A DNA stretch of 64,000 nucleotides, from IMG/VR virus record IMGVR_UViG_3300037047_000246; one strand, written 5' to 3'. The translations under genes were made by a program, and so were the position numbers. The DNA comes from a virus. Lineage: Duplodnaviria > Caudoviricetes. Each line of letters begins with the position of its first letter. The first letter of the stretch is position 1. Shown here in pieces: positions 1-64,000 of the stretch. Below the pieces are notes generated by a model. The model was not told the origin of the DNA, did no database searches, and saw nothing but the letters and a program-made list of their open reading frames with translations.

Positions 1-1253
1 TTCACAAGGCAACGTCTGTGAACCGCACTTACCCGATGTTCGCCAAAGCCAAGAATGCTTGGGCGTTTGCCAAGCTGTTCGAATCCGGCGGGCTTTACGA
101 GGCTGTGCCGTTTCTGGACTCCTATCCGTGGAAAAACGCAGTAAAAGGCTCTTACGAATATCGGGTCCAGCAAGAAACCATACAGGTGGGGCCTGACAAG
201 TCTGTGACTTTGCCTGTGCTGGGCACGTTTTTTGTGACTGACGCCGCGGGCGCAAAGCTGATTGTCCAAATAGACCTCGGGTATGAAAGCCCTGCATGCG
301 TCGTCACCGCTGTGTCTTCGCCCGAGTCTGGTGCTGCGCAAAAGTTTCTTGACGATCTCGACAGAAGCATGGAGACGAACGACATTTACTTCCAACAGTG
401 CCTCGTCTTTTTGCGCGGCTTTCTCGGGTTTACCCAGGTCAGGCCGACCGGCTGGGACGAAATCGTCCTGAAGAGCGATGTCGTGCAGGAGATCCGCGAA
501 AACACCGTGGGTGTGGTCGGCAACATGGACAAGCTGGCTGCGCTCGGGATGATTCCCAGCCGCAACGTCATTCTAATTTCTCCGCCGGGCATGGCCAAGA
601 CCACGGTGTTCAGGGCCATCTCGCATGAGATGGGACAAATCACGCGCATTTGGTGCACCGGCAAGTCGGTCAAAGACTCCTCGGACGTCACTTCTTTGTT
701 TGAAGCCGCACGGTCTCTGGCGCCGTGCATTGTGTTTATAGAGGACATGGACTTGTTCGGCAGAGACCGGGGGTCTCTGTCCGGTTACGAGAGCCACGTG
801 CTCAATGAATTTTTGGCTTGTCTTGACGGAATGCACCAGAACTCCGGCGTTGTCATCATGGCGTCCACCAACGACATCCAGTCCATGGACGAAGCTCTGG
901 TGGACAGGCCGGGCAGGTTCGACGTCAAGATAGAGATGCCGTACCCGGACGCTGCAGATCGTAGCCAGATGTTGGCTTCGTTCCTCAAGCGCGTACATGC
1001 GACGCCAGATGAATCTGTGAGCCGAGACACAATCAAGACTGTAGTGGACCTGACAGACGGACTGACTGGGGCATACATCAGAGAGCTGGCCAACGCCACG
1101 GTCATCCGTGCTGTGGCGGCAGGGAACTTGGTGCCGGGTGGGGTGAAGTTCTCGGCCGACGATCTGAACGCTGCGGCAGAGCAGGTTGTGCGCAACTACA
1201 AGATCGGCAAGGCTGCGCGCAAAAAGGTGCAAGCTGAAATTTCCGTAACCTGA
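1..1253 (+). CDS. AAA+ ATPase (FtsH/CDC48-like ATPase domain), probably 5'-truncated by the window edge
   Basis: Walker A-like SPPGMAKT, Walker B IVFIEDMD, sensor-1 VIMASTN, arginine-finger region ALVDRPGRFD. The frame stays open from the GTG at 18 back to the window start. Confidence 0.9.
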   Translation, partial: HKATSVNRTYPMFAKAKNAWAFAKLFESGGLYEAVPFLDSYPWKNAVKGSYEYRVQQETIQVGPDKSVTLPVLGTFFVTDAAGAKLIVQIDLGYESPACVVTAVSSPESGAAQKFLDDLDRSMETNDIYFQQCLVFLRGFLGFTQVRPTGWDEIVLKSDVVQEIRENTVGVVGNMDKLAALGMIPSRNVILISPPGMAKTTVFRAISHEMGQITRIWCTGKSVKDSSDVTSLFEAARSLAPCIVFIEDMDLFGRDRGSLSGYESHVLNEFLACLDGMHQNSGVVIMASTNDIQSMDEALVDRPGRFDVKIEMPYPDAADRSQMLASFLKRVHATPDESVSRDTIKTVVDLTDGLTGAYIRELANATVIRAVAAGNLVPGGVKFSADDLNAAAEQVVRNYKIGKAARKKVQAEISVT

Positions 1254-1317
1254 TTTTCAAAGCCTTATAGTTTCAAATTACCAAAGGCCGCAACCATCAC
1301 TTTGCAAAGGTCTGCTC

Positions 1318-1857
1318 ATGAACGACAAGTTGAACGAGGTCGTCAAGTCTGTCAACCGGCTGGCCGCCACCGACCCCGCCAGCGGCAGCAGCGCACTGGA
1401 ACGGGCCCGCGAGCTCGTTGCGAACGTGAACCAGCTCAAAGCGTCTGTTGCCCAGGACGCTGCGCCCGCTGCTGCGCCGCCGCGTGACGTGGCTCCGGCC
1501 AATAGCGAGTTCGTCGTCGAAAATCCTTCTGTGATCAGCGAAATTGACCGAATGCGGTCCGCTGCGGTCAAGCCGGCAGAGAAGTACGGGCGCATCATTT
1601 TGATCCTCGACGGGCTGCGCCATGCAGCTGTGATGTCCGAGCGCCCGCAGAACATCGCCGTGCGCCCTCGCATCGCAGAAATTGTCAAGAAGATCGCCGG
1701 CGTTTTCGCGGACGTGGACTCTGTGCAAGATATGGACAAGCCTCTGGAGCAGATCGAGCGCGCTGTGCACTCGCTGTATGGCAACCAGTCGGCCAACTCG
1801 ACGTACTTTTTCGGGCGCCGAGGCAAGGGCGGGCACGGCGCTCCTGCAGCCGAGTGA
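1318..1857 (+). CDS. hypothetical protein (179 aa, helical, Ala/Pro linker)
   Basis: Fills the gap between neighbours on the coding strand, ATG preceded by AAGG; no recognisable motif. Confidence 0.8.
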   Translation: MNDKLNEVVKSVNRLAATDPASGSSALERARELVANVNQLKASVAQDAAPAAAPPRDVAPANSEFVVENPSVISEIDRMRSAAVKPAEKYGRIILILDGLRHAAVMSERPQNIAVRPRIAEIVKKIAGVFADVDSVQDMDKPLEQIERAVHSLYGNQSANSTYFFGRRGKGGHGAPAAE

Positions 1858-1885
1858 TTCGAGCTTTTCTGCCTGCGCTCGGTTG

Positions 1886-2815
1886 ATGCCAGCCCCCCAC
1901 CCGACTCTTGTGCACGCGCTTGAGCAGCTGCGCCCGGAGATGGCCGCAGCTGCTCAAGCTGTGGTGGACGCCTGGGCGCAAGACGACGACGGTTTTGACG
2001 AAGACTTTGGCGCGGGCGGGATTTGCGACGAAGTGTCTTCCGCACTGGCAAGCGTCATTGCGAGCTGCCTGGACGGCGCGGAGATTTCCGAGGGCGGCCA
2101 CGACGGAGATGACCACGCTTGGCTGATTGTGGCAGATGCCGGAGAGGCTGCCGGCGTGGACATTCCGCCTGGGGTCTACGAGACTGGAGGCGGGTACAAC
2201 TGGCGCAAAATAAAAGACGCGGTCATACGCCCTGAAGACGTGGCTATATGGAAGCTGGACAGGAGAGACGTCGTGGCAGCTGCAAGGACATGCGTGCATA
2301 CCGGCAGGTTTGTGTTTCAGGGCAGGACGTACGACATCAAAGTATGGTCTGACGGCACCGCAGTCGTTCTGTACCAAAAATCCGGCAAATGCGTCTTCAA
2401 GTGGGATCCGCTGACCGATGGCCTCGGGCAGAAGTGGGCTTTGTATGGGGGCGGCAAAGCTATCTTCGACGCGGCCGTAAAATACCTCAAGCCAATGCTG
2501 CCAGGCTTTCCGTTCGCGCAGGTCGCAGAGGTGCCCAAGCAGGCAGCCGGGGAAAACGAGATGAGGCTTCGGCCAGGCCCTGGATTCCGCCTGCAAGCGG
2601 ACGGGACCTGGGCCGTGGAAGCCGTGCCGGCCGCCGTGACACGGGATGCCCGTTTCTCGGGCTTCTTGGCTATAGAGGGGTATTGGTGTGCGGTCTTCGA
2701 GCTCGAGGGCGAGGAATGGGCACAGAAAGCCGCAGGACAGGTGCCTCCGGACAGCCCGATGGCCAGGATGTCGGCCGTGGCCTGCAGAGTGGCCGGACTT
2801 CAGCGCAATAAGTAG
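1886..2815 (+). CDS. hypothetical protein with a putative transglutaminase-like Cys-His-Asp domain (309 aa)
   Basis: ATG at 1886 is the first in-frame start after the upstream stop at 1857. N-terminal half has GGICDEVS...DDHAWLIV...GVDIP. Confidence 0.65.
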   Translation: MPAPHPTLVHALEQLRPEMAAAAQAVVDAWAQDDDGFDEDFGAGGICDEVSSALASVIASCLDGAEISEGGHDGDDHAWLIVADAGEAAGVDIPPGVYETGGGYNWRKIKDAVIRPEDVAIWKLDRRDVVAAARTCVHTGRFVFQGRTYDIKVWSDGTAVVLYQKSGKCVFKWDPLTDGLGQKWALYGGGKAIFDAAVKYLKPMLPGFPFAQVAEVPKQAAGENEMRLRPGPGFRLQADGTWAVEAVPAAVTRDARFSGFLAIEGYWCAVFELEGEEWAQKAAGQVPPDSPMARMSAVACRVAGLQRNK

Positions 2816-4362
2816 ATGAACTTGTGCTTGCCGGGAGTTTCCACTTTTGAGAGTTCCAGGTGAGTCGCATACTCTTTCTCGCTAAGACCTCTGCTCTTTG
2901 CTGCGTTGTAGAGAGTTTTCTTGTTGATTTCGGTGCCGTCTTCTACACAACGATAGTAGTATGACTTGGCGCCGGTCCTAAGAAACTCCCAGTTGGATGC
3001 TCTGTATAACCCTCCCACATGTCCATACATTGGATCCGCAAAGGACACCAAAGCAGTCACGTCAGGCTTTGACCGTTTCACAGCCTGAATGACCATTGAC
3101 ATAATTTTTGATCCAAGGTTTTTTGTAGCTACTCCAGGGACGATCAAGAACCTGTCCAACTCCAAAACTTCGAGCTGCTCAAGCCCTTCGGAAGTGGCCA
3201 CTTCCTTACGCACTACTGGTGCGAATTTAACCACCGCCACAATGCGGTCGTCTGGCGTGGTCACTTGGTAGATAATTGATGCAGCGCGCCCGTACCTGGC
3301 GTAATGGTACTTGTCTAGAAGTTGTCTGCACGCCGCAACATCTCCATGAGAAATTTTGATAGTGTTGATATCCACGTCGATCGCGATTGACTCATACTGG
3401 ATTGGTGACTCCAGAACGGCCGCCTGTGTTTTGCGATTGAACGTTCTTATTCTGTGACAGCAAGCGCACACGAGATCGCATTTTGCTATCTCTTGCTTTA
3501 TGGCATCTAGGCTTCGATTACACAATTTGGCTACGTTGCATACCTTCTTGTCTCCCCTATGATCAAAGTCTAGCACCCAGTACCTAAACACCACACCGCA
3601 GTCCATGCACGCTTTGTTGTCCTTCTGCGAAATCACGTACTCTTTACCTAATCGTTTCTTTCCGAGTGCTCGTCTTGCAGAAGCATACTCGTTATTGCGT
3701 TGCCTCAGACAACGCTTGCAGAAGCTATGTCTATATCCTGTTTTCAGCAAAGTGAAATTATCTTCGTGCTTTGCGACATGGCACTGAGAGCAAGTTCTGC
3801 TTGTGCATCCGTCGATGATAGGTATTTCTGTAACCTCGCGCGGCTCTTTACGGTTTTTAGTAACCGGCGTTTTATGCTCTTCTTGTCTGGTCATGTCTCG
3901 GTGACAGTTTGCGCACATCAACACACATTTTGATACCTCCAGACTTAGTCTGGATGCGCTGCGTTGATACAACTTGGAGATGGCTGTGGACTTGCCGGCC
4001 CTATCCATGTGATGGAAGTCCATGGCGCACGACGGATATTGGTTACCACACCTAACACATTTTGACTGCTTGTGCGATGCGATGAGTTTAGCGGACTTAC
4101 GGAAAGATCGAATGGACGCCTGATTGCTCACCGCCGAGTTTTCATGTCTCCACTTTCTCATCTTTTGACTGATGCATATCTTGCATATCGTGCGATGAGC
4201 GTAGCTCGGACAGAAATCTGCGAGCTTTTTCTCTACGCTGCATTTCTTGCACGTCTGCAGATCGTCTAAGTGGGCAAGTCTGAATGCGTGCCATCGATCA
4301 CGTTCTGACGCGTCGGACTGCTTGCGGAGCAGTTTCTGTGACTCCGTTCTTTGCTTTGGCAT
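2800..4362 (-). CDS. fusion of two Zn-finger/HNH nuclease modules and a C-terminal Mu Mom-like (GNAT-fold) DNA-modification domain (520 aa from ATG 4362; ORF open to GTG 4428)
   Basis: Two copies of CxxC..CxxC + CxxCG...DF(H/D)H...KCxLxCA(N/C)CH. C-terminal KYHY / LELDRF / KNLGSKIMS / LVSFADPMYGHVGGLYRASNWEFL matches the Mom motif series (TKHY / MELNRM / RNSESRAIS / VQSFADERCG..GVVYQASNFDFIG, recalled from Mu Mom). Confidence 0.85.
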   Translation of the reverse strand: MPKQRTESQKLLRKQSDASERDRWHAFRLAHLDDLQTCKKCSVEKKLADFCPSYAHRTICKICISQKMRKWRHENSAVSNQASIRSFRKSAKLIASHKQSKCVRCGNQYPSCAMDFHHMDRAGKSTAISKLYQRSASRLSLEVSKCVLMCANCHRDMTRQEEHKTPVTKNRKEPREVTEIPIIDGCTSRTCSQCHVAKHEDNFTLLKTGYRHSFCKRCLRQRNNEYASARRALGKKRLGKEYVISQKDNKACMDCGVVFRYWVLDFDHRGDKKVCNVAKLCNRSLDAIKQEIAKCDLVCACCHRIRTFNRKTQAAVLESPIQYESIAIDVDINTIKISHGDVAACRQLLDKYHYARYGRAASIIYQVTTPDDRIVAVVKFAPVVRKEVATSEGLEQLEVLELDRFLIVPGVATKNLGSKIMSMVIQAVKRSKPDVTALVSFADPMYGHVGGLYRASNWEFLRTGAKSYYYRCVEDGTEINKKTLYNAAKSRGLSEKEYATHLELSKVETPGKHKFIYLLR

Positions 4363-4367
4363 ATGGG

Positions 4368-4430
4368 ATTTTACATCTACTAGGTGGTCAGAATAATTTG
4401 ACCATTTATTGCAGCTTTTGATGACCACCT
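4368..4430. promoter_or_regulatory. divergent control region between the HNH-Mom gene and the tail tube gene
   Basis: Minus-strand TAAAAT (4373-4368) 5 nt before ATG 4362; TGGTCA-N8-TGACCA palindrome (4385-4404); 9-bp inverted repeat AGGTGGTCA (4382-4390) / TGACCACCT (4422-4430). Confidence 0.45.
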
Positions 4431-4446
4431 CTCGCTAGGAGACATC

Positions 4447-5121
4447 ATGCGCACCCAAGAGCTGCAAGATTCAATTTATTGGAAGGGCGCTGCCCCCAAT
4501 ACGCGCGTTGCTATAAGTCAGAAGAACCGCGTTTTTTCCAAGCCTTTCGGCGCTGGCAAAAAGTGGCTCCAGGTAGGAGTGCTGTCGACGTTCGATTGGT
4601 CAGAGTCCCGCACGATTGATCCGGTGCGCGGAGTTGGCTTCGGCGACCGCGTGCAGGAGCTCGTGCCCAGCGTCACTGAGCCGCCGACCCTGACTCTCAA
4701 CAGGACCCTGCTGTACACCTCGGGACTGATGCAGGAGCTTGGCTACAGGGGCGGCATCGACGGCGTGGTCCGATCGCTGAGGCATCACAAGTGGCCGTTT
4801 GACATCATGTCCGAACTTGTGTTTTCCGAACTTGTGACGAAGGGCGGACAGCAGCCCCCGTTCGCGCAGGGAGTCAGCATTCAGACGTCGGCAGTCGACA
4901 ACCAGCTGTGTCTGACGACGTTCTTCCAGTGTTGCTGGCTCAACAACATCTCTGTCAGCTTCCCTGCAGACTCGGCCATTGTGCTAGAGAACTGCTCGGC
5001 CACTGCCATGGACATCACCGACGGCAGCGTGATTCCGCAGTCGTACAACGACATGATGAGGTCCGGCAACAGCCCGTTCGAGGCTGAAGAAGGCGGATCG
5101 CTTCTCTTCCAGCAGCCTTGA
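4447..5121 (+). CDS. contractile tail tube protein (224 aa)
   Basis: Motif series ESRTI..VRGVG.G...ELVP...TLTLNRTLLY...PFDI...CW..I.....E typical of large-myovirus tube proteins; AGGAG SD; sits upstream of chaperones and tape measure. Confidence 0.8.
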   Translation: MRTQELQDSIYWKGAAPNTRVAISQKNRVFSKPFGAGKKWLQVGVLSTFDWSESRTIDPVRGVGFGDRVQELVPSVTEPPTLTLNRTLLYTSGLMQELGYRGGIDGVVRSLRHHKWPFDIMSELVFSELVTKGGQQPPFAQGVSIQTSAVDNQLCLTTFFQCCWLNNISVSFPADSAIVLENCSATAMDITDGSVIPQSYNDMMRSGNSPFEAEEGGSLLFQQP

Positions 5122-5131
5122 TTGACGTCTG

Positions 5132-5169
5132 CCCGGTAGGGTGTTTGCAGGCGCACACACCCTACCGGG
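5132..5169 (+). other. strong intergenic RNA hairpin
   Basis: CCCGGTAGGGTGT (5132-5144) pairs perfectly with ACACCCTACCGGG (5157-5169), extended by one mismatch, 3 bp and an AGGC tetraloop; no U-tract. Confidence 0.75.
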
Positions 5170-5175
5170 ATCAAC

Positions 5176-6021
5176 ATGGACGACAATTTTTTCAAACAGC
5201 TCGACGCTGCTCTTACCAACGTAGGCGCGGACAAATACTGGGAACGCATGATAGGCGGCCACACAGTGTGGATGGCTTCAGTGCCGTTCAAGTATCAGCA
5301 TCACATCAACGAGATACTGACCAACCAAAACCTTGGCACCAACATCATAGGTGAAGTCAAGCGCATGACGTTGGCGTACTCCATCGTCGGATTTGACGGC
5401 TTCGACCTCCGCCCATATCGCAACGACGCACCATCTTTCCCAGTGCAGGACAGGGAGAGCAAGATCGTGCGCGTACCTCTATACAAGTACCTGCTGCATA
5501 AAATGGAAGAGTGGGGCATCGAGTGGGTGGACTCTGCCTTCGATGTGTTTGCTGACATCACAGAGACAATTAAGAAAGAAAACATCAAGGAGATCAAGTT
5601 CGACAATGCTCGCGACAAGCGAGAAGAGTTGGCTGAGCTTGAGGAAAAAGTGAGGGAGCTCAGGGCAGACTTGTCCATGCCGCCTCTTGTGGAAATGAGC
5701 GATGAGGCTGCAGAAAAGCCGGCCGCAGCCGCTTCGGCGCAGGAAGATTCCGCACCGTTCAACCCGTTCCAGCGCATGCCAGACGCGCAGCTAGCGCAGC
5801 CGCTCCCCGCGCAGCCTATTCAGCAGCCGCTCCCCGCGCAAAAGACCTTTGCTACTGATCTGCTCGGGCAAGATTCTTCTAGCACGCCCGACAAGCCTTT
5901 TGCGGCAAGGCACGACGTCGACGTGTTGGAAGAGAGGTCCGTCAGGCCTCCTGAACCTCCGATTGTCATAGACCCGGCCCAGAGCAACCGCAACCCAAGG
6001 TTCAGACCGCAGTCTCGCTAA
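5176..6021 (+). CDS. putative tail assembly chaperone (281 aa)
   Basis: Position between tube and tape measure; acidic, short coiled coil, Pro/Gln-rich tail. Confidence 0.55.
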   Translation: MDDNFFKQLDAALTNVGADKYWERMIGGHTVWMASVPFKYQHHINEILTNQNLGTNIIGEVKRMTLAYSIVGFDGFDLRPYRNDAPSFPVQDRESKIVRVPLYKYLLHKMEEWGIEWVDSAFDVFADITETIKKENIKEIKFDNARDKREELAELEEKVRELRADLSMPPLVEMSDEAAEKPAAAASAQEDSAPFNPFQRMPDAQLAQPLPAQPIQQPLPAQKTFATDLLGQDSSSTPDKPFAARHDVDVLEERSVRPPEPPIVIDPAQSNRNPRFRPQSR

Positions 6022-6079
6022 AGGCGCCTTCGGTCTGTCTATGCCGCGGCGCGATTGAATTCTTGCTGACACGGAAGGC

Positions 6080-7252
6080 GTGACCATGACCGCCGACTCT
6101 CCTCCTGACAAAGATGCGCAGCGCCGCGTCCAGATTAGGATCCCGAAGCAGTATCGGGACATCGACACTGCGGTTTGGAAGGACCTCGAGGAGTATCTGT
6201 TCACGGGGTTTTTGTCCAGCCATGCAAATCTGCTCGGCCAGAGCTTTGTGTTCAAAACTCTGAATCACCTTGAAATAAGAAACATCGAGTACGTCAGACC
6301 TCCAAAAAGCGACTCAAGCCAGGCGTTCAAAGCAGCGTTCATTGCCTACAGCTTGTTGGTTGCCATGGGCAGGAACGTGCTTGCTGGGCGCTCTGGCCAC
6401 TTGCACCAACTGTGCGACATGGTGGCAAAGGTGCCAAGCGTCTACCAGGACAAGATACTGACGAACCTGAATGCGCTCAACAGCAAGGCGCACAAGCTGT
6501 ACCCGCTTGTAGAAGTGTATGTGCACGAGTCGAAGTCCAGGTACAAATGGCTGTTCCTGAAAAAGCTGGCGGTGCACTCGTCAGAAGCCACAGGCATTCA
6601 GGGCACGTCTGAGCTCGGCATGAACTACTGCCAGCAGGCGTGGGTGGCGATGAACGAAGCGATAGATAGGAAAGAAGAGATAGAATCTGACTGGAATCAT
6701 GCCAAATTCGTGGGTTCGTGCTTTGCCGGCAAGGGCATGATATCGATAGAGGAGCAGGACAAAGCGCGCAAATCCCGCGAGAAGCAAGAGATGGAAGAAA
6801 ACAAGATGCGGGTCTTGCGAGAGTACGTGGACTCCAGCTTCGGCAAGCAGATAGACTCTAACCAGGGCACAGTGTCTTTGCCAGACGGGCGCAGGGCGGT
6901 GGTCACCGGACGCTTCAAGGCGGAGACCGCGGAGGAGCTTGCTGATCAGCTGTCTTCCGCCTTGTCCGGCGAAAAGGACTGGCACGATAGGGCCATAGAA
7001 TCGTACTTCCGCCGCGTGCAGTCGGAGAGGGAAGCTGTGGCGAAAGAAAGCCGTCAGCTGGCAGCCATGCCCCCGAGGCTGGCTCAGGCTGGCCGGTCTG
7101 CCGCGGGCGTGGCCAAAGTGCTGGATCGCGAAGACGCTGACGAGTACTTGAAGCGCATGCAGGCTTTGATGATTCGGCCTCCTGCGGGCCCTGCGCCGCC
7201 GCCGGACATAGATGTAGACCGCGCACACCTGAGAGGCAAGCCCAATGAGTAA
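6080..7252 (+). CDS. putative second tail assembly chaperone (390 aa; start GTG 6080 or ATG 6086)
   Basis: Immediately precedes and overlaps the tape measure start; GGAAGG SD; helical/charged. Confidence 0.5.
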   Translation: MTMTADSPPDKDAQRRVQIRIPKQYRDIDTAVWKDLEEYLFTGFLSSHANLLGQSFVFKTLNHLEIRNIEYVRPPKSDSSQAFKAAFIAYSLLVAMGRNVLAGRSGHLHQLCDMVAKVPSVYQDKILTNLNALNSKAHKLYPLVEVYVHESKSRYKWLFLKKLAVHSSEATGIQGTSELGMNYCQQAWVAMNEAIDRKEEIESDWNHAKFVGSCFAGKGMISIEEQDKARKSREKQEMEENKMRVLREYVDSSFGKQIDSNQGTVSLPDGRRAVVTGRFKAETAEELADQLSSALSGEKDWHDRAIESYFRRVQSEREAVAKESRQLAAMPPRLAQAGRSAAGVAKVLDREDADEYLKRMQALMIRPPAGPAPPPDIDVDRAHLRGKPNE

Positions 7253-10200
7253 TCCGAAAACAAACGTCTCTTTCGGCATGCATCTTGACCAGGCGTCTGC
7301 CGCCAAGGCGGTGAAGGACGCTGATGCGCTAGTCAAAGAGATGCAGCGCAAGCTGCGCGGATTGGGCGTTGACTGGAGCAAAGTCGCAGGGCAAGCCAGC
7401 TCTGTGACAAGCGAGATTCACGCCATTTCCGACGCCGCCGGGGTGTTCGCCAACAAGCTTGGCGGGGCTGCGACCTCGAGTTTGCAGAGCTTCAAGCACC
7501 TTGCGGACGAAATAGAGAATGCTCAGAGCTCCATAGAAGAGCTGAATGAGCAGTACAAGAACGCCGGGTCCAAAGAAGCGAAGGAGCATATCGAGAAGGC
7601 GATAGCGGACCAGGTCAAAGAGATGGAGGGTCTCACCAAGCAGATACACTCTGAGAAGTCTGCTCGCGCCAAGGAGCTTGTGCAGCTGAACAAATTGATC
7701 AAGCTGCAGAACAAGTACCAAAAGACAGTTCAGAACGCTGTTGACTTCGACATCAACGATGCGCTGGGCAGCGCTTTCGATAAGATCAAGGGCGGCGACC
7801 TCAAGGGAATGTTCAAGGACCTAGGCGGCGGCTTGCTCAAAAATGCAGGCAGCAAGTACGCCCAGGGCGCCATGAACAAGGCCGAAGCCGCCGGCGGCAT
7901 GGGGACTCAAGCCGGCGCGGCGGAGATAGCCAGCGCGTCCAAGATGCTGAGCTTTTCCGCCATGGCCGTCGGCGCTTCGGTTGCCGTGTTTGTCGGGTTC
8001 GTAGCTTTGGTGAAAGCGGCAAGCGATCACATGACGAAGCTGAACTCTGCGCTCATTCAGGGCATGGGCTTCACCAACGACATGGTGAATGACACCAAGG
8101 GATACCGCAATGTCATGAACGAAGTGCGCAAAGCGGCAATTGACTCACACAGCGCTATGTTGAGATTTGGCAAAAACTCCGAAGATGTGCTGAAAGTCAT
8201 CAACGCCTATGCGAAAGATTCCACAGGGTCCCTAATCAAGACTCGCAATGCCATGCAAGATCTTGGCAAAGGCAACCTGCAATTCGGAGTAGAAGAATTT
8301 GCCAGGAATGCGGTCGTGTTCGGCAAAGCTCTCAATATGGAAGCTGAAGAAGTGGCTTCCATGATGGGAAAATTCCAATCAGAGATGGGGTATGGATTTT
8401 CGCAGGTGCAGGGCCTGATGAAGGACGTAGTCAAGGCTGCTGCCACATCAAGCATGCCGATGTCCAAGTTCATGGAGATATTCAAATCTGTCATTCCTGA
8501 CGTGGAGCTATATCGCAATCGGCTCGAAGAGCTTACAGGAACCATAAAGCTCCTGTCTAAGACCATGAGTCCTAAAGACGTAAAGCAGTTCATGGACGCT
8601 TTTGCCAAAGGTTTTTCCGGCACTGATTTCAAACAACGCCTCAAGACGGCTCTAATAGTTGGTGTCCCGAAGGTCAGCGAGATCGCGGCTAAGGATTTTT
8701 CTTCAAAAGCCGGTGTGATGGCGGCCAAGTTTTCCAAATATCTTAAGGGCGGGCCGAGTCAGTTCATGGATGCTTTCAACAAGGGCGAGAAAGGGATGGC
8801 AGATCTCGTCTCAGAAATGCAAGCAGAAGCGTCTAAACGCGGCGAGGCGCTGTCAGGTACTGATATTGGCGAGGCGATGAAACTAGCTTCATATGAGGCG
8901 TCGCGCCAAAAGGGAGACCCGCTGGCGATAGCCTCTGCCATGAAGGGCATGGGCATGCTCGGCACTTACAAAGTGTTGAAAGAGATGAGCCAAAAATTCA
9001 CGAAAGGATTTGATGGCTTGAGCGAGCATGTCATAGCCCAAACAGGGATCAGCGAGCAACAGTATGAGGCTTTGAGGAAAACCGATCAGTCGATGAAGGT
9101 TTGGAAGAGCACTCTCGACAAGTTTGGTATGACCAATAGCAAATCGATGAACAATGCGCTGCGTGAGCAGATATCGATCCGCAAGTTCGGCGACATAACA
9201 CATAAAGACGCAGTGAACCTGAGAGAGGCTACAGAGGAGGACATTTTTCTGGCGACTCAACAACATGATGAGTCTATGAAGACTGAAATCACAGCTGCTG
9301 ATTTGGCGCAGGAGCAAGTTAGCGCCACCAAATCGATATCTGACAAGCTGAGCGACGTCATAGCATATTTGCTGGAGCAGATATTCGACATTTTGCAGCC
9401 GATCCTTGATTGGCTTGATAGAGCATTCACGTGGCTTATCGGCGGTGGCAAAGCTAAGGTTAAAGATATGCAGGACGCCACCGATGATCTCGTCAAGGGG
9501 TTCACAGGTGAAGACGCCGGGGCCAAAAAAGAGCAAGCAAAAGCGATATCCGCTGCTCTAGTCGACGGTTTGAATAAAGGTAAGTCGGGAAAGGACTTGG
9601 CAGAGTTTTTTGCTACGAGTGGGGCCGTCTCTCAAGAGGACATGAAAGACATAGACCCGAAGAAAATTTACGAATTCTCACGCTCCAAGGGCATGAGCGT
9701 AGATAAAGCGGCCGAGATTCAAGAAGCCTTTTACCAAGCTATGAAGCAAGGCAATATGATTGAAGCCATGAAAACCATCAACTCCATTGATGGTGACACA
9801 GGGCAAAATCTGTTGCAACTGTTTGCTGGCGGAGCTTTGGTTGAACCGAACAACAGATTCAAGGAAGCAGCTGAGAAGAGGAGCGCTAAACAGCGGCCGA
9901 ACACTAAAATAACGGCCGGACCAACTACCATGCAGGGTAGGGCGGAGGCCGATAGGTTGGCTAAAGAAGCAAGCGACCTGGAGACGATGATAACACCAGA
10001 GCAGAAGGCGGACGTCGAGTCTTATACTGGAAAATTTTGGGACGAACTGACGGATAGCGAGAGGGATAAGGCACTTGAAGAGCTTGGCGTGCTTGGTCCG
10101 GGCCAGTCAACATCTCAAGTAGCTAGCTCGCCGCAGACTCAAAGTCAAGGTCAGAGCCAAACAAATTCGCAAACAGGAACAGCATCTTCTCCTGGAGCCA

Positions 10201-10832
10201 ACATCCAGACGGGTGCAGCGCCTATTGCGACTGGTCAATTTCAGTCTAGTCCAGTTAAGCAAGTACCTAAAGATAGGGACACGTCATCTGACCTTCTAGG
10301 TAAAGTCAAAGACGCGGTCGAGTCCATCAACGTGCAGGTCATGGGTATCAACACCATGACCGACGACGTTATCAAAATACTCAAGAGCACAGGCGTGGTG
10401 CTAAACAAAGACAAATTCAAGACAAATGTGGCAGAAGCATCCATGAAGGATGTTCTAGACAAGTCCATATCGAGTGCTCTGATGGACTACTTCTTGTACT
10501 CGCACACTGCGGAACAGATAAAGGCTACTGTCGGCGTCGCCCAAGCAAATGACGTAAAATCTATGGGAGACGTCGCCGGATTCTGGCGGGAACACTTCGA
10601 AGACACGTACTTTTCGTCTGGAACTAAAGACTTCGGAGGCAAGATAGAGACCACGGGGTACTACCGCCTGATGCGAGGCGAAGAAGTGGTGAATCCTGGG
10701 CTCAATGGGGGCGCCAGCGGCGGCAAATCGGTGACCATACACGCCAACATCAGCGTGAGCGGCGCCGGAGACCCACATGCCGTGGCCATAGCTGTGCGAG
10801 AAGAGCTGTACAGGCAGAGCCAGCGACACTGA
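7245..10832 (+). CDS. tail tape measure protein (1195 aa)
   Basis: Long Ala/Lys/Gly-rich helical protein with coiled coils, hydrophobic patch near 7950-8010, C-terminal FGGKI...G...L..GEEVVNP motif, canonical position. Confidence 0.85.
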   Translation: MSNPKTNVSFGMHLDQASAAKAVKDADALVKEMQRKLRGLGVDWSKVAGQASSVTSEIHAISDAAGVFANKLGGAATSSLQSFKHLADEIENAQSSIEELNEQYKNAGSKEAKEHIEKAIADQVKEMEGLTKQIHSEKSARAKELVQLNKLIKLQNKYQKTVQNAVDFDINDALGSAFDKIKGGDLKGMFKDLGGGLLKNAGSKYAQGAMNKAEAAGGMGTQAGAAEIASASKMLSFSAMAVGASVAVFVGFVALVKAASDHMTKLNSALIQGMGFTNDMVNDTKGYRNVMNEVRKAAIDSHSAMLRFGKNSEDVLKVINAYAKDSTGSLIKTRNAMQDLGKGNLQFGVEEFARNAVVFGKALNMEAEEVASMMGKFQSEMGYGFSQVQGLMKDVVKAAATSSMPMSKFMEIFKSVIPDVELYRNRLEELTGTIKLLSKTMSPKDVKQFMDAFAKGFSGTDFKQRLKTALIVGVPKVSEIAAKDFSSKAGVMAAKFSKYLKGGPSQFMDAFNKGEKGMADLVSEMQAEASKRGEALSGTDIGEAMKLASYEASRQKGDPLAIASAMKGMGMLGTYKVLKEMSQKFTKGFDGLSEHVIAQTGISEQQYEALRKTDQSMKVWKSTLDKFGMTNSKSMNNALREQISIRKFGDITHKDAVNLREATEEDIFLATQQHDESMKTEITAADLAQEQVSATKSISDKLSDVIAYLLEQIFDILQPILDWLDRAFTWLIGGGKAKVKDMQDATDDLVKGFTGEDAGAKKEQAKAISAALVDGLNKGKSGKDLAEFFATSGAVSQEDMKDIDPKKIYEFSRSKGMSVDKAAEIQEAFYQAMKQGNMIEAMKTINSIDGDTGQNLLQLFAGGALVEPNNRFKEAAEKRSAKQRPNTKITAGPTTMQGRAEADRLAKEASDLETMITPEQKADVESYTGKFWDELTDSERDKALEELGVLGPGQSTSQVASSPQTQSQGQSQTNSQTGTASSPGANIQTGAAPIATGQFQSSPVKQVPKDRDTSSDLLGKVKDAVESINVQVMGINTMTDDVIKILKSTGVVLNKDKFKTNVAEASMKDVLDKSISSALMDYFLYSHTAEQIKATVGVAQANDVKSMGDVAGFWREHFEDTYFSSGTKDFGGKIETTGYYRLMRGEEVVNPGLNGGASGGKSVTIHANISVSGAGDPHAVAIAVREELYRQSQRH

Positions 10833-10961
10833 ACTTTCATGAGATTGGTTTTGTTGGTAGCGACAAGATCGTGGTTGTGTGTTTGAAATGCACTCGCGAG
10901 TTCGACCAGCGTCGTTCCTGCAAACGCGATTCGATAGCGGTATTATGAATCCTGGAACTTG

Positions 10962-11780
10962 ATGCTTTCTCACTTACCTCGCTTCAAACATCCGGCAGCA
11001 AACACGGCTGAGGCAGGATTTGCTGGCTCGAGCCGCCCAATGCTGTTTCAGGTCACTCAAGTGGGTAGGTTGCAGCCAGAGCCGCTGTGGCCGTACGTCC
11101 TTGCCTTGCACGTCAATCCGAATTCTCTGCAGGAGCAGTTCACAAAAAACAAGTCCGTGACGATGACAAGAGGCGGATTTGTCGAGTTCATGTGGCCCGA
11201 TGACTTGGATGCCCTGTCGGCAGACAGCACCACCGGGGCATTCATAGGCCCTGACTCAGGCTTGACGTCGGATTCGGCCAACGACACTTACAGGATAGGA
11301 AGAGGCGCCGGCGTCGTGCGTCCTTTCAGAGGCCGCCACGGCACGCTGGCATGGGAGCGCACCACGGATCTTTTGGAACTGTTCAGATCTAACGGACAAC
11401 TGTTCAACGGGTCAGGAATGCCAGTGCTGCGCAGCCAGATCATGTGCATATATGACCGCGGCATCTACTACGGATGGTTCTCGAATTTTGAAGTGGTGGA
11501 GACTGCAGAACTGCCGTATCAGTTTCAGGTTTCTTGGGAGTTCAAAGTCACAGAGACCGTGTACAAGCTGCCCACTTACGAGCCCATGCCGGAGAATATT
11601 GAAGAAACTTCTCGATCGGACATGTCCAACGCTAGCGTTGAAAAGTTTTTGCTGGACAAGAGCAATGCCCAGCCGGTGGATCCATCAGTCCAAGCGGTGC
11701 TCAAAGACCAGAGCCAAGGCACAGACGCCCAGGAGTTGGCAATCCGGGCTTCTACTAGAGACAAACGCATCGTCCCCTGA
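10962..11780 (+). CDS. tail tube initiator / baseplate tube-like protein (gp48/gp54/gpU-like)
   Basis: LHVNPNSLQEQFTK...TRGGFVEF.W...L.ADSTTG.F and YYGWFSNFEV.E.AE.PY.FQVSWEFKV pattern; directly after tape measure. Confidence 0.65.
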   Translation: MLSHLPRFKHPAANTAEAGFAGSSRPMLFQVTQVGRLQPEPLWPYVLALHVNPNSLQEQFTKNKSVTMTRGGFVEFMWPDDLDALSADSTTGAFIGPDSGLTSDSANDTYRIGRGAGVVRPFRGRHGTLAWERTTDLLELFRSNGQLFNGSGMPVLRSQIMCIYDRGIYYGWFSNFEVVETAELPYQFQVSWEFKVTETVYKLPTYEPMPENIEETSRSDMSNASVEKFLLDKSNAQPVDPSVQAVLKDQSQGTDAQELAIRASTRDKRIVP

Positions 11781-11789
11781 GGTGAGCCT

Positions 11790-13610
11790 ATGACCAGCTC
11801 CCGCTCGGACTCTCCTGTTGTCCTCAACTCCGTTCAGCCTGTCGCAGATCTGCTTGAGATCGCAAAGCAGATAGGCAGACACCCGTCTTTTCAAACAATC
11901 AATTCAGCCGATCAGTATGCAACCACGACAAGCTCCCAGAACTGGAAGCTGTTCGTCATCGGCGTGTTGGCGCCAGACAACGATGTGTCGTTCCACCCTA
12001 CGTACAGGCGCCCGGCGGCTGTGCCTCTTGCTGGAATGCCGCCTCAGCTGATCAAAAAGAAGAAGGTGAAGCTGAAGGGGGCCAACACCAGCGGCAAAAT
12101 TGCCGGGACCATGGATGCCAAAAAGGGAACGACGTTCAGCAGAGACGATTTCAGACAAGCAGTCGTGGAGGAGTTTACTCGTTTGACCGGATCGTCACCA
12201 TCTGAAGACCTTTTGTCCATCCTGTGCGCACACGCTTGGCTGGAAATGGGGGCCTCGCGCGGTCACAGGCGCGCAGATGGCACGTACGCTCGCGCCCGTC
12301 TGCTTAACACGAACAACAACAACATAGGAGGCATTCACGCCGGTCCAGGGTCTAGCGTGAAGGCCACTGAGGTAAAGGACATCCCTACTACAGGGTACAC
12401 TGTCGGCGGCAAAGAGCAGAAGCAAAATGTGGAATATGAGGATAGCCATAAAGAGAAGCACACGCTGCAGCCTGACGGCATACCTGTAGACCCTACTGAC
12501 CCAACTGTGGCCGTGCCAAATCAAAAGGGCACGAAACTTGTGATAGTGGACCCGAAGAATCCGGCAAACAAGCCGTTCCTGGATAGGTATAAAAAAGGGG
12601 GCGGGTATATAGACATCGATACCAAAAGCGGCAATGCGTACCTTGTCGCTTTCAGGTCGCACGACACCATGGAGGGTGGCATATCTTCGTGGCTTAGCCT
12701 GCTCGTCAACAGGTACCCTGGCGTTCTTAAGGCCAGGACCACCGAAGAGTACGCCACAGAGCTGCAAAACGGCGAGAAAACCAGTTCAGGGCAGCCCAGA
12801 AAGTACTACGACGAGTCTATCGCTCCGACCAGCGTCGGTGGCAACGGTCACTACGTCAGAAGTCTTGACATACAGAAGGAATCGTACGACAACGAGTACC
12901 CGAGAAGCACGGGCGTAGCCGGGCGGCATGCCGGGGCTGTGACTGAAGCCGCCGGCCAAAGCATTATGGCGTACGGGTCAGTGACGGATCCTGAAGATCC
13001 GCTCGGGCCGGTGTTCGGCAGAAACATACATGCGGATACCGACAGAATGGAGCAAATTCAGGCGCAGATGCAGCTGTTGTCGTCTTCGATAGCGTTCATG
13101 CGCAGCATACCGCCGATTGTCATGCTGACGAATCCGCAAGAATTCAGACGCAGCCACGAAAATCTGGTGGACGTCGGCGTGAAGACAAGGCTTGGGCACG
13201 TCGTGCATACCGGGCTTGAGCAGCCAGTCAAAATTAGTGCAAGCGGAGTCACAGCAGCCCAGTACGCCGTGAATGCTGGCATGAACGGCGGTTTGACGAC
13301 TGCGAACAGAATACACAGTTTGAGCTATCGCAACTTGATGTCGCTCGTGACGCTGTACAAAAACAATGGATCTGTGTATTCGTCCAACGACGGCACAAGC
13401 AGCGTCATTGCTTTGCCCGGATCTGTGTTCATCATTTATGATGATCACCTGTACATAGGTTCTTTCGACAGTTTCAGCATCACTGACGCGGCTGACAAGC
13501 CTCACAACATGTCGTATTCGTTCGCATTCACAGCCAAATACGACATGCACGTGGACATGGGTCTTGACGCGCAGGCAGCAAAGTCAGGGATTCAAGCAAG
13601 TAGCATGTGA
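11790..13610 (+). CDS. second tube-initiator paralogue carrying a GH73 (FlgJ/glucosaminidase-like) muramidase domain (606 aa)
   Basis: AHAWLEMG...NNNIGGI...FRSHDTMEGGISSWLSLL..RY...EEYATELQ..YY at about 12230-12810; C-terminal MLTNPQEF...YIGSFDSFSITDAADKP....YSFAF resembles the upstream gene. Confidence 0.7.
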   Translation: MTSSRSDSPVVLNSVQPVADLLEIAKQIGRHPSFQTINSADQYATTTSSQNWKLFVIGVLAPDNDVSFHPTYRRPAAVPLAGMPPQLIKKKKVKLKGANTSGKIAGTMDAKKGTTFSRDDFRQAVVEEFTRLTGSSPSEDLLSILCAHAWLEMGASRGHRRADGTYARARLLNTNNNNIGGIHAGPGSSVKATEVKDIPTTGYTVGGKEQKQNVEYEDSHKEKHTLQPDGIPVDPTDPTVAVPNQKGTKLVIVDPKNPANKPFLDRYKKGGGYIDIDTKSGNAYLVAFRSHDTMEGGISSWLSLLVNRYPGVLKARTTEEYATELQNGEKTSSGQPRKYYDESIAPTSVGGNGHYVRSLDIQKESYDNEYPRSTGVAGRHAGAVTEAAGQSIMAYGSVTDPEDPLGPVFGRNIHADTDRMEQIQAQMQLLSSSIAFMRSIPPIVMLTNPQEFRRSHENLVDVGVKTRLGHVVHTGLEQPVKISASGVTAAQYAVNAGMNGGLTTANRIHSLSYRNLMSLVTLYKNNGSVYSSNDGTSSVIALPGSVFIIYDDHLYIGSFDSFSITDAADKPHNMSYSFAFTAKYDMHVDMGLDAQAAKSGIQASSM

Positions 13611-13625
13611 CGTGGAGGTCAAACC

Positions 13626-16600
13626 ATGCCGCGCATGTCAGCGTTCAAGGGGACTTGGGAAGAGAACAAAAGGCCTTACGTCACCTTGGCGCCTGACGCT
13701 TATGTGTCGATACAAGGCCAAACTTCGGTCATAACCTGCGGCGAGTGCAATCGGCAGGTAGACCTCAACAAGTACATCACTGGCATATCCACAGAGACTT
13801 CTGTGGATTCCCCTCCGGGGTCTGCTACCATCAACTTGTCCATCCCTGACACGGATGTGAACGAGTTCTTCGTGGAAGGCAACTTCGTAGTCATCCCGAT
13901 GATGGAGATAGAGATTTTTGCCAAGGGATACTTCACAGTTGGTGGTGTCCCGCAGTATTACAAAATCTTCTGGGGGATGATTGTGAACATCTCCAAGAAC
14001 TGGTCCAACGGCGTCACCACGTTCACTTTGTCTTGCAAAGACATCTTGCACTGGTGGGAAAAGACCAACGTCATCACCAACCCGGCTTTTGTTGGCAAAG
14101 AGGGAGCCTCCTGCGGTTACCAGCTGTTTGGCAATCAGTTCGCGGGCCTCAACCCGTACACTATCATGATATCTCTCGCAAGAGAGTCTATGGGCGACTT
14201 TTCGATCACTGACGGGTCGTTCATGTCGCACAAGCCGGAAGCAGGGCCTGAAGAGCGAGTCGTAGGCCAATACGCCAAAGACATAATGGCTTATTGGCAG
14301 CTGAAATTCGGCAACATATGGAATTCGCTTGTGCTGTACGGAACCTCCGGCATGGCGTATACGTTCGAGGGCAGCGGAGACATATCTCCAGCAAAGCTGT
14401 CTTTTGCCATATTCAAAAACGAAGTCGACATACTTGCCGAAAATCCGATGACGGCAAGCTTCAAGTTCCAACCGCACGAAATCGCTGCTGTGAAACTCAG
14501 TCTGGACCGGGCCGGCGATGTGCAGTTTTTTCAGAACGACACGCAGAGCAAGCTGGCTGTGGCGCTGCAGGCGCGAGACCAAATTGCGTACGAGTTCTAC
14601 TGCGACACGACTGGCGACATAGTGTTCAAGCCCCCGTTTTACAACCTCAACGTGTTGCCAAACAAGCCGGTGTCCTGGATTCAAGACTTCGAGATAATGG
14701 ACGACAACATAAACGACTCCGAAGCTGAAGTCGTGACGCACATGACTTCCAGCGGCAACGCATTCGGAGGAGTGTTCGATCCGTGCATTACTGACGAAAT
14801 CACCGTGCCCAGAACTGGAGTTATAGACTGGCATTTGCTCAAGCGTTACGGGTGGCGCAGGCAGGACTTTCAGTGCGAATGGGCTGGGAATCCGAAGAAG
14901 CTGTTCTGGTTTCTTCTGGACTTGATGGATAGGATCAATGCCAAAAGGCACAACGGCACGATCACCATCCCCATGCGGCCCGAGATTCGCATGGGTTTTC
15001 CGGTCTGGATTCCGTATTATGACTCATTCTTTTACGTCAACAGCGTGTCCCACAACTTTTCTCCAGGCGGCCAGGCCACAACTACTTTGGGCCTCATTGC
15101 AAAGCGATCCAAGTTCATAGCCCCTGCCAACATGGGGCGGGTGCAGCGGGTGCAGCCCAAGCCCCAATCGGACAATGCAAACAACGCCAAGAAGGGCGAC
15201 AAAAAGGGCGATAAAAACCCACCTGCTCCTGCCGCACACCACACGTACGAGGTCAGTTTTGACGGATCGGTCGGACAAACTTCCGGAATTGGACAAGAGG
15301 ACGATCATAACGCCAGCCCGCACTTGATCATAAGGGACCCCGACACAGGGAAGATTCTGGGATATCCCAACGTCGTGATGGTGTTCAGAACAACGTTCGA
15401 AGACAAGTCTTTGGCGAAGACCACGGCAGACAAGGGGTCTGGGTCCAGAAAGTCTAAGCAGAAGGGCGCTGCTCCAAAACCTGCGCAGTACACGTACGAC
15501 AAAGTGGTTCGGGAAACCTTCCAGCAGATGCGAGACGACAGAAGGGCAGCCGTAGTGAGTCGCATCAGACACCACCGATACGAAGCCGGCATGAACAACT
15601 CCGGCTTGTACGACTACGCTGTTGACGTGAGCGGCGATTTCAAAGAAATGGTGCTCGTGCCTGCTTCGTCCATAGTGTGGGGGGCAGGCACGCAAGATCC
15701 GACGAAGTTCAGCGGGGGCGCCTCGACTTCAGTGCCTTCAAACGGAGGTCTCCTTGGCGACAGCAGCGCCGAGGACTTCCAGCTGAAAAGGAACAAGGAG
15801 ATTGAGACTAAGATATTGGAGCTGCAGCAAAAGATTGCTGGACAGAAGAATCGCTCGGGAGGACTGTCCGCTCAGAAAAACAATAAAGGCAAAGAGCTCA
15901 ACAAAGCCAGGCTTGACCTCAACAAGACCATAGCAAAAAATCACAAGGGCAAGAGCTTCGGCACGTTGATGGAGCAAGAGTACAACTTCGAGGAAAGGCA
16001 GAAGCTAAACCTCGTAAACACGCTCCAAGGCGAATTTGACGCTCTGAATGAGCAGATCCTGGATCTGGGAGACAAAATAGCTGAGCTTGCTGCTGCAAAG
16101 TCTGATTTTCGCCTTACCAAAAATCTCAACATATCAATAAGGCCTGTTTCGGACGAATTCGGCTTCGAAGTGATCGGTCACAACAGGTATGGCCGAGGAG
16201 TTTTCATCGACAGAGGGCAGCTCAGGCTCAAGTTCAAGTCGACAGAAGACTCTTCGGTCAACGACATAAACATTCAGTTTGCCGCAACCGGTGGCATGGT
16301 GACCAACCAGCCGTCCGGTCTCAAGAGTACCTCCGTCGCGGCGTCATCGGAGATGTTCGAAAAAATGCAGCCTGACGACTGGATCACAGGCGCGTCCATG
16401 CACACTCCAGGGGCTGTTACCTTGACCAGCGTCAACACGTACTCTGCGGCAGTGAACAATATGACAAACCGGGGGGCCAAAACTGGCGCTGTGTTCATTG
16501 AGGCAGACGCTACGAGACGCTCTAAGACCCTGTGGGAGCTCGTTCCGAAATCGGAAAACGGGCTTGACGAAGTCGGCATGCAAAACTGCAGCTGCAATAT

Positions 16601-17615
16601 CGGCCGGACGCAGTGGTTTTCCGTGTTGCCTAAAGAGGTACTGCGAAGCATACTGACGCCAAGCACGATCAAGACGTACGCGAAAGATCGCAGCCCGCTG
16701 TTGCTTGCTAGGTTTGTGTTCGTAGACGCTTTCACTGGGGAAGATACGGACAAAGAATCGTCCAAAAAGACCAGGCTGTCGATGAACGGCGTCCATGATG
16801 GGGTAGTCACAGAGGAGGTGTACAACCACATGATGGCTGTCTACGAGCGGAAAGACGACCGAGGAGTCGTCGTGGAGACGCACAGAAAGCCGGTCAAAAA
16901 CAAATCAGAGGCAAAGGCTTGCGTAGAGAGTGCTGCTGACTTGTATCCGGTGGGGTCGCCTGAGCACTCTGCCTATATGGAAAATTCCGGCCCGCCAGCG
17001 GCAATCACCGGCCAGCAACCGACCGAGGACCACGCGGTTGGCATCGCAAGCTTTCCTGACTTCTTCGAAATCTTGAACAAATACCTGGCGCAAAGGTTCA
17101 GCAACGCTTTTGCTTACAACGCAGAGCGAGAGGAGCAGGACGCGGGCGAATATCTTGGCATAGAAATTCCTGAAGTCGGCGACAACAGCTATCTTGACCC
17201 GAGCCAGGTTCTTGGTCCGTCTGGCGGGTCGCTATTTGACAGAGCAGCTCAGGGAGACCCGGACGCGCTGGCCGTGATCCAATCTCAGATAAACTGGGAC
17301 TGGACCGAGTCCGAAAAGAAGCTCGACAACTTGAAAAATACTGCTGTGGAAGCCGGCCAGCAGTTTGCTGCCGAAAGCAGCTCGCTCGCAGACTGGGCAG
17401 AAAGCTGGTCTCGATACGACGCTGTTGGCGCTTTGTCCGGGGTTCAAAGCAAACAGGGGTCTCGGGCGGTCCAGCAGCCTCAGCCGTTCACGCCGCCGCC
17501 GCTTAAAATCAAGCCGACTGCACTGCCAGATGTATTCGAAGACGCAGGGCCAACCAACAAATCGGTGCAGGATGACTTGCAGCAGGTCGCGCCTGAACCG
17601 CCAAAGCAGTACTAG
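13626..17615 (+). CDS. baseplate hub protein (gp27/gpD-like), greatly enlarged (1329 aa)
   Basis: N-terminal ~500 aa: ITGISTETSVDSPPGSATINL, YEFYCDTTGDIVFKPPFYN, GTITIPMRPEIRMGFPV, FYVNSVSHNFSPGG..TTTLGL; GGAGG SD; lies upstream of the spike. Confidence 0.75.
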   Translation: MPRMSAFKGTWEENKRPYVTLAPDAYVSIQGQTSVITCGECNRQVDLNKYITGISTETSVDSPPGSATINLSIPDTDVNEFFVEGNFVVIPMMEIEIFAKGYFTVGGVPQYYKIFWGMIVNISKNWSNGVTTFTLSCKDILHWWEKTNVITNPAFVGKEGASCGYQLFGNQFAGLNPYTIMISLARESMGDFSITDGSFMSHKPEAGPEERVVGQYAKDIMAYWQLKFGNIWNSLVLYGTSGMAYTFEGSGDISPAKLSFAIFKNEVDILAENPMTASFKFQPHEIAAVKLSLDRAGDVQFFQNDTQSKLAVALQARDQIAYEFYCDTTGDIVFKPPFYNLNVLPNKPVSWIQDFEIMDDNINDSEAEVVTHMTSSGNAFGGVFDPCITDEITVPRTGVIDWHLLKRYGWRRQDFQCEWAGNPKKLFWFLLDLMDRINAKRHNGTITIPMRPEIRMGFPVWIPYYDSFFYVNSVSHNFSPGGQATTTLGLIAKRSKFIAPANMGRVQRVQPKPQSDNANNAKKGDKKGDKNPPAPAAHHTYEVSFDGSVGQTSGIGQEDDHNASPHLIIRDPDTGKILGYPNVVMVFRTTFEDKSLAKTTADKGSGSRKSKQKGAAPKPAQYTYDKVVRETFQQMRDDRRAAVVSRIRHHRYEAGMNNSGLYDYAVDVSGDFKEMVLVPASSIVWGAGTQDPTKFSGGASTSVPSNGGLLGDSSAEDFQLKRNKEIETKILELQQKIAGQKNRSGGLSAQKNNKGKELNKARLDLNKTIAKNHKGKSFGTLMEQEYNFEERQKLNLVNTLQGEFDALNEQILDLGDKIAELAAAKSDFRLTKNLNISIRPVSDEFGFEVIGHNRYGRGVFIDRGQLRLKFKSTEDSSVNDINIQFAATGGMVTNQPSGLKSTSVAASSEMFEKMQPDDWITGASMHTPGAVTLTSVNTYSAAVNNMTNRGAKTGAVFIEADATRRSKTLWELVPKSENGLDEVGMQNCSCNIGRTQWFSVLPKEVLRSILTPSTIKTYAKDRSPLLLARFVFVDAFTGEDTDKESSKKTRLSMNGVHDGVVTEEVYNHMMAVYERKDDRGVVVETHRKPVKNKSEAKACVESAADLYPVGSPEHSAYMENSGPPAAITGQQPTEDHAVGIASFPDFFEILNKYLAQRFSNAFAYNAEREEQDAGEYLGIEIPEVGDNSYLDPSQVLGPSGGSLFDRAAQGDPDALAVIQSQINWDWTESEKKLDNLKNTAVEAGQQFAAESSSLADWAESWSRYDAVGALSGVQSKQGSRAVQQPQPFTPPPLKIKPTALPDVFEDAGPTNKSVQDDLQQVAPEPPKQY

Positions 17616-17980
17616 CTGCGCACCGCGGCCAAAAACTTTGCGCTACAGTTGCCGGGGTCCAGCAGGTATGTGGTCACCTGCTCCGCGAACCTGCTGGATG
17701 GGCGCACGATGCACATGGATTCGAAATTGGGACCATCCACCATGTGTCGGATTTGCACGACAGAGTATGTGACCACAACTGACGTTTGGCCGCTGCCGGA
17801 ATCATCCAGTGAGCATTCCGGTTTGTTCTGATTTTGAACGTATCTCAACAGCTCCTTGTCTGAAGTGTTCAAACTTATCGCTATGCTATGGTCGACGTTA
17901 ACCATAGCCGAATCAGGAGCCATCCACCGACCTTTTTCAATAATCGCTCCACCTATTGTGGTGGCTTGAATGACGAGCAT
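17612..17980 (-). CDS. hypothetical protein (122 aa)
   Basis: Only ORF that fills the 17616-18011 gap; GAGGAG SD 12 nt upstream on the - strand; stop shares the CTAG palindrome with the hub stop. Confidence 0.55.
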   Translation of the reverse strand: MLVIQATTIGGAIIEKGRWMAPDSAMVNVDHSIAISLNTSDKELLRYVQNQNKPECSLDDSGSGQTSVVVTYSVVQIRHMVDGPNFESMCIVRPSSRFAEQVTTYLLDPGNCSAKFLAAVRS

Positions 17981-18011
17981 ATGACAACGATACTCCTCAG
18001 TACGGTGAAGC

Positions 18012-20258
18012 ATGGCGTTTAACAGAAATGGCCCCGTGCCGTTCGGACCCCCAGTATCTGACCCTAATTTGCAGGGCGGCACTAGGCAAAGGTCCCTGCA
18101 GTCCAGGGAGTCGCACTCATACCTGTGGACTGGACACATATTGCATGTGGACGTGGAGTCCATGGCTTGTTCCATAGCTGTCGACATGGGAGCCGCCAAG
18201 GAGTGGCACGACGTGCCGCTGCCGGCGCCGGCCGGCGCCGGCCCTCGCTCTTGGGCCGGATGCGTCCCGGAGCCAGGAACCAGGGTGCTGATTGAGTGGT
18301 CTGAGTTTGGGTTCAGAAATTTCAAACCCCAAATAACAGGATTTTTGGCCCCGGGCATCACTGCGGCCAGGCAGTACGAACCTTTCGCGGCTTGCGACCC
18401 TGAGGAGGCAGCTCAAGCGCTGGCCTTGTCTCCTGATCTTGCGGACGATCCCCGGTATAGGCTCGACATTATCCGCATGAAGAACAGGAAGGCGTACAGC
18501 GGCGACTTTCTGGCGTCTTCAAGCCAGGGGTCCGACTTCGTACTGGATAGAGATGTGACCCTGCAAAACCGCGCCGGCAACGAGCTCAAGCTTAGAGACT
18601 CTGACCAAACAACTGTCTTGCAAACAGTCAACGAATTTGTGAGCAGCGCAGCTGGATTTTATCGCAGGGGGCTGATTAAGCGCAACGCGTTCAACTTGCT
18701 GCCTGATTTGCTGCTGTCCGCTCCAGACAGGACTCCTGGAGAAATAGACGGGGACCCCATAGAAGCTGTTCTGGCTGACAAAACAAAGACGCTCAGAAAC
18801 GAGGACGGCAGCTGGGACAACGTGCTGGTGGACGGCATTAGCACAAACAGTTCGGCTTTTTCCATACTGCATCAGTTCGGCTTGGTAGACTCTGGCGGAA
18901 AAGTCACGTTCGACCAGACCAAAGCGGACTACCCGTTCGTTGTGATGTCCGATGGGCGTCGACAAAGCTACGTGGTGCAAAACACTCACGACAAACGATG
19001 GGACGAGGTGGACGAATGCTACGTTGAAGACAGGGCTGAAATATTCCATACTCACGACGGGGTCATGTCCGTCACCGAAGAAGGTGACGGGATTCAAATA
19101 GACAACGCTTTGAAGCGCGTGTTCATAGAAGACGTGCGAGGCACGGTTGTGGGCAACGACCCCTACACCGATGCTGGCCGATCGCTGTACAAGCGCATTT
19201 TGTCCATGTCCATGTTCAGCTCGCCTGACGATGTGGCTCGACCTGACGTCAGAATGTTTGATGTGGATGTTGTCAACGAACCGTCTCAAGCCGACAGCAT
19301 AGCTCTGGCTAGACTGTTCAGAATATCCCCCATAGGTGGCGGCAGCTCGGAGTACGTGTTTGGCGTGACCAAAGAGGGCAGAGTTTTCTGGAACGTTCCA
19401 GCGTCGAGGAACGAAGCGCAGTCCGTGGACTTGAATACTGACGGCGGGATTCAAGCTTTCCTTGGGTGCAATCAAAACAGAGTCAGCCTCAACTTGAAGA
19501 CTCTCGGCGGAGTGAAGCTCGACTTGGGGTCGTTTCTCGACACGTCTTCGGACAGCCAAGACCCAGTGTCGGTGGACGTCACATTCAGAGGCAAAGTCAA
19601 AACCAACTACACCGGTTTGCAAGGCAGAGAAACCATAGTGGCTGGCACCGAGTACGTGTCTGTCGGCGGATCCCACGTCGTCAGCGCGGCCAGTGGCCAA
19701 GTTGTCGTGTGCGGCGGCACGTCTGCTTTGGAAGCAGAAGGCGCAAGGCGCAACATCGGCACCGGGGGCTACGTGCTTCGAAGCCTAGGCCCGTGCGACG
19801 TCACATGCTTGGACAAATCTTCGGAGTCGTATTCGAAGCTGCGAACTACGACAACGCATATGGGCAGCACCAAGACAACAGTGACTGGTACTGACTCCAC
19901 CATTGTGACTGCCGGCGCGTACACAATCGCGGTAACTTCAGGCACTTACTCAGTCACTGTTGGCGCTGGAGCTCTCAACCTCATGTGCGGCGCCAGCGCA
20001 TCTGTCATGGCGACTGCCAACCTGGGACTGATGGCAGGCGGCTCAGTGATGACTTCTGCCGGCGGCGCCAACACCTCCATGGCAGCTGGCACAAACACGA
20101 TGTCGGGGTCTGTGGACGTGATCGCAGCGCCGGTCGTCAAAATAGGCATGAGCATAGTGGGCAACGTCGTCGCTGGCATCCCCGGGCCCCCAGGACCTCA
20201 CCGGGACTTCATCACCGGCATGCCTATACTGGGCCACCCCACGACGTTTGTTGGTTGA
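18012..20258 (+). CDS. baseplate central spike (gp5/gpV/VgrG-like, 748 aa)
   Basis: N-terminal OB-fold-like GHILHVD...WAGCVPEPGTRVLI; C-terminal Thr/Gly/Val/Ser-rich beta-repeat; His-containing end PHRDFITGMPILGH. Confidence 0.75.
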   Translation: MAFNRNGPVPFGPPVSDPNLQGGTRQRSLQSRESHSYLWTGHILHVDVESMACSIAVDMGAAKEWHDVPLPAPAGAGPRSWAGCVPEPGTRVLIEWSEFGFRNFKPQITGFLAPGITAARQYEPFAACDPEEAAQALALSPDLADDPRYRLDIIRMKNRKAYSGDFLASSSQGSDFVLDRDVTLQNRAGNELKLRDSDQTTVLQTVNEFVSSAAGFYRRGLIKRNAFNLLPDLLLSAPDRTPGEIDGDPIEAVLADKTKTLRNEDGSWDNVLVDGISTNSSAFSILHQFGLVDSGGKVTFDQTKADYPFVVMSDGRRQSYVVQNTHDKRWDEVDECYVEDRAEIFHTHDGVMSVTEEGDGIQIDNALKRVFIEDVRGTVVGNDPYTDAGRSLYKRILSMSMFSSPDDVARPDVRMFDVDVVNEPSQADSIALARLFRISPIGGGSSEYVFGVTKEGRVFWNVPASRNEAQSVDLNTDGGIQAFLGCNQNRVSLNLKTLGGVKLDLGSFLDTSSDSQDPVSVDVTFRGKVKTNYTGLQGRETIVAGTEYVSVGGSHVVSAASGQVVVCGGTSALEAEGARRNIGTGGYVLRSLGPCDVTCLDKSSESYSKLRTTTTHMGSTKTTVTGTDSTIVTAGAYTIAVTSGTYSVTVGAGALNLMCGASASVMATANLGLMAGGSVMTSAGGANTSMAAGTNTMSGSVDVIAAPVVKIGMSIVGNVVAGIPGPPGPHRDFITGMPILGHPTTFVG

Positions 20259-20261
20259 AGC

Positions 20262-20843
20262 ATGCCTTTCAACCCTGCAACAATCGGCCCAGTGATACGC
20301 TCCAGCTTGGCTGCGGCCAACATTCGCGGCACCGGCAGCACTCAGCTCGCGCTCGCTCTAACTCTAGCTCTGTGCAAGTACGGCACTTCAGCCATGAACG
20401 TGATGACAATAGACGCAGGCACAGTCGGGGTAGGCAAAGGTACCGGATTTGGGGTCTGGATTCCTCAGCCTTTGCTTATGACTTCCCTCACCTCAAATCT
20501 GCCCGCAAGAGGCATCGCTGGGGTGTCCATGCCGCAGCTGGCGCTCGGGATAGCTTCAGGATACTCCTCCGCTTTGTCCATGGCCATGATCAGCACTGTG
20601 CATCCCTCTGTGGGAGTAGGTACTGGGAAGCTTCAGATACTGCCCAACACTGTTGCGGCAATCGGTCTGTTCACCGATGCTTTCTTGGCGTCCGGTCTTT
20701 TGGGGTCTGCTGCGCCCCAGCTTGCTGCTGCTGTAGCCACGGCGCTGGACAATGTTTTGCCGTCTGCGATTGGCATGGTTGCCATAACCGGGTCCCCCAG
20801 CTCGTCTGCGTCCAGCGGCGTCGGCAAAGGGTCGCTGATTTAG
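20262..20843 (+). CDS. Gly/Ala-rich protein with three internal ~62-aa repeats; candidate spike tip (193 aa)
   Basis: QLA at aa 28, 92, 153 and GVGxG at aa 56, 118, 186; directly downstream of the spike. Confidence 0.6.
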   Translation: MPFNPATIGPVIRSSLAAANIRGTGSTQLALALTLALCKYGTSAMNVMTIDAGTVGVGKGTGFGVWIPQPLLMTSLTSNLPARGIAGVSMPQLALGIASGYSSALSMAMISTVHPSVGVGTGKLQILPNTVAAIGLFTDAFLASGLLGSAAPQLAAAVATALDNVLPSAIGMVAITGSPSSSASSGVGKGSLI

Positions 20844-20945
20844 TCCTTTGTAGAACCAGTCCAGCGCGTACGTGGTCGGCGCGAATGTCGACTGCGCTAC
20901 AAATGCTAGAGCACGGAAAAACTGCCGTCAGAGGTATTGTGCAAT

Positions 20946-23900
20946 ATGACTCTAGATACAAGCGGCGCACTACTTGAAGGAGCACGCTACAGCACTGGAA
21001 ACAACACATACACGTTTCCGCCGGACAGTGTGGTGGAAAATCCGGCAGTGCTGTCCGGCGCTACGGAAAGATCTGAGTACGTAGTCGTGGCAGGGTCTGC
21101 GAACTCTGCCAAGCGCAGTTTGGAGATAGCTGATCCTGACCTCGTGTTCTACTGGTCAAGAAACGAGCCCGGCGTAACCAGGTTCGACTACGACGATTTT
21201 TCCGGCAGGTGGCTTCCTCTGCCGGGTGCCGCTCCTCGCGTCGTCGGGCAACTGTCCAATGACAGCCGGTTGACAGTCCCTGTGCCTGATGCCTCCAGGG
21301 TCGCATCAGCGCCGTACGCTTTGTATGTGGACGACACTCCGCGCGTGTCGTTTTCTTTGGTTTTCATTGGCTCCGCGAGCTTCTCCAGCCCTGCCTCTCT
21401 TGCCAAGCTTCAAGTGGAAGTCAACCAAAGCGGTCAGCTAAACTTCAGCGCTGTGGACGTAGTCGACTTGGCCGGTCGGACCGTATCCTTCACGGGCCAA
21501 AGTTTTTCTCCACGCCTGCACAGCGACGGGGTGGTTGGAATACTGCCGGATTTTGCATCAACAGAGTACAGAATCTTCCTGAGTCCAAGGCCGGCTCCCG
21601 GAAGTTCGCCCAGAATTCGCATCGGACAAGGTCCGCATTTGATTGCAGAGCCAGTCGGATTGGAAAGCGCACTCACTTCGCCTGCGCCAGGACGAGTGAG
21701 GTGGTCCGAAGACACCGGCAGGCTGAAGTTCGCCGACGCAGACGTAGCGGCGCACAGCGGAGACGTTGTGCACTACGACGGCGCGTACCTTGGTTCGGCA
21801 GCGCTCGACCGGACTTCCGGAGTCAGCGTGGCCGCAGCGTGGCCTGGCGCCGCCTTTGTCATCCCGGAAGCTGTCGGCGGTGCAGAGCCGTCCAGATTTG
21901 TGATCTTCGCTGAGAAAGACGGAGAAGTCAGACACTATTTTGTTGCTGCACTGACAGACAAGATCCCGGAGAGGTCTCCTGCTTCTGGCAAGGTGTCGAT
22001 AAACACCGCAGACGGCACGGTCTACGTTTCCCATGTTGACGTGTCGAGGTTTACAGGGTGGACTTTCGGGTACGTAGACTCAATGCTCAAGTTGGGTGCT
22101 CCGGGCGCAGCCATGTTGATGCGCAGGTCCGGAGTCAACGGATCTGGGCCGGCTAGAGCACCTGATTTCACCGTCGTGTACGTGGTGTCCCAGCTGCTCA
22201 CTGACAACATACCGGAGTCGCCTTTCATCATGCTTTCGACTGTGCCGCTGGTGGACAGCGCGCTTCGTCTGAGCGTGGAGCTAGGATCTGGCAAATATGT
22301 GGGTCAATTGCACGACTCGACAGATCCGCTGGAGCAAGGATATGGGTACGCTTTTGACTTCGGCGCGCGACGCCTGAAGTTCACGCGCCGCGCTGTGCAC
22401 AGTTTGAGGTTGCGCAAAGCGCAGGCCTCCGTGAAGTTGGACGGCGCAGCGCTCGTCGGACGAGGAGTTGAGGTCCGGCGCAACGGGTCTCTGCTCACCG
22501 CGTCAGACTTCGACCTCGACGTTTCGGCCGGTCTCATTGAGTTTGTGGAGCCAGTTGGCGAAGGGGACATTAGCGCAAGAGACGTCAGCGGCCAGGCGTC
22601 AGGCTCTGAATTTGTGTCCTCTGCGCCGGCGTTTGTTCCAAGTGACATCGGCAAGAAGCTTTTGGTGACGTCAGACGACAATGGCGGCATAAGAGACATT
22701 GTCGGGGTGAAGTCCAGCATCGCTGTCGAAGTGGACCCTCCGTTTGCTTTGAGCGGCGCGGTGGCAGGCTCGGTGAGGGCTACAGACGAAATCGTAGCCG
22801 ATAGAATATGGGCGCCAGTGGTGTCCATCCCAAAGAAACTTGCCGTGTACCGCAGCCCGAACGGGCCTTCAGGTTTGTTCACCAAAGCAGACAGCAGGAG
22901 CTACAAGGTCAGAGCCAACGTCGGTCAGATAAGCTTGTCCAGCGCGGCCATGCCGGGTGAATCTGTGCGCATCGAGTACATCTCCCTGGACTCGCAAGAC
23001 GAGGGCGTCACCGCGGAGCCTACGAAGCGCGTAGAAGCAGCGCTGTTCAAGATCAGGCAAGAGTCCGCCGCGTTTGCCAAGATGTCCAAAGTGGTGACTT
23101 TCAATGCTGCCGGCAAGACTGTGAACCGAGGCCGGCCGATTGTGCTGTATGTGGAAGGCGTCACTCAAGATCCGGCGTCATACACGTTCAAGCCGCCTGG
23201 TACTCTTGTTCTCAACAAAGCTGTCGAAGATGGTCCTGTGGTGGTGGACTACTGGGTGGAGGAAGCCAACGGTGGTGAGGTTTCCATAGATTTGCTGCAC
23301 TCGCCGGTGGACTACGACAACCTCAAAGCCTCCGGCCCCGTGCCCGGCGGCGCCGGCGGCTCTACGCACATCGACGTGAGCGGAGACCAGACCGCCTCCC
23401 TTGTGCAAGGTGGAGCTGTGCTGATTGAGAACAGGGACGTCGTGTACGTGGCGGCGTCGTCCTACGACGCCGCTGCTGACTCGACCCGTGTATTGTTCGC
23501 CCAGCCAGCGGTGGACGACAGCGAAGTTTTGAAAGCTGCAGCCCCAATCAGAGGCCGCTACATGGTTGCGGAGAGCAATCCAGTAGAGATATTTGTCGCC
23601 GGCACAACTGCCGTAAAAGTGCATGCAGACGTCAGCTGCAACTACGCCAAAGGCGTGGTCATTGACCTAGATGGAGACCCTTACTGGGTACTTGGGTCTT
23701 CCTACGACGCTTCTTCAGGCGTGACCACAGTCAACACGGCTGGCAGAGCGAGACGCAACTATATAACGCCAGTTGTGAACAGGACTGTGCGCCCCGTGTA
23801 TGACCCCGGGTCCAGTTTTTCCACATTGCGCCCGGCATATACGTCTAGAGGGTTCGTTCTGGCAAAGATGGGCAGAACGTCTGCAGTGCTGCAGCCAGAT

Positions 23901-26171
23901 TCGGACTACGATCTGGGAGAAGATGGCATCATTTCTTTGAAGGTACCAGTTGAGTTCGGCGACGTTTTGCGAGCCATGTATGTGGCTAGAAAAATGCAAG
24001 ACGCAGGCACTGTGTTCGACATCAACTTTGCCAAAGAAATTGTTCCCAACAGCTCTAACGGCATCGCTGGTCAACATCTGCGGATGGACTACAATCTGTA
24101 CGCGCCAGATTCGTTTTTCTACCGAGTAGAGACTGTGGTGACGATGCTGCCTGAAGCCAAAGAAGCTGCCGTGCGCAGCAACTCGGCATCTAGCTACGGG
24201 CCCAACACGCAAAACGCGCAGTCTTCGCAAACAAAGAATGCAGGCTTGCCGTGCCCCAGGCACGACGCTGCGCACTACAGGAACTTGGACGTAGTGGTGC
24301 AGAGGTTCCTGAAGTTCCACCACGACTTGATTGAAACGTACGAAGACACGTTGCAGCTCATAGATGGACGCGTTGTAGGAGGAGAGTCTGGAAGATTCAG
24401 ATACGACGGCATTCTGTCGAATCCGCCAAGAGAGTCGTACAGCGCTGTGACCAACGATATCGACGACGTCGTGAAGTTGTACGGGGAAGTTAAGATGTCT
24501 TCCAGTTACCCGCATACTGAGGTCTACTCTTCGGTTTACGGCAAGATGTCTGATCCCAACGATTTGTCCAGACTTTTTCCGACTACGCTGACCTCCGCAT
24601 CGTTTACCAGCAACACGAGCTCGGCATACAACGGCCAACAGGTCGGCAGCTTCAAGATGGCTGACGTCACTTCAGTTGGCGTCACCACCACGGCCAGGGC
24701 TGCCGCGTTCTTCACCTCAGCGACTTTTGCCCCAGGCGGCACCAGGCTGGAGCTGGACTCTTCTTTAGGCGCGCAGGAGCTCTTGGCCGCGATTCTTGAC
24801 ATCCCAGGACAGGGCGGGAAGAATGGGGACTCCGAAACTTTGACGCCGTCGTTCAAAGACGGCATGAAAGTCCAGGTGTTCGATCTCGACGGGAACCAAG
24901 TGGCGCACGGCGCGGTTTCTGGAGCGACGGGGTACAGCGTAGTCATCGACGCGGACGTGCCAGTGCACGTAGGCAGCGTGGCGCAGACTCCGGCAGACTG
25001 GATTGGCGACAGAAATTTCCAAAACATATACGTGCCAGGGCTCGATTACTCGTACAATCCCAGCAACGGCCAAATACTGTTTTTTGACATCGTGGGAAAC
25101 CATCCGCTTGCAGGGTCAGAGGTGATCGAGGCCAAGGTGTCTTTCCGCAATGCCAGTCCTAGGCCGGCCAGACTGCCTGCCTTGTTCGGCAAAGAGACGA
25201 ACGACTCCGGCAGGATCGACATACCCAGACGCAGGGGCAAATGCGAGCTGCGTTATCTGTCGCAAGAGATGGGCATGCTTCGCATTGGCTACGGAAAGCA
25301 CGAGTCTCCAGGGCAATTCGTATCTGTTGAGGAGATGTTTGGGGTTTTGCAAGTTGGCGACTCGATTCAATTTATTGACGGACCGAACGCCGGGTGCGTG
25401 TGCGCAGTCACCAGCATCGACCAAAAAGGCATTTACGTCAACCCAGCGCCGAACTCCATTGACGCGGTAGGCAGCAACTTCGTGGTCGGATCGACCTTCA
25501 GCATGAAGCATGTGTTGAATGCTGAGTCAGCAGTACTGACGAACGAGCTATCCAAACTTTCCCGAGCTGCGGCTCTCTTTGGCCCCGTAGCGACTGCTGG
25601 TCGAGGCACGGCAGCGGGCGGTCAGTGGACCGCCATGCAGGACTTGTCTGGTAGCGAAGGCAAACTGCTTTGGGTCACCAGCGGCCCCGGCGCAGGTTTG
25701 TGGAAGATACAGTCCACCTCCGGCAAAGTCGCCACTGTGGATTCGGCTTACCCTCAGCTGGTGCCAGGACCCGGAAACTACTGCATCATCGACCCATGGG
25801 TCTTTTTGCAAGAAGCAGAGTTCCAGTTTGTTGCAAATTTTTACAGGTCCACATTGGAATTTTTGAGCAACACCCAAGCATGGTCTGCGTCAATGTCGGC
25901 TGCTGGAGCCGGAGATAGATTAATTGCCATCACTGACAGGCAGTCTGTCTTGCAGGCTATGGCGGGCCAGAGCGGCAGCCTCACCTCGCTACTTACCGAT
26001 GGCGACAACCTTTATGACACGAGGTACATGTGGATAGACCAGCGAACAAACAAGGAGAGCGGACTGATGCAGATGCAGCGGACGGCGGAAGTCCGAGCAG
26101 CGGAGATCGTAGAGAAGGTGACGGAAAATCAGCGCAAAGTGCTGATGCTGGACGCGATGGTAAGGACGTGA
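20946..26171 (+). CDS. large virion/baseplate structural protein (1741 aa)
   Basis: Long uninterrupted ORF, beta-rich multi-domain with helical C-terminus; GAGGT SD; within baseplate cluster. Function is inferred from context only. Confidence 0.6.
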   Translation: MTLDTSGALLEGARYSTGNNTYTFPPDSVVENPAVLSGATERSEYVVVAGSANSAKRSLEIADPDLVFYWSRNEPGVTRFDYDDFSGRWLPLPGAAPRVVGQLSNDSRLTVPVPDASRVASAPYALYVDDTPRVSFSLVFIGSASFSSPASLAKLQVEVNQSGQLNFSAVDVVDLAGRTVSFTGQSFSPRLHSDGVVGILPDFASTEYRIFLSPRPAPGSSPRIRIGQGPHLIAEPVGLESALTSPAPGRVRWSEDTGRLKFADADVAAHSGDVVHYDGAYLGSAALDRTSGVSVAAAWPGAAFVIPEAVGGAEPSRFVIFAEKDGEVRHYFVAALTDKIPERSPASGKVSINTADGTVYVSHVDVSRFTGWTFGYVDSMLKLGAPGAAMLMRRSGVNGSGPARAPDFTVVYVVSQLLTDNIPESPFIMLSTVPLVDSALRLSVELGSGKYVGQLHDSTDPLEQGYGYAFDFGARRLKFTRRAVHSLRLRKAQASVKLDGAALVGRGVEVRRNGSLLTASDFDLDVSAGLIEFVEPVGEGDISARDVSGQASGSEFVSSAPAFVPSDIGKKLLVTSDDNGGIRDIVGVKSSIAVEVDPPFALSGAVAGSVRATDEIVADRIWAPVVSIPKKLAVYRSPNGPSGLFTKADSRSYKVRANVGQISLSSAAMPGESVRIEYISLDSQDEGVTAEPTKRVEAALFKIRQESAAFAKMSKVVTFNAAGKTVNRGRPIVLYVEGVTQDPASYTFKPPGTLVLNKAVEDGPVVVDYWVEEANGGEVSIDLLHSPVDYDNLKASGPVPGGAGGSTHIDVSGDQTASLVQGGAVLIENRDVVYVAASSYDAAADSTRVLFAQPAVDDSEVLKAAAPIRGRYMVAESNPVEIFVAGTTAVKVHADVSCNYAKGVVIDLDGDPYWVLGSSYDASSGVTTVNTAGRARRNYITPVVNRTVRPVYDPGSSFSTLRPAYTSRGFVLAKMGRTSAVLQPDSDYDLGEDGIISLKVPVEFGDVLRAMYVARKMQDAGTVFDINFAKEIVPNSSNGIAGQHLRMDYNLYAPDSFFYRVETVVTMLPEAKEAAVRSNSASSYGPNTQNAQSSQTKNAGLPCPRHDAAHYRNLDVVVQRFLKFHHDLIETYEDTLQLIDGRVVGGESGRFRYDGILSNPPRESYSAVTNDIDDVVKLYGEVKMSSSYPHTEVYSSVYGKMSDPNDLSRLFPTTLTSASFTSNTSSAYNGQQVGSFKMADVTSVGVTTTARAAAFFTSATFAPGGTRLELDSSLGAQELLAAILDIPGQGGKNGDSETLTPSFKDGMKVQVFDLDGNQVAHGAVSGATGYSVVIDADVPVHVGSVAQTPADWIGDRNFQNIYVPGLDYSYNPSNGQILFFDIVGNHPLAGSEVIEAKVSFRNASPRPARLPALFGKETNDSGRIDIPRRRGKCELRYLSQEMGMLRIGYGKHESPGQFVSVEEMFGVLQVGDSIQFIDGPNAGCVCAVTSIDQKGIYVNPAPNSIDAVGSNFVVGSTFSMKHVLNAESAVLTNELSKLSRAAALFGPVATAGRGTAAGGQWTAMQDLSGSEGKLLWVTSGPGAGLWKIQSTSGKVATVDSAYPQLVPGPGNYCIIDPWVFLQEAEFQFVANFYRSTLEFLSNTQAWSASMSAAGAGDRLIAITDRQSVLQAMAGQSGSLTSLLTDGDNLYDTRYMWIDQRTNKESGLMQMQRTAEVRAAEIVEKVTENQRKVLMLDAMVRT

Positions 26172-26326
26172 AAGCGTGCTGGCAGCACGATCAAAAGATC
26201 CGTCCCAATCCGGCTGTCATGCATTTTCTCGTCACCCTCAAGTCCGGCTTGGAAGACATGATCAAAGCGGAAAAATCTAAGCTTGCCGAGCTTACAGGAG
26301 TTCGGGATCGAATGGGCGGCAAATAA
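26168..26326 (+). CDS. small hypothetical protein (52 aa)
   Basis: GTGA overlap with the upstream stop and TAATG overlap with the downstream start; fills the gap exactly. Confidence 0.55.
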   Translation: MKACWQHDQKIRPNPAVMHFLVTLKSGLEDMIKAEKSKLAELTGVRDRMGGK

Positions 26327-28551
26327 TGTCATCGTGGTCGAGCATCAAGATCAACATAGACCCGTTGGCCAAGCTGCGGCCGCCGCTCAAGTCTCTGTTG
26401 AGCGTGCTGGAAACAGTTGAAGCCATACTGGAAGCGCTGCTCGACCTAATCAAAGCTTTTTCGCTTGATTTGATCAACCCGCTGCGCGCAATCATAGCTT
26501 TGCTGCTGGCTGCGATCCGAGCAATACTGAACCAGATCAAGTCCACCGGATTCGCAGTGCTGCTCATTCGGCCTGACTTCAGGCGGTCTGACCTTCGGAT
26601 GGTCTTCAATTCGGTGTCTGGCGGCTACTCCGCTTTCGAATCGAAGCTGTTTGGCAAATTTTACGACAACAGCGACCCGTTCAGGCCGACGTACTCGGCA
26701 GGCATGAACGCAGCGATGGTCGTGATATATATCGGTGCAGAGTCGCCTGGCGATCTGATGTCAGAGATCATGGCACTCATGAATCTGATTCGACATCCCA
26801 TGGATGGGATAGGACTCGCCGCTCCAGCTAGTTTGAAGGTCAGCACGCCAACGAAAAGCGGAGACCCGATAGCACAGTTCTGGCAGCTGTTTGAACCGTC
26901 AGAAGTGGACAACTCGCTTGTTTTGGAATGGCAGATGCCGACGTCGGCCTCTGGAGTGGGGTCCCCTACGCTGACAGGACAGATAACCGCATCACTGCCA
27001 AGCTACAATCTCGGACAAAAATTCCTAGTTGAGCGCACCGATGCCGACGTCCCGTCTGGCGAGACTGTGTACGCCAAACTGGAGTCCAAGACGCAGGGCG
27101 ATCGGGTCAAAAACACAATCAGGCGTTACAACGTAGCTTCCGTATCCACCAAAGTGGCTGTCAGGGAGAGGGGCGGCGGGGACTACAAATTCTTCAGAAA
27201 ACGGATGAAAGTCGACACGGAATCGTACAGAGGCGGATTGACCGGCACGTACAGATTTATCGACACTGATCTAGAGGCCGGGAAGTCATACTACTACAGA
27301 GTGCGCGCGTACATGGGCGAGCTCTATGACACGTACGTCGACAACAACACCGTAAAAACTCCAGACGACGCATCCAAGTACATCATAACCCAAGACTCTC
27401 AGTTCGGGTGGGTGGTCAACTACGGCAAGGGAGCCGTGATGGGCAAACCCAGCGCTGTGGTGCGCGGTTTTGTGCCGATGCAGGTCTCCGACAGCGCGAT
27501 TTTTGACTTGTATAAAGACATGCTGAACGCTTTCTTGGCAGGCATGCTGTTGAACTTCGAGCTGCCGTACCCCTCCAGGGAAGACACGCAGAAAGAGCTC
27601 GAGCAGAAAACTGGATGGGGCACCCTGTCCGTATTGGCAGGACCAGTCGGCGTAATCAAGACAGAGAGCGATCAAGTCAGCGATTTCGTCAAATATCCAC
27701 TGCTCAAGCCAACTGTGCGCAGAGTTGTCAATCCGCTTCTAGAGAAGCTCAGGACGCAGCCTCAGATAGCCAGCAGGCTTAGCAGTCTGTGGAGCGCCGG
27801 GGTGAAGCTCACAGTTGAAAAAATTTTGGAACAAGCTGGCTACGAGTTTTCGACGGCAGGCATGATCGGAGCCAAGAAGTATGGCGATATCTTGCATGCG
27901 CCGTGGGGTCTTTTCGGCGTCGTCGGCGACGTCAATGATGCTGTCAGGCAGCAAATACGCGAGTATCTGGCAAAAGAGGACCCCGGATACGGAGAGAAGC
28001 CAGGAGCGAAGTACAACGGTCCTCTTCCCCTCACTATCGGGTCCTCCGCGGTGGGCATCGGGGTGAGCGTGCAAGAGCGCAGCGACCTGGCTGACTTCCT
28101 TCGGCTGGCCATGTCGGTCGGCAACCAGGCTGGATATCTGCAGTGGTATTCGGTGACAATCGGTGATCTTTTCCCATCTCTTGTGCCGTTCATGTTCGAC
28201 TTTGAGCAGTGGATACTGGCGCTGCTGAAAGCTGTGGAGAGTGCGCTCAAAGAGATAACAGACATAATAGAAACGCTGATTCAGCGCATAAGGGACCTTG
28301 AGCAGCTTTTGCGTGCCATCATCTCTCTTTTGGAAATGCTGAACATAGATATAACTGTTAGCTTCCTTAAGGTGACTGGGACCAACGGCGTGGACGGGCT
28401 TGTCGACGGTCTTGTGAACGCAGAAGACAAACCTGGCAACAAGCCTTATGGACTGCATTCAGGATATGTGATGACCGCTGGCGGACCGGGTCCAGGGTTC
28501 ACGAAAGCGCTCGATGCGCTGAAATTCTTGCTGACATTCGGAAAAGGGTGA
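26326..28551 (+). CDS. virion structural protein with amphipathic helical termini and a central FN3-like domain (741 aa)
   Basis: Leu/Ile-rich helices at both ends; FN3-type RFIDTDLEAGKSYYYRVRAY near 27250-27310. Confidence 0.55.
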   Translation: MSSWSSIKINIDPLAKLRPPLKSLLSVLETVEAILEALLDLIKAFSLDLINPLRAIIALLLAAIRAILNQIKSTGFAVLLIRPDFRRSDLRMVFNSVSGGYSAFESKLFGKFYDNSDPFRPTYSAGMNAAMVVIYIGAESPGDLMSEIMALMNLIRHPMDGIGLAAPASLKVSTPTKSGDPIAQFWQLFEPSEVDNSLVLEWQMPTSASGVGSPTLTGQITASLPSYNLGQKFLVERTDADVPSGETVYAKLESKTQGDRVKNTIRRYNVASVSTKVAVRERGGGDYKFFRKRMKVDTESYRGGLTGTYRFIDTDLEAGKSYYYRVRAYMGELYDTYVDNNTVKTPDDASKYIITQDSQFGWVVNYGKGAVMGKPSAVVRGFVPMQVSDSAIFDLYKDMLNAFLAGMLLNFELPYPSREDTQKELEQKTGWGTLSVLAGPVGVIKTESDQVSDFVKYPLLKPTVRRVVNPLLEKLRTQPQIASRLSSLWSAGVKLTVEKILEQAGYEFSTAGMIGAKKYGDILHAPWGLFGVVGDVNDAVRQQIREYLAKEDPGYGEKPGAKYNGPLPLTIGSSAVGIGVSVQERSDLADFLRLAMSVGNQAGYLQWYSVTIGDLFPSLVPFMFDFEQWILALLKAVESALKEITDIIETLIQRIRDLEQLLRAIISLLEMLNIDITVSFLKVTGTNGVDGLVDGLVNAEDKPGNKPYGLHSGYVMTAGGPGPGFTKALDALKFLLTFGKG

Positions 28552-28659
28552 TCGGCGGAGGATCCGATTTTCGGCTTCTATGTTGGAATTGCAATTTTAG
28601 CGCATTTCTTGGGCACGGGGTCTGTGTCCATGAAAGAAAGGGACAGGTGGAAGGCGCAT

Positions 28660-29353
28660 ATGGCCTTTAACTTTTTTCGGCACGTTCACAAGAGCTCAGT
28701 GGTACGACTTTAAAGACTTCGTATTCACTCAGAGGCCAGAGATACAAGCTCGCATCAGGATGCTACAGATGGAGCTTATTCGAGTTGGCCAATTGAAATG
28801 CACCTACTCCGACGACAACACGACCCCGCTGTCGTTCAAGGCCAACCCGAATTCGTATGTGGGCAAGCTCCTGCAGGCGTACAGAATGCTTGGCGGCGTC
28901 CCAGAAAACGACATGCTGCTGCGCACGCGCGAAAACACCGTATACCTGAACCGCGGCGCTAGCATCGACGACGCGCCGAGGTATACGAACGGTCGCGTGA
29001 ATAGGGGAGGACAGATTTTCGATAGACCGCTAGGCCTGTCCGTGGAGAAGCTGAAGAGGTGGCAGCTGGAGTCCATAAAGGCCAAGCGGGAGCACTTGGA
29101 ATTCAAGATAAAGCGAGCTTTGGACTATGCTGACCAGCTCGAGCAGGAAGTCGAGCTTCTTAGGGGATTGATTGATGGTTTCTCCATAGATGACCAGATA
29201 ATGCAGGTTGAGGTCACAATGGAAGAGCCAGGCAGAGCCAATGTGCCGCCTGGGGTAGGCGACAGATTTGGTCTCGGCATAGGCCCGGTCGGTGACAGCA
29301 CGATGGAAGACGTGCAACAAGCTGCCGTGGAGGGCAACCAGCGCATAACATGA
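28660..29353 (+). pseudogene. frameshifted hypothetical baseplate-region gene (about 230 aa if the T6 run were T5)
   Basis: ATG GCC TTT AAC TTT TTT CGG stops after 17 codons. Removing one T from 28672-28677 gives MAFNFFGTFTRAQWYDFKDFVFTQRPEIQARIR joined to the 28760-29353 ORF. Confidence 0.6.
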
Positions 29354-30507
29354 GCTACGATTTTGCTCTGCAAAAGCTCTGCAGCCACGAGATACGCATG
29401 GAGACTGCGCTGTATGACAACGTCAACAACGCAGTCAGGCTCGGCATGCCGCCAGTGAACCAGAAGATAGACTTGTGGATCAACGGCGAGAAGGTACCGC
29501 AGAGCGGACTGTGGTCAAAAGCATCAGTGGCTTTTCTCAATCAAGCTCCATATCGCATCAGCAGGGGTCAGAATGATCTGCTGTATGTGAAGGTAGGCAA
29601 CGGACCTCCTGCGTTCGTCCAGCTTCTAACCGGCAACGTGAAGTCACAGGACCTTGCCAAAGATTTGTCGAGGAAAATTCCTGAGCTCAGGTTTTCGGCC
29701 CGCCGGGAGAAGATAGTTGTAGAGTCCATGTCGCCTTCGGACAGGGGCGCTTTCTCGTTCGTGGACCCCAGATGGACCGACAAGACTGAGTCTCTTCCTA
29801 CGACGGCCAGGGTGCTGGCCGCGTACGACAAGCTAGGCATAGTGCCTGGTCGCGTTGTGTCTAGCAGAATGCTTTTTCCGCCGTGGACTGTGGAAAAATT
29901 TGCACGGTCGGACGACGAATACGAAAAGGTCATCCAGTTCCATGACACGCTGCTCAACAGTCGTCCAGTGATACATGTCAGCTATGTGACCTATGCGAAC
30001 TATTGCAGAAGGTGCAGCGGCTCTCGCATGGAGTTCGACTACAGCATCGTGAATAACTCTTACGAGCGCGTCAGTGACGCCGATTTGCTGGCTCAGGAAT
30101 TTGACAAATTCCTGTTCACCAAGCTGGGTTCGCACTGGAAATGGCCTTGGCTCGGCTCCAGAGTCATGGATAGGGTTGGCGGCAAAGGGTCCTCGGCTCA
30201 AGTGACGGCAAGTTCAATGCTCACGCTGGACGTAGGCAGGGCTTTTTCTGTATACCAGAACATCAAGTCTCAACAAAGCCAAAATTTCACGCAAGACGTC
30301 ACCGATGCGGAGTACCCGCTCACAATAAAATCCGTGAACGTCTCCACGTTGCCGAACGACCCGACTGTTGCATTGATGAACATTGTCATAATTTGCAGGA
30401 GCGCGCAGCCGATCGCGCTCAGAAGAATTGTTGGCAATCCCAATCCATATATGATAGGCGCCGGCCTGGGTGCTGCGGTGGACCCGGCTTTCCTGCTCAG
30501 GGGATGA
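29350..30507 (+). CDS. baseplate wedge protein with a C-terminal gp25-like domain (385 aa)
   Basis: C-terminal LLAQEFDKFLFTKLGSHWKWPWLGS...LTIKSVNV...VALMNIVI pattern, CRRC motif; directly upstream of the J-like gene; ATGA overlap. Confidence 0.6.
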   Translation: MSYDFALQKLCSHEIRMETALYDNVNNAVRLGMPPVNQKIDLWINGEKVPQSGLWSKASVAFLNQAPYRISRGQNDLLYVKVGNGPPAFVQLLTGNVKSQDLAKDLSRKIPELRFSARREKIVVESMSPSDRGAFSFVDPRWTDKTESLPTTARVLAAYDKLGIVPGRVVSSRMLFPPWTVEKFARSDDEYEKVIQFHDTLLNSRPVIHVSYVTYANYCRRCSGSRMEFDYSIVNNSYERVSDADLLAQEFDKFLFTKLGSHWKWPWLGSRVMDRVGGKGSSAQVTASSMLTLDVGRAFSVYQNIKSQQSQNFTQDVTDAEYPLTIKSVNVSTLPNDPTVALMNIVIICRSAQPIALRRIVGNPNPYMIGAGLGAAVDPAFLLRG

Positions 30508-30538
30508 CGGCCAATCTTTTATGAGTATCGTGTAATGC

Positions 30539-33500
30539 ATGTCCACCCTGAAGCTGAACTACCCCGACAACTCCGGGACGACAACTTCACTCACGATGAC
30601 CTCCAACGTGAACGAGCTGTCGTTTTCCGGAACTATCGACGCCAACGTAGTCGACATACAAATTGACGTCAACGGGGCTGGCTTTGTGTCAGACCCGTCG
30701 CTTGTGGAGATGCTTCCGGGGGCCTTCCGTGTTCCCAATTCATCAAGCCACCCCAACGGCCTTTTCTTCGAATATGGTCAAAACGTCGTTCGCTTAAGGG
30801 CAGTGGACGTCGGGGGAGGCGTAAGCTCCCCTGCCACGATTTCTGTGGACATAGTTTCGGAAGCCGATCTGGACATCAGCGTCCAGTCTCCATCCGGAAT
30901 GGAAATTCGCCGTCGGGCAAAGTCCGTGGACGTCGTTTGGTCAGACGTCATGACTGATGGAGCCAGCGGATACAACATCTACGCATCCACTGGCCCCGGC
31001 GGCACTGGGTCGGGATACCTGCGCGTGAACGCGGACATGATTCAGACCGGTTCCTTGAGCATCACAGAATTCTACGAAGATCCAATCGGAAACTTCTCCT
31101 ACGACCTGTCTGACACCGACGGCAGCAGCGATTTGCTGATAGTGACTGATGCCACCAATCCAAGCACTGGACTTGTCAGGGAGCGCAAATCTGTAAATTG
31201 GGTGCCGCTGGTCGGAAACTCTCAGTACAGAATCACGGTGGACGTGGCGGCCCGCATACAGTCACGCAAGTACGTCTTCAATCACGACAGGACAGCCAGC
31301 ATCGGTCGAGGCATACTGAATTCGGACGTCTTCAACTCTGTGAACGATGAGGACCCGCTGTTCTATGTCGTGACAGCGATGTACTTCGACAAGTCCACTG
31401 GAGCTTATCTGGAGAGCCACTACTCTCAAGAGTTGGCAGCGGCTCCGCTGCCGATGGACAGGACTGTCAGGGGCATCAACATCAGAGACCAAGCCAAGAT
31501 TGCTCAAGACTACATAGGCGTTGTGCAGGCTACGGAGCCTACTTTGTCTCTCATTCCAGGATCCACAGTGAGAGAAGTGCATATAGAACCGTTTGCCAAC
31601 GAAGCGCAGCGCGTGTACTTCCTGCTCGATTTTGTGCACAGGGCCAAGTCGTTTCCCGCCCTTCTGGCGATTGACGACCCCAGTCTGACCGGATCCAGCG
31701 TCAGCGTCGACAAGTCTCAGTATAAAATAAGTTTGCGTTCGGCTCTCGGGGTTGCTGACGACGCCGTCGTGCAAAACTTGATAGATGGATCTTTCGACTC
31801 GCTGGCGCTGAATTTCGGGTTGCCTCGACTTGGGGCTCGAGCCGCCACGGTGGTCCAGACATTTTACACGACCAAAGCGCCGACGCAAGACATGATTGTG
31901 TCGCAAAACGCAGTGGTGGCGTCGTCCACCAACAGCGCAGCGCCCCGCTTCGCTTCTCGCGGCGCGGTGTTCATGTACGCTAGCCGCGCGGCGCAGTATT
32001 GGAACGTGGAAAAAGGCTGGTATGAAGTCAAAATTGAGATGATAGCGGAGTCCGCCGGATCTTCCGGGAATGTTCCGGCCGGCACTTTGGACGTGGTGGT
32101 TGCCGGGGCCCCAGGATTCAAAACAGTCAACGAAGTGGCGTCCGATTACGGTCGAGACACTCAAGGCAATCTTGAGCTCGCTGAAACAGCAATGCGAGCG
32201 TTGACTTCGCTCGACACAGGCACGGAAGGCGGATACTACAAGGTGTCAGTCGCCACGCCCGGCGTGCTTGAGACGAAAGTGGTGCGGTCCGGGGACGCGT
32301 ATATGATGAGAGACTGGGACCCGATCCGCAAGAAGCACACTGGCGGAAAGGTGGACATCTACGTCAAAGGCGTCATTGAGCGCACCATAACAGAAAGCTT
32401 TGCCTTTCAGTTCACAGCTGCAAGGCGTATGCGGTTTGAAGTTGTGAACGCAGCCACTCTGACGCTCAGGGCGATGGACTCCAGGTTGACCCCGTCCAAC
32501 CCGATACAAGAGATTTTGAACAATCCCTCTCAAGGGCTGGGCGTGCGCAACCATTCCACAACGCCAACTGCGTCGTACGATTTGACCGGGGCTGTGGTGG
32601 TGGACTACAACACGATTCAACTCAACACGGCCATACCGCAGCCAGCAACGATGTTCGATGACTTCATAGAAGGGGACTACAGATACCGCAGCAACAATAG
32701 GTTTGTGGCCACAGTGCAACCTATGCGCAGGGTGTCTGCAGTCGTCGGAGAGCTGTCGGGCACTCTCGACTCAAGCACTGGGTATGCGCTGTACCATACG
32801 CAAGACCCGCTGCTGGAAGGCGGGAGCACGCTGGCAAAGGACTACGTGTCCATAAACCAGGTTGGGGGCATCCCTACCGGCCAAATCGTGCAAGTCAATG
32901 GCGAACAGCACGTCATGATAGCTCAGTTCGAAGAGCCGCTTGGCTCTGTCGGCATAAACACGTTCACCATTGCTGTGTACAGCCAGAACCGTCTTACGCA
33001 GTACGAAGGGCCGAACTCGCCCAACCCGGATTACCTGGTGGTGGAAGGCACGCAAACCACGTCGGCAAGGATAGTGCGAACTGTCAATTCAAATATAGAC
33101 AGCGGCGCTACGGTATCCGTGGACTACCAACATGACGAAAACTTCGCTGTCACGTACGTGGTCAACGATGTGCTTCAGCGCGTCAATGCCGCTGTGAAAA
33201 ACACGAAGCACCTGGCGGCTGACGTAGCGATCAAGGAGTCCATTGAGAACCCGATGTCCATTGAAACCACAGTGTGTCTCATGCCCAATGCCAACAGGAC
33301 CACGGTCGACTCCGGCATCAGGACAGCGATAACGCATCTTGCCAATTTGCGAGGTCTTGGGAACCCGATACATCAGTCTGACGTGACCGGAGCAGTGGAA
33401 GCTGTGGCAGGGGTGGACTACCTAGTGCAGCCTTTGGCCAAATTCACGCTGCGGGACGGAGCTTACCGCATCAGGGAGCATGTGTACTCTGACTACGAGA

Positions 33501-33961
33501 TGCTGCCGTCGCTTAGCTACGGCGCAAATGCAGTTTACATAATGACGCAGCCTCTGCCGTTCAACACCACTGACGGAGGAGGCCCAGATATGCTTCACAC
33601 CGGCGTCTACAAAGACGAGCTGATGATGCAAAAATCGCCGTCACTGCACGACGTAGGTCGCGGAGTTGACAGGTGGTGGATCGTCGGCGCTGCCGGAGCT
33701 GTGATTTCAGGGTACACAGACGACGCAACGCTGTTGGCCGCAGTGTCTCCTGACAGGGTCGAGTCGGAGCGCATCCGTAGGACCGCCAACAAGGTGGTGG
33801 TGTCGCTGAGCGCCAGCACAGTGCCGTACGATACGCCCGATGCTCATGTGTTTGCCGCCACGTACGTGGTGTTCAAAGACAGAGGATCGAAGGACATCAC
33901 AGCAACAGCCATAGAGCACCTTGCTGCTGGCGACACCGTAGTCACGTACAAGTCAGCGTAG
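30539..33961 (+). CDS. baseplate J / gp6-like wedge protein with N-terminal Ig/FN3-like extensions (1140 aa)
   Basis: LIPGSTVRE..IEPFA, DSLALNFGLPR, AESAGSSGNVPAG, TVNEVASDYGRD..G..E, GTEGGY...GKVDIYVKG, SDV..AVEAVAGVDY motifs of the J family. Confidence 0.8.
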   Translation: MSTLKLNYPDNSGTTTSLTMTSNVNELSFSGTIDANVVDIQIDVNGAGFVSDPSLVEMLPGAFRVPNSSSHPNGLFFEYGQNVVRLRAVDVGGGVSSPATISVDIVSEADLDISVQSPSGMEIRRRAKSVDVVWSDVMTDGASGYNIYASTGPGGTGSGYLRVNADMIQTGSLSITEFYEDPIGNFSYDLSDTDGSSDLLIVTDATNPSTGLVRERKSVNWVPLVGNSQYRITVDVAARIQSRKYVFNHDRTASIGRGILNSDVFNSVNDEDPLFYVVTAMYFDKSTGAYLESHYSQELAAAPLPMDRTVRGINIRDQAKIAQDYIGVVQATEPTLSLIPGSTVREVHIEPFANEAQRVYFLLDFVHRAKSFPALLAIDDPSLTGSSVSVDKSQYKISLRSALGVADDAVVQNLIDGSFDSLALNFGLPRLGARAATVVQTFYTTKAPTQDMIVSQNAVVASSTNSAAPRFASRGAVFMYASRAAQYWNVEKGWYEVKIEMIAESAGSSGNVPAGTLDVVVAGAPGFKTVNEVASDYGRDTQGNLELAETAMRALTSLDTGTEGGYYKVSVATPGVLETKVVRSGDAYMMRDWDPIRKKHTGGKVDIYVKGVIERTITESFAFQFTAARRMRFEVVNAATLTLRAMDSRLTPSNPIQEILNNPSQGLGVRNHSTTPTASYDLTGAVVVDYNTIQLNTAIPQPATMFDDFIEGDYRYRSNNRFVATVQPMRRVSAVVGELSGTLDSSTGYALYHTQDPLLEGGSTLAKDYVSINQVGGIPTGQIVQVNGEQHVMIAQFEEPLGSVGINTFTIAVYSQNRLTQYEGPNSPNPDYLVVEGTQTTSARIVRTVNSNIDSGATVSVDYQHDENFAVTYVVNDVLQRVNAAVKNTKHLAADVAIKESIENPMSIETTVCLMPNANRTTVDSGIRTAITHLANLRGLGNPIHQSDVTGAVEAVAGVDYLVQPLAKFTLRDGAYRIREHVYSDYEMLPSLSYGANAVYIMTQPLPFNTTDGGGPDMLHTGVYKDELMMQKSPSLHDVGRGVDRWWIVGAAGAVISGYTDDATLLAAVSPDRVESERIRRTANKVVVSLSASTVPYDTPDAHVFAATYVVFKDRGSKDITATAIEHLAAGDTVVTYKSA

Positions 33962-33970
33962 GGGCAGCAC

Positions 33971-34789
33971 ATGGCTATTGTGAAAGTAAATCAGAACGCC
34001 TACGAGAGCGGCGAAGAGTACATAGGCAGACTCAACCAGGAAGCTGAAGTCAATTTCAAGGCCCTGCTGACGATGTTGTCTTCGTACTGGCAGTCTACCG
34101 TAGACGGTCCAAACTACGCCAGGGAGATCAAAGCTGTCGCCATCGCCATGTCCCGCATCCGCATTGCGCTCGACGATGTGAAATCAGACGGCGACTACAG
34201 ATCCACCAGGGCCGAGTTCCTGTATCAGGTTCTGGGTTCCATGCTGTTTCCAGGGGAAATGGCCAACCCAAGCCACAACGACGCAGATTTTGCTGCATTT
34301 TTGCGCAACTTGGTCAAAACATATTTTGCCGGCAGCGTACCGGCCAGCATCAAAGCCGCAGTGGAACTAGTGGTGGACGGCATGCAGGTGCGCGTCACCG
34401 AAAACTACGTGGAAGCTCGCAAACCGGGGTCTGGGCTCGACATCTCTGACGAGCACACGTTCTGCGTGGACGTCATGCTGTCGTCCCCGGGTTCCATAGA
34501 CGCGTTTTTGGCTGAGAAAAACACCAGGATACTGCTGGACATTCTGCGTCCTGCGCACACTCTGTACAAGCTCAAATTCGTGCTGCGTGATGAATATCTA
34601 GGCAATCGCACGAAGGAGGGGGACCTGGTGATTGAGCCGTCAAAGGTGTCCGATTCATCCAGGTTTGACTTGTCCAGCTATGGATACGAAGACTTTCGCA
34701 AGTTTGTCGAAGGCATAGAGGGGCTGGACCCGCTAGGTGCCAAAAAGTCTGTGTTTGTCGAGAATGAGGATCACTCGCTGGACTTCTGA
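33971..34789 (+). CDS. baseplate I / gp7-like wedge protein (272 aa)
   Basis: GSVPASIKAAVE...V.VTE and LDILRPAHTLY (xPAH motif of gpI/YmfQ-like proteins); follows the J-like gene. Confidence 0.65.
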   Translation: MAIVKVNQNAYESGEEYIGRLNQEAEVNFKALLTMLSSYWQSTVDGPNYAREIKAVAIAMSRIRIALDDVKSDGDYRSTRAEFLYQVLGSMLFPGEMANPSHNDADFAAFLRNLVKTYFAGSVPASIKAAVELVVDGMQVRVTENYVEARKPGSGLDISDEHTFCVDVMLSSPGSIDAFLAEKNTRILLDILRPAHTLYKLKFVLRDEYLGNRTKEGDLVIEPSKVSDSSRFDLSSYGYEDFRKFVEGIEGLDPLGAKKSVFVENEDHSLDF

Positions 34790-34833
34790 CGATCTCCGAA
34801 TCTGGGCGCAACGGTTCTTTAATCAGCTGACGG

Positions 34834-37194
34834 ATGGCGATGACAGTGGTAAGCATATACGTGCACGACATCGGCTCTCGAGAGATTAGAGTCAAGTTCA
34901 GTGCTCCTGTCGAAGCAGCGGACGATGCATCGGCATACGTCATTAGAGCGGTTGGCGGAGCGCACGTGCCCGGCATTTTGTCGGCCAGATATTACGACGC
35001 CGACAAAATGTCTGTGGTGCTGGCGCTGGACTCTGCTCTGACGAGATTCGAGCAGTACATCTGTGCAGCCATGCACTTGTGGTCCACAAACGGACATCCG
35101 GTGACTGAAAACCCGTTCGGGTTCGTTGCCACTGACCTGGACGCCCCGATTGCTCTTGGTGCCTTCCTGTCCACAAGGGGGTGCGTAGACGTGGTGTTCG
35201 ACAGACCTGTGGCCGCAACGTCAGTCGCTGCCTCTGCAGACCTCATGTCAAGCGGCATAGTCTCCATGGACTTGGTGCCGTGGTCCGCGGGGCAGTCTGA
35301 AAACAACGTGCGTTTTCGTTTCGATTCCGCTGCAGCAGGATCCGAATTTGTAGTCAGGTATTCTGGCGTTTTCGACGAGTCTGGCAACTCGTCATCCGGG
35401 TACATTCCTCTGACTCTGGCGCATGCGGTCACAGGGTATGCGGATCTTGTGCAAGCGAAGATCACAGCAGCCAATTTTGTAGACGTCAGCAATGCCAAGC
35501 AGTTCGCTACGTCTGTGGTCCGCGTACATTTCAGCTGTCCGATGTCGCATGCTGACATCACCAATAAGTTAAAATGGCTGGTGGTGCAGCATGGCGCTCA
35601 CGCGGCTCCGGACATTTCCAACCAGGTCACGGCTGCTGCGGCTGTAGGCGAAGCTTCGCTGATAGCTTTGGTGAATCAGGCCAAAGTGAAGCTGAACGCA
35701 CACTTCGGTTCCAGTGCTCACACAATGCCGGACCAATCGAACCTGGTAGAGCTGCCGCCAGCCACAGACTTCGAATCTGCCCGCTGTCTCTTGCAAGCAG
35801 AGCAGACCGCCTACCTGCTCCATCTGAAGAATGAAGAGTCCCATCTGTATGCGGACGAAATGAACATGTGCAGCGGTCTGGCGCCTGTAGACTTGGCGGA
35901 CGCGCTGTCCAAGGCCAACGACTTCAAGTCCAAGTACAACGGCCATACGGCAGCGATTTACCAGGTGCCCTTCTCCAGCGCCTACTTGCCAGTGGGGCCG
36001 ATAGCCAACTTTTCGTCAGTGGCCATCGCGCCTCCGGTCGTGGACCAGTTTACGTGGTACGCCGACTTGCATCTAGCCACAAGCGCGACGCGCGCTGTGA
36101 TCAGCGTCTACTCTGTAGGTATACGAAGCGAGGACATGGCAAGCTCGTCTTCGCAAGCGATTGAAGCTTCGCCGTATTCTAGCAGCTTGCAGATAATGTG
36201 CGCGACCCCGATAGTCAGAGGAGTCAGGCTCCGCGCCGCATCTGGCGTAGCGATGCGAGATGCAGACTCTGTCAGTGTCAAGCAGGGCGCGAGGTCTGTC
36301 GCGGCAAAAGCGCACGCCGCCGGGTCTCTCTCCACGCTGCTGTGGGCGTACAACAACACTCTGCATGCATACAGAATGCACATCAGCGACCCCGCGTCTG
36401 CGCCGTTTGTCGGCGCGCAGCACAAGGAGCTAGACACTGTCAACACAGTATCCAGTTCTGAGTATGCCACGCAAATCAGTCTGAGCTCTCTGATTTTTCG
36501 CACGAATGCTTTGAAGATGAAGCTCAGTTCACATTTCTCCTCAGATGTGTTCCACTACGGTCGGGACGCCGAGGTGGAATTCGACGACGCTGCTGACCAG
36601 GACGCCCTGGCGGACCTGATTGATCACCTGCAAATGCGGCTGCAGCAGCACAACTCGGCCGGGTTTGCTGCAAACGGAGACGCGGCGCAGTCAGTGCCGC
36701 TATACCACGAGTTCCCTGGCATAAGCGTGTCCAGTGCTCCGGTGAGAGACCTGTTGGTTGTGCAAACTGAAGGACTCGTACACGGAGCACTGGCCGACGT
36801 TGAAATGCGTGCAGTCAAGACGTGGCATGACAACAGACCTAACCACGCGTCGAGAACATCCTCCGGACATGTGTCGGAAAGATTTGTCGGCATAGACTCT
36901 GTGCCTGTTTTGACTTCTGCCGTCGCAAGGAGCGGACTCGACGGACCGTCGCCAAGCCATTTGTTGCCGGACTCCGTGGAGCTGTACATGTCCAAGCCAA
37001 TGCGACAAACGTCTGTAGTCCCCGGAGCCAACGTGCTTATCGACGGCATGACCCTTCTGGACGCCAGTTGGCTTTCCGACCGCGTCGCGTCCGTTCGCGT
37101 TGCCGGCATGTCAAACGTTGCTTACACGGTCCAAGTAACTGGCGTGCACGACCGTGCAGGCAATCCCCTGCACGAAGACGTCGGACCACTATGA
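34834..37194 (+). CDS. virion protein with Ig-like domains and 6 His-His-Asp repeats (786 aa)
   Basis: Ig-like ends (VKFSAPV...Y.I; YTVQVTGVHDRAGN); repeats such as ALVNQAKVKLNAHF...H..D..N at about 35590-35950 and 36320-36655. Confidence 0.65.
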   Translation: MAMTVVSIYVHDIGSREIRVKFSAPVEAADDASAYVIRAVGGAHVPGILSARYYDADKMSVVLALDSALTRFEQYICAAMHLWSTNGHPVTENPFGFVATDLDAPIALGAFLSTRGCVDVVFDRPVAATSVAASADLMSSGIVSMDLVPWSAGQSENNVRFRFDSAAAGSEFVVRYSGVFDESGNSSSGYIPLTLAHAVTGYADLVQAKITAANFVDVSNAKQFATSVVRVHFSCPMSHADITNKLKWLVVQHGAHAAPDISNQVTAAAAVGEASLIALVNQAKVKLNAHFGSSAHTMPDQSNLVELPPATDFESARCLLQAEQTAYLLHLKNEESHLYADEMNMCSGLAPVDLADALSKANDFKSKYNGHTAAIYQVPFSSAYLPVGPIANFSSVAIAPPVVDQFTWYADLHLATSATRAVISVYSVGIRSEDMASSSSQAIEASPYSSSLQIMCATPIVRGVRLRAASGVAMRDADSVSVKQGARSVAAKAHAAGSLSTLLWAYNNTLHAYRMHISDPASAPFVGAQHKELDTVNTVSSSEYATQISLSSLIFRTNALKMKLSSHFSSDVFHYGRDAEVEFDDAADQDALADLIDHLQMRLQQHNSAGFAANGDAAQSVPLYHEFPGISVSSAPVRDLLVVQTEGLVHGALADVEMRAVKTWHDNRPNHASRTSSGHVSERFVGIDSVPVLTSAVARSGLDGPSPSHLLPDSVELYMSKPMRQTSVVPGANVLIDGMTLLDASWLSDRVASVRVAGMSNVAYTVQVTGVHDRAGNPLHEDVGPL

Positions 37195-40100
37195 GGAGCA
37201 TCTGAAGTGGCGTCTATATCTTTGTCCGGGATCAACTCGGTCGCAGACAGGATCCTTTTCACGCGTCGGGCACCGATCGTGAAAGCACCGCTCCCTCTCC
37301 TCACCGGCACAGACCTGGTGATTGTGTCGCCAACTACCGTGCGCATTGCCACCGCAAGCTTCACATCAGGAGACATCGGCAAACTAGTTCGAGTTGTCGG
37401 CAGTCACGGCGGTCGCAACGATGGCACGTTCGCAATAGGTGAGGTGCCGAACTCGGTTACGGCTGTGCTGCGAGATGCCAATTTCGACACCGCTGATTAC
37501 CAGTCCACGCTCTCCATGGTCGTGGCGCTAGCCAACTCGCTCAAAACTGCCTACAATCACCACCTGTCCAATGTCGACGCTCGAGTGGAGTTTCCGTCGC
37601 TGACCCACGCGAACAACGACGCAATGAACGCGGCGTCTGCTGTTGCAGCAGACGACTTGCCGACAGCTGTAGCGCTGTTGAACGACGTCAAAGCATGCTT
37701 CGCAGCACACGCCGCAAATTCAGGCGGTGACTTCCACCTGCGCCCAGACGTGTGGAACGATGTCACGTGCGCGCAGGCAAACGATTTGAGCAGTGCTCTA
37801 GTTCTGGCGAACCAGCTTCGACAGAAGTACGAGGCGCACCGTCTGGAGCGAAGATCGCATCACCTCGGGGATATCGCCAACAAAGTGTCCAGCGATGTTG
37901 CCGTCGTAGTACGGCAAACAGCTCCAGGGACGCTCGTCGGTCCGTTCGTTTGGACGATTCTGGATCCGATGCTTGGAATGGTGGCGGATTCTCCTCAAGA
38001 CGTTGTTGTCAGAATCAACGGCTCTGTTGTTGACGCTGAAGCCGTATTCGGCATGTTTGGCGCTGTCGTTCTCCCATCAAAGCCGTCTTCAGGAGACACG
38101 GTCAATATAGACTACAGGTACCTCAACAATCCGCCGGCAAGATTTCAGCGGCTCAACTCGCCAGAGTTCGTGCTCAATCAGGACAAAAACAATGGCATCA
38201 TGGGTTTGCCGTCTCATCGGTACAGAGCCAGGTCGTACCTTGTCGATCCTGGCCACACTCCTGATCTGATATCTGCTGTGTCTCCGCTGCGAGTCGGGTG
38301 GAAGTATAAAGCGTTTGAGCGCCGATATTCGGCGTCGAGCAACGATCCATCCAAGCTATTGTTGAACTCCCCGATAAACAAGCTCAAGTATCCGGTGTTC
38401 AACACAGTGATCCGCGAAACCACGCTTTCGTGGGACGCGAACGTGTTGCCGCAAAATGCAACCGACCCATGGACGCTTCAAGGCCTGGGTCTCGTGCAGC
38501 TGTCGAACAACCTGCTGACTCTGGTGGACGACGATCTGCAAAGCACAGCATCCAGTAAGCCGCCATTTTTCACGCACGCTTCAGACATTGTCGTAGACAG
38601 CGTGGTGTCGGCAGCGTTCAGAGCAAGCGTCAGCGAATACCTGCCGGACGGCGTGTTTACCGGAGTCGGATTTGGACTGTCTGACGGATACAGTGTGGCT
38701 CTCGTAGGATTCGTAAAGACAGATGCCACGAATTTGTCTTCTGCCATCGTGATGGCAAACAGCTTGAAGTCAAATTTCAACGCACATCTGGTGCATCCGA
38801 CTGTGCACAATCCGAACGACCCAGCTGACTCGACGTACTTGGTGGACGCCAAAGACTTGCAGTCGCTAGTCATATTGCTGAATGCGCTGAAGCTAAAGCA
38901 CAATCTTCACTTGGCGAAAGCTGACCCAAGTTTGTCCACTGCCGGTGTTCACAAAGCAGTGGACAGCGCCCATATGGTGGCCGCTGCTGACGCCGACGAT
39001 TTGGCGTCAGCAGTTTCGCTTGCCAACGCCATGCGAACGGCTTTCAACGCCCACTTGACGTCTCCCGGGGTCCATTTTGTGAACGATGCGTTCCACGCGG
39101 TGGAGCAAGTTAGGCAGGTGGGCGTGTTGACCAACTCCGGTCCGCACGAGTTTCAAGAAAGCTGGGAAGCCGGGGCCGCCGACTGGACTTCTCTCAAAAC
39201 GTACAGGCTCAGCCGTGACGCCGCGGGCAACGTTCAGCTGCACATGAGTGGAGACGTGCTGCCGCTGGTGACTGTTACCAAGAACCGGCTGCCTGCCATA
39301 TCGGATTTCGAAGGAAAATTCGACCCAGTTCAGCAGGTGTTCTTCGGATCCATAAGCAGGGAGGCCACGTCGCGCAGCCATTGGAGTTTGGTTCGGGCCA
39401 ACATAACCCCGCTCGATTCGAACCTGTTGGAGGACAACAAGACCGTCTGGCTAGACGGATCTGTCACTCCTGAACTTGACACATTAAACCCGTGGATTAC
39501 TCTAGGCCACGGCGGGGTGGAGCGAGCAGTTGCAGGTTCGTGGATCCAAGTCGAGTCCACAAGCTCCGCCAATGTCGCGGAGCTTGTCACCATGGGAGCG
39601 AGCTCCGGGGCGTTCCGCGGCTACATGAGATTCGAGCCCATGCTGTCTCCGAACACCTCGTCCGTGGTGGAGTTCACAGCTTCGATAGAGTACCACACAT
39701 TCAGCGTTGGCAACAGATCGCACGGGCTGTATATGGACGACGGCCAGCAGTCCGTCCACTTCGCGTTCTTGTACCACAATCCGACGCCGGCCTCGGTTAC
39801 AGGATCTGTGGCAGAGCCTTTCGTGATTTTGCCCACAGACAAGCTTGTCATAGGTTTTGACGGTGCTCCACAGAGAGTCGTCTCCTTTGAGCCGCCAGTG
39901 ACTGTGCCGCCCACTCCGCCTCCTACGACAGCCGCTCAAGTATGCGGGGTCATCAACGCCGCGGTAGGTTTCAGCCTCGCCTCGCCTACGTCCTTGGGGC
40001 ATGTTCGGCTGACCTACGGGTCTGGCGTTTCGTCGTACATGACAATAACTGGAGGATCTTCGGCATTCAACGCGGCGGCAAGGCTGGGCATTCAAGCCGG

Positions 40101-42665
40101 CAAATACTTCGGCACAGACTCCAACCCGGAGCCAAGGATCTCCTGGTTTGGCGAAAACCCGCCAGACGCCGAGCTCGTGCCGTGGATGAAATCCGGCGGA
40201 TCTCCGGTGTCTATGTTGGGATCAGCGCAGGCGCCAGTGATGCGCATCTCAGACTCCTCAACTTCTGACTACGCAGCTTTCACAATGTCCAACAAGCTGG
40301 TGTCCGTGGGGACGCTCAGCCCGTCCTCTGAGTGGAAAGTGGACGTGCGTTTCAGCATAGACAGCTTCACCCCAGGAGACTCTGTTTTGGCGTCAGCGCC
40401 GTTTGCAGATCTTCGCTTTTGCGGTGCTCTATTGAACGTGGACGAAGGATACGGCGGCAAGAACGTGGAGCTGCATTGCGCGGTGGATGCCAATGACAAC
40501 CCGTACCTGAACCTCGTCACTTACATGGTCGGCACGGACTCTTTGGAGCCTGTGGCGCAGTATGCTTTCGCGTGGAACGATGGGGAGCAGCATAGCTACA
40601 ACATTTTCAAAAACAAGGTCGCTGACCAACTGTTCGTGTACGCTGACGGCACACTGTTGGTGCCAGCTGTAGGCTCGCCGACGTACGCCGCTCTCGGAGA
40701 TGCAACAGGCAGCATACCTTCCATGTCTTTCGGATCTGGCGCGGAGTCTGTCACCAACTCAGACATGCGCACCGCTGTGTCTGTTGTTGATTGGTCCTCT
40801 GTGTGCGCATTCAAAGACAGCAAGCTCAACGACCCCGAGGCGCCGTCTCGCCGCTACGTCGGAATTTACAAAGGTGGAAACCCGTCGGCCATGAGCTCGT
40901 GGGCTCTGACCGGCGTAGACTGGTCGTCCCCTCACACGTACCGGATTGTCAGGGACCCGATAGGTCCAGTGGCGCTGTATATCGACGGTGAAGATACGCC
41001 GTCGATTTCAATGAGCTACAGCCCTACGTCTCTGCCGCCAAGCTTGGCCAGTTTCATGCGCGGCATAACCAACAACAGGCCAGTCATAGCATGGGGCGCT
41101 CTTGACTCATTGGAAATCAGTCGTGGCAGATGGACGAATTTGCGTTACTCTCTCGGCCGACACTCTTTGACCGATAGGCTTGTGCCTCCAAGGCATGTGC
41201 TGAACCAAGCCAACCTGATGGCTTCTCCTGAACATCTTCGCACCCCAGAACAGCACAACCACTGGGGTTATTCTGTGTACTCAGGCGGCACGCCAGACGA
41301 CAGCTTCATGGCGGCTTCGGCCGTGCAGGCGTTCACTGTGCTGGGTGAAGGAGTGCCGCCAGTTCCGAAGACCCAGGATCTGGAGTCTAGAGGCGGTCTA
41401 GTTAAAGTTGCGACGCCGGCGTCGTCCGTGTCTGCGGCTGACTTCATGAACTACCGAGGGTACCTCGGGAACTACGAAGACGATTCTGCAAACGCAGTCG
41501 GCGCAGCGCCGGCCCGATCTTTTGCGGAGACGCTTGCGCAAGTGGTTTCAGCGGCAAACGCGCTGTGTGCAGCGTACGAGGGACACAGAGTGCGCCACGA
41601 CGTGTCGGCCAACGTGCACGTGGCAGACGACGCGGTGAATGTCATCGCTTCCCCGCTTGCGCTGGATCTGGCAACTGCGGTGGCCAGGTTGTCAGAGTTC
41701 AAGACAGTTTTCAACAGCCACATTTCTGACGCAACATGTCACGACACCATAGATGCGGACAACCTGCTCACTGAGGCTTTGCCGTTCGATCTGGATTCGT
41801 GCGTGGCTTTGGCGAACGAGGCGTTGGTCAAGTACAGCGCCCATTTGGCTTCTGGATGCTTCCACTTCGTGCCGGATGTTTTTCCTCACTTCGACACCAG
41901 TCAGGAAACCACGGCCGATGCCACCGACGCGACTTCATGCAGAACTTTGCTGACTGGTTTGCGAGACAAATTCGTGGCTCACGCGGCGTCGAGCTTTTGG
42001 CACGCCAAAAAAGCTCAGTACTCCGTGACTTTGAATCACTCGTCGATAATCCCGCTCGCCAACCAGCTGATGGCGCTGCTCAGTCAACATAGGGTGGCGC
42101 CAGGAGTTCATCAGTTCGACGATAAGGCCCATTTGGCGGCGTTCGCCAGGGCCGTTGACTTGGGCAGCTGCATAGCTTTGGCGAACGCCGCCAAGGCAGC
42201 GTACAACGACCACGTATGGAACGCTGCGGCTGTGGGCAGGGAGCCTGGCCACAGAGTCCATCTGATCTTGGCAAGGGTGGGCGGCGCTCTTGCGGACGCA
42301 GTGTCGACGAACCCAATAGAGCACCAACTTGCAGCAGCGCTTCATTTGGCGCAAGACATCAAAGCAAAATTCAATTGCCACGTGTCCCGCGACGTGTCCC
42401 ACGTGGAGACAGACAGCGCCAACTTGGTGCAATTGTCAGCTGACGGGCTGGCGTCCCTCGTGTCTCTGGCTAACGCGCTGAAAGCATCTTTCAACCGACA
42501 CAGGACAACAGAAGTCAGAACTTGCAAAGTGCATATTCAAGACGACGTAGCGAACGTCGTCACTGCCTCCGACGCGACTGACCTGGACTCCGCATGCGCG
42601 CTGCTGAACCAGCTAGCAAGCAGCTACGATGCCCACAGGACGTACTCAGGAGTGCACGGATCCGC
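35590..42665 (+). repeat. protein-level ~40-aa repeat A.DL.S...LAN.(L/M)K..(Y/F)N.H....VH...D..N, 21 copies in two genes
   Basis: Clusters at about 35590-35950 (3), 36320-36655 (3), 37490-37890 (3), 38716-39105 (3) and 41500-42665 (9), counted by eye. Confidence 0.8.
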
Positions 42666-43557
42666 TGCTTTCATCAGGTTGGAGCCTCCTCCGCGCGTGT
42701 TGTATGAAAGCATGCGGTTCTGGCAATCCAGCACCGGCACTGCGGGGCTTGTGCATCCATTTTCGGACGACGAAACCTGGCATGTGGATGCTGTGAATAG
42801 TCAGTCCAACAAATCCGTCACGTACGACGGCACAAACCTGCCTGAGCAAGCGATTGTCGTGTCTGTTGGCTCAAGGCCGAGCGCTTTGATAGATGGCGAC
42901 ACGCTCGTGCTAGAAGTGGACAAGCAGCCGCCAGTTACTGTCGTGTTCGAAAGGCCAGACGCTTCCCTCAACGGCGTCGTAGATAAGATAAACACTGTTG
43001 TGCCGAGGCTGGCTTCGGTGCAAAATGCGGAAATCAGATTGTCTAGCCCTGCGCCTGGCTCGTCTTCGTCCGTGTTTGTGAACGGCGGCTCGGCAAGAAG
43101 AAAGCTGGGCTTTGAGGTGCCGCAGTCTTCGCCTTGGTTCGTCGCGTCCGAAAACCCGTCCGATGTCACAATAGAAATGATCCCGGCAGAAGGGTGCCTC
43201 AGATACGGCGTCAGTGGGCAGTCCTCCACCATCTATTCGAACAGAGTAGGATATCCGGCGATGCCTTCGTCCGGAATGTGCCTCAGCGCAAGGCTTCGCA
43301 TAAACTCCCCCGGCTCGTCCATAGACGGAGATTCTGGAATTTACGTGGGCGTGTCGTGCGCAGCGGGAGACCCGGGATTCGTAATGGCCATCGGATGGGG
43401 CGGCGAGTCTGCAGAGTCAAGATATATCAAACTACATGATGCAGTGTCTGGGCGAACTCTGGACAGAATTCCGATGGACTGGCTTGATGGACAGTTCCAC
43501 ACGTACAGTCTGACTTATGATGAAGCGGCTGGAACTGTGCAGCTAGCAGTGGTGTGA
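37207..43557 (+). CDS. giant virion protein with lectin-like beta-sandwich domains and 15 His-His-Asp repeats (2116 aa)
   Basis: GAGGAG SD; repeated (W/Y)xG..P....PW starts and DW...H(T/S)Y.(L/I) ends; three repeat clusters. Confidence 0.7.
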   Translation: MASISLSGINSVADRILFTRRAPIVKAPLPLLTGTDLVIVSPTTVRIATASFTSGDIGKLVRVVGSHGGRNDGTFAIGEVPNSVTAVLRDANFDTADYQSTLSMVVALANSLKTAYNHHLSNVDARVEFPSLTHANNDAMNAASAVAADDLPTAVALLNDVKACFAAHAANSGGDFHLRPDVWNDVTCAQANDLSSALVLANQLRQKYEAHRLERRSHHLGDIANKVSSDVAVVVRQTAPGTLVGPFVWTILDPMLGMVADSPQDVVVRINGSVVDAEAVFGMFGAVVLPSKPSSGDTVNIDYRYLNNPPARFQRLNSPEFVLNQDKNNGIMGLPSHRYRARSYLVDPGHTPDLISAVSPLRVGWKYKAFERRYSASSNDPSKLLLNSPINKLKYPVFNTVIRETTLSWDANVLPQNATDPWTLQGLGLVQLSNNLLTLVDDDLQSTASSKPPFFTHASDIVVDSVVSAAFRASVSEYLPDGVFTGVGFGLSDGYSVALVGFVKTDATNLSSAIVMANSLKSNFNAHLVHPTVHNPNDPADSTYLVDAKDLQSLVILLNALKLKHNLHLAKADPSLSTAGVHKAVDSAHMVAAADADDLASAVSLANAMRTAFNAHLTSPGVHFVNDAFHAVEQVRQVGVLTNSGPHEFQESWEAGAADWTSLKTYRLSRDAAGNVQLHMSGDVLPLVTVTKNRLPAISDFEGKFDPVQQVFFGSISREATSRSHWSLVRANITPLDSNLLEDNKTVWLDGSVTPELDTLNPWITLGHGGVERAVAGSWIQVESTSSANVAELVTMGASSGAFRGYMRFEPMLSPNTSSVVEFTASIEYHTFSVGNRSHGLYMDDGQQSVHFAFLYHNPTPASVTGSVAEPFVILPTDKLVIGFDGAPQRVVSFEPPVTVPPTPPPTTAAQVCGVINAAVGFSLASPTSLGHVRLTYGSGVSSYMTITGGSSAFNAAARLGIQAGKYFGTDSNPEPRISWFGENPPDAELVPWMKSGGSPVSMLGSAQAPVMRISDSSTSDYAAFTMSNKLVSVGTLSPSSEWKVDVRFSIDSFTPGDSVLASAPFADLRFCGALLNVDEGYGGKNVELHCAVDANDNPYLNLVTYMVGTDSLEPVAQYAFAWNDGEQHSYNIFKNKVADQLFVYADGTLLVPAVGSPTYAALGDATGSIPSMSFGSGAESVTNSDMRTAVSVVDWSSVCAFKDSKLNDPEAPSRRYVGIYKGGNPSAMSSWALTGVDWSSPHTYRIVRDPIGPVALYIDGEDTPSISMSYSPTSLPPSLASFMRGITNNRPVIAWGALDSLEISRGRWTNLRYSLGRHSLTDRLVPPRHVLNQANLMASPEHLRTPEQHNHWGYSVYSGGTPDDSFMAASAVQAFTVLGEGVPPVPKTQDLESRGGLVKVATPASSVSAADFMNYRGYLGNYEDDSANAVGAAPARSFAETLAQVVSAANALCAAYEGHRVRHDVSANVHVADDAVNVIASPLALDLATAVARLSEFKTVFNSHISDATCHDTIDADNLLTEALPFDLDSCVALANEALVKYSAHLASGCFHFVPDVFPHFDTSQETTADATDATSCRTLLTGLRDKFVAHAASSFWHAKKAQYSVTLNHSSIIPLANQLMALLSQHRVAPGVHQFDDKAHLAAFARAVDLGSCIALANAAKAAYNDHVWNAAAVGREPGHRVHLILARVGGALADAVSTNPIEHQLAAALHLAQDIKAKFNCHVSRDVSHVETDSANLVQLSADGLASLVSLANALKASFNRHRTTEVRTCKVHIQDDVANVVTASDATDLDSACALLNQLASSYDAHRTYSGVHGSAAFIRLEPPPRVLYESMRFWQSSTGTAGLVHPFSDDETWHVDAVNSQSNKSVTYDGTNLPEQAIVVSVGSRPSALIDGDTLVLEVDKQPPVTVVFERPDASLNGVVDKINTVVPRLASVQNAEIRLSSPAPGSSSSVFVNGGSARRKLGFEVPQSSPWFVASENPSDVTIEMIPAEGCLRYGVSGQSSTIYSNRVGYPAMPSSGMCLSARLRINSPGSSIDGDSGIYVGVSCAAGDPGFVMAIGWGGESAESRYIKLHDAVSGRTLDRIPMDWLDGQFHTYSLTYDEAAGTVQLAVV

Positions 43558-43559
43558 CA

Positions 43560-44084
43560 ATGGCGTCTATCCTAGACACGATTGACGGAATTTTTGCGAA
43601 CCTATTTCCTGGATTCGGCACAGGCGGACGCCGCCGCGGCAAAGCTGTGTCGACGGATTCGTTCGCCAGAATGCCAGATCCGCAAGACGGTTCGCCGAAG
43701 CCCCCACCTAGCCCATTCACAACCACGGGCTATGTTTTCTTTTCACCTGCTCTGCACCCGAACAATGGGGCTCAGATCGATGTGGCTGCCGTGTCAGCTG
43801 CCGCCAGGGCTTCAGATTCGTACAGCAGCTCTGGCGACCGCCAGCCTATGCTGCGCCCGTTCATCCTAGGCCCGGCTCCGGCGGCGCCGTCCGGACGGGC
43901 CTGGCCACCAGATTTTTCCGCTTCGTATAAACCCGCGTTGAACAACGCTCAGTATGGTCTCATAAGCAACAAAGACCCGTCTTCACGGTATCGCGGTGGC
44001 GAAGTCAAATATGGGATGCCCGGAGTAGTCTATGGCGAACTTGAAGACACCACAACGCACGAAGTCACAGTCGTGCTTGTGTAG
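43560..44084 (+). CDS. hypothetical protein (174 aa, Pro-rich)
   Basis: Fills the gap; starts at or just after the upstream stop (GTG 43554 / ATG 43560). Confidence 0.65.
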   Translation: MASILDTIDGIFANLFPGFGTGGRRRGKAVSTDSFARMPDPQDGSPKPPPSPFTTTGYVFFSPALHPNNGAQIDVAAVSAAARASDSYSSSGDRQPMLRPFILGPAPAAPSGRAWPPDFSASYKPALNNAQYGLISNKDPSSRYRGGEVKYGMPGVVYGELEDTTTHEVTVVLV

Positions 44085-44092
44085 GAGCCGCT

Positions 44093-44761
44093 ATGCCTAA
44101 GATCAGAGAGTTTTTTAAGCGAGCCACAGATCGAGCGCTAAGCTACGCTTTGGCGAATGTCTCCGCGGACGCGTACTCGCGCCCCAGGATGCAGGGGGAA
44201 GTGTTCTGGGTGCTTCGGGACTCGAAAACCGGCCAGGAGACGCGAGGCCACCATAAAAACGTCGTGACAGCGGACGCAAGTATACTGCTGGCTACGTTCA
44301 TGAAGGGCACCGGTGCTCCTCTGGCAAATCAATGCATCCCCAACTTTGGGGTGTACGCTTTGGCCGTCGGAACCGGAGATATCGCCTGGAATCCCATGAA
44401 CCCTCCGCCGGCCAATCCGTCTCAACGGTCTCTTTACAATGAGCTTGGTCGCAAGGCTATTGCAGCTACCAATTTTATCAATTCCGACGGGGATCTGTCT
44501 GGCATACGCACCAACGTAGTGGACTTCACTACGACGTTCACCGAGTCCGAAGCTGTTGGTGCCCTCACTGAGATGGGTTTGATCGGAGGCGACGTGGACA
44601 CGAACATGTCGCTCAGGAATCCCATTCTGCCCCCAAACGGCCCGTACGACGCCTCTGTTGACACCTCCGGCAAGGACATTCTTGTCAACTACGTGACTTT
44701 CCCCGTGATAAACAAGCCCCCGACGAGCTCGCTGACATGGTCGTGGCGTTTGACTTGGTGA
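44093..44761 (+). CDS. tail-collar / fibre-attachment protein (222 aa)
   Basis: KNVVT...LAVGTG...LYNELGRK...FTTTF.ESEAVGALTEMGL.GG...NY.TFPVINK pattern of tail-collar fibre proteins; AGGAG SD. Confidence 0.6.
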   Translation: MPKIREFFKRATDRALSYALANVSADAYSRPRMQGEVFWVLRDSKTGQETRGHHKNVVTADASILLATFMKGTGAPLANQCIPNFGVYALAVGTGDIAWNPMNPPPANPSQRSLYNELGRKAIAATNFINSDGDLSGIRTNVVDFTTTFTESEAVGALTEMGLIGGDVDTNMSLRNPILPPNGPYDASVDTSGKDILVNYVTFPVINKPPTSSLTWSWRLTW

Positions 44762-44775
44762 CCTGATTAGCAGGT

Positions 44776-45213
44776 CTACAAGTCCATATTCATGATCTTG
44801 CGGCAGTCCAAATCCTTGAACCACGCAAGCCACAGCCTTCCGGCTCGATCATCTGGTATGGGCTCGCGGCGGGCGATCTCCCAGTCGCCATATTCCACGT
44901 CGTGCTCGCCCCAATAGTCCCATGAGTAGGTGGGCTGCTCGACTCTGGCCCAAAACTCCTGACCTGGAGCGATGCCATTGCGCAACATCCACTCCCACCA
45001 TTCGGTCCCGTCGCTGTCGCCGATGAGGACCTGCAGGCCGCCCCACTCCATTTCGTAGTCTAACCATTCGGCGTGGTCTGGCCACGAGTCGAGCATGGCC
45101 GGAGCATCTCCCAGGCCTCCGTCGAACACGACCTTGAGCCAGACGCATGGCGGATTGCATGGTTCGCCCTCTCCTGGAGACTTCGCTGTTGCAGGCTTCA
45201 ACTCAATCTTCAT
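44776..45213 (-). CDS. Trp-rich acidic hypothetical protein (145 aa)
   Basis: Co-oriented with and just downstream of ndk; 13 Trp residues. Confidence 0.7.
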   Translation of the reverse strand: MKIELKPATAKSPGEGEPCNPPCVWLKVVFDGGLGDAPAMLDSWPDHAEWLDYEMEWGGLQVLIGDSDGTEWWEWMLRNGIAPGQEFWARVEQPTYSWDYWGEHDVEYGDWEIARREPIPDDRAGRLWLAWFKDLDCRKIMNMDL

Positions 45214-45235
45214 GTCGATTGCCTACCGGATGCGC

Positions 45236-45658
45236 TCACTGCTCTTTGCGTTCAGCCACCCAACTTCTGAACATGGCAATTTCTCTGGCTGCAGACTCTG
45301 GCGAATCAGACCCATGCACCGCGTTGTTTGGCTGACCCATTCCGCACATGTGCCTTACTGTGCCTGGTTCAGCTTTTTGCGGATTGGTGTTTCCGATTGC
45401 CCGCCTCCACCATTGCACTACGTCGTCTCCCTCCAGCACCATGCAAACTACAGGTCCTGATAGAGTGAAATCGACAAGCGGCCAGAAGAACGGTTTGCCG
45501 TCATGCTCCGCGTAGAACTGCCGCACCTGTGGCTCAGTCAGCCGGATCATTCGCATTTCAACTAGTTTGATCGTGACGGCTTTTTCTACGAAGGCCAAAA
45601 TACTGCCGACCATCTTCATTCTGACTGCATCCGGCTTGATCATGGCAAACGTCTGCAT
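45236..45658 (-). CDS. ndk: nucleoside diphosphate kinase
   Basis: TFAMIKPDA, FYAEH.GKPFF..L..F..SGPVV.MVLEG, G.TNP..A.PGT.R, NAVHGSDS with the catalytic His; AGGAGA SD. Confidence 0.97.
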   Translation of the reverse strand: MQTFAMIKPDAVRMKMVGSILAFVEKAVTIKLVEMRMIRLTEPQVRQFYAEHDGKPFFWPLVDFTLSGPVVCMVLEGDDVVQWWRRAIGNTNPQKAEPGTVRHMCGMGQPNNAVHGSDSPESAAREIAMFRSWVAERKEQ

Positions 45659-45736
45659 TGGCTAATCTCCTGTTGAAAGTTACAGCGACGGTACAGTTTG
45701 TATACCCTCCAACCTCTTATGGAAGCAGCTTGAGAA

Positions 45737-48304
45737 ATGGCATACAAGCAGCTTGGCCCAGGCGTTAGTCAAAATCCCCAAGCCGTCGCACCGGCGGGAG
45801 GTTCGTACACAGCTGAAGACCACTCCTGGGAAAGCGTAGTATTCCAGTTCAACCAGCCAGTACTCGACTGGGAACTGAATTTACACGGCGAACTGTGCGG
45901 CCCTCAAGGCTTGGGTCAGCATGTGCGTCGAACAATGCCGTCAGGCTTCCTGAGTGGCGATTTTTACGAGACTGGCGGCGGCAACGAGCGGACAGTTCTG
46001 CCCAACGATTTTGGCTTCTTGGAAGCCGTTGCCGGTAATGAGAACGCGTTTTTGATCGCTGCGTCAGATTTGGTTGTCAACGGATGGCAGATCAGGTTCG
46101 AGTACTCCGACACAGCTTCCGACGGTCAAAACCTCATATACCTTGAAGTCCCTCCTGTCGTCGGCACAAGGGCGGACGCAATCATATTGGAAGTATGGCG
46201 CGCTCTGGTGACTGCTGACGACGCCAGCGGCAAGAGCCCGTCTGGCCAAATTTTCAGGCACGGAAACGCCAAAGCCCCGGACGCCATCGGCAATCAGAAT
46301 CTGGCGGACGATTTGATCGACCCGACGTACGCCAGGCCAACGCAAGCCAGGGTGCAAATCCAGTACAGGTACAGGGTGGTCACAGACTGGGACTTCGGGA
46401 CGCATCCGGAGCTGCCGGACGCGGTGGAAGCCAACTGCGCCGCTTACGCTTCAGGCAGCTCGGCAGACGGAGTGGGGACGGGGCTCCTGTACGGACGAGT
46501 GGCAAGCGATCCCGGACTGTGGAGAGTAGGCTCGGGCGACGCCGCATCTGCCGCCGCTTTGGGCACCGTAGACGGCTACATGTACGCCGTGCCTGTTTGC
46601 GCTGTGTTCAGGCGGAACTCCGGCGCGTTCGACAAAGACATCAACATCAACGGCGGAGCAGCGCTGGCCGCTGGCACGCCCGACAGGCCTGACGGCCAGT
46701 TCGTGGACCACGTCCACGCGGGAGACGTGCTGGACCTCCGCAAGGCTGCAGCTACGGACTTGCAGGAGGCGCTGACCAGGAACTTCAGCCATCTCATGCG
46801 GGACGAGCTTGTCACCAATGCGGAGGTGACGGCTGACGACTGCGCAGGCACGGCAGTGTTCATGCGGGACCGGCTGGTTTCTCCTGGTGCTGGAGTGCCT
46901 GACGGCGTCAGGTACGATTTCAGCGACAGGGCGACTCTGGAGACTGTTGTGGCTGCAGTCACCCTGGCAGACACTGGAGGGGCCGCTCACACTCAAGCAG
47001 ACTTTGAACTGAGTGTGCTGTCTACGACTTGGGGCGTTGTGGATCTGACGGCAGTCGCACCTGCAGGCACCGAAATTGTGGGGGTAAAGAAGTTATGGAC
47101 GGTTTTTCCTGACGGCACAGCAGACCCGCGCATTGCGAACCAATGGTGCATGGTCTCCAATATCGTCATAACTGGCTCCAGACTCACTCTGCTTTTGGCA
47201 GACAGCACTGGCGGCCAGGAGATCACGTTCTTCGCGGAGCTCGAAATCAAGTATCCAGCCGGAAGCGGCGCTTTGAGTCGTGTTCCGCTTGAAGTGTACT
47301 CCGTGTGGGCCCCTGTTGACCTGGCCGTTTGGGCGGACCCCAGCACCGTGTCTGCTTTGCCTGACGCGAGCCGAGTGCAACTCGACAGATTTTGGTCAGT
47401 CAGCGCTCCGAACCGGGGGCTGCGCATGGCCGTGATGGGCATGTCGGAGTCAGGCACGTTTGCAGCTACGACAGACGGCACCGAGGTTTGGCTGCCGCAG
47501 AAGCTGAACGGAGCCGACGTCGTTGTGGACGACGGGGTCAACCCGGTTTATTTGACCAGCAACTACACGCAAAACACTGTGGCGACTGTGGTCACACTGA
47601 GCCACCAAGTGGCTGGAGGGTCTGGCGTGCGCGTGGAGTATGTGCCGATAAGGCCGGCTCCGCTTGTCGTGGGAGACTCCTACGAGGTGTTCTACAGAGC
47701 TCGCGCTCTGCAGTCTGTGGGCGTGCCGGCAGGCGTCCGGCATATGCGCCTTCAGCTGCGCGCCGCGCCGGCACATCTCACTGTTGTCACTGCCGGCACG
47801 GCCAGCCCGGACGACATGCTTGTCGGCGCAGCGTCTACCGGGTTTTTCCAAATCCCGCTAGGCACCCGAGACTCGGACAGCGTCATGCAGGCTTCAGTCA
47901 GCCCGAAGCTGTCGTCAGCCAGGCCTATGCCGACAGGATTCGCCAGCCTGCCAGTGTCGTACTCGACCATGCTGCAAAACCAGGTCGTGGTGCAAAATAA
48001 TGACGAGGTCACGCACGATGCAGACGGCCGCAGTTTTTGGCCGAGAGTGAGCAACGCGGTCTTTGCTGCAGCAGCGCCTCAACTGGCGTGCGACTCCATC
48101 CACAAAACATTGCATCCGGTGCTGATGGAAGTCGTAGATACGAATACTGACTCCATCAGACCAGGCACCCTTGTGCTGGCAGTGTTCACTGAAGTTGGAA
48201 GCACTTTGCAACCCTCGGTAACTGTCAACACTTTCCCGAGCGCTGGGTGTGTAGCCATTTACAGATTGCGCGGCAATCTGATGCACGCCAGGAGAGCCAC
48301 ATGA
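45737..48304 (+). CDS. baseplate/tail-fibre-associated protein, paralogue 1 (855 aa)
   Basis: N-terminal ~340 aa clearly homologous to 49084-53757 (LGPGVS, VVFQ, ELNL, VNGW, LEVW, RVQIQYR, DPGLWR, DGY.YAVP.CAVFRRNS, RPDG.F.D....DVLDLR). Confidence 0.7.
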   Translation: MAYKQLGPGVSQNPQAVAPAGGSYTAEDHSWESVVFQFNQPVLDWELNLHGELCGPQGLGQHVRRTMPSGFLSGDFYETGGGNERTVLPNDFGFLEAVAGNENAFLIAASDLVVNGWQIRFEYSDTASDGQNLIYLEVPPVVGTRADAIILEVWRALVTADDASGKSPSGQIFRHGNAKAPDAIGNQNLADDLIDPTYARPTQARVQIQYRYRVVTDWDFGTHPELPDAVEANCAAYASGSSADGVGTGLLYGRVASDPGLWRVGSGDAASAAALGTVDGYMYAVPVCAVFRRNSGAFDKDININGGAALAAGTPDRPDGQFVDHVHAGDVLDLRKAAATDLQEALTRNFSHLMRDELVTNAEVTADDCAGTAVFMRDRLVSPGAGVPDGVRYDFSDRATLETVVAAVTLADTGGAAHTQADFELSVLSTTWGVVDLTAVAPAGTEIVGVKKLWTVFPDGTADPRIANQWCMVSNIVITGSRLTLLLADSTGGQEITFFAELEIKYPAGSGALSRVPLEVYSVWAPVDLAVWADPSTVSALPDASRVQLDRFWSVSAPNRGLRMAVMGMSESGTFAATTDGTEVWLPQKLNGADVVVDDGVNPVYLTSNYTQNTVATVVTLSHQVAGGSGVRVEYVPIRPAPLVVGDSYEVFYRARALQSVGVPAGVRHMRLQLRAAPAHLTVVTAGTASPDDMLVGAASTGFFQIPLGTRDSDSVMQASVSPKLSSARPMPTGFASLPVSYSTMLQNQVVVQNNDEVTHDADGRSFWPRVSNAVFAAAAPQLACDSIHKTLHPVLMEVVDTNTDSIRPGTLVLAVFTEVGSTLQPSVTVNTFPSAGCVAIYRLRGNLMHARRAT

Positions 48305-48990
48305 AGCTGATATGTAGCAAAAGCGACGGCACGCTGCTCGGGCGAGTTGCAGACAACCAGCTGAGGTTTGCTGTGCCGCCAGACGCATGCATCGTGGGAT
48401 CCCCGGAGGACTTGTCGGAAGAAGATCTTCCGAACGGCTCCAGTCTAGCCCAAATAATTTCGGCCAAAAACAACGCTTTCCAAGCGTCGCACCCGAATTT
48501 CGCAAACTCGCTCCAGTTCAACCTGGAGTTTGTCTCGCCCAGTTGCGACGTTGCCAACTCGTCTCGCGTCACTATCGGACCCGGCAAGGGCACCTGCATG
48601 GCGGCGGGTCTCGGGTCTGTATGGACAAGCGACACCATCTTGTGCGGTCCAGTAAACGCGTACTTGTGCCCGCGCATCAGTTTTTTCCTTCTGGGCAGCC
48701 AGCAGGCGGGGTCCAACCTCAGATACTACAACTACGACGAGGTGTCTGGAGGGTTCATTGATCCGAGTTCTGTGGTGGAACTATCCTTGGCCTTGGTCAA
48801 CGCTGCCAACCCCGGCGTTGTCTTGACCTCTTTCGCTTCAGACCAAGAGCTGGAAACACCAGTGCTCATGGGCGACTTCAAAGTACAGGTCACGGCCTTG
48901 GCGCTGGACCCGCTTGCTTACCGCAACATGCGTCTGTTTATTTCTGATTTTTCTTTGCTAGTCAAGCAAGTGCCGCTGCCTCCTCACTGA
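48301..48990 (+). CDS. hypothetical virion-module protein (229 aa)
   Basis: ATGA overlap with the upstream gene; beta-rich. Confidence 0.7.
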   Translation: MKLICSKSDGTLLGRVADNQLRFAVPPDACIVGSPEDLSEEDLPNGSSLAQIISAKNNAFQASHPNFANSLQFNLEFVSPSCDVANSSRVTIGPGKGTCMAAGLGSVWTSDTILCGPVNAYLCPRISFFLLGSQQAGSNLRYYNYDEVSGGFIDPSSVVELSLALVNAANPGVVLTSFASDQELETPVLMGDFKVQVTALALDPLAYRNMRLFISDFSLLVKQVPLPPH

Positions 48991-49083
48991 AGTCCTGTTA
49001 GGCTGATCAGTATGGTTGACATCTAGGCCACTTATGTGACCTTTAGATGGTTGCAAGTCTGACTACGACGGAGCTGTGCGAAA

Positions 49084-52000
49084 ATGCCGACGAATCCACT
49101 GGGACCGGGTGTGTCACGATTCATTGATGATAGGGACTACCAGTACGCGGCTGTCGTTTTCCAGAAGGTTCGGCCACCGTGCGATTCCGAGTTGAATCTC
49201 ATCTCGCTCATGGACCTGGAGGCCAGAGCCGAGACAGTGAGGGCCAGGTATCCGTCCGGATGGCTGATGGACGTATCTAATCCGTACGTGGACTACAGGA
49301 CGGACCCGTCTTACTCGAACCATTTCTACTTCGGCCGAAACTCCTCAGTCGAAGTGCGAAATATCACATGGGCAGTGGTCAACGGATGGTTGATTCCTGT
49401 GGCAGGCACGCGCACCGGCAGCCCTCCGCTGGCGCCTGACGACGTGAACACCTGGAACAAGATCGCACTGAATCCGCCTAGCACTTCGACCGGAGGCAAC
49501 CGCGCCGAATTTGCGTTCCTTGAGGTGTGGCTGGCCAGAATAGATGTGGATCCGGCGCCGCCGGCGGTGGCCGACGGCAAACCCCAGCGCGGCGCTGTGT
49601 GGCGCTTCGGAAACGTCGAGGGCGGGTTCTCGTTCTTGCCTGATGGCATTGTCGACCCGGACATGAACTACGAGACCACCAAGCGCGTGCAGATCCAGTA
49701 TCGCATCCGGGTAGTGGCCGGCGTCAATATGGCGCAGAGCCCGGACGGATTCGACAAGACCTCAGTGTTCGCCCAGGGAGGTCTTGCTTCGCCCGGCGCG
49801 ATTCCGTTTGAGAACATGCGAAAGCAGCTCGGGGACCCGGGACTGTGGCGTGCAGGCACGGGCGACCCGGCCACGTTCGGCACTGCAGATGGCTACGTGT
49901 ACGCCGTGCCGTTGTGCGCAGTCTTTCGCCGCAACTCGGCTGGGTTCTCGGACGTCGGCAATTTGGCTGGAGCCTTCAACCGCAACAGCCTGGCTGCAAA
50001 CAGGGATGGGGACGCCGTATACCTGACTTCGGTCGACCTGCCGTCAGACCTGCTTGCATCAGATGTGTCTTTCGTCTTGACAAGCATCAGCGGAACGGTG
50101 CTGTCCACGATGACTGCGTTTGGAGAGGCATACTTCAGAATTGACGACGAAATCATCAAAATCGACAGCGTGCTACAGACTGGGCCGACGTCGTTCGTGG
50201 TCAACATTAACCGCGGAGCTTTGCAGACGGTCATCAGGGACCACAAGGCCGGGACAGCCCTTGTGCTGACTACGACCAGGCCAGACGGACTGTTTGCAGA
50301 CCAGATTGCGGCTTCCGACGTCTTGGACTTGCGGCACGCCGTGGCCGAAAGCTACGACTACGGCACCATGCTCAAGACGAATCTTGTGGAGTTGCTGAAG
50401 GGCAACCTCAGAACTTCGTGGAAGAGATACGGATCCACAAATACGGCGGGCCCGGTCGTTCTGTACGGGGACCGCATCACCGACTCGTCCATCTTCGTTG
50501 GCGGCTTATCTCGCCTCGATGCTCCAAGCGGAAACAGGAGAGCCTTTTCCGATGCTGTGGTCACGGAGAGGTACACAGTGGCCGCCCGAGTGCCGCCAAA
50601 CGCTGGGCCGGTTGGCTCAGGCCTCGCCGTCGGCGTGGCACCTTACAATATTCAGGTGGACTGGACAGGGGCTACCAGAGGGGTTGGCGGCAGGCAGCAG
50701 AGCGGAGTTGACTGGTGGTGGAACGGAGACGAGCTCACCATCAGACTGTCCGACTTCCGCTCGGGGCTCCCCACAGCCGATGCTGATCAGGTCAGGTTTG
50801 TGCTGCCCGCAGAAGATAGAGACGCTGTGCTGGTGCGGTTCGAAGGCATGACCACGGACCCGAACGGCGGGCTCGGTTCAGTTGTCGACAACTCTCCATC
50901 GGCCACGGAGCCCACGATGCTTCAGGGAGTCGACGTATATGACCCCCTAGGCCTCAGAATTCTGCGACATGGCGAGGGCATCCTGGTGTCCATAAACACC
51001 TCTGGCGACCTTGTCATTCGGTTCAGCTCCGACATAGACAGCACTATGCTTCAGGAGTTCACAGACGCCATGACGGGCTTCGCCGCCCCGACGCAAAGCA
51101 TGGCAGACGACACCGTCGCGCATATCCAGTTTGCTGTCGTATATGGGGCCGGCCGCGGTTTGTCGCACAAGCCAAAGCATGTGCATACGGTCAGTTGGCT
51201 GGGGAGTCCTAACAACTCGTCCAAGGTGATGACCCGCCCCGGCTTGCCCACTATGAACAGGATGATCCCGACTTATCTCGGCGATTCTCCTCTTGTGCAA
51301 ACTGGGTGCAACAGGAACCTGGCTCGCACTTCAGAAGTCATGGTGGATCCGGGTTCCAAGACGGTGTACGTCGCACCTTATCGCAACATCTTGTCGCCAA
51401 AGCTGCTGGCGCGCAGCGGCTACAGGCTCAACTGGTACGGCAGTTCTCCAGTGTTGTACCAAGGGCCGATGCCAAAAAGGAGTCTGGACGGGTCAGTCGA
51501 GGTGCACCCAGACACGGACCCTCTCGGCCTATTCTTCAGCCAAAGGCTGGACGGCGTGGCGAACTACGCTGAAACCAGATACGTGGAAATTCCGATTGAG
51601 CTCATGCCTAGGCCCGGGCTGCATCACATTCCTATCATTGCCGTCACAAACGGCGTGTTCCCCTCTGGCCTGAACTTCCTCGTCATGTCTAAAGAGGGAC
51701 CGTTCGGCGGCAATTCCAACAACACATCGAGCTGGAACCGAAATTTGGTCGCGTACCCCGACACCGGGCCGGGTTACTACATCGTCACCCCTAGACCAGG
51801 GGAGACGTACGGCGAGTCTGTTGGCGCCCGGTCGATTTTCGGCCAGAAGTACGTCAATACCAAGATAAAGTCTGCCTCCGGCGGCCAGTTCAAAGGCATA
51901 AAATTCCCGCCGTTCCTCGCGCCTGCCCGCATCACTGGTGTGTATCTGAGAGACCCGATCGCCAATCCGGTTGTTGTGGACTCCCCCATTTTCGACGACA

Positions 52001-53757
52001 ACCGAGTATTTACAGGTGCCGGCACAGCTGTGAACCTGCTGCGCGACGACTGCGACGCTGCCACGGTGTTGCTGGACTTCGATGCCAACGAGGACTTGTA
52101 CTTCATTTTGAGTGCAGATGCGCTTGATTTGAGCAAGGCTCCTTCAGGCACCACGTTCGACTCGGCCAATTTCTTGGTCGAGTGCACGCTGTTCGCATTC
52201 GACAGGGGGTTTTTGCAGACCAATGCGCGTCTGCTCGTAGCCAAGTCGGGACAGTTCATTCCGGTTGGCGTCAATGAGTTTACTGGCGCAAGCGACAACA
52301 CTGTCGGCCTCATAACTCCGGCCCCGATGTCTCTTAACGCGGTGAACAACGAAATCACCTTGTACTACAGCAGAATGCCATACCAGGGCGACGTGTTCGG
52401 CACTCAGGGCGCCTACTCTGACGATTTGCAGCGTCTGGGTCCGCTCACTGTCGGAGAAGCCCAAGCTGTGTTCCAGCACCCTCTCGGCAGTCCTGACACG
52501 CTGACGCTAAAGAACCGGGCCGGGTTCGAGGTGTTGGCCTCGCTTTCGTTCGTCACCTCTCTCGGCACTGGCCGGTTGTCCGGCTCCACGCCCATTCCTA
52601 TACTGAGCGCGGTCAGCAATCCTGACGGACCGCCCAGCTGGGCCGGCACGCTTGTCGACATGGACCGCAGGTTTTCCATGAACCGGGTCGGGTACGAAGA
52701 TTGGGCTGCGCCCAGGTATCCCGTCACCGCCGCGTCTGTGGCATCTCGCCCTCAAATAAAGCGCGGCGCAATGTCTGAGAACTACGACAGAGACCTGCAT
52801 CCGGAGTTTGCCGGATGCGTGTCCAATTTGCCTCTCGGCGTATATTTCCGCGACAAGGACTTCGTTGGAAAGACGCTATACCAGACTCGCTCTGCGTCCT
52901 CTGGCGCTGCCATCTCTGTCGGCACGTTGTCTTTCCAGCCGTTTCAGTCTTCGCAAGCCGTGGCCGGGGCTGGTCTGCCAAAGTGGGAAGGTACGGAGTT
53001 TGTGTGCGGCAACGCTTCTAACGTCACCGGCAACGGGGGCGAGTCGCTGGTGAGAGTTGACGGCACATCTGTCGTCACCGACGTGCACAATTTCAAGACG
53101 ACTCGTGGCGGGGCTGCCTACTCTGTCACCTCTCCGTGGGCAGGCTCCGACATCTCTGCCAAACTCGCAAAAGCCAAGCCGAATTCGGAAGTTGGTGCCG
53201 TCGTAGCTGGAGTGGCCTATCTCGTCCGTTCCCAACCCGAGACCATCAACTCCTCAGAAGTGCACCCCGGGCACGAACTGCAAATGATGATCGTGACCCA
53301 AGCGTCTCCGGCCTACTTCAGGGAAACTGAAGTCGTGCACTCTGCAGCCGGCCGCAACGAGGGATTCACCGCCGCCGACAGGTTCCGCGTCTGGGGTCGG
53401 CCGCTAGAGAAGCGCCGCGGCGGCGTGGACGTTGAAATAATCCCTACTGCCAGGCCGGTGTTTATCAACAACGTGTGGGACGATCCCATCTTTTACGGAT
53501 CCAGCGACCCCAGCACTCAAGCCTTCAAACAAGAAACTGTTTTGGTGTCTTACGCCGGCCAAACGTCTTTTCCCAACGCTCTGAGCGCCAGGCCGCTGGA
53601 TCCGACCACAGTGCAAGCGTGGCTCGGAGGACTGAAGCTGCAGTACGGCGTGGACTATTCCATAACGGGTTCTCCAATTTTCCGCGACTTCGTCTACACC
53701 GGCATCCCGGCCCTCAAGACCACAGACACGCTGGAAATATGGTACGCTGCCATATAG
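49084..53757 (+). CDS. baseplate/tail-fibre-associated protein, paralogue 2 (1557 aa)
   Basis: Shares the N-terminal domain with 45737-48304; also has a common virion module (FRIDDEIIK...RG..T....H.AG). Confidence 0.7.
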   Translation: MPTNPLGPGVSRFIDDRDYQYAAVVFQKVRPPCDSELNLISLMDLEARAETVRARYPSGWLMDVSNPYVDYRTDPSYSNHFYFGRNSSVEVRNITWAVVNGWLIPVAGTRTGSPPLAPDDVNTWNKIALNPPSTSTGGNRAEFAFLEVWLARIDVDPAPPAVADGKPQRGAVWRFGNVEGGFSFLPDGIVDPDMNYETTKRVQIQYRIRVVAGVNMAQSPDGFDKTSVFAQGGLASPGAIPFENMRKQLGDPGLWRAGTGDPATFGTADGYVYAVPLCAVFRRNSAGFSDVGNLAGAFNRNSLAANRDGDAVYLTSVDLPSDLLASDVSFVLTSISGTVLSTMTAFGEAYFRIDDEIIKIDSVLQTGPTSFVVNINRGALQTVIRDHKAGTALVLTTTRPDGLFADQIAASDVLDLRHAVAESYDYGTMLKTNLVELLKGNLRTSWKRYGSTNTAGPVVLYGDRITDSSIFVGGLSRLDAPSGNRRAFSDAVVTERYTVAARVPPNAGPVGSGLAVGVAPYNIQVDWTGATRGVGGRQQSGVDWWWNGDELTIRLSDFRSGLPTADADQVRFVLPAEDRDAVLVRFEGMTTDPNGGLGSVVDNSPSATEPTMLQGVDVYDPLGLRILRHGEGILVSINTSGDLVIRFSSDIDSTMLQEFTDAMTGFAAPTQSMADDTVAHIQFAVVYGAGRGLSHKPKHVHTVSWLGSPNNSSKVMTRPGLPTMNRMIPTYLGDSPLVQTGCNRNLARTSEVMVDPGSKTVYVAPYRNILSPKLLARSGYRLNWYGSSPVLYQGPMPKRSLDGSVEVHPDTDPLGLFFSQRLDGVANYAETRYVEIPIELMPRPGLHHIPIIAVTNGVFPSGLNFLVMSKEGPFGGNSNNTSSWNRNLVAYPDTGPGYYIVTPRPGETYGESVGARSIFGQKYVNTKIKSASGGQFKGIKFPPFLAPARITGVYLRDPIANPVVVDSPIFDDNRVFTGAGTAVNLLRDDCDAATVLLDFDANEDLYFILSADALDLSKAPSGTTFDSANFLVECTLFAFDRGFLQTNARLLVAKSGQFIPVGVNEFTGASDNTVGLITPAPMSLNAVNNEITLYYSRMPYQGDVFGTQGAYSDDLQRLGPLTVGEAQAVFQHPLGSPDTLTLKNRAGFEVLASLSFVTSLGTGRLSGSTPIPILSAVSNPDGPPSWAGTLVDMDRRFSMNRVGYEDWAAPRYPVTAASVASRPQIKRGAMSENYDRDLHPEFAGCVSNLPLGVYFRDKDFVGKTLYQTRSASSGAAISVGTLSFQPFQSSQAVAGAGLPKWEGTEFVCGNASNVTGNGGESLVRVDGTSVVTDVHNFKTTRGGAAYSVTSPWAGSDISAKLAKAKPNSEVGAVVAGVAYLVRSQPETINSSEVHPGHELQMMIVTQASPAYFRETEVVHSAAGRNEGFTAADRFRVWGRPLEKRRGGVDVEIIPTARPVFINNVWDDPIFYGSSDPSTQAFKQETVLVSYAGQTSFPNALSARPLDPTTVQAWLGGLKLQYGVDYSITGSPIFRDFVYTGIPALKTTDTLEIWYAAI

Positions 53758-53835
53758 CGCTGCTGTAGAACCTGCCCAATACTTCACGCTGGACCGGTTC
53801 ACTAGACCAATCGAAAGTGTCCTGCTCAGGTTATT

Positions 53836-53907
53836 ATGGCCGAGATTGTTCGGCGCGTGCCGATGTGTAAAGACTGCTGTGTGGAGGCACGCCGGGAGAC
53901 GCCATGA
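53836..53907 (+). CDS. candidate leader mini-ORF MAEIVRRVPMCKDCCVEARRETP (23 aa)
   Basis: Starts at the ATG of a TTATTATG motif and ends in an ATGA overlap with the tailspike start; contains CxxC. Translation is not demonstrated. Confidence 0.3.
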   Translation: MAEIVRRVPMCKDCCVEARRETP

Positions 53908-56900
53908 CCAGGCCTCGAGCACTCCAGATCAATAATCCGCAAGTCGCATACACCAAGCAGTTGAATCTGGCGAGCGTTAGCTCGTCTTCAAAGAGCGTGG
54001 ACCGAGCTGTCTTGGAATCGGTTTCCACGACAAACGCGGTCGGCGGCACTTTGCAGTCTTTGCCGGCTGAGATGACCGGCACTGCAGGGCCGTTCACTGG
54101 CGTGACTACCGGCAATTCGTTCGGCATCAGGATGCCCGGCGTTCTTGGCGGCAACGTCGTGACCGTTGCATTCATCGGCAGCGATTTTCTTACCGTTGGA
54201 GCCGACACCAGCGTGCTGACTGCGGCCAGAGTTGCAGCCGCCATTCGGCGGGAGCTAGGAGCGGCAGTGGGCATAGGCGACGACGCCGAAGCGGCATGCG
54301 ACGTTCGAGGCTGCGTGCGTGTCTTCAGCCGCAAACACACGATGGCTGGGTGGGAGTTCGACTACGGCGACGACGCCTACGTGACACTGACTGAGTCAGG
54401 TCACACGCCCGGCATTTTGGCGAAGCTCGGATTCGGAGCCGTAGCATTCAAATCGAGCTGGGGTGCCACGGCTCCTGTGCGAGGCTTGCACACAAGCAGC
54501 CTGGATGTTGTGACAGGAGCGGGCAGCTTCGGCCCGAGCGGATCTTGCGCGTACGAAGGCAAAGCAGGATACTGCCAACTCAGGTATGTTAACGGCGAAG
54601 CCGTACTGACTGCCCCTACCCACAATGTGTGCTTCCCTGGCGCAGGTTCGCTCCCCAACGCTGTCGGCGGGCAAGCAGTGTACGCATACCTCAGCTACCC
54701 GTACTACCTGAACGCGAACGAGTGTCGGTTCAGCTTCTTTGCGCACGGGTATAGGAACGCTGCGATTGTTGGAGAGAACGGCGACTTCGCGTCCTTGGTG
54801 ACTGGGGACACTCTCGAAATTGAAATGGGAGTGGACGGACTGGTGTCGATCGTCCAGGTGCCGTTTGCCACCGGCACAGTGCTGTCTGTGGACGGCGCAG
54901 TGAACGCGGTGAACTCCACCTACTGGGCGGCGGGCTTCGGCACGGCTGTGGTGATAGCGTCTGTGCCAGAGCCGTACGAACTCGACGACACGGACTTTCT
55001 GCACATGCGGCGTGACGGCGTTCAGTGCATGTGCAGTTTTGCCAATGCCGTCGGCAAGACGTCTGCGCAAGACATTGCAGACGAAATAAACTCGGGGACG
55101 TTCGCCGGGTTCGCATCTGTGGTGAACGCAGGCGGCAAGAACTATCTGCAGCTGTCGTCAGATTTGCCTGCTGGACCTAACTCGTCTGTGCAGGTGTTGT
55201 CCTTGACCACAAAGGCCACGCTGGCGAAGCTCGGGCTGCAAGTGGGCATCGTCGCAGGTTCCAACATCTGCAGCAAAGTCGGCACAGAGATTCAGTTCCA
55301 GCTTCCGTTCTGCGATCCGGTGCCGGCCAAGATGGCGCAGTTTTACATTGTGCTGCGCAACGCGAGCGGAGACGCATGCAACAAACTGGGAATTAGGCCG
55401 GCCCAAGTCAATGTGCCAGAGTACGCATCCATGGGCGAGTTTGTGGCCGTGCCGCCGCCGTGGCCTGAGGCTGGGGCAAGCGCGGCTTCTGTGTACGTCA
55501 TGTTGCCTGAGGTGGTCGAGTACGGAGACATCGAACCTGACTTTGCGTCCACCGCCGCCAAGTTCCAAAACATCGACACTGTGCCGCAGCTGGACACGTC
55601 GACGAGAGGCATTGAGCAATCCGGCAAGCCGGCCACGTTGGACAGACAAGGCCTGGTGCCTTCGCATCTGCTTAGCAGCGCGCTGCCCGCCTTGTCTTTG
55701 GACACTTTGACCGTGGGCGCAAAGACTCCGGCAATGACGCCCAGGCTGAGCATGCCGTACTCTCGCAGCACTGGAACTTTGTCAGTTACTTTGCTGACAG
55801 AGTCCATCGGCGTACCCGCGACTGCGCCTCCGGCAACCGTCAAAAACACGTATGCGGAGAGAAACTACGCTTTCTCTTACATATTCGGAGGCGGCAACAC
55901 GGCGTCTCACGTGTCAACTTGGAATGCCAGGTGGCTGCCGTCTACCGGAAAGTGGACTAAAGACCTGGCAGACAAGTCTGCCAGCATGATTGCATTCGAC
56001 AACAACGGATATTGGCAACTTGGGGTGCAGTCTGCTGGAGACAACGCCGACTGGGAAGAATTCACCCGGATGGTGTTGATCAGAACAGACAACCCTGAAA
56101 GCGGACCCACGATAGAGCTGCTGTCAGGCGGATTCTATGCCAATGCGGACACACTGTTGTTTTCGGACAACAACATGGTGGGTATTGGCTCAGACTACAT
56201 GAAGCTGACGCAAGCCGACGCAGGCGCCCAGTTCCTGCGTCTGTCTGACGTGTTTCAGGCGCCGTCTGCGTCGTCGATAGTCAGGCATTTGAATTCAAGG
56301 ACGCACATCACAGTAGGAGACGGAGTCAACACGTTCGGCGATTTCAACGGCACGAACGGACTTATCGACGCTGTCGCGTTTTTGACCAGCACTCCGGCAA
56401 TAGGCACCAGGCGAGCCACCATTCACCTGAAGTCAGGTTCATATACCGGCGGCATTGCCATCGCGACAAACACCGGCATCATCGACCTGGAAATTGTCGG
56501 CATGCCTGGCGGCGACAACGTCACGGCCGCAGGAACGTACGGCACATGCATTATAGAGCAGCCGCTGAGCGACATGAACACGGTCACTTTCACCAGGACC
56601 GGCACGAGCATCGGGTCTTTGACCCTCAAAAACGTGGCGGTGCACGTGAGAGGGCTGTACTATGGAGTCGAAATGGTGGGAGGAGCTCACCTGCATATGG
56701 ACCGGTGCAGAGTGCAGTGCGTGTCCGTCAACAATCCGGCGGCACAATCTGACGGCGGCCAAGTGAAGCGAGCAGCAGTCAGCATTTCGAACTGTCGCTT
56801 GTCGGGTTCTCCCGACGCGGGCGGGAATGGTCCGCTCACGTTCAAGAATGTGGCGGCGGCCCCGGAGACGTTCGTCGTTGAAAACAGCACGTTCGCCTAC

Positions 56901-58439
56901 GGACTGGCCGAGCAAAGATGCGTGTACATCCACGCCAGCGCTGGCATCAGCAGCGTCGTGCGCATGGGAGCCCTGCAGTTCAAAAACTGCAAGTTCAATC
57001 TCTCCCCAGGCAAACTGGACAACGGCAATTTGACGGCAAACACCGGGTTGATCGACCTGAACCCCAACGGCAAGAACGTGCGCGCCGGCGCTGGTCTGAT
57101 CGTAGACAGCATCTTGTTTGAAGACTGCGACGTGGACGCTGTCTACACGGGTTCAGGATGGTCAAACATTCTGCTGCACTTGCTTCCAACAGCCAACGGC
57201 ACAGTGGCCAGCGGCGCGTCCGAATTCGCGTACGTCGACAATCTGTCATTCAATCGAACTCGCTTCAACTGGGTGCCTAATGCTGGCGCGACAGTCAGTC
57301 CGTTCACTGTCGCTTTCCGTGAGTACGGACGAGTGTCGTTTAACGGGTGCATATTCAACCGCAACAGTCTTGTTTTTCCAGCTTCATGCAAACAGGGATA
57401 CTGCACCGTTGACGTGGACTACGCCTTCACCACTATCGCGGACAACGAGTGGGGCGCTGTGTCTATGAGCTGCAATGAGATTGTGATTCGAGATTGTGAA
57501 TTCGACAGATTCGTCCTCGGAGGCGAAACGGGCGACTTGAATTTGCAGTGGTATAGAAACCTGGTTGCAACAGGTTTGGTGTTCAGCAATTACGACCTGA
57601 CTAATGAGTCCCTTCAACCGCTGAAGCGCATCAGACTCAATTGTCCAGTGATTACCGGAACTGGTTCCTTCAGCGCATCGCTTCTAGGGTCTTTGACAAC
57701 CCTTTCAACCGTAGGCAGTTGGGGAGGAAACTTCATCACTGTCCACGGATACAACTTGACAATTCACGATACGACGATACGCAATTTTGTGTGTACCATC
57801 CCTACAACCCCGGCGACAAACGGGATAGCAACAGTGGATGGGGACAGTTACGGGGTGTCCGTAGTTCAGTGCACCATAGACGGTGTCAAAAGCCCGGTAA
57901 AAATCATTGACACTGCAGGCAAAACGACTCTTTCTAGGTGCACTTTCACAAGATGTGTTGACGACGTGGATATCAATACTGCATACGACATAGAAGTTTC
58001 GAACTGCACAGTCACAGATTTTATTGGCAACTTCGGACTTAGAATAACTTACCGTAATGAGACACAAAGCATATTGGTGTGCAACAACACAGTCAAGGGC
58101 AACGGAGGCATTGGTTGCAACGCAGGCTTAACCAAATTCGCTCAAATTTGGTTCGGAAGCTCCGCTGGGGGCAAGGTATATCCTAACATCGTAGCAACCG
58201 GCAATAACTGCGGTGGGTACGGCATAACTCCAAATAACTGCATCATCAGGATCTTGAACAGGAACACAGGTTATGAGGCGGTTGGCCCCGGTAAGCATCT
58301 CACCAGCAACAACCTGGTCGGCCTGGAAACTTCGTACGACACTACAGGTCCAGGCACTGCCATACTGATTTTCGATGATGATGGGGAGTGTTTGCACAAC
58401 ATAGCCAGGCTCAGGAACAAGCTGGATGGCGAAGCATGA
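53904..58439 (+). CDS. tailspike / receptor-binding protein with a C-terminal parallel beta-helix (possible depolymerase, 1511 aa)
   Basis: ITVGDG..TFGDFNG and IHLKSGSY at the beta-helix entry (about 56305-56445), followed by Asn/Cys-ladder rungs (VENSTF, FKNCKF, FEDCDV, FNGCIF, IRDCEF, VSNCTV, VCNNTV). Confidence 0.7.
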   Translation: MTRPRALQINNPQVAYTKQLNLASVSSSSKSVDRAVLESVSTTNAVGGTLQSLPAEMTGTAGPFTGVTTGNSFGIRMPGVLGGNVVTVAFIGSDFLTVGADTSVLTAARVAAAIRRELGAAVGIGDDAEAACDVRGCVRVFSRKHTMAGWEFDYGDDAYVTLTESGHTPGILAKLGFGAVAFKSSWGATAPVRGLHTSSLDVVTGAGSFGPSGSCAYEGKAGYCQLRYVNGEAVLTAPTHNVCFPGAGSLPNAVGGQAVYAYLSYPYYLNANECRFSFFAHGYRNAAIVGENGDFASLVTGDTLEIEMGVDGLVSIVQVPFATGTVLSVDGAVNAVNSTYWAAGFGTAVVIASVPEPYELDDTDFLHMRRDGVQCMCSFANAVGKTSAQDIADEINSGTFAGFASVVNAGGKNYLQLSSDLPAGPNSSVQVLSLTTKATLAKLGLQVGIVAGSNICSKVGTEIQFQLPFCDPVPAKMAQFYIVLRNASGDACNKLGIRPAQVNVPEYASMGEFVAVPPPWPEAGASAASVYVMLPEVVEYGDIEPDFASTAAKFQNIDTVPQLDTSTRGIEQSGKPATLDRQGLVPSHLLSSALPALSLDTLTVGAKTPAMTPRLSMPYSRSTGTLSVTLLTESIGVPATAPPATVKNTYAERNYAFSYIFGGGNTASHVSTWNARWLPSTGKWTKDLADKSASMIAFDNNGYWQLGVQSAGDNADWEEFTRMVLIRTDNPESGPTIELLSGGFYANADTLLFSDNNMVGIGSDYMKLTQADAGAQFLRLSDVFQAPSASSIVRHLNSRTHITVGDGVNTFGDFNGTNGLIDAVAFLTSTPAIGTRRATIHLKSGSYTGGIAIATNTGIIDLEIVGMPGGDNVTAAGTYGTCIIEQPLSDMNTVTFTRTGTSIGSLTLKNVAVHVRGLYYGVEMVGGAHLHMDRCRVQCVSVNNPAAQSDGGQVKRAAVSISNCRLSGSPDAGGNGPLTFKNVAAAPETFVVENSTFAYGLAEQRCVYIHASAGISSVVRMGALQFKNCKFNLSPGKLDNGNLTANTGLIDLNPNGKNVRAGAGLIVDSILFEDCDVDAVYTGSGWSNILLHLLPTANGTVASGASEFAYVDNLSFNRTRFNWVPNAGATVSPFTVAFREYGRVSFNGCIFNRNSLVFPASCKQGYCTVDVDYAFTTIADNEWGAVSMSCNEIVIRDCEFDRFVLGGETGDLNLQWYRNLVATGLVFSNYDLTNESLQPLKRIRLNCPVITGTGSFSASLLGSLTTLSTVGSWGGNFITVHGYNLTIHDTTIRNFVCTIPTTPATNGIATVDGDSYGVSVVQCTIDGVKSPVKIIDTAGKTTLSRCTFTRCVDDVDINTAYDIEVSNCTVTDFIGNFGLRITYRNETQSILVCNNTVKGNGGIGCNAGLTKFAQIWFGSSAGGKVYPNIVATGNNCGGYGITPNNCIIRILNRNTGYEAVGPGKHLTSNNLVGLETSYDTTGPGTAILIFDDDGECLHNIARLRNKLDGEA

Positions 58440-58915
58440 CGTACGTGAAAGCTTTCTTTCGGCGTCTGTACCAGATTGCCGTGCAGTACCCGCTGGCTGT
58501 GGCTGCCACTGTGTGCGTGGTGGTCGCATTTGTTCTACTGAAGATGTATGGGCGCAGCTTCGACATCGGTGGCATGCTGGGCAAATTGTGGGGCAAATCG
58601 CCCACGCCGGGCGTGAGAACGGCGGTGGTGGCTGCCAGATCGGCACACGGAAAACTGCTGACACCCGGCTCGCCTGACGAACGCGGGTACGTGCAGGCGC
58701 CAGTCACCACAGAAATCTTGCAGCCCGGGGCGTTCTCCAATCCGGACACCATAACAGTTGTGCACCCGGACAAAGGCGAAATCACCATTCTCTTGCCTAC
58801 TGGCGTCAAAAACAAGGACGTGCAGGAAGTGGTCGAAATCGAGCCTGGCGTGTACGAAATCAAGAACAACGATTCCGGAGTTGACACCGACGACGTAAGG
58901 AATGCGCTCCGATGA
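58436..58915 (+). CDS. membrane-anchored hypothetical protein (159 aa)
   Basis: ATGA overlap; basic N-terminus then a hydrophobic helix LAVAATVCVVVAFVLL. Confidence 0.7.
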   Translation: MTYVKAFFRRLYQIAVQYPLAVAATVCVVVAFVLLKMYGRSFDIGGMLGKLWGKSPTPGVRTAVVAARSAHGKLLTPGSPDERGYVQAPVTTEILQPGAFSNPDTITVVHPDKGEITILLPTGVKNKDVQEVVEIEPGVYEIKNNDSGVDTDDVRNALR

Positions 58916-59538
58916 AACTTGGTGTTTCAGCCGCTGCTGTTGTGGTGCTGACAGTTTGCTGGCCAGCTGCGGCGCAGGACGCGCCCGCGTGCCCTGCGCC
59001 GGGCAAATGCGTTTCGGCCGAGCAGAAGCAGAAGATTCTGCAAGCCATGGACGAGCTAGACAACATTCACCGCAGTCCAGCTGTGGTGACCTTGCAAGAC
59101 GACGTGGTGATTGTGCGGGACTGGCAGGACAGGGTGTACGTCAACGGTGGTGACATTGTGCCGCTGCGAGCGAAGCTCAAGATAGGCCGGCACGTGGACA
59201 GGGACCTGCACATCGTTCTTCGCCCCCAGTTGCAGTTCAGGGCGCAGCCCCCGGACCCGATGTTTAGGTTGAGAATTCGAGCTCAAGCGGGCTTGCTCGT
59301 GCCGCAGGCAGTTTCGTCAGTCGCCGGAGATGCGCAGCCTTTTTGGGACGGCGGGGTGTCGTGGGACTTCTTCCATTTGGGGCCGGTGAACCTTGCCGCC
59401 TACACTGGGGTCAGAAGCGCAGGCGCGGGCCCTGGTCTTGATTTGACCAAAAACTTTGGCCTGTCCGCAAGTTACGCGTTCATTTACGACGGCTCCAAAT
59501 CCAGTGCGATGCTGTCTGCTTATTTCAGTTTCAACTGA
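58912..59538 (+). CDS. exported protein with a signal peptide and a C-terminal outer-membrane-like beta-strand region (208 aa)
   Basis: MKLGVSAAAVVVLTVCWPAAA|QD (SPase I-like); C-terminal alternating hydrophobic strands ending AYFSFN. Confidence 0.65.
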   Translation: MKLGVSAAAVVVLTVCWPAAAQDAPACPAPGKCVSAEQKQKILQAMDELDNIHRSPAVVTLQDDVVIVRDWQDRVYVNGGDIVPLRAKLKIGRHVDRDLHIVLRPQLQFRAQPPDPMFRLRIRAQAGLLVPQAVSSVAGDAQPFWDGGVSWDFFHLGPVNLAAYTGVRSAGAGPGLDLTKNFGLSASYAFIYDGSKSSAMLSAYFSFN

Positions 59539-59553
59539 TGTAAGCTGGGGGCG

Positions 59554-62500
59554 ATGATCATCGATCCTCAACATCTCGCCCAGATCCGTCAAATCCGCTC
59601 GCAAACGGAAATATCGCTCAAGCCGTCGCCCTTCCTGCGTCAGTCCTTCGTTGATGATGGAGGCGAAGAGTTGCCTGTGCAACTCCGCAATTACCAAAAG
59701 GGACACATACTGGAAATGCTCATGTCGCCTCGCCACATAAACGGCGAGGACACAGGACTTGGCAAAGCCCAACCTTTGGACGCGAAGGTTCTGACTCCTC
59801 AAGGATGGGTCAATATGGGGGACCTTCGCGTGGGTGACTTTGTGATCGGTGCCAACGGGTTACCAACTAAAGTGCTTGGGATATACCCCAATGGCAAGAA
59901 ACAAATATATAAAGTCACAATGTCTGATGGGTCTAGCACCGAATGTTGCGAGGACCATTTGTGGACGGTGAGGACTGGAAATACGCGCCGATCTGGCGAT
60001 GGGTGGGTGGTGCGTTCGTTGAAGCAGATTGTTGCGACCGGCCTGTCCCGTCAAAGGAATTCCACCTGGCTCAGGTGGTCCGTACCCATAATGCGACCAG
60101 CACAATTCCCGGAGACGTGCCTACCGCTGGACCCGTATATAGTTGGTGTGCTGCTCGGCGATGGACTTACTCGGGCCGTCAAAGAACTTGGTCTAAAGGG
60201 CACAAATTGGAACACTAAGTTCATCCCTGTTCAGTACCTCACTGCATCAGTCTCACAGAGAATTGAACTGCTGCGCGGCCTGATGGACACAGATGGATAT
60301 GTGTCTAAAGATGGCATGGTGACTCAATTCTATTCATCCAACTTGAAGCTTGTGCAGGACTTCGTCGCTCTCGTCCAGTCATTGGGCGGTGTCGCCAAGA
60401 TAGCATCGAAGATGCCAACGCTGCGTGGGAAATCGCGAGCGAAGAATGGTAAACTCGCTTATACCGTCACTATTTCTCTTCCGAATGAGATCGTTCCGTT
60501 TCACCTTTCGAGGAAGGTCTCCCGGTGGCGTCCCAAAACGAAATATCAAACGGCACGACGGATAAAATCAGTGCAAGCGACGCGCGAAGCGGAATGTCAA
60601 TGCATTCGGGTTGCAGCGCACAACAACCTATATGTGACGGACGATTATATCGTCACCCACAACACGTTAGAGGTGCTCAGCACTATCGGGTACCTATGGC
60701 TTAAGGAACCTGAGTACGTACCTATAGTACTCACCAAAAAGTCTTCTCTGTACCAGTGGGAGGCCGAAACTAACAAGTTCCTGCAAAACGTAGAGGCAGT
60801 AACCATAGATGGCGGCCCGTATGAGCGAGACGTCGCTTACGCCCAATTCTTCGAAAGCTACGGCGATGGATGCAAGCGCCTGCTCATCATGACCTACGAT
60901 GCGTTGCTCAAGGACGCAAATGAGTCGGTTGTGCGCAAATCCGACCACAAATCATCGACGACTGACAGAAAGGCGTTGGCTGCTGCTCGCAAGATGCACA
61001 AGGCAGCCAAGCAAGCTGCGGCTGGCTCAACTCAGGACTTCGAATCTTTTTTCAACAAACGACCGTTCGAGATTTGGGACTATGCCAAGACCACGGTAGC
61101 CATTGGCGCCCAATCCAGGCCGCCCTTGCCCAACAACTGGCAGTCTGAAGACGAGCAGCAAGTTCAAGCGATGCGACAGCTCATCGACGCCGAGCAAGCT
61201 TGGCGCATCGAGGTTGCTCGACTCGAAGCTGCCGTGCATCCGACTGTTGTCACCCCTGGCGTCCTAGGTCACCTTAAGGCATTTCAGGCAGCGCATCCGC
61301 AAGCTAAGCTGATGCTGGTGATGGACGAAGTGCACGTCGTCAAAAATCATAAAGGCAAAATTCATTTGGCGGCGTCTGACTTGGCCAAGTGTTGCGATCG
61401 GGTATGTGGCCTCACAGCGACGCCGGTCAAAAACCGCTTGATGGAGTTTTTCGCCCTGTTCCGCATTGTGGTGCCTGGCCTGTTTCCAAAGGTGACGTGG
61501 TTCCAAAACGAATACTGCGTCACCAAGCTCCAGAGGATTGGCGGGGGGCGCCAAGTGCCCATCGTTGTGGGTTACAAGAACCTCGACCAATTTGTTAAAG
61601 TCATAGAGCCGTTCTACCTGTCTCGACGCAAGTACGACGTGGCCGCAGAGCTGCCGCATCTGGTGTCGCGAGAGTTGCAATGTGAGCTGACTGACATGCA
61701 GGAAGAATTGTACGATATGGCTGAAGCAGGTTTGCTCGCCAAAGACGCTGACCCGGATGAATCATCAGCGGCCGTGCTCGGGGCCATGACGTTTGTGCAG
61801 GAGGCGGTCAATGCCCCGAGCCTACTCAACGACTCAGATGGTCAGCCGTTTCAGGGCAGCTCACCCAAGGTAGACACACTGATAGAAATGCTCGAAGACG
61901 AGCTTGATGGAGTCAAAACCATTGTGTTTTCCAGGTTTGAACGCATGGTGTCACTGACTGAACAAGCGCTCAAGAACAAGGGTATTCGCTGCACTCGCAT
62001 CACCGGCAAGGAGGCTAAGGCCTCAGATCGCGAGAAGGCTAAGGCGCTATTTCAAGATCCCAAGTCGGGCGTCGACGTGATTCTCATCACCGAAGCCGGG
62101 TCGGAGTCCATCAATTTGCAGGCAGCAGAGCATTTTGTGCTGCTCGACTCACCCTGGAGCTGGGGCACCTACCTGCAGCTCATCGGCCGCATGATTCGCA
62201 TCGGCAGCAAACATTCAATGGTAGTGGCCACCCATTTGGTGGGCATCCGCAAAAGCGGCGCCAAGACGATAGACCAATATGTCATCAAGAAGCTCAAAAC
62301 CAAGAAGTCCCTGGCCGACAAGGTGGCGGGGGAGGGTCTCAAAGACGGCCTGAAGTTCGTCCCGGAAGACGACGCCATGGAGCTGGTCGCCATGATAAAG
62401 TCGGGCCGGGAAGGGGGTCAGAAGGCCTCAGCGCCGGCAGCCGGTGCCAAGGTGCCCTCCATCGGCAAAAAGCTCAGGGAAACCCCCTCCCGTGTCAAGA

Positions 62501-62568
62501 AGAGCATGCCCGAAGACCAGCCCGGCGCTAAGGCCGTTGTCGTGAGCCTCGACGACTCGGAGATTTGA
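59554..62568 (+). CDS. SNF2-family helicase/ATPase containing an intein (1004 aa precursor)
   Basis: LRNYQ, motif I DTGLGK|T split by the intein, MDEVH, LTATPVKNRL.E, SPKVD.L..., IVFS.F, GSESINLQAA, W......Q.IGR..RIG. Confidence 0.92.
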   Translation: MIIDPQHLAQIRQIRSQTEISLKPSPFLRQSFVDDGGEELPVQLRNYQKGHILEMLMSPRHINGEDTGLGKAQPLDAKVLTPQGWVNMGDLRVGDFVIGANGLPTKVLGIYPNGKKQIYKVTMSDGSSTECCEDHLWTVRTGNTRRSGDGWVVRSLKQIVATGLSRQRNSTWLRWSVPIMRPAQFPETCLPLDPYIVGVLLGDGLTRAVKELGLKGTNWNTKFIPVQYLTASVSQRIELLRGLMDTDGYVSKDGMVTQFYSSNLKLVQDFVALVQSLGGVAKIASKMPTLRGKSRAKNGKLAYTVTISLPNEIVPFHLSRKVSRWRPKTKYQTARRIKSVQATREAECQCIRVAAHNNLYVTDDYIVTHNTLEVLSTIGYLWLKEPEYVPIVLTKKSSLYQWEAETNKFLQNVEAVTIDGGPYERDVAYAQFFESYGDGCKRLLIMTYDALLKDANESVVRKSDHKSSTTDRKALAAARKMHKAAKQAAAGSTQDFESFFNKRPFEIWDYAKTTVAIGAQSRPPLPNNWQSEDEQQVQAMRQLIDAEQAWRIEVARLEAAVHPTVVTPGVLGHLKAFQAAHPQAKLMLVMDEVHVVKNHKGKIHLAASDLAKCCDRVCGLTATPVKNRLMEFFALFRIVVPGLFPKVTWFQNEYCVTKLQRIGGGRQVPIVVGYKNLDQFVKVIEPFYLSRRKYDVAAELPHLVSRELQCELTDMQEELYDMAEAGLLAKDADPDESSAAVLGAMTFVQEAVNAPSLLNDSDGQPFQGSSPKVDTLIEMLEDELDGVKTIVFSRFERMVSLTEQALKNKGIRCTRITGKEAKASDREKAKALFQDPKSGVDVILITEAGSESINLQAAEHFVLLDSPWSWGTYLQLIGRMIRIGSKHSMVVATHLVGIRKSGAKTIDQYVIKKLKTKKSLADKVAGEGLKDGLKFVPEDDAMELVAMIKSGREGGQKASAPAAGAKVPSIGKKLRETPSRVKKSMPEDQPGAKAVVVSLDDSEI
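59767..60663 (+). mobile_element. class 3 (Ala1, WCT) intein with an internally deleted LAGLIDADG endonuclease (299 aa)
   Basis: AQPLDAKVLTPQGW start; block B CCEDHLW; block C PYIVGVLLGDG; block E LLRGLMDTDG; block F ECQCIRV; block G YIVTHN/T. Confidence 0.92.
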
Positions 62569-63392
62569 CGATGGACGAATGCAAGTGCAACGGACGAGGT
62601 ATCATAGAGAAAGAGGGCAAGCTGTACGAGTGCATTTGCGCCATCTTGATGCGTCGAGCGGCTTCCATGCCCCCGTACGTGCGGATAGCCGACCTTCGGC
62701 CAGAGCATCTGACGCACAATCTGCACGCTCATGTGCACAAGTCGCTGTTCGTGATGGCTACATGGCCAGACATGAAGGCGATCATCAAAGCCGTGATGAT
62801 CCGGCATATCAATTTGTTTGTTCGGGTGACTTCGGACAACGAAATTTTGCACGCCTACGTCGGCAATATGGCCCGCAAGAACAAGAACGATAACGAAGCT
62901 TCGTTCGAAAACGTCGGAGACTTCATCGGTCCGCCGAATTTGGCAATTGTGCGTCTCAACGCCATCACGCGCCCGAACAAGGCAGCCGCTGGAGCGCTTG
63001 AAGAGGCTTTGGTGTGCCGATCGGACCATGACAAACCCATATGGTTGGTATCCGACATGGACCGACATTTCACCTCAACCAGCCCGGCGTACTCTGAATC
63101 GCTTTGGGACTTGATTGAGGCTATGCCGAAAGTGCGAATTCCGCCAATTCTGCCTCGCAACGCGCCGGCAGGGGTGTTGGATGTGGAGCTGGTGGGATCT
63201 GGTTCGCCAGCGCCAGCGCCAGCGCCAGCGCCAGCGAGCAAGAGTGGCGACTCTCCGCCCAAAAAGACGCGCCCCAAGCCAGAACCGGAGCGCCGCGCTC
63301 CCCCGCGCGACGCGGAAGATGACGACTTCGGCTTGTCAGTGTATGGATCAGGCCTGGGAAAAAAGAAGCCGTTTGGTAGAGGCGACGACTGA
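62565..63392 (+). CDS. putative helicase loader-like protein with an N-terminal Zn-binding motif (275 aa)
   Basis: CKCNGRG...ECIC at the N-terminus; lies directly upstream of the probable replicative helicase; no intact Walker A visible. Confidence 0.4.
   Translation: MTMDECKCNGRGIIEKEGKLYECICAILMRRAASMPPYVRIADLRPEHLTHNLHAHVHKSLFVMATWPDMKAIIKAVMIRHINLFVRVTSDNEILHAYVGNMARKNKNDNEASFENVGDFIGPPNLAIVRLNAITRPNKAAAGALEEALVCRSDHDKPIWLVSDMDRHFTSTSPAYSESLWDLIEAMPKVRIPPILPRNAPAGVLDVELVGSGSPAPAPAPAPASKSGDSPPKKTRPKPEPERRAPPRDAEDDDFGLSVYGSGLGKKKPFGRGDD
63205..63236 (+). repeat. (CGCCAG)5 perfect tandem repeat encoding PAPAPAPAPA
   Basis: Read directly from the sequence. Confidence 0.95.
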
Positions 63393-63441
63393 CTCGCTGC
63401 AACTGCGCACTGCATAAACGAAGCGCTATCAAGAGGTACCC

Positions 63442-64000
63442 TTGGAGAGAATACTCAGAAGCCTCATTCAGGTCGGCGCTGTGCCGGATGCCGAAGACTG
63501 CCTGCGCAACTGGATCAAGCTGCAAGAGCATTCCATCGACTTTCCTACGGTTGAGGACAAGTCCATTTTCGAATATCTCGGCACGTTTTACGGGCAGATG
63601 TCAGCGCCGCCTGACTTCACCATCGTGCGCGAGTTTTTTGAGAAGGAAGACAATGTCGAAGCAGTTTCTCGCCTGGACGAAATCAAAGCTGCGCAACCGT
63701 TCATTGGCACCAACTACCTAGCCATCGTTCGCGCCGAAGAAGATCGCCAGCAGATCAAGAACTTCGTGATGCTGATGCGAGACGCCACCGTGGTGGCGGA
63801 ACACGGCCGCAACGTCGACAAATCGCTCGGCGGCAAAAAGGTGCTCAAGGGCATATCGGACGCTGTCGGATTCGTATATGACAAGCTGCACGATTTCACT
63901 CGCGTCGAAGGCGGCGAGAAGCTCGAAGGGGTGGTCACTGACGACGCCGAAGAACTTCTCGGCGAGTATGAGGTCACCGAAAAAACGGACAAGTATGCGG
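63442..64000 (+). CDS. probable DnaB-like replicative helicase, N-terminal part (3'-truncated)
   Basis: TTG start with AGAGG SD; open frame MERILRSLIQ... to the window end. Helical N-domain and context only; the catalytic motifs lie outside the window. Confidence 0.5.
   Translation, partial: MERILRSLIQVGAVPDAEDCLRNWIKLQEHSIDFPTVEDKSIFEYLGTFYGQMSAPPDFTIVREFFEKEDNVEAVSRLDEIKAAQPFIGTNYLAIVRAEEDRQQIKNFVMLMRDATVVAEHGRNVDKSLGGKKVLKGISDAVGFVYDKLHDFTRVEGGEKLEGVVTDDAEELLGEYEVTEKTDKYA

Follow-up and report, generated by a model that had tools for sequence, protein, structure and literature searches.

A tandem zinc-finger HNH nuclease carrying a C-terminal Mom-type GNAT domain in a 362-kb uncultured phage: a candidate exchangeable selfish gene with a self-protecting domain

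A protein combining two tandem zinc-finger HNH nuclease modules with a C-terminal Mom-type GNAT domain was found in a 64,000-nucleotide stretch of DNA (the window) belonging to a 362-kb uncultured phage (Table 1). The genome holds 13 nuclease-Mom fusions, this one included, and none of its Mom domains stands without a nuclease, whereas the 377-kb G001, a colinear relative, has a single fusion. In G001, 8 or more of the 13 sites are vacant, the flanking orthologues being separated there by just 10-400 bp, and at the slot of the gene described here G001 carries a 309-aa twin-HNH gene without a Mom domain. An earlier sequence-only reading had proposed either a self-contained restriction-modification (R-M)-like unit or a homing endonuclease carrying its own immunity. 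The architecture it described holds; its two functional interpretations are both only compatible with the data, and the comparative evidence, namely 13 copies versus one, empty sites in G001 and a replaced occupant at a fixed slot, favours a selfish exchangeable element. We consider it about an even call that this nuclease gene is a selfish one, free-standing and open to lateral exchange, whose Mom domain serves for self-protection, and that it is homing-endonuclease-like or single-chain R-M-like in its action.

Table 1. Coordinates of the fusion gene, its domains and its neighbours in the window.
Feature	Position	Strand	Description
Upstream neighbour	1886..2815	+	3' end overlaps the 3' end of the fusion gene tail-to-tail by 16 bp
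Whole gene	2800..4362	-	520 aa + stop (ORF, translation); twin zinc-finger HNH nuclease fused to Mom-type GNAT domain
Mom-type GNAT domain	2803..3363	-	aa 334-520
Linker	3364..3408	-	aa 319-333; flexible, pLDDT <60
HNH module 2	3409..3624	-	aa 247-318; C252, C255, D265-F-D267-H268, C295, C299-A-C-C302-H303-R304; columns invariant
Zinc finger 2	3700..3801	-	aa 188-221; C191, C194, C215, C218; Cys invariant
HNH module 1	3874..4071	-	aa 98-163; C102, C105, D115-F-H117-H118, C146, C150-A-N-C153-H154-R155
Zinc finger 1	4165..4260	-	aa 35-66; C38, C41, C60, C63
Divergent spacer between fusion gene and tube-like gene	4363..4446	.	84 bp
Tube-like neighbour	4447..5121	+	conserved, 224 aa; tail-tube-like as lead only

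The minus-strand reading frame is open over 2800-4428, and the start at the ATG at 4362 agrees with the N-termini of the homologues, the full-length members of which are 505-540 aa long and share 39-73% identity with the protein. The gene lies, as first noticed from the sequence, on the strand opposite to both flanking genes and is low in GC (0.46-0.49 over 2800-4400 versus 0.58-0.65 in the flanks; 0.48 for the fusion gene versus 0.573 genome-wide). A single sigma-70-like match, a consensus match only, was detected on the plus strand of the divergent spacer (4370-4397), and a scan for sigma-70 promoters and terminators returned sites no more numerous than in shuffled sequence. The tube-like gene adjoins a twin-HNH gene in every close relative examined; its label rests solely on an Atlas lead to Phi812_tail_tube (score 0.96), no Pfam or PHROG match having been obtained for it, and among the structural-looking neighbours only an AAA ATPase received a PHROG or Pfam name.

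The two finger-plus-HNH modules were recovered with the motifs that had been read from the sequence at about 4260-3875 and 3800-3430, and prove to be homologues of one another (29% identity, E 3e-12). The D-x-[D/H]-H strand motif, the C-x-x-C-H helix motif and the four zinc-binding Cys are present in both modules and invariant in 23-25 homologues; D115, H118, H154, D265, D267, H268 and H303, together with all zinc-binding Cys, are invariant in 23 homologues. We take the two motifs to correspond to D40/H43 and N62 of T4 endonuclease VII. In zinc finger 1, modelled as short strands with pLDDT >90, all four Cys are invariant or nearly so (23-25 homologues). Matches to PHROG 2255 (E 6e-48, in two stretches), 3106 (E 3e-34), 4234, 35854 and 740, all labelled HNH endonuclease, were obtained for the protein; those to 3106 and 35854 involve module 1, the motif columns of which are invariant, and that to 2255 involves module 2. 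Module 2 also shows 36-40% identity to single-module genes annotated as HNH in isolated phages. Pfam has no HNH model that matches the 520-aa protein at E up to 1, and NCBIfam gave no match to it; PF01844 is carried by the more remote homologues P0034, P0035 and P0041.

Structural comparison, based on a model with pLDDT 89.9, lent the HNH fold weak support. HNH nucleases (Hpy99I, Gme HNH, T4 endonuclease VII, Cap5, GVE2, ZRANB3 and Cas9 HNH) lead both the Foldseek search and the independent VIA search (Z 3.1-4.8), and Foldseek against the PDB with the N-terminal 335 aa gave nothing at E 0.001 or better (best E 0.19). Residues 83-167 weakly match GVE2 HNH, Cap5 and the retron HNH (Z 3.2-3.9), the top VIA match of zinc finger 2 is the zinc-finger region of Hpy99I (Z 4.8), and module 2 matches Gme HNH (Z 4.7) and T4 endonuclease VII, the latter being among the best structural matches, weak as it is (Z 4.3). 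The T4 endonuclease VII-type nucleases and the single-module HNH genes of actinophages and Pseudomonas phages share the arrangement CxxC...D-x-D/H-H...CxxC-H/N; unlike in these, the module is here tandem-duplicated, each copy being preceded by an extra CxxC...CxxC finger of its own. The N-terminal two thirds of the protein would represent a tandem duplication of a T4 endonuclease VII-type zinc-finger and HNH module, which would place two active sites and two DNA-reading fingers in one chain, an arrangement that might suffice for cleavage of both strands of an asymmetric site.

The replacement of Asn by Cys in the CACCH motif of module 2 was considered as a catalytic loss and rejected, since the position varies among N, C and V, with D265, D267, H268 and H303 invariant; this Asn (CxNCH) is presumably not a metal ligand, judging from the comparison with T4 endonuclease VII. 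The same substitution, the missing Pfam HNH match and the weak structural matches could be accounted for if the HNH modules were dead DNA-binding fingers that aim the Mom domain, the protein being then a sequence-targeted DNA modifier devoid of nuclease activity. However, this is highly improbable given the invariance of D-x-[H/D]-H and C-x-x-C-H in both modules, the resemblance of single modules to annotated phage HNH endonucleases, and the existence of twin-HNH genes that lack Mom, including one at this very slot.

The C-terminal domain, suspected from the outset to be Mom-like, matches Pfam PF25680 over aa 338-519 (85.5 bits versus a cut-off of 27.1, E 5.1e-24), PHROG 1384 ("Mom-like", E 7e-23) and, by sequence profile, Mu Mom (PDB 8BV8, E 3.9e-9). 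Its modelling as a GNAT/Mom fold was likewise confirmed, the top Foldseek matches being 8bv8_A (E 8.5e-12) and 8bv8_B (E 4.3e-11), with TM(target) 0.63-0.66 and the next GNATs at E 1e-5 or weaker. Mutation of Y49, R101, S114, D139 or Y149 (231-aa numbering) each impairs Mu Mom (PMC7261163, PMC13219725). These residues correspond to Y354, R404, S418, D443 and Y453 here and are identical in all 8 Pfam-detectable paralogues; in 23 homologues, HY353-354, ELDR401-404, S418 and D443 are invariant and Y453 nearly so. Purifying selection was detected on all three domains (23 homologues, 38-72% identity), a conservation pattern that, as far as sequence can tell, fits functional nuclease modules and a functional Mom domain.

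A different picture was obtained for the essential R151 of Mu Mom (R141 in the 231-aa numbering), which aligns to M445 here and is T in three paralogues. The position varies among the 23 homologues, in all of which a G-H-x-G is found instead, with H448 three residues after M445. Given the loss of the R151 equivalent, this subfamily may use another donor or another chemistry, or its Mom domain may do no more than bind DNA. The chemistry assumed in the sequence-only reading, N6-methylcarbamoyl-adenine, is out of date: Mom moves glycine from Gly-tRNA(Gly) onto N6 of adenine (PMC13219725). A Mom-type enzyme would be expected to form N6-carbamoylmethyl-adenine on dsDNA. Mom chemistry has only recently been solved as tRNA-dependent. 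No tRNA-Gly is encoded in this phage genome. Compared with Mu Mom (PDB 8BV8; PMC7261163, PMC13219725), with which it shares the Pfam family, the GNAT fold, the HTH-like insertion and the five residues above, the domain differs in being the tail of a nuclease and not a stand-alone 231-aa dimer under Com/Dam/C control, in lacking the dimer residue W48 (W38 in the 231-aa numbering), in carrying Met at the R151 equivalent, and possibly in its substrate base, which may be 2-aminoadenine.

This last possibility arises from a PurZ-type gene (PurZ signature) carried by the genome, on the basis of which this phage may contain 2-aminoadenine in place of adenine. Should its DNA indeed be Z-DNA, own and host DNA would differ without any Mom mark, which weakens the need for Mom-based immunity. 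The PurZ-type gene and the lost R151 equivalent would also suit a homing endonuclease whose Mom-like domain no longer modifies DNA and serves as a DNA-binding or base-flipping target module, or as a sensor of adenine versus 2-aminoadenine or a modified base, so that the protein would be a modification-sensing nuclease. Mu Mom binds dsDNA and has been modelled to flip adenine by means of the HTH-like insertion retained here, the fusions join one C-terminal module to three nuclease types, and DNA-binding modules are commonly swapped among homing endonucleases. Nevertheless, S114, D139, Y149, Y49 and R101, which in Mu Mom are involved in catalysis and cofactor or metal binding, are kept in all paralogues and in the 23 homologues and would be superfluous for pure binding, which makes a non-modifying domain quite improbable.

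If the Mom domain is active and works as Mu Mom does, it would attach an aminoacyl group, namely glycine taken from Gly-tRNA, to adenine at the exocyclic N6, the acceptor base being 2-aminoadenine if the phage has Z-DNA. Being tethered to the DNA-reading fingers of the nuclease, it would mark the nuclease's own target sites, those that would otherwise be cut; the carrier genome would be immune, and unmarked DNA of the host, of a competitor or of an element-free relative would be cleaved. The architecture, the conserved catalytic residues, the multi-copy family and the presence/absence and replacement polymorphism are observed, whereas cleavage, modification and the link between them in the fusion protein are inferred. 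In the whole-chain model (pLDDT 87.7, pTM 0.49) the relative placement of the domains is undefined, and with it the orientation of the nuclease active sites towards that of Mom; in some homologues the linker region holds an extra Cys/His-rich insert.

Single-chain Type IIG/IIL R-M enzymes (MmeI-like) similarly unite nuclease and modification domains in one polypeptide, in both cases presumably with one shared DNA-recognition apparatus. However, they combine a SAM-dependent methyltransferase with a PD-(D/E)XK nuclease, whereas a Mom-type GNAT and HNH modules are found here, in a phage-borne, multi-copy family. Another parallel is offered by the Mom-endoDNase fusions of jumbo phages predicted computationally by Iyer, Anantharaman, Krishnan, Burroughs & Aravind (2021, Viruses 13:63, PMC7824862), which also join a C-terminal Mom GNAT to an N-terminal endonuclease, occur in several copies per genome and were proposed to follow the same single-chain R-M-like logic, the mark protecting own DNA and the nuclease attacking unmarked DNA. 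Those fusions were described as REase-fold, whereas the present protein has two tandem zinc-finger HNH modules and its genome 13 copies, and selfish-looking behaviour is documented here by sites vacant in a relative and by the exchange of cassettes at one slot. The sequence-only reading had therefore overrated the novelty of the fusion, the logic having been already predicted for Mom-REase proteins (PMC7824862). What is new is the twin-HNH variant, the 13 copies, the empty sites in the relative and the swap of occupants at a fixed slot, together with the PurZ-type gene of the genome. No measured activity for any nuclease-Mom fusion was found in the literature searched.

Nuclease-Mom fusions are common in metagenomic huge phages, with dozens of clusters among the best 150 matches. 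The twin-HNH-Mom variant itself accounts for about 9 clusters in a set of 1.84 billion representative proteins and is absent from isolated phages: a blastn search with the locus as query gave no match in 50,697 deposited phage genomes, and tblastn gave single-domain matches only, with no record covering at least 80% of the protein. Twin-HNH modules are also seen on their own or with other C-termini attached, and Mom domains accompany nucleases of HNH, Vsr-like and REase-fold type, so that both parts are modular.

Lateral exchange is most visible at the slot beside the tube-like gene, which is always filled by a twin-HNH gene in close relatives. Between L033 and G001, the tube proteins are 100% identical and the flanking DNA about 86-96% identical, but the occupants of the slot are only 36% identical and show no similarity in DNA, one of them lacking Mom. 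The break begins about 60 bp short of the end of the upstream gene and stops at the ATG of the tube gene, where homology resumes exactly; in the window, the last approximately 20 codons of the upstream neighbour fall within the segment that differs among relatives. Occupant identity does not track flank identity, and occupant GC lies under that of its own genome in 5 of 6 phages. An empty site between the upstream gene and the tube gene, which the sequence-only reading had suggested seeking, was found only in L012, a distant relative with a different gene order; the site is occupied in every close relative, and homing into it is therefore a hypothesis. Sliding-window identity of the flanks showed no clear co-conversion gradient beside the gene. 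In L010, a possible splitting of the upstream gene by an intron or other element was rejected, the gene being a continuous 558-aa ORF with an in-frame insertion.

Several of these features recall the free-standing homing endonuclease genes of T-even phages (Seg and Mob families) and those of HNH homing and nicking enzymes such as I-HmuI, which are likewise small lower-GC genes wedged between conserved genes, although the gene is antisense here, and which share with the present family the presence/absence in close relatives, the multiple copies in one large phage genome and the modular DNA-binding parts. Presence or absence at precise intergenic sites was found for the family of 13 fusions, whereas at the slot of this gene, occupied in all close relatives, replacement and not absence was observed. 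To our knowledge, no homing endonuclease with a DNA-modifying domain is known. It is conceivable, though we rate it as unlikely, that the 13 fusions form a new homing-type selfish class with covalent immunity, in which the nuclease cuts a site in element-free relatives and the Mom domain masks it in the carrier, a probable 2-aminoadenine phage; the base that the Mom domains modify or distinguish would then be one that is not a known Mom substrate.

The comparative data also bear on a phage-wide role in offence and defence (Iyer et al., 2021), in which the Mom domains would momylate the genome broadly against restriction and the nucleases would degrade unmodified DNA of the host or of superinfecting phages, comparably to the attack of T4 endonucleases II and IV on cytosine-containing DNA, the many copies providing many specificities without any selfish element. 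This reading has in its favour a published prediction for the same kind of fusion (PMC7824862), the multiple copies also present in Pseudomonas phage PA5oct, with five momylating enzymes in one phage (PMC7824862), the conservation of all domains, and the positional orthologue kept at the slot across phages with tube proteins only 56-63% identical, suggestive of a lasting benefit to the phage. However, G001 manages well on a single copy, its slot being filled by a twin-HNH gene that lacks Mom, the 13 versus one copies and the precise empty sites look like accessory or selfish turnover and not like a core function, and one stand-alone Mom would be enough genome-wide, yet every Mom here is nuclease-fused. 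We therefore hold this role to be a serious but rather unlikely explanation, and retain the selfish, exchangeable nuclease gene with a self-protecting Mom domain as the preferred one.

Compact proteins that either cut or mark a specific site would be of potential interest to enzyme developers, and, with a probable Z-DNA background, it becomes of interest whether 2-aminoadenine is a substrate for Mom-type enzymes. With 13 copies, three nuclease types, a relative with empty sites and a slot that alternates between Mom-bearing and Mom-less twin-HNH genes, this genome constitutes a natural test set that could show whether Mom chemistry was recruited as built-in immunity for selfish nucleases.

The fusion gene is intact (520 codons, window 2800-4362, minus strand), and its ATG at 4362 agrees with the N-termini of aligned homologues. 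The antisense orientation and low GC content observed in the sequence-only reading were confirmed: both neighbours lie on the plus strand, and GC is 0.46-0.49 over the gene, against 0.58-0.65 in the flanks and a genome average of 0.573 (virus record of 362,524 bp with direct terminal repeats). The 3' ends of the fusion gene and of gene 1886-2815 overlap by 16 bp. The start of the fusion gene lies 84 bp from the tube-like gene (4447-5121), across a divergent spacer. In this spacer (4363-4446), no Shine-Dalgarno-like sequence was found ahead of the ATG, and the single sigma-70-like match is on the strand opposite to the fusion gene. At 87% identity to relatives, the tube-like gene is conserved better than any other gene nearby; it had no match in Pfam or PHROG, and its similarity to Phi812_tail_tube and DUF2001 clusters in the Atlas feature search (score 0.94-0.96) is a lead only.

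The motifs of the two tandem zinc finger-HNH modules described from the sequence were borne out. Two stretches matched PHROG "HNH endonuclease" families (phrog_2255, E 6e-48; phrog_3106, E 3e-34), and in each unit a CxxC...CxxC finger precedes CxxC...D-F-[H/D]-H...C-x-x-C-H. With 29% identity over 140 aa (E 3e-12), the two modules are homologous, and the architecture therefore arose when one such unit (finger, helical linker, and HNH core) was duplicated in tandem. In structure searches with a confident AlphaFold model of residues 1-335 (pLDDT 89.9, pTM 0.73), HNH nucleases ranked on top for both modules with weak scores (best Foldseek E 0.19; VIA Z 3.1-4.8), including Hpy99I, Gme HNH, T4 endonuclease VII, Cap5, GVE2 HNH, ZRANB3, Cas9 HNH, and McrA. 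The predicted HNH assignment is based mainly on profiles, motifs, and the similarity of module 2 to annotated HNH genes with a single module in isolated phages (36-40% identity). The Asn-to-Cys replacement in the CACCH motif of module 2 was rejected as a sign of decay, since this position varies (N, C, or V) among 23 aligned full-length homologues (38-72% identity). Every zinc-binding cysteine, together with D115, H118, H154, D265, D267, H268, and H303, is invariant in the same set, and a protein whose HNH fingers are dead and merely aim a modifier would be a very improbable reading.

The C-terminus matched the Pfam Mom family (PF25680, residues 338-519; 85.5 bits, cut-off 27.1) and the "Mom-like" PHROG 1384. 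Contrary to the outcome that would have refuted the sequence-only reading, it modelled as a GNAT domain in the full-length prediction (pLDDT 87.7), with Mu Mom (8BV8) as the best PDB match (E 8.5e-12) and ordinary GNATs about six orders of magnitude behind; given a pTM of 0.49 and a disordered linker (residues 319-333), the relative placement of the domains is not defined by the model. HY353-354, ELDR401-404, S418, and D443 do not vary among the 23 homologues, and Y453 hardly does; the conserved residues align with Y49, R101, S114, D139, and Y149 of Mu Mom, mutation of each of which impairs that enzyme (PMC7261163, PMC13219725). The essential R151 of Mu Mom (R141 in 231-aa numbering) is replaced here by Met at a position not conserved in the subfamily, in which all members instead share a His three positions downstream; the donor or exact chemistry of the predicted reaction may therefore differ from that of Mu Mom. 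A domain that serves for binding or sensing would fit this loss, but is an unlikely reading beside the residues retained. The chemistry first assumed, formation of N6-methylcarbamoyl-adenine, is outdated, as Mom moves glycine from Gly-tRNA(Gly) onto adenine N6 in dsDNA (PMC13219725). No glycine tRNA is present among the four tRNA genes of the phage's own genome, whereas the colinear relative G001 has 39 tRNA genes. In both genomes, ARAGORN also detected a tRNA whose anticodon, TTA, would decode the UAA stop codon (own genome 176188-176278, minus strand; G001 336141-336231, plus strand).

In every close relative examined, an antisense twin-HNH gene lies immediately beside the orthologue of the tube-like gene. 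The occupant is an orthologue of the fusion protein in four loci (72% identical in L011; 39-46% in L033, L034, and L036) and a 309-aa twin-HNH gene without Mom domain in G001 (locus L010). Occupant identity is not in step with flank identity. Between L010 and L033, the tube proteins are 100% identical and the flanking DNA is about 86-96% identical, yet the occupants are 36% identical and show no similarity at the DNA level. Homology is lost about 60 bp short of the upstream gene's end and returns precisely at the tube-like gene's ATG. In five of six phages, occupant GC was below that of the genome carrying it. A further 276-aa twin-HNH gene without Mom (8456-9286, minus strand) lies in L033 between the counterparts of window genes 1318-1857 and 1886-2815, where L010 has an empty site of about 100 bp. 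As for an empty site between gene 1886-2815 and the tube-like gene, all close relatives are occupied, and the distant relative L012, with a different gene order, has no twin-HNH gene ahead of the tube-like gene. The pattern at the slot bears the signature of an exchangeable cassette in a constant position; homing would be compatible with it, as would ordinary recombination through the conserved flanks. No clear co-conversion gradient was found in the flanks. In L010, the orthologue of gene 1886-2815 (4366-6042, plus strand) is 558 aa long instead of 309, since about 265 aa are inserted in frame (843 bp without counterpart in L033).

The Pfam Mom model detected eight places in the own genome, each within a 520-660-aa frame, and an HMM made from these found 13. 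Their N-termini are of three kinds: twin HNH (two fusions, including the window gene), a Vsr/DUF559-like PD-(D/E)XK core with helical or zinc-ribbon repeats (three), and, in the others, CDCG...CGRC treble-clef finger arrays with an REase core of MTES_1575 type, the GNAT domain of these fusions being more divergent.

Sister fusions in the own genome and other features discussed in the text
Feature	Position	Strand	Remarks
Nuclease-Mom/GNAT fusion	own genome 38446-40227		
Nuclease-Mom/GNAT fusion	own genome 47402-49120		
Nuclease-Mom/GNAT fusion	own genome 134116-136053		
Nuclease-Mom/GNAT fusion	own genome about 146128-147774		twin HNH
Nuclease-Mom/GNAT fusion	own genome 158061-159944		
Nuclease-Mom/GNAT fusion	own genome 165255-166946		
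Nuclease-Mom/GNAT fusion	own genome 214150-216027		
Nuclease-Mom/GNAT fusion	own genome 226798-228603		
Nuclease-Mom/GNAT fusion	own genome 232041-234260		
Nuclease-Mom/GNAT fusion	own genome 236397-238151		
Nuclease-Mom/GNAT fusion	own genome 250361-251926		
Nuclease-Mom/GNAT fusion	own genome 300690-302666		
Adenylosuccinate-synthetase homologue, PurZ-type	G000:C1:249167-250366 (= L004:292-1491)	+	NCBIfam, P-loop
Tube-like neighbour	window 4447-5121	+	224 aa; Atlas feature search only

The relative G001 is 376,674 bp long with terminal repeats, and its flanking proteins are mostly 50-87% identical; it carries one Mom fusion, compared with 13 in the own genome. Of the 13 sites, at least eight are unoccupied in G001, where the flanking-gene orthologues lie 10-400 bp apart, and three fall in variable regions. 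The G001 fusion (L013:148-2031, plus strand; G001 364599-366575) occupies the site of the second twin-HNH-Mom gene. The Mom domains at this site are 61% identical, but the G001 protein has an N-terminus of a different type (DUF7487), a domain swap at one locus.

Mom domains on phage nucleases, which the sequence-only reading mentioned, had already been described: Iyer et al. (2021; PMC7824862, section 3.4.7) proposed that momylation would shield phage DNA, with host or superinfecting-phage DNA as the target of the nuclease, and reported five momylating enzymes in PA5oct. The main proposal of the sequence-only reading, a unit that marks its own DNA and cuts unmarked DNA, is thus a published prediction. 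A restriction-like weapon serving the phage in this way appears rather unlikely here. The own genome encodes an adenylosuccinate-synthetase homologue abutting one sister fusion, with PurZ as best NCBIfam match (170.7 bits, under the strict cut-off of 300) and a GSSGKGK P-loop, which shows the Asp13-to-Ser replacement reported in every phage PurZ sequence. In this phage, 2-aminoadenine may therefore take the place of adenine. As this base keeps the N6 amino group, a Mom-type reaction on it is conceivable. Own and host DNA would, however, already be distinct in that case, which complicates the logic of marking self and cutting non-self.

Among the matches listed from 1.84 billion representative proteins, the full twin-HNH-Mom architecture forms about nine 50%-identity clusters, and C-terminal Mom domains behind other N-termini occur in many more proteins (480-700 aa). 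None of the deposited phage genomes in INPHARED has the full architecture, and the literature search retrieved no experimental work on any nuclease-Mom fusion. To the published prediction this analysis adds the twin-HNH architecture, the 13 copies, the empty sites, and the replacement at the slot. Architecture, conservation, and population behaviour are shown by the data. We give about an even chance to the reading that we prefer, in which the fusion would be a selfish nuclease whose Mom domain protects it from its own cutting; for this reading as for its rivals, the functional steps are those we infer.
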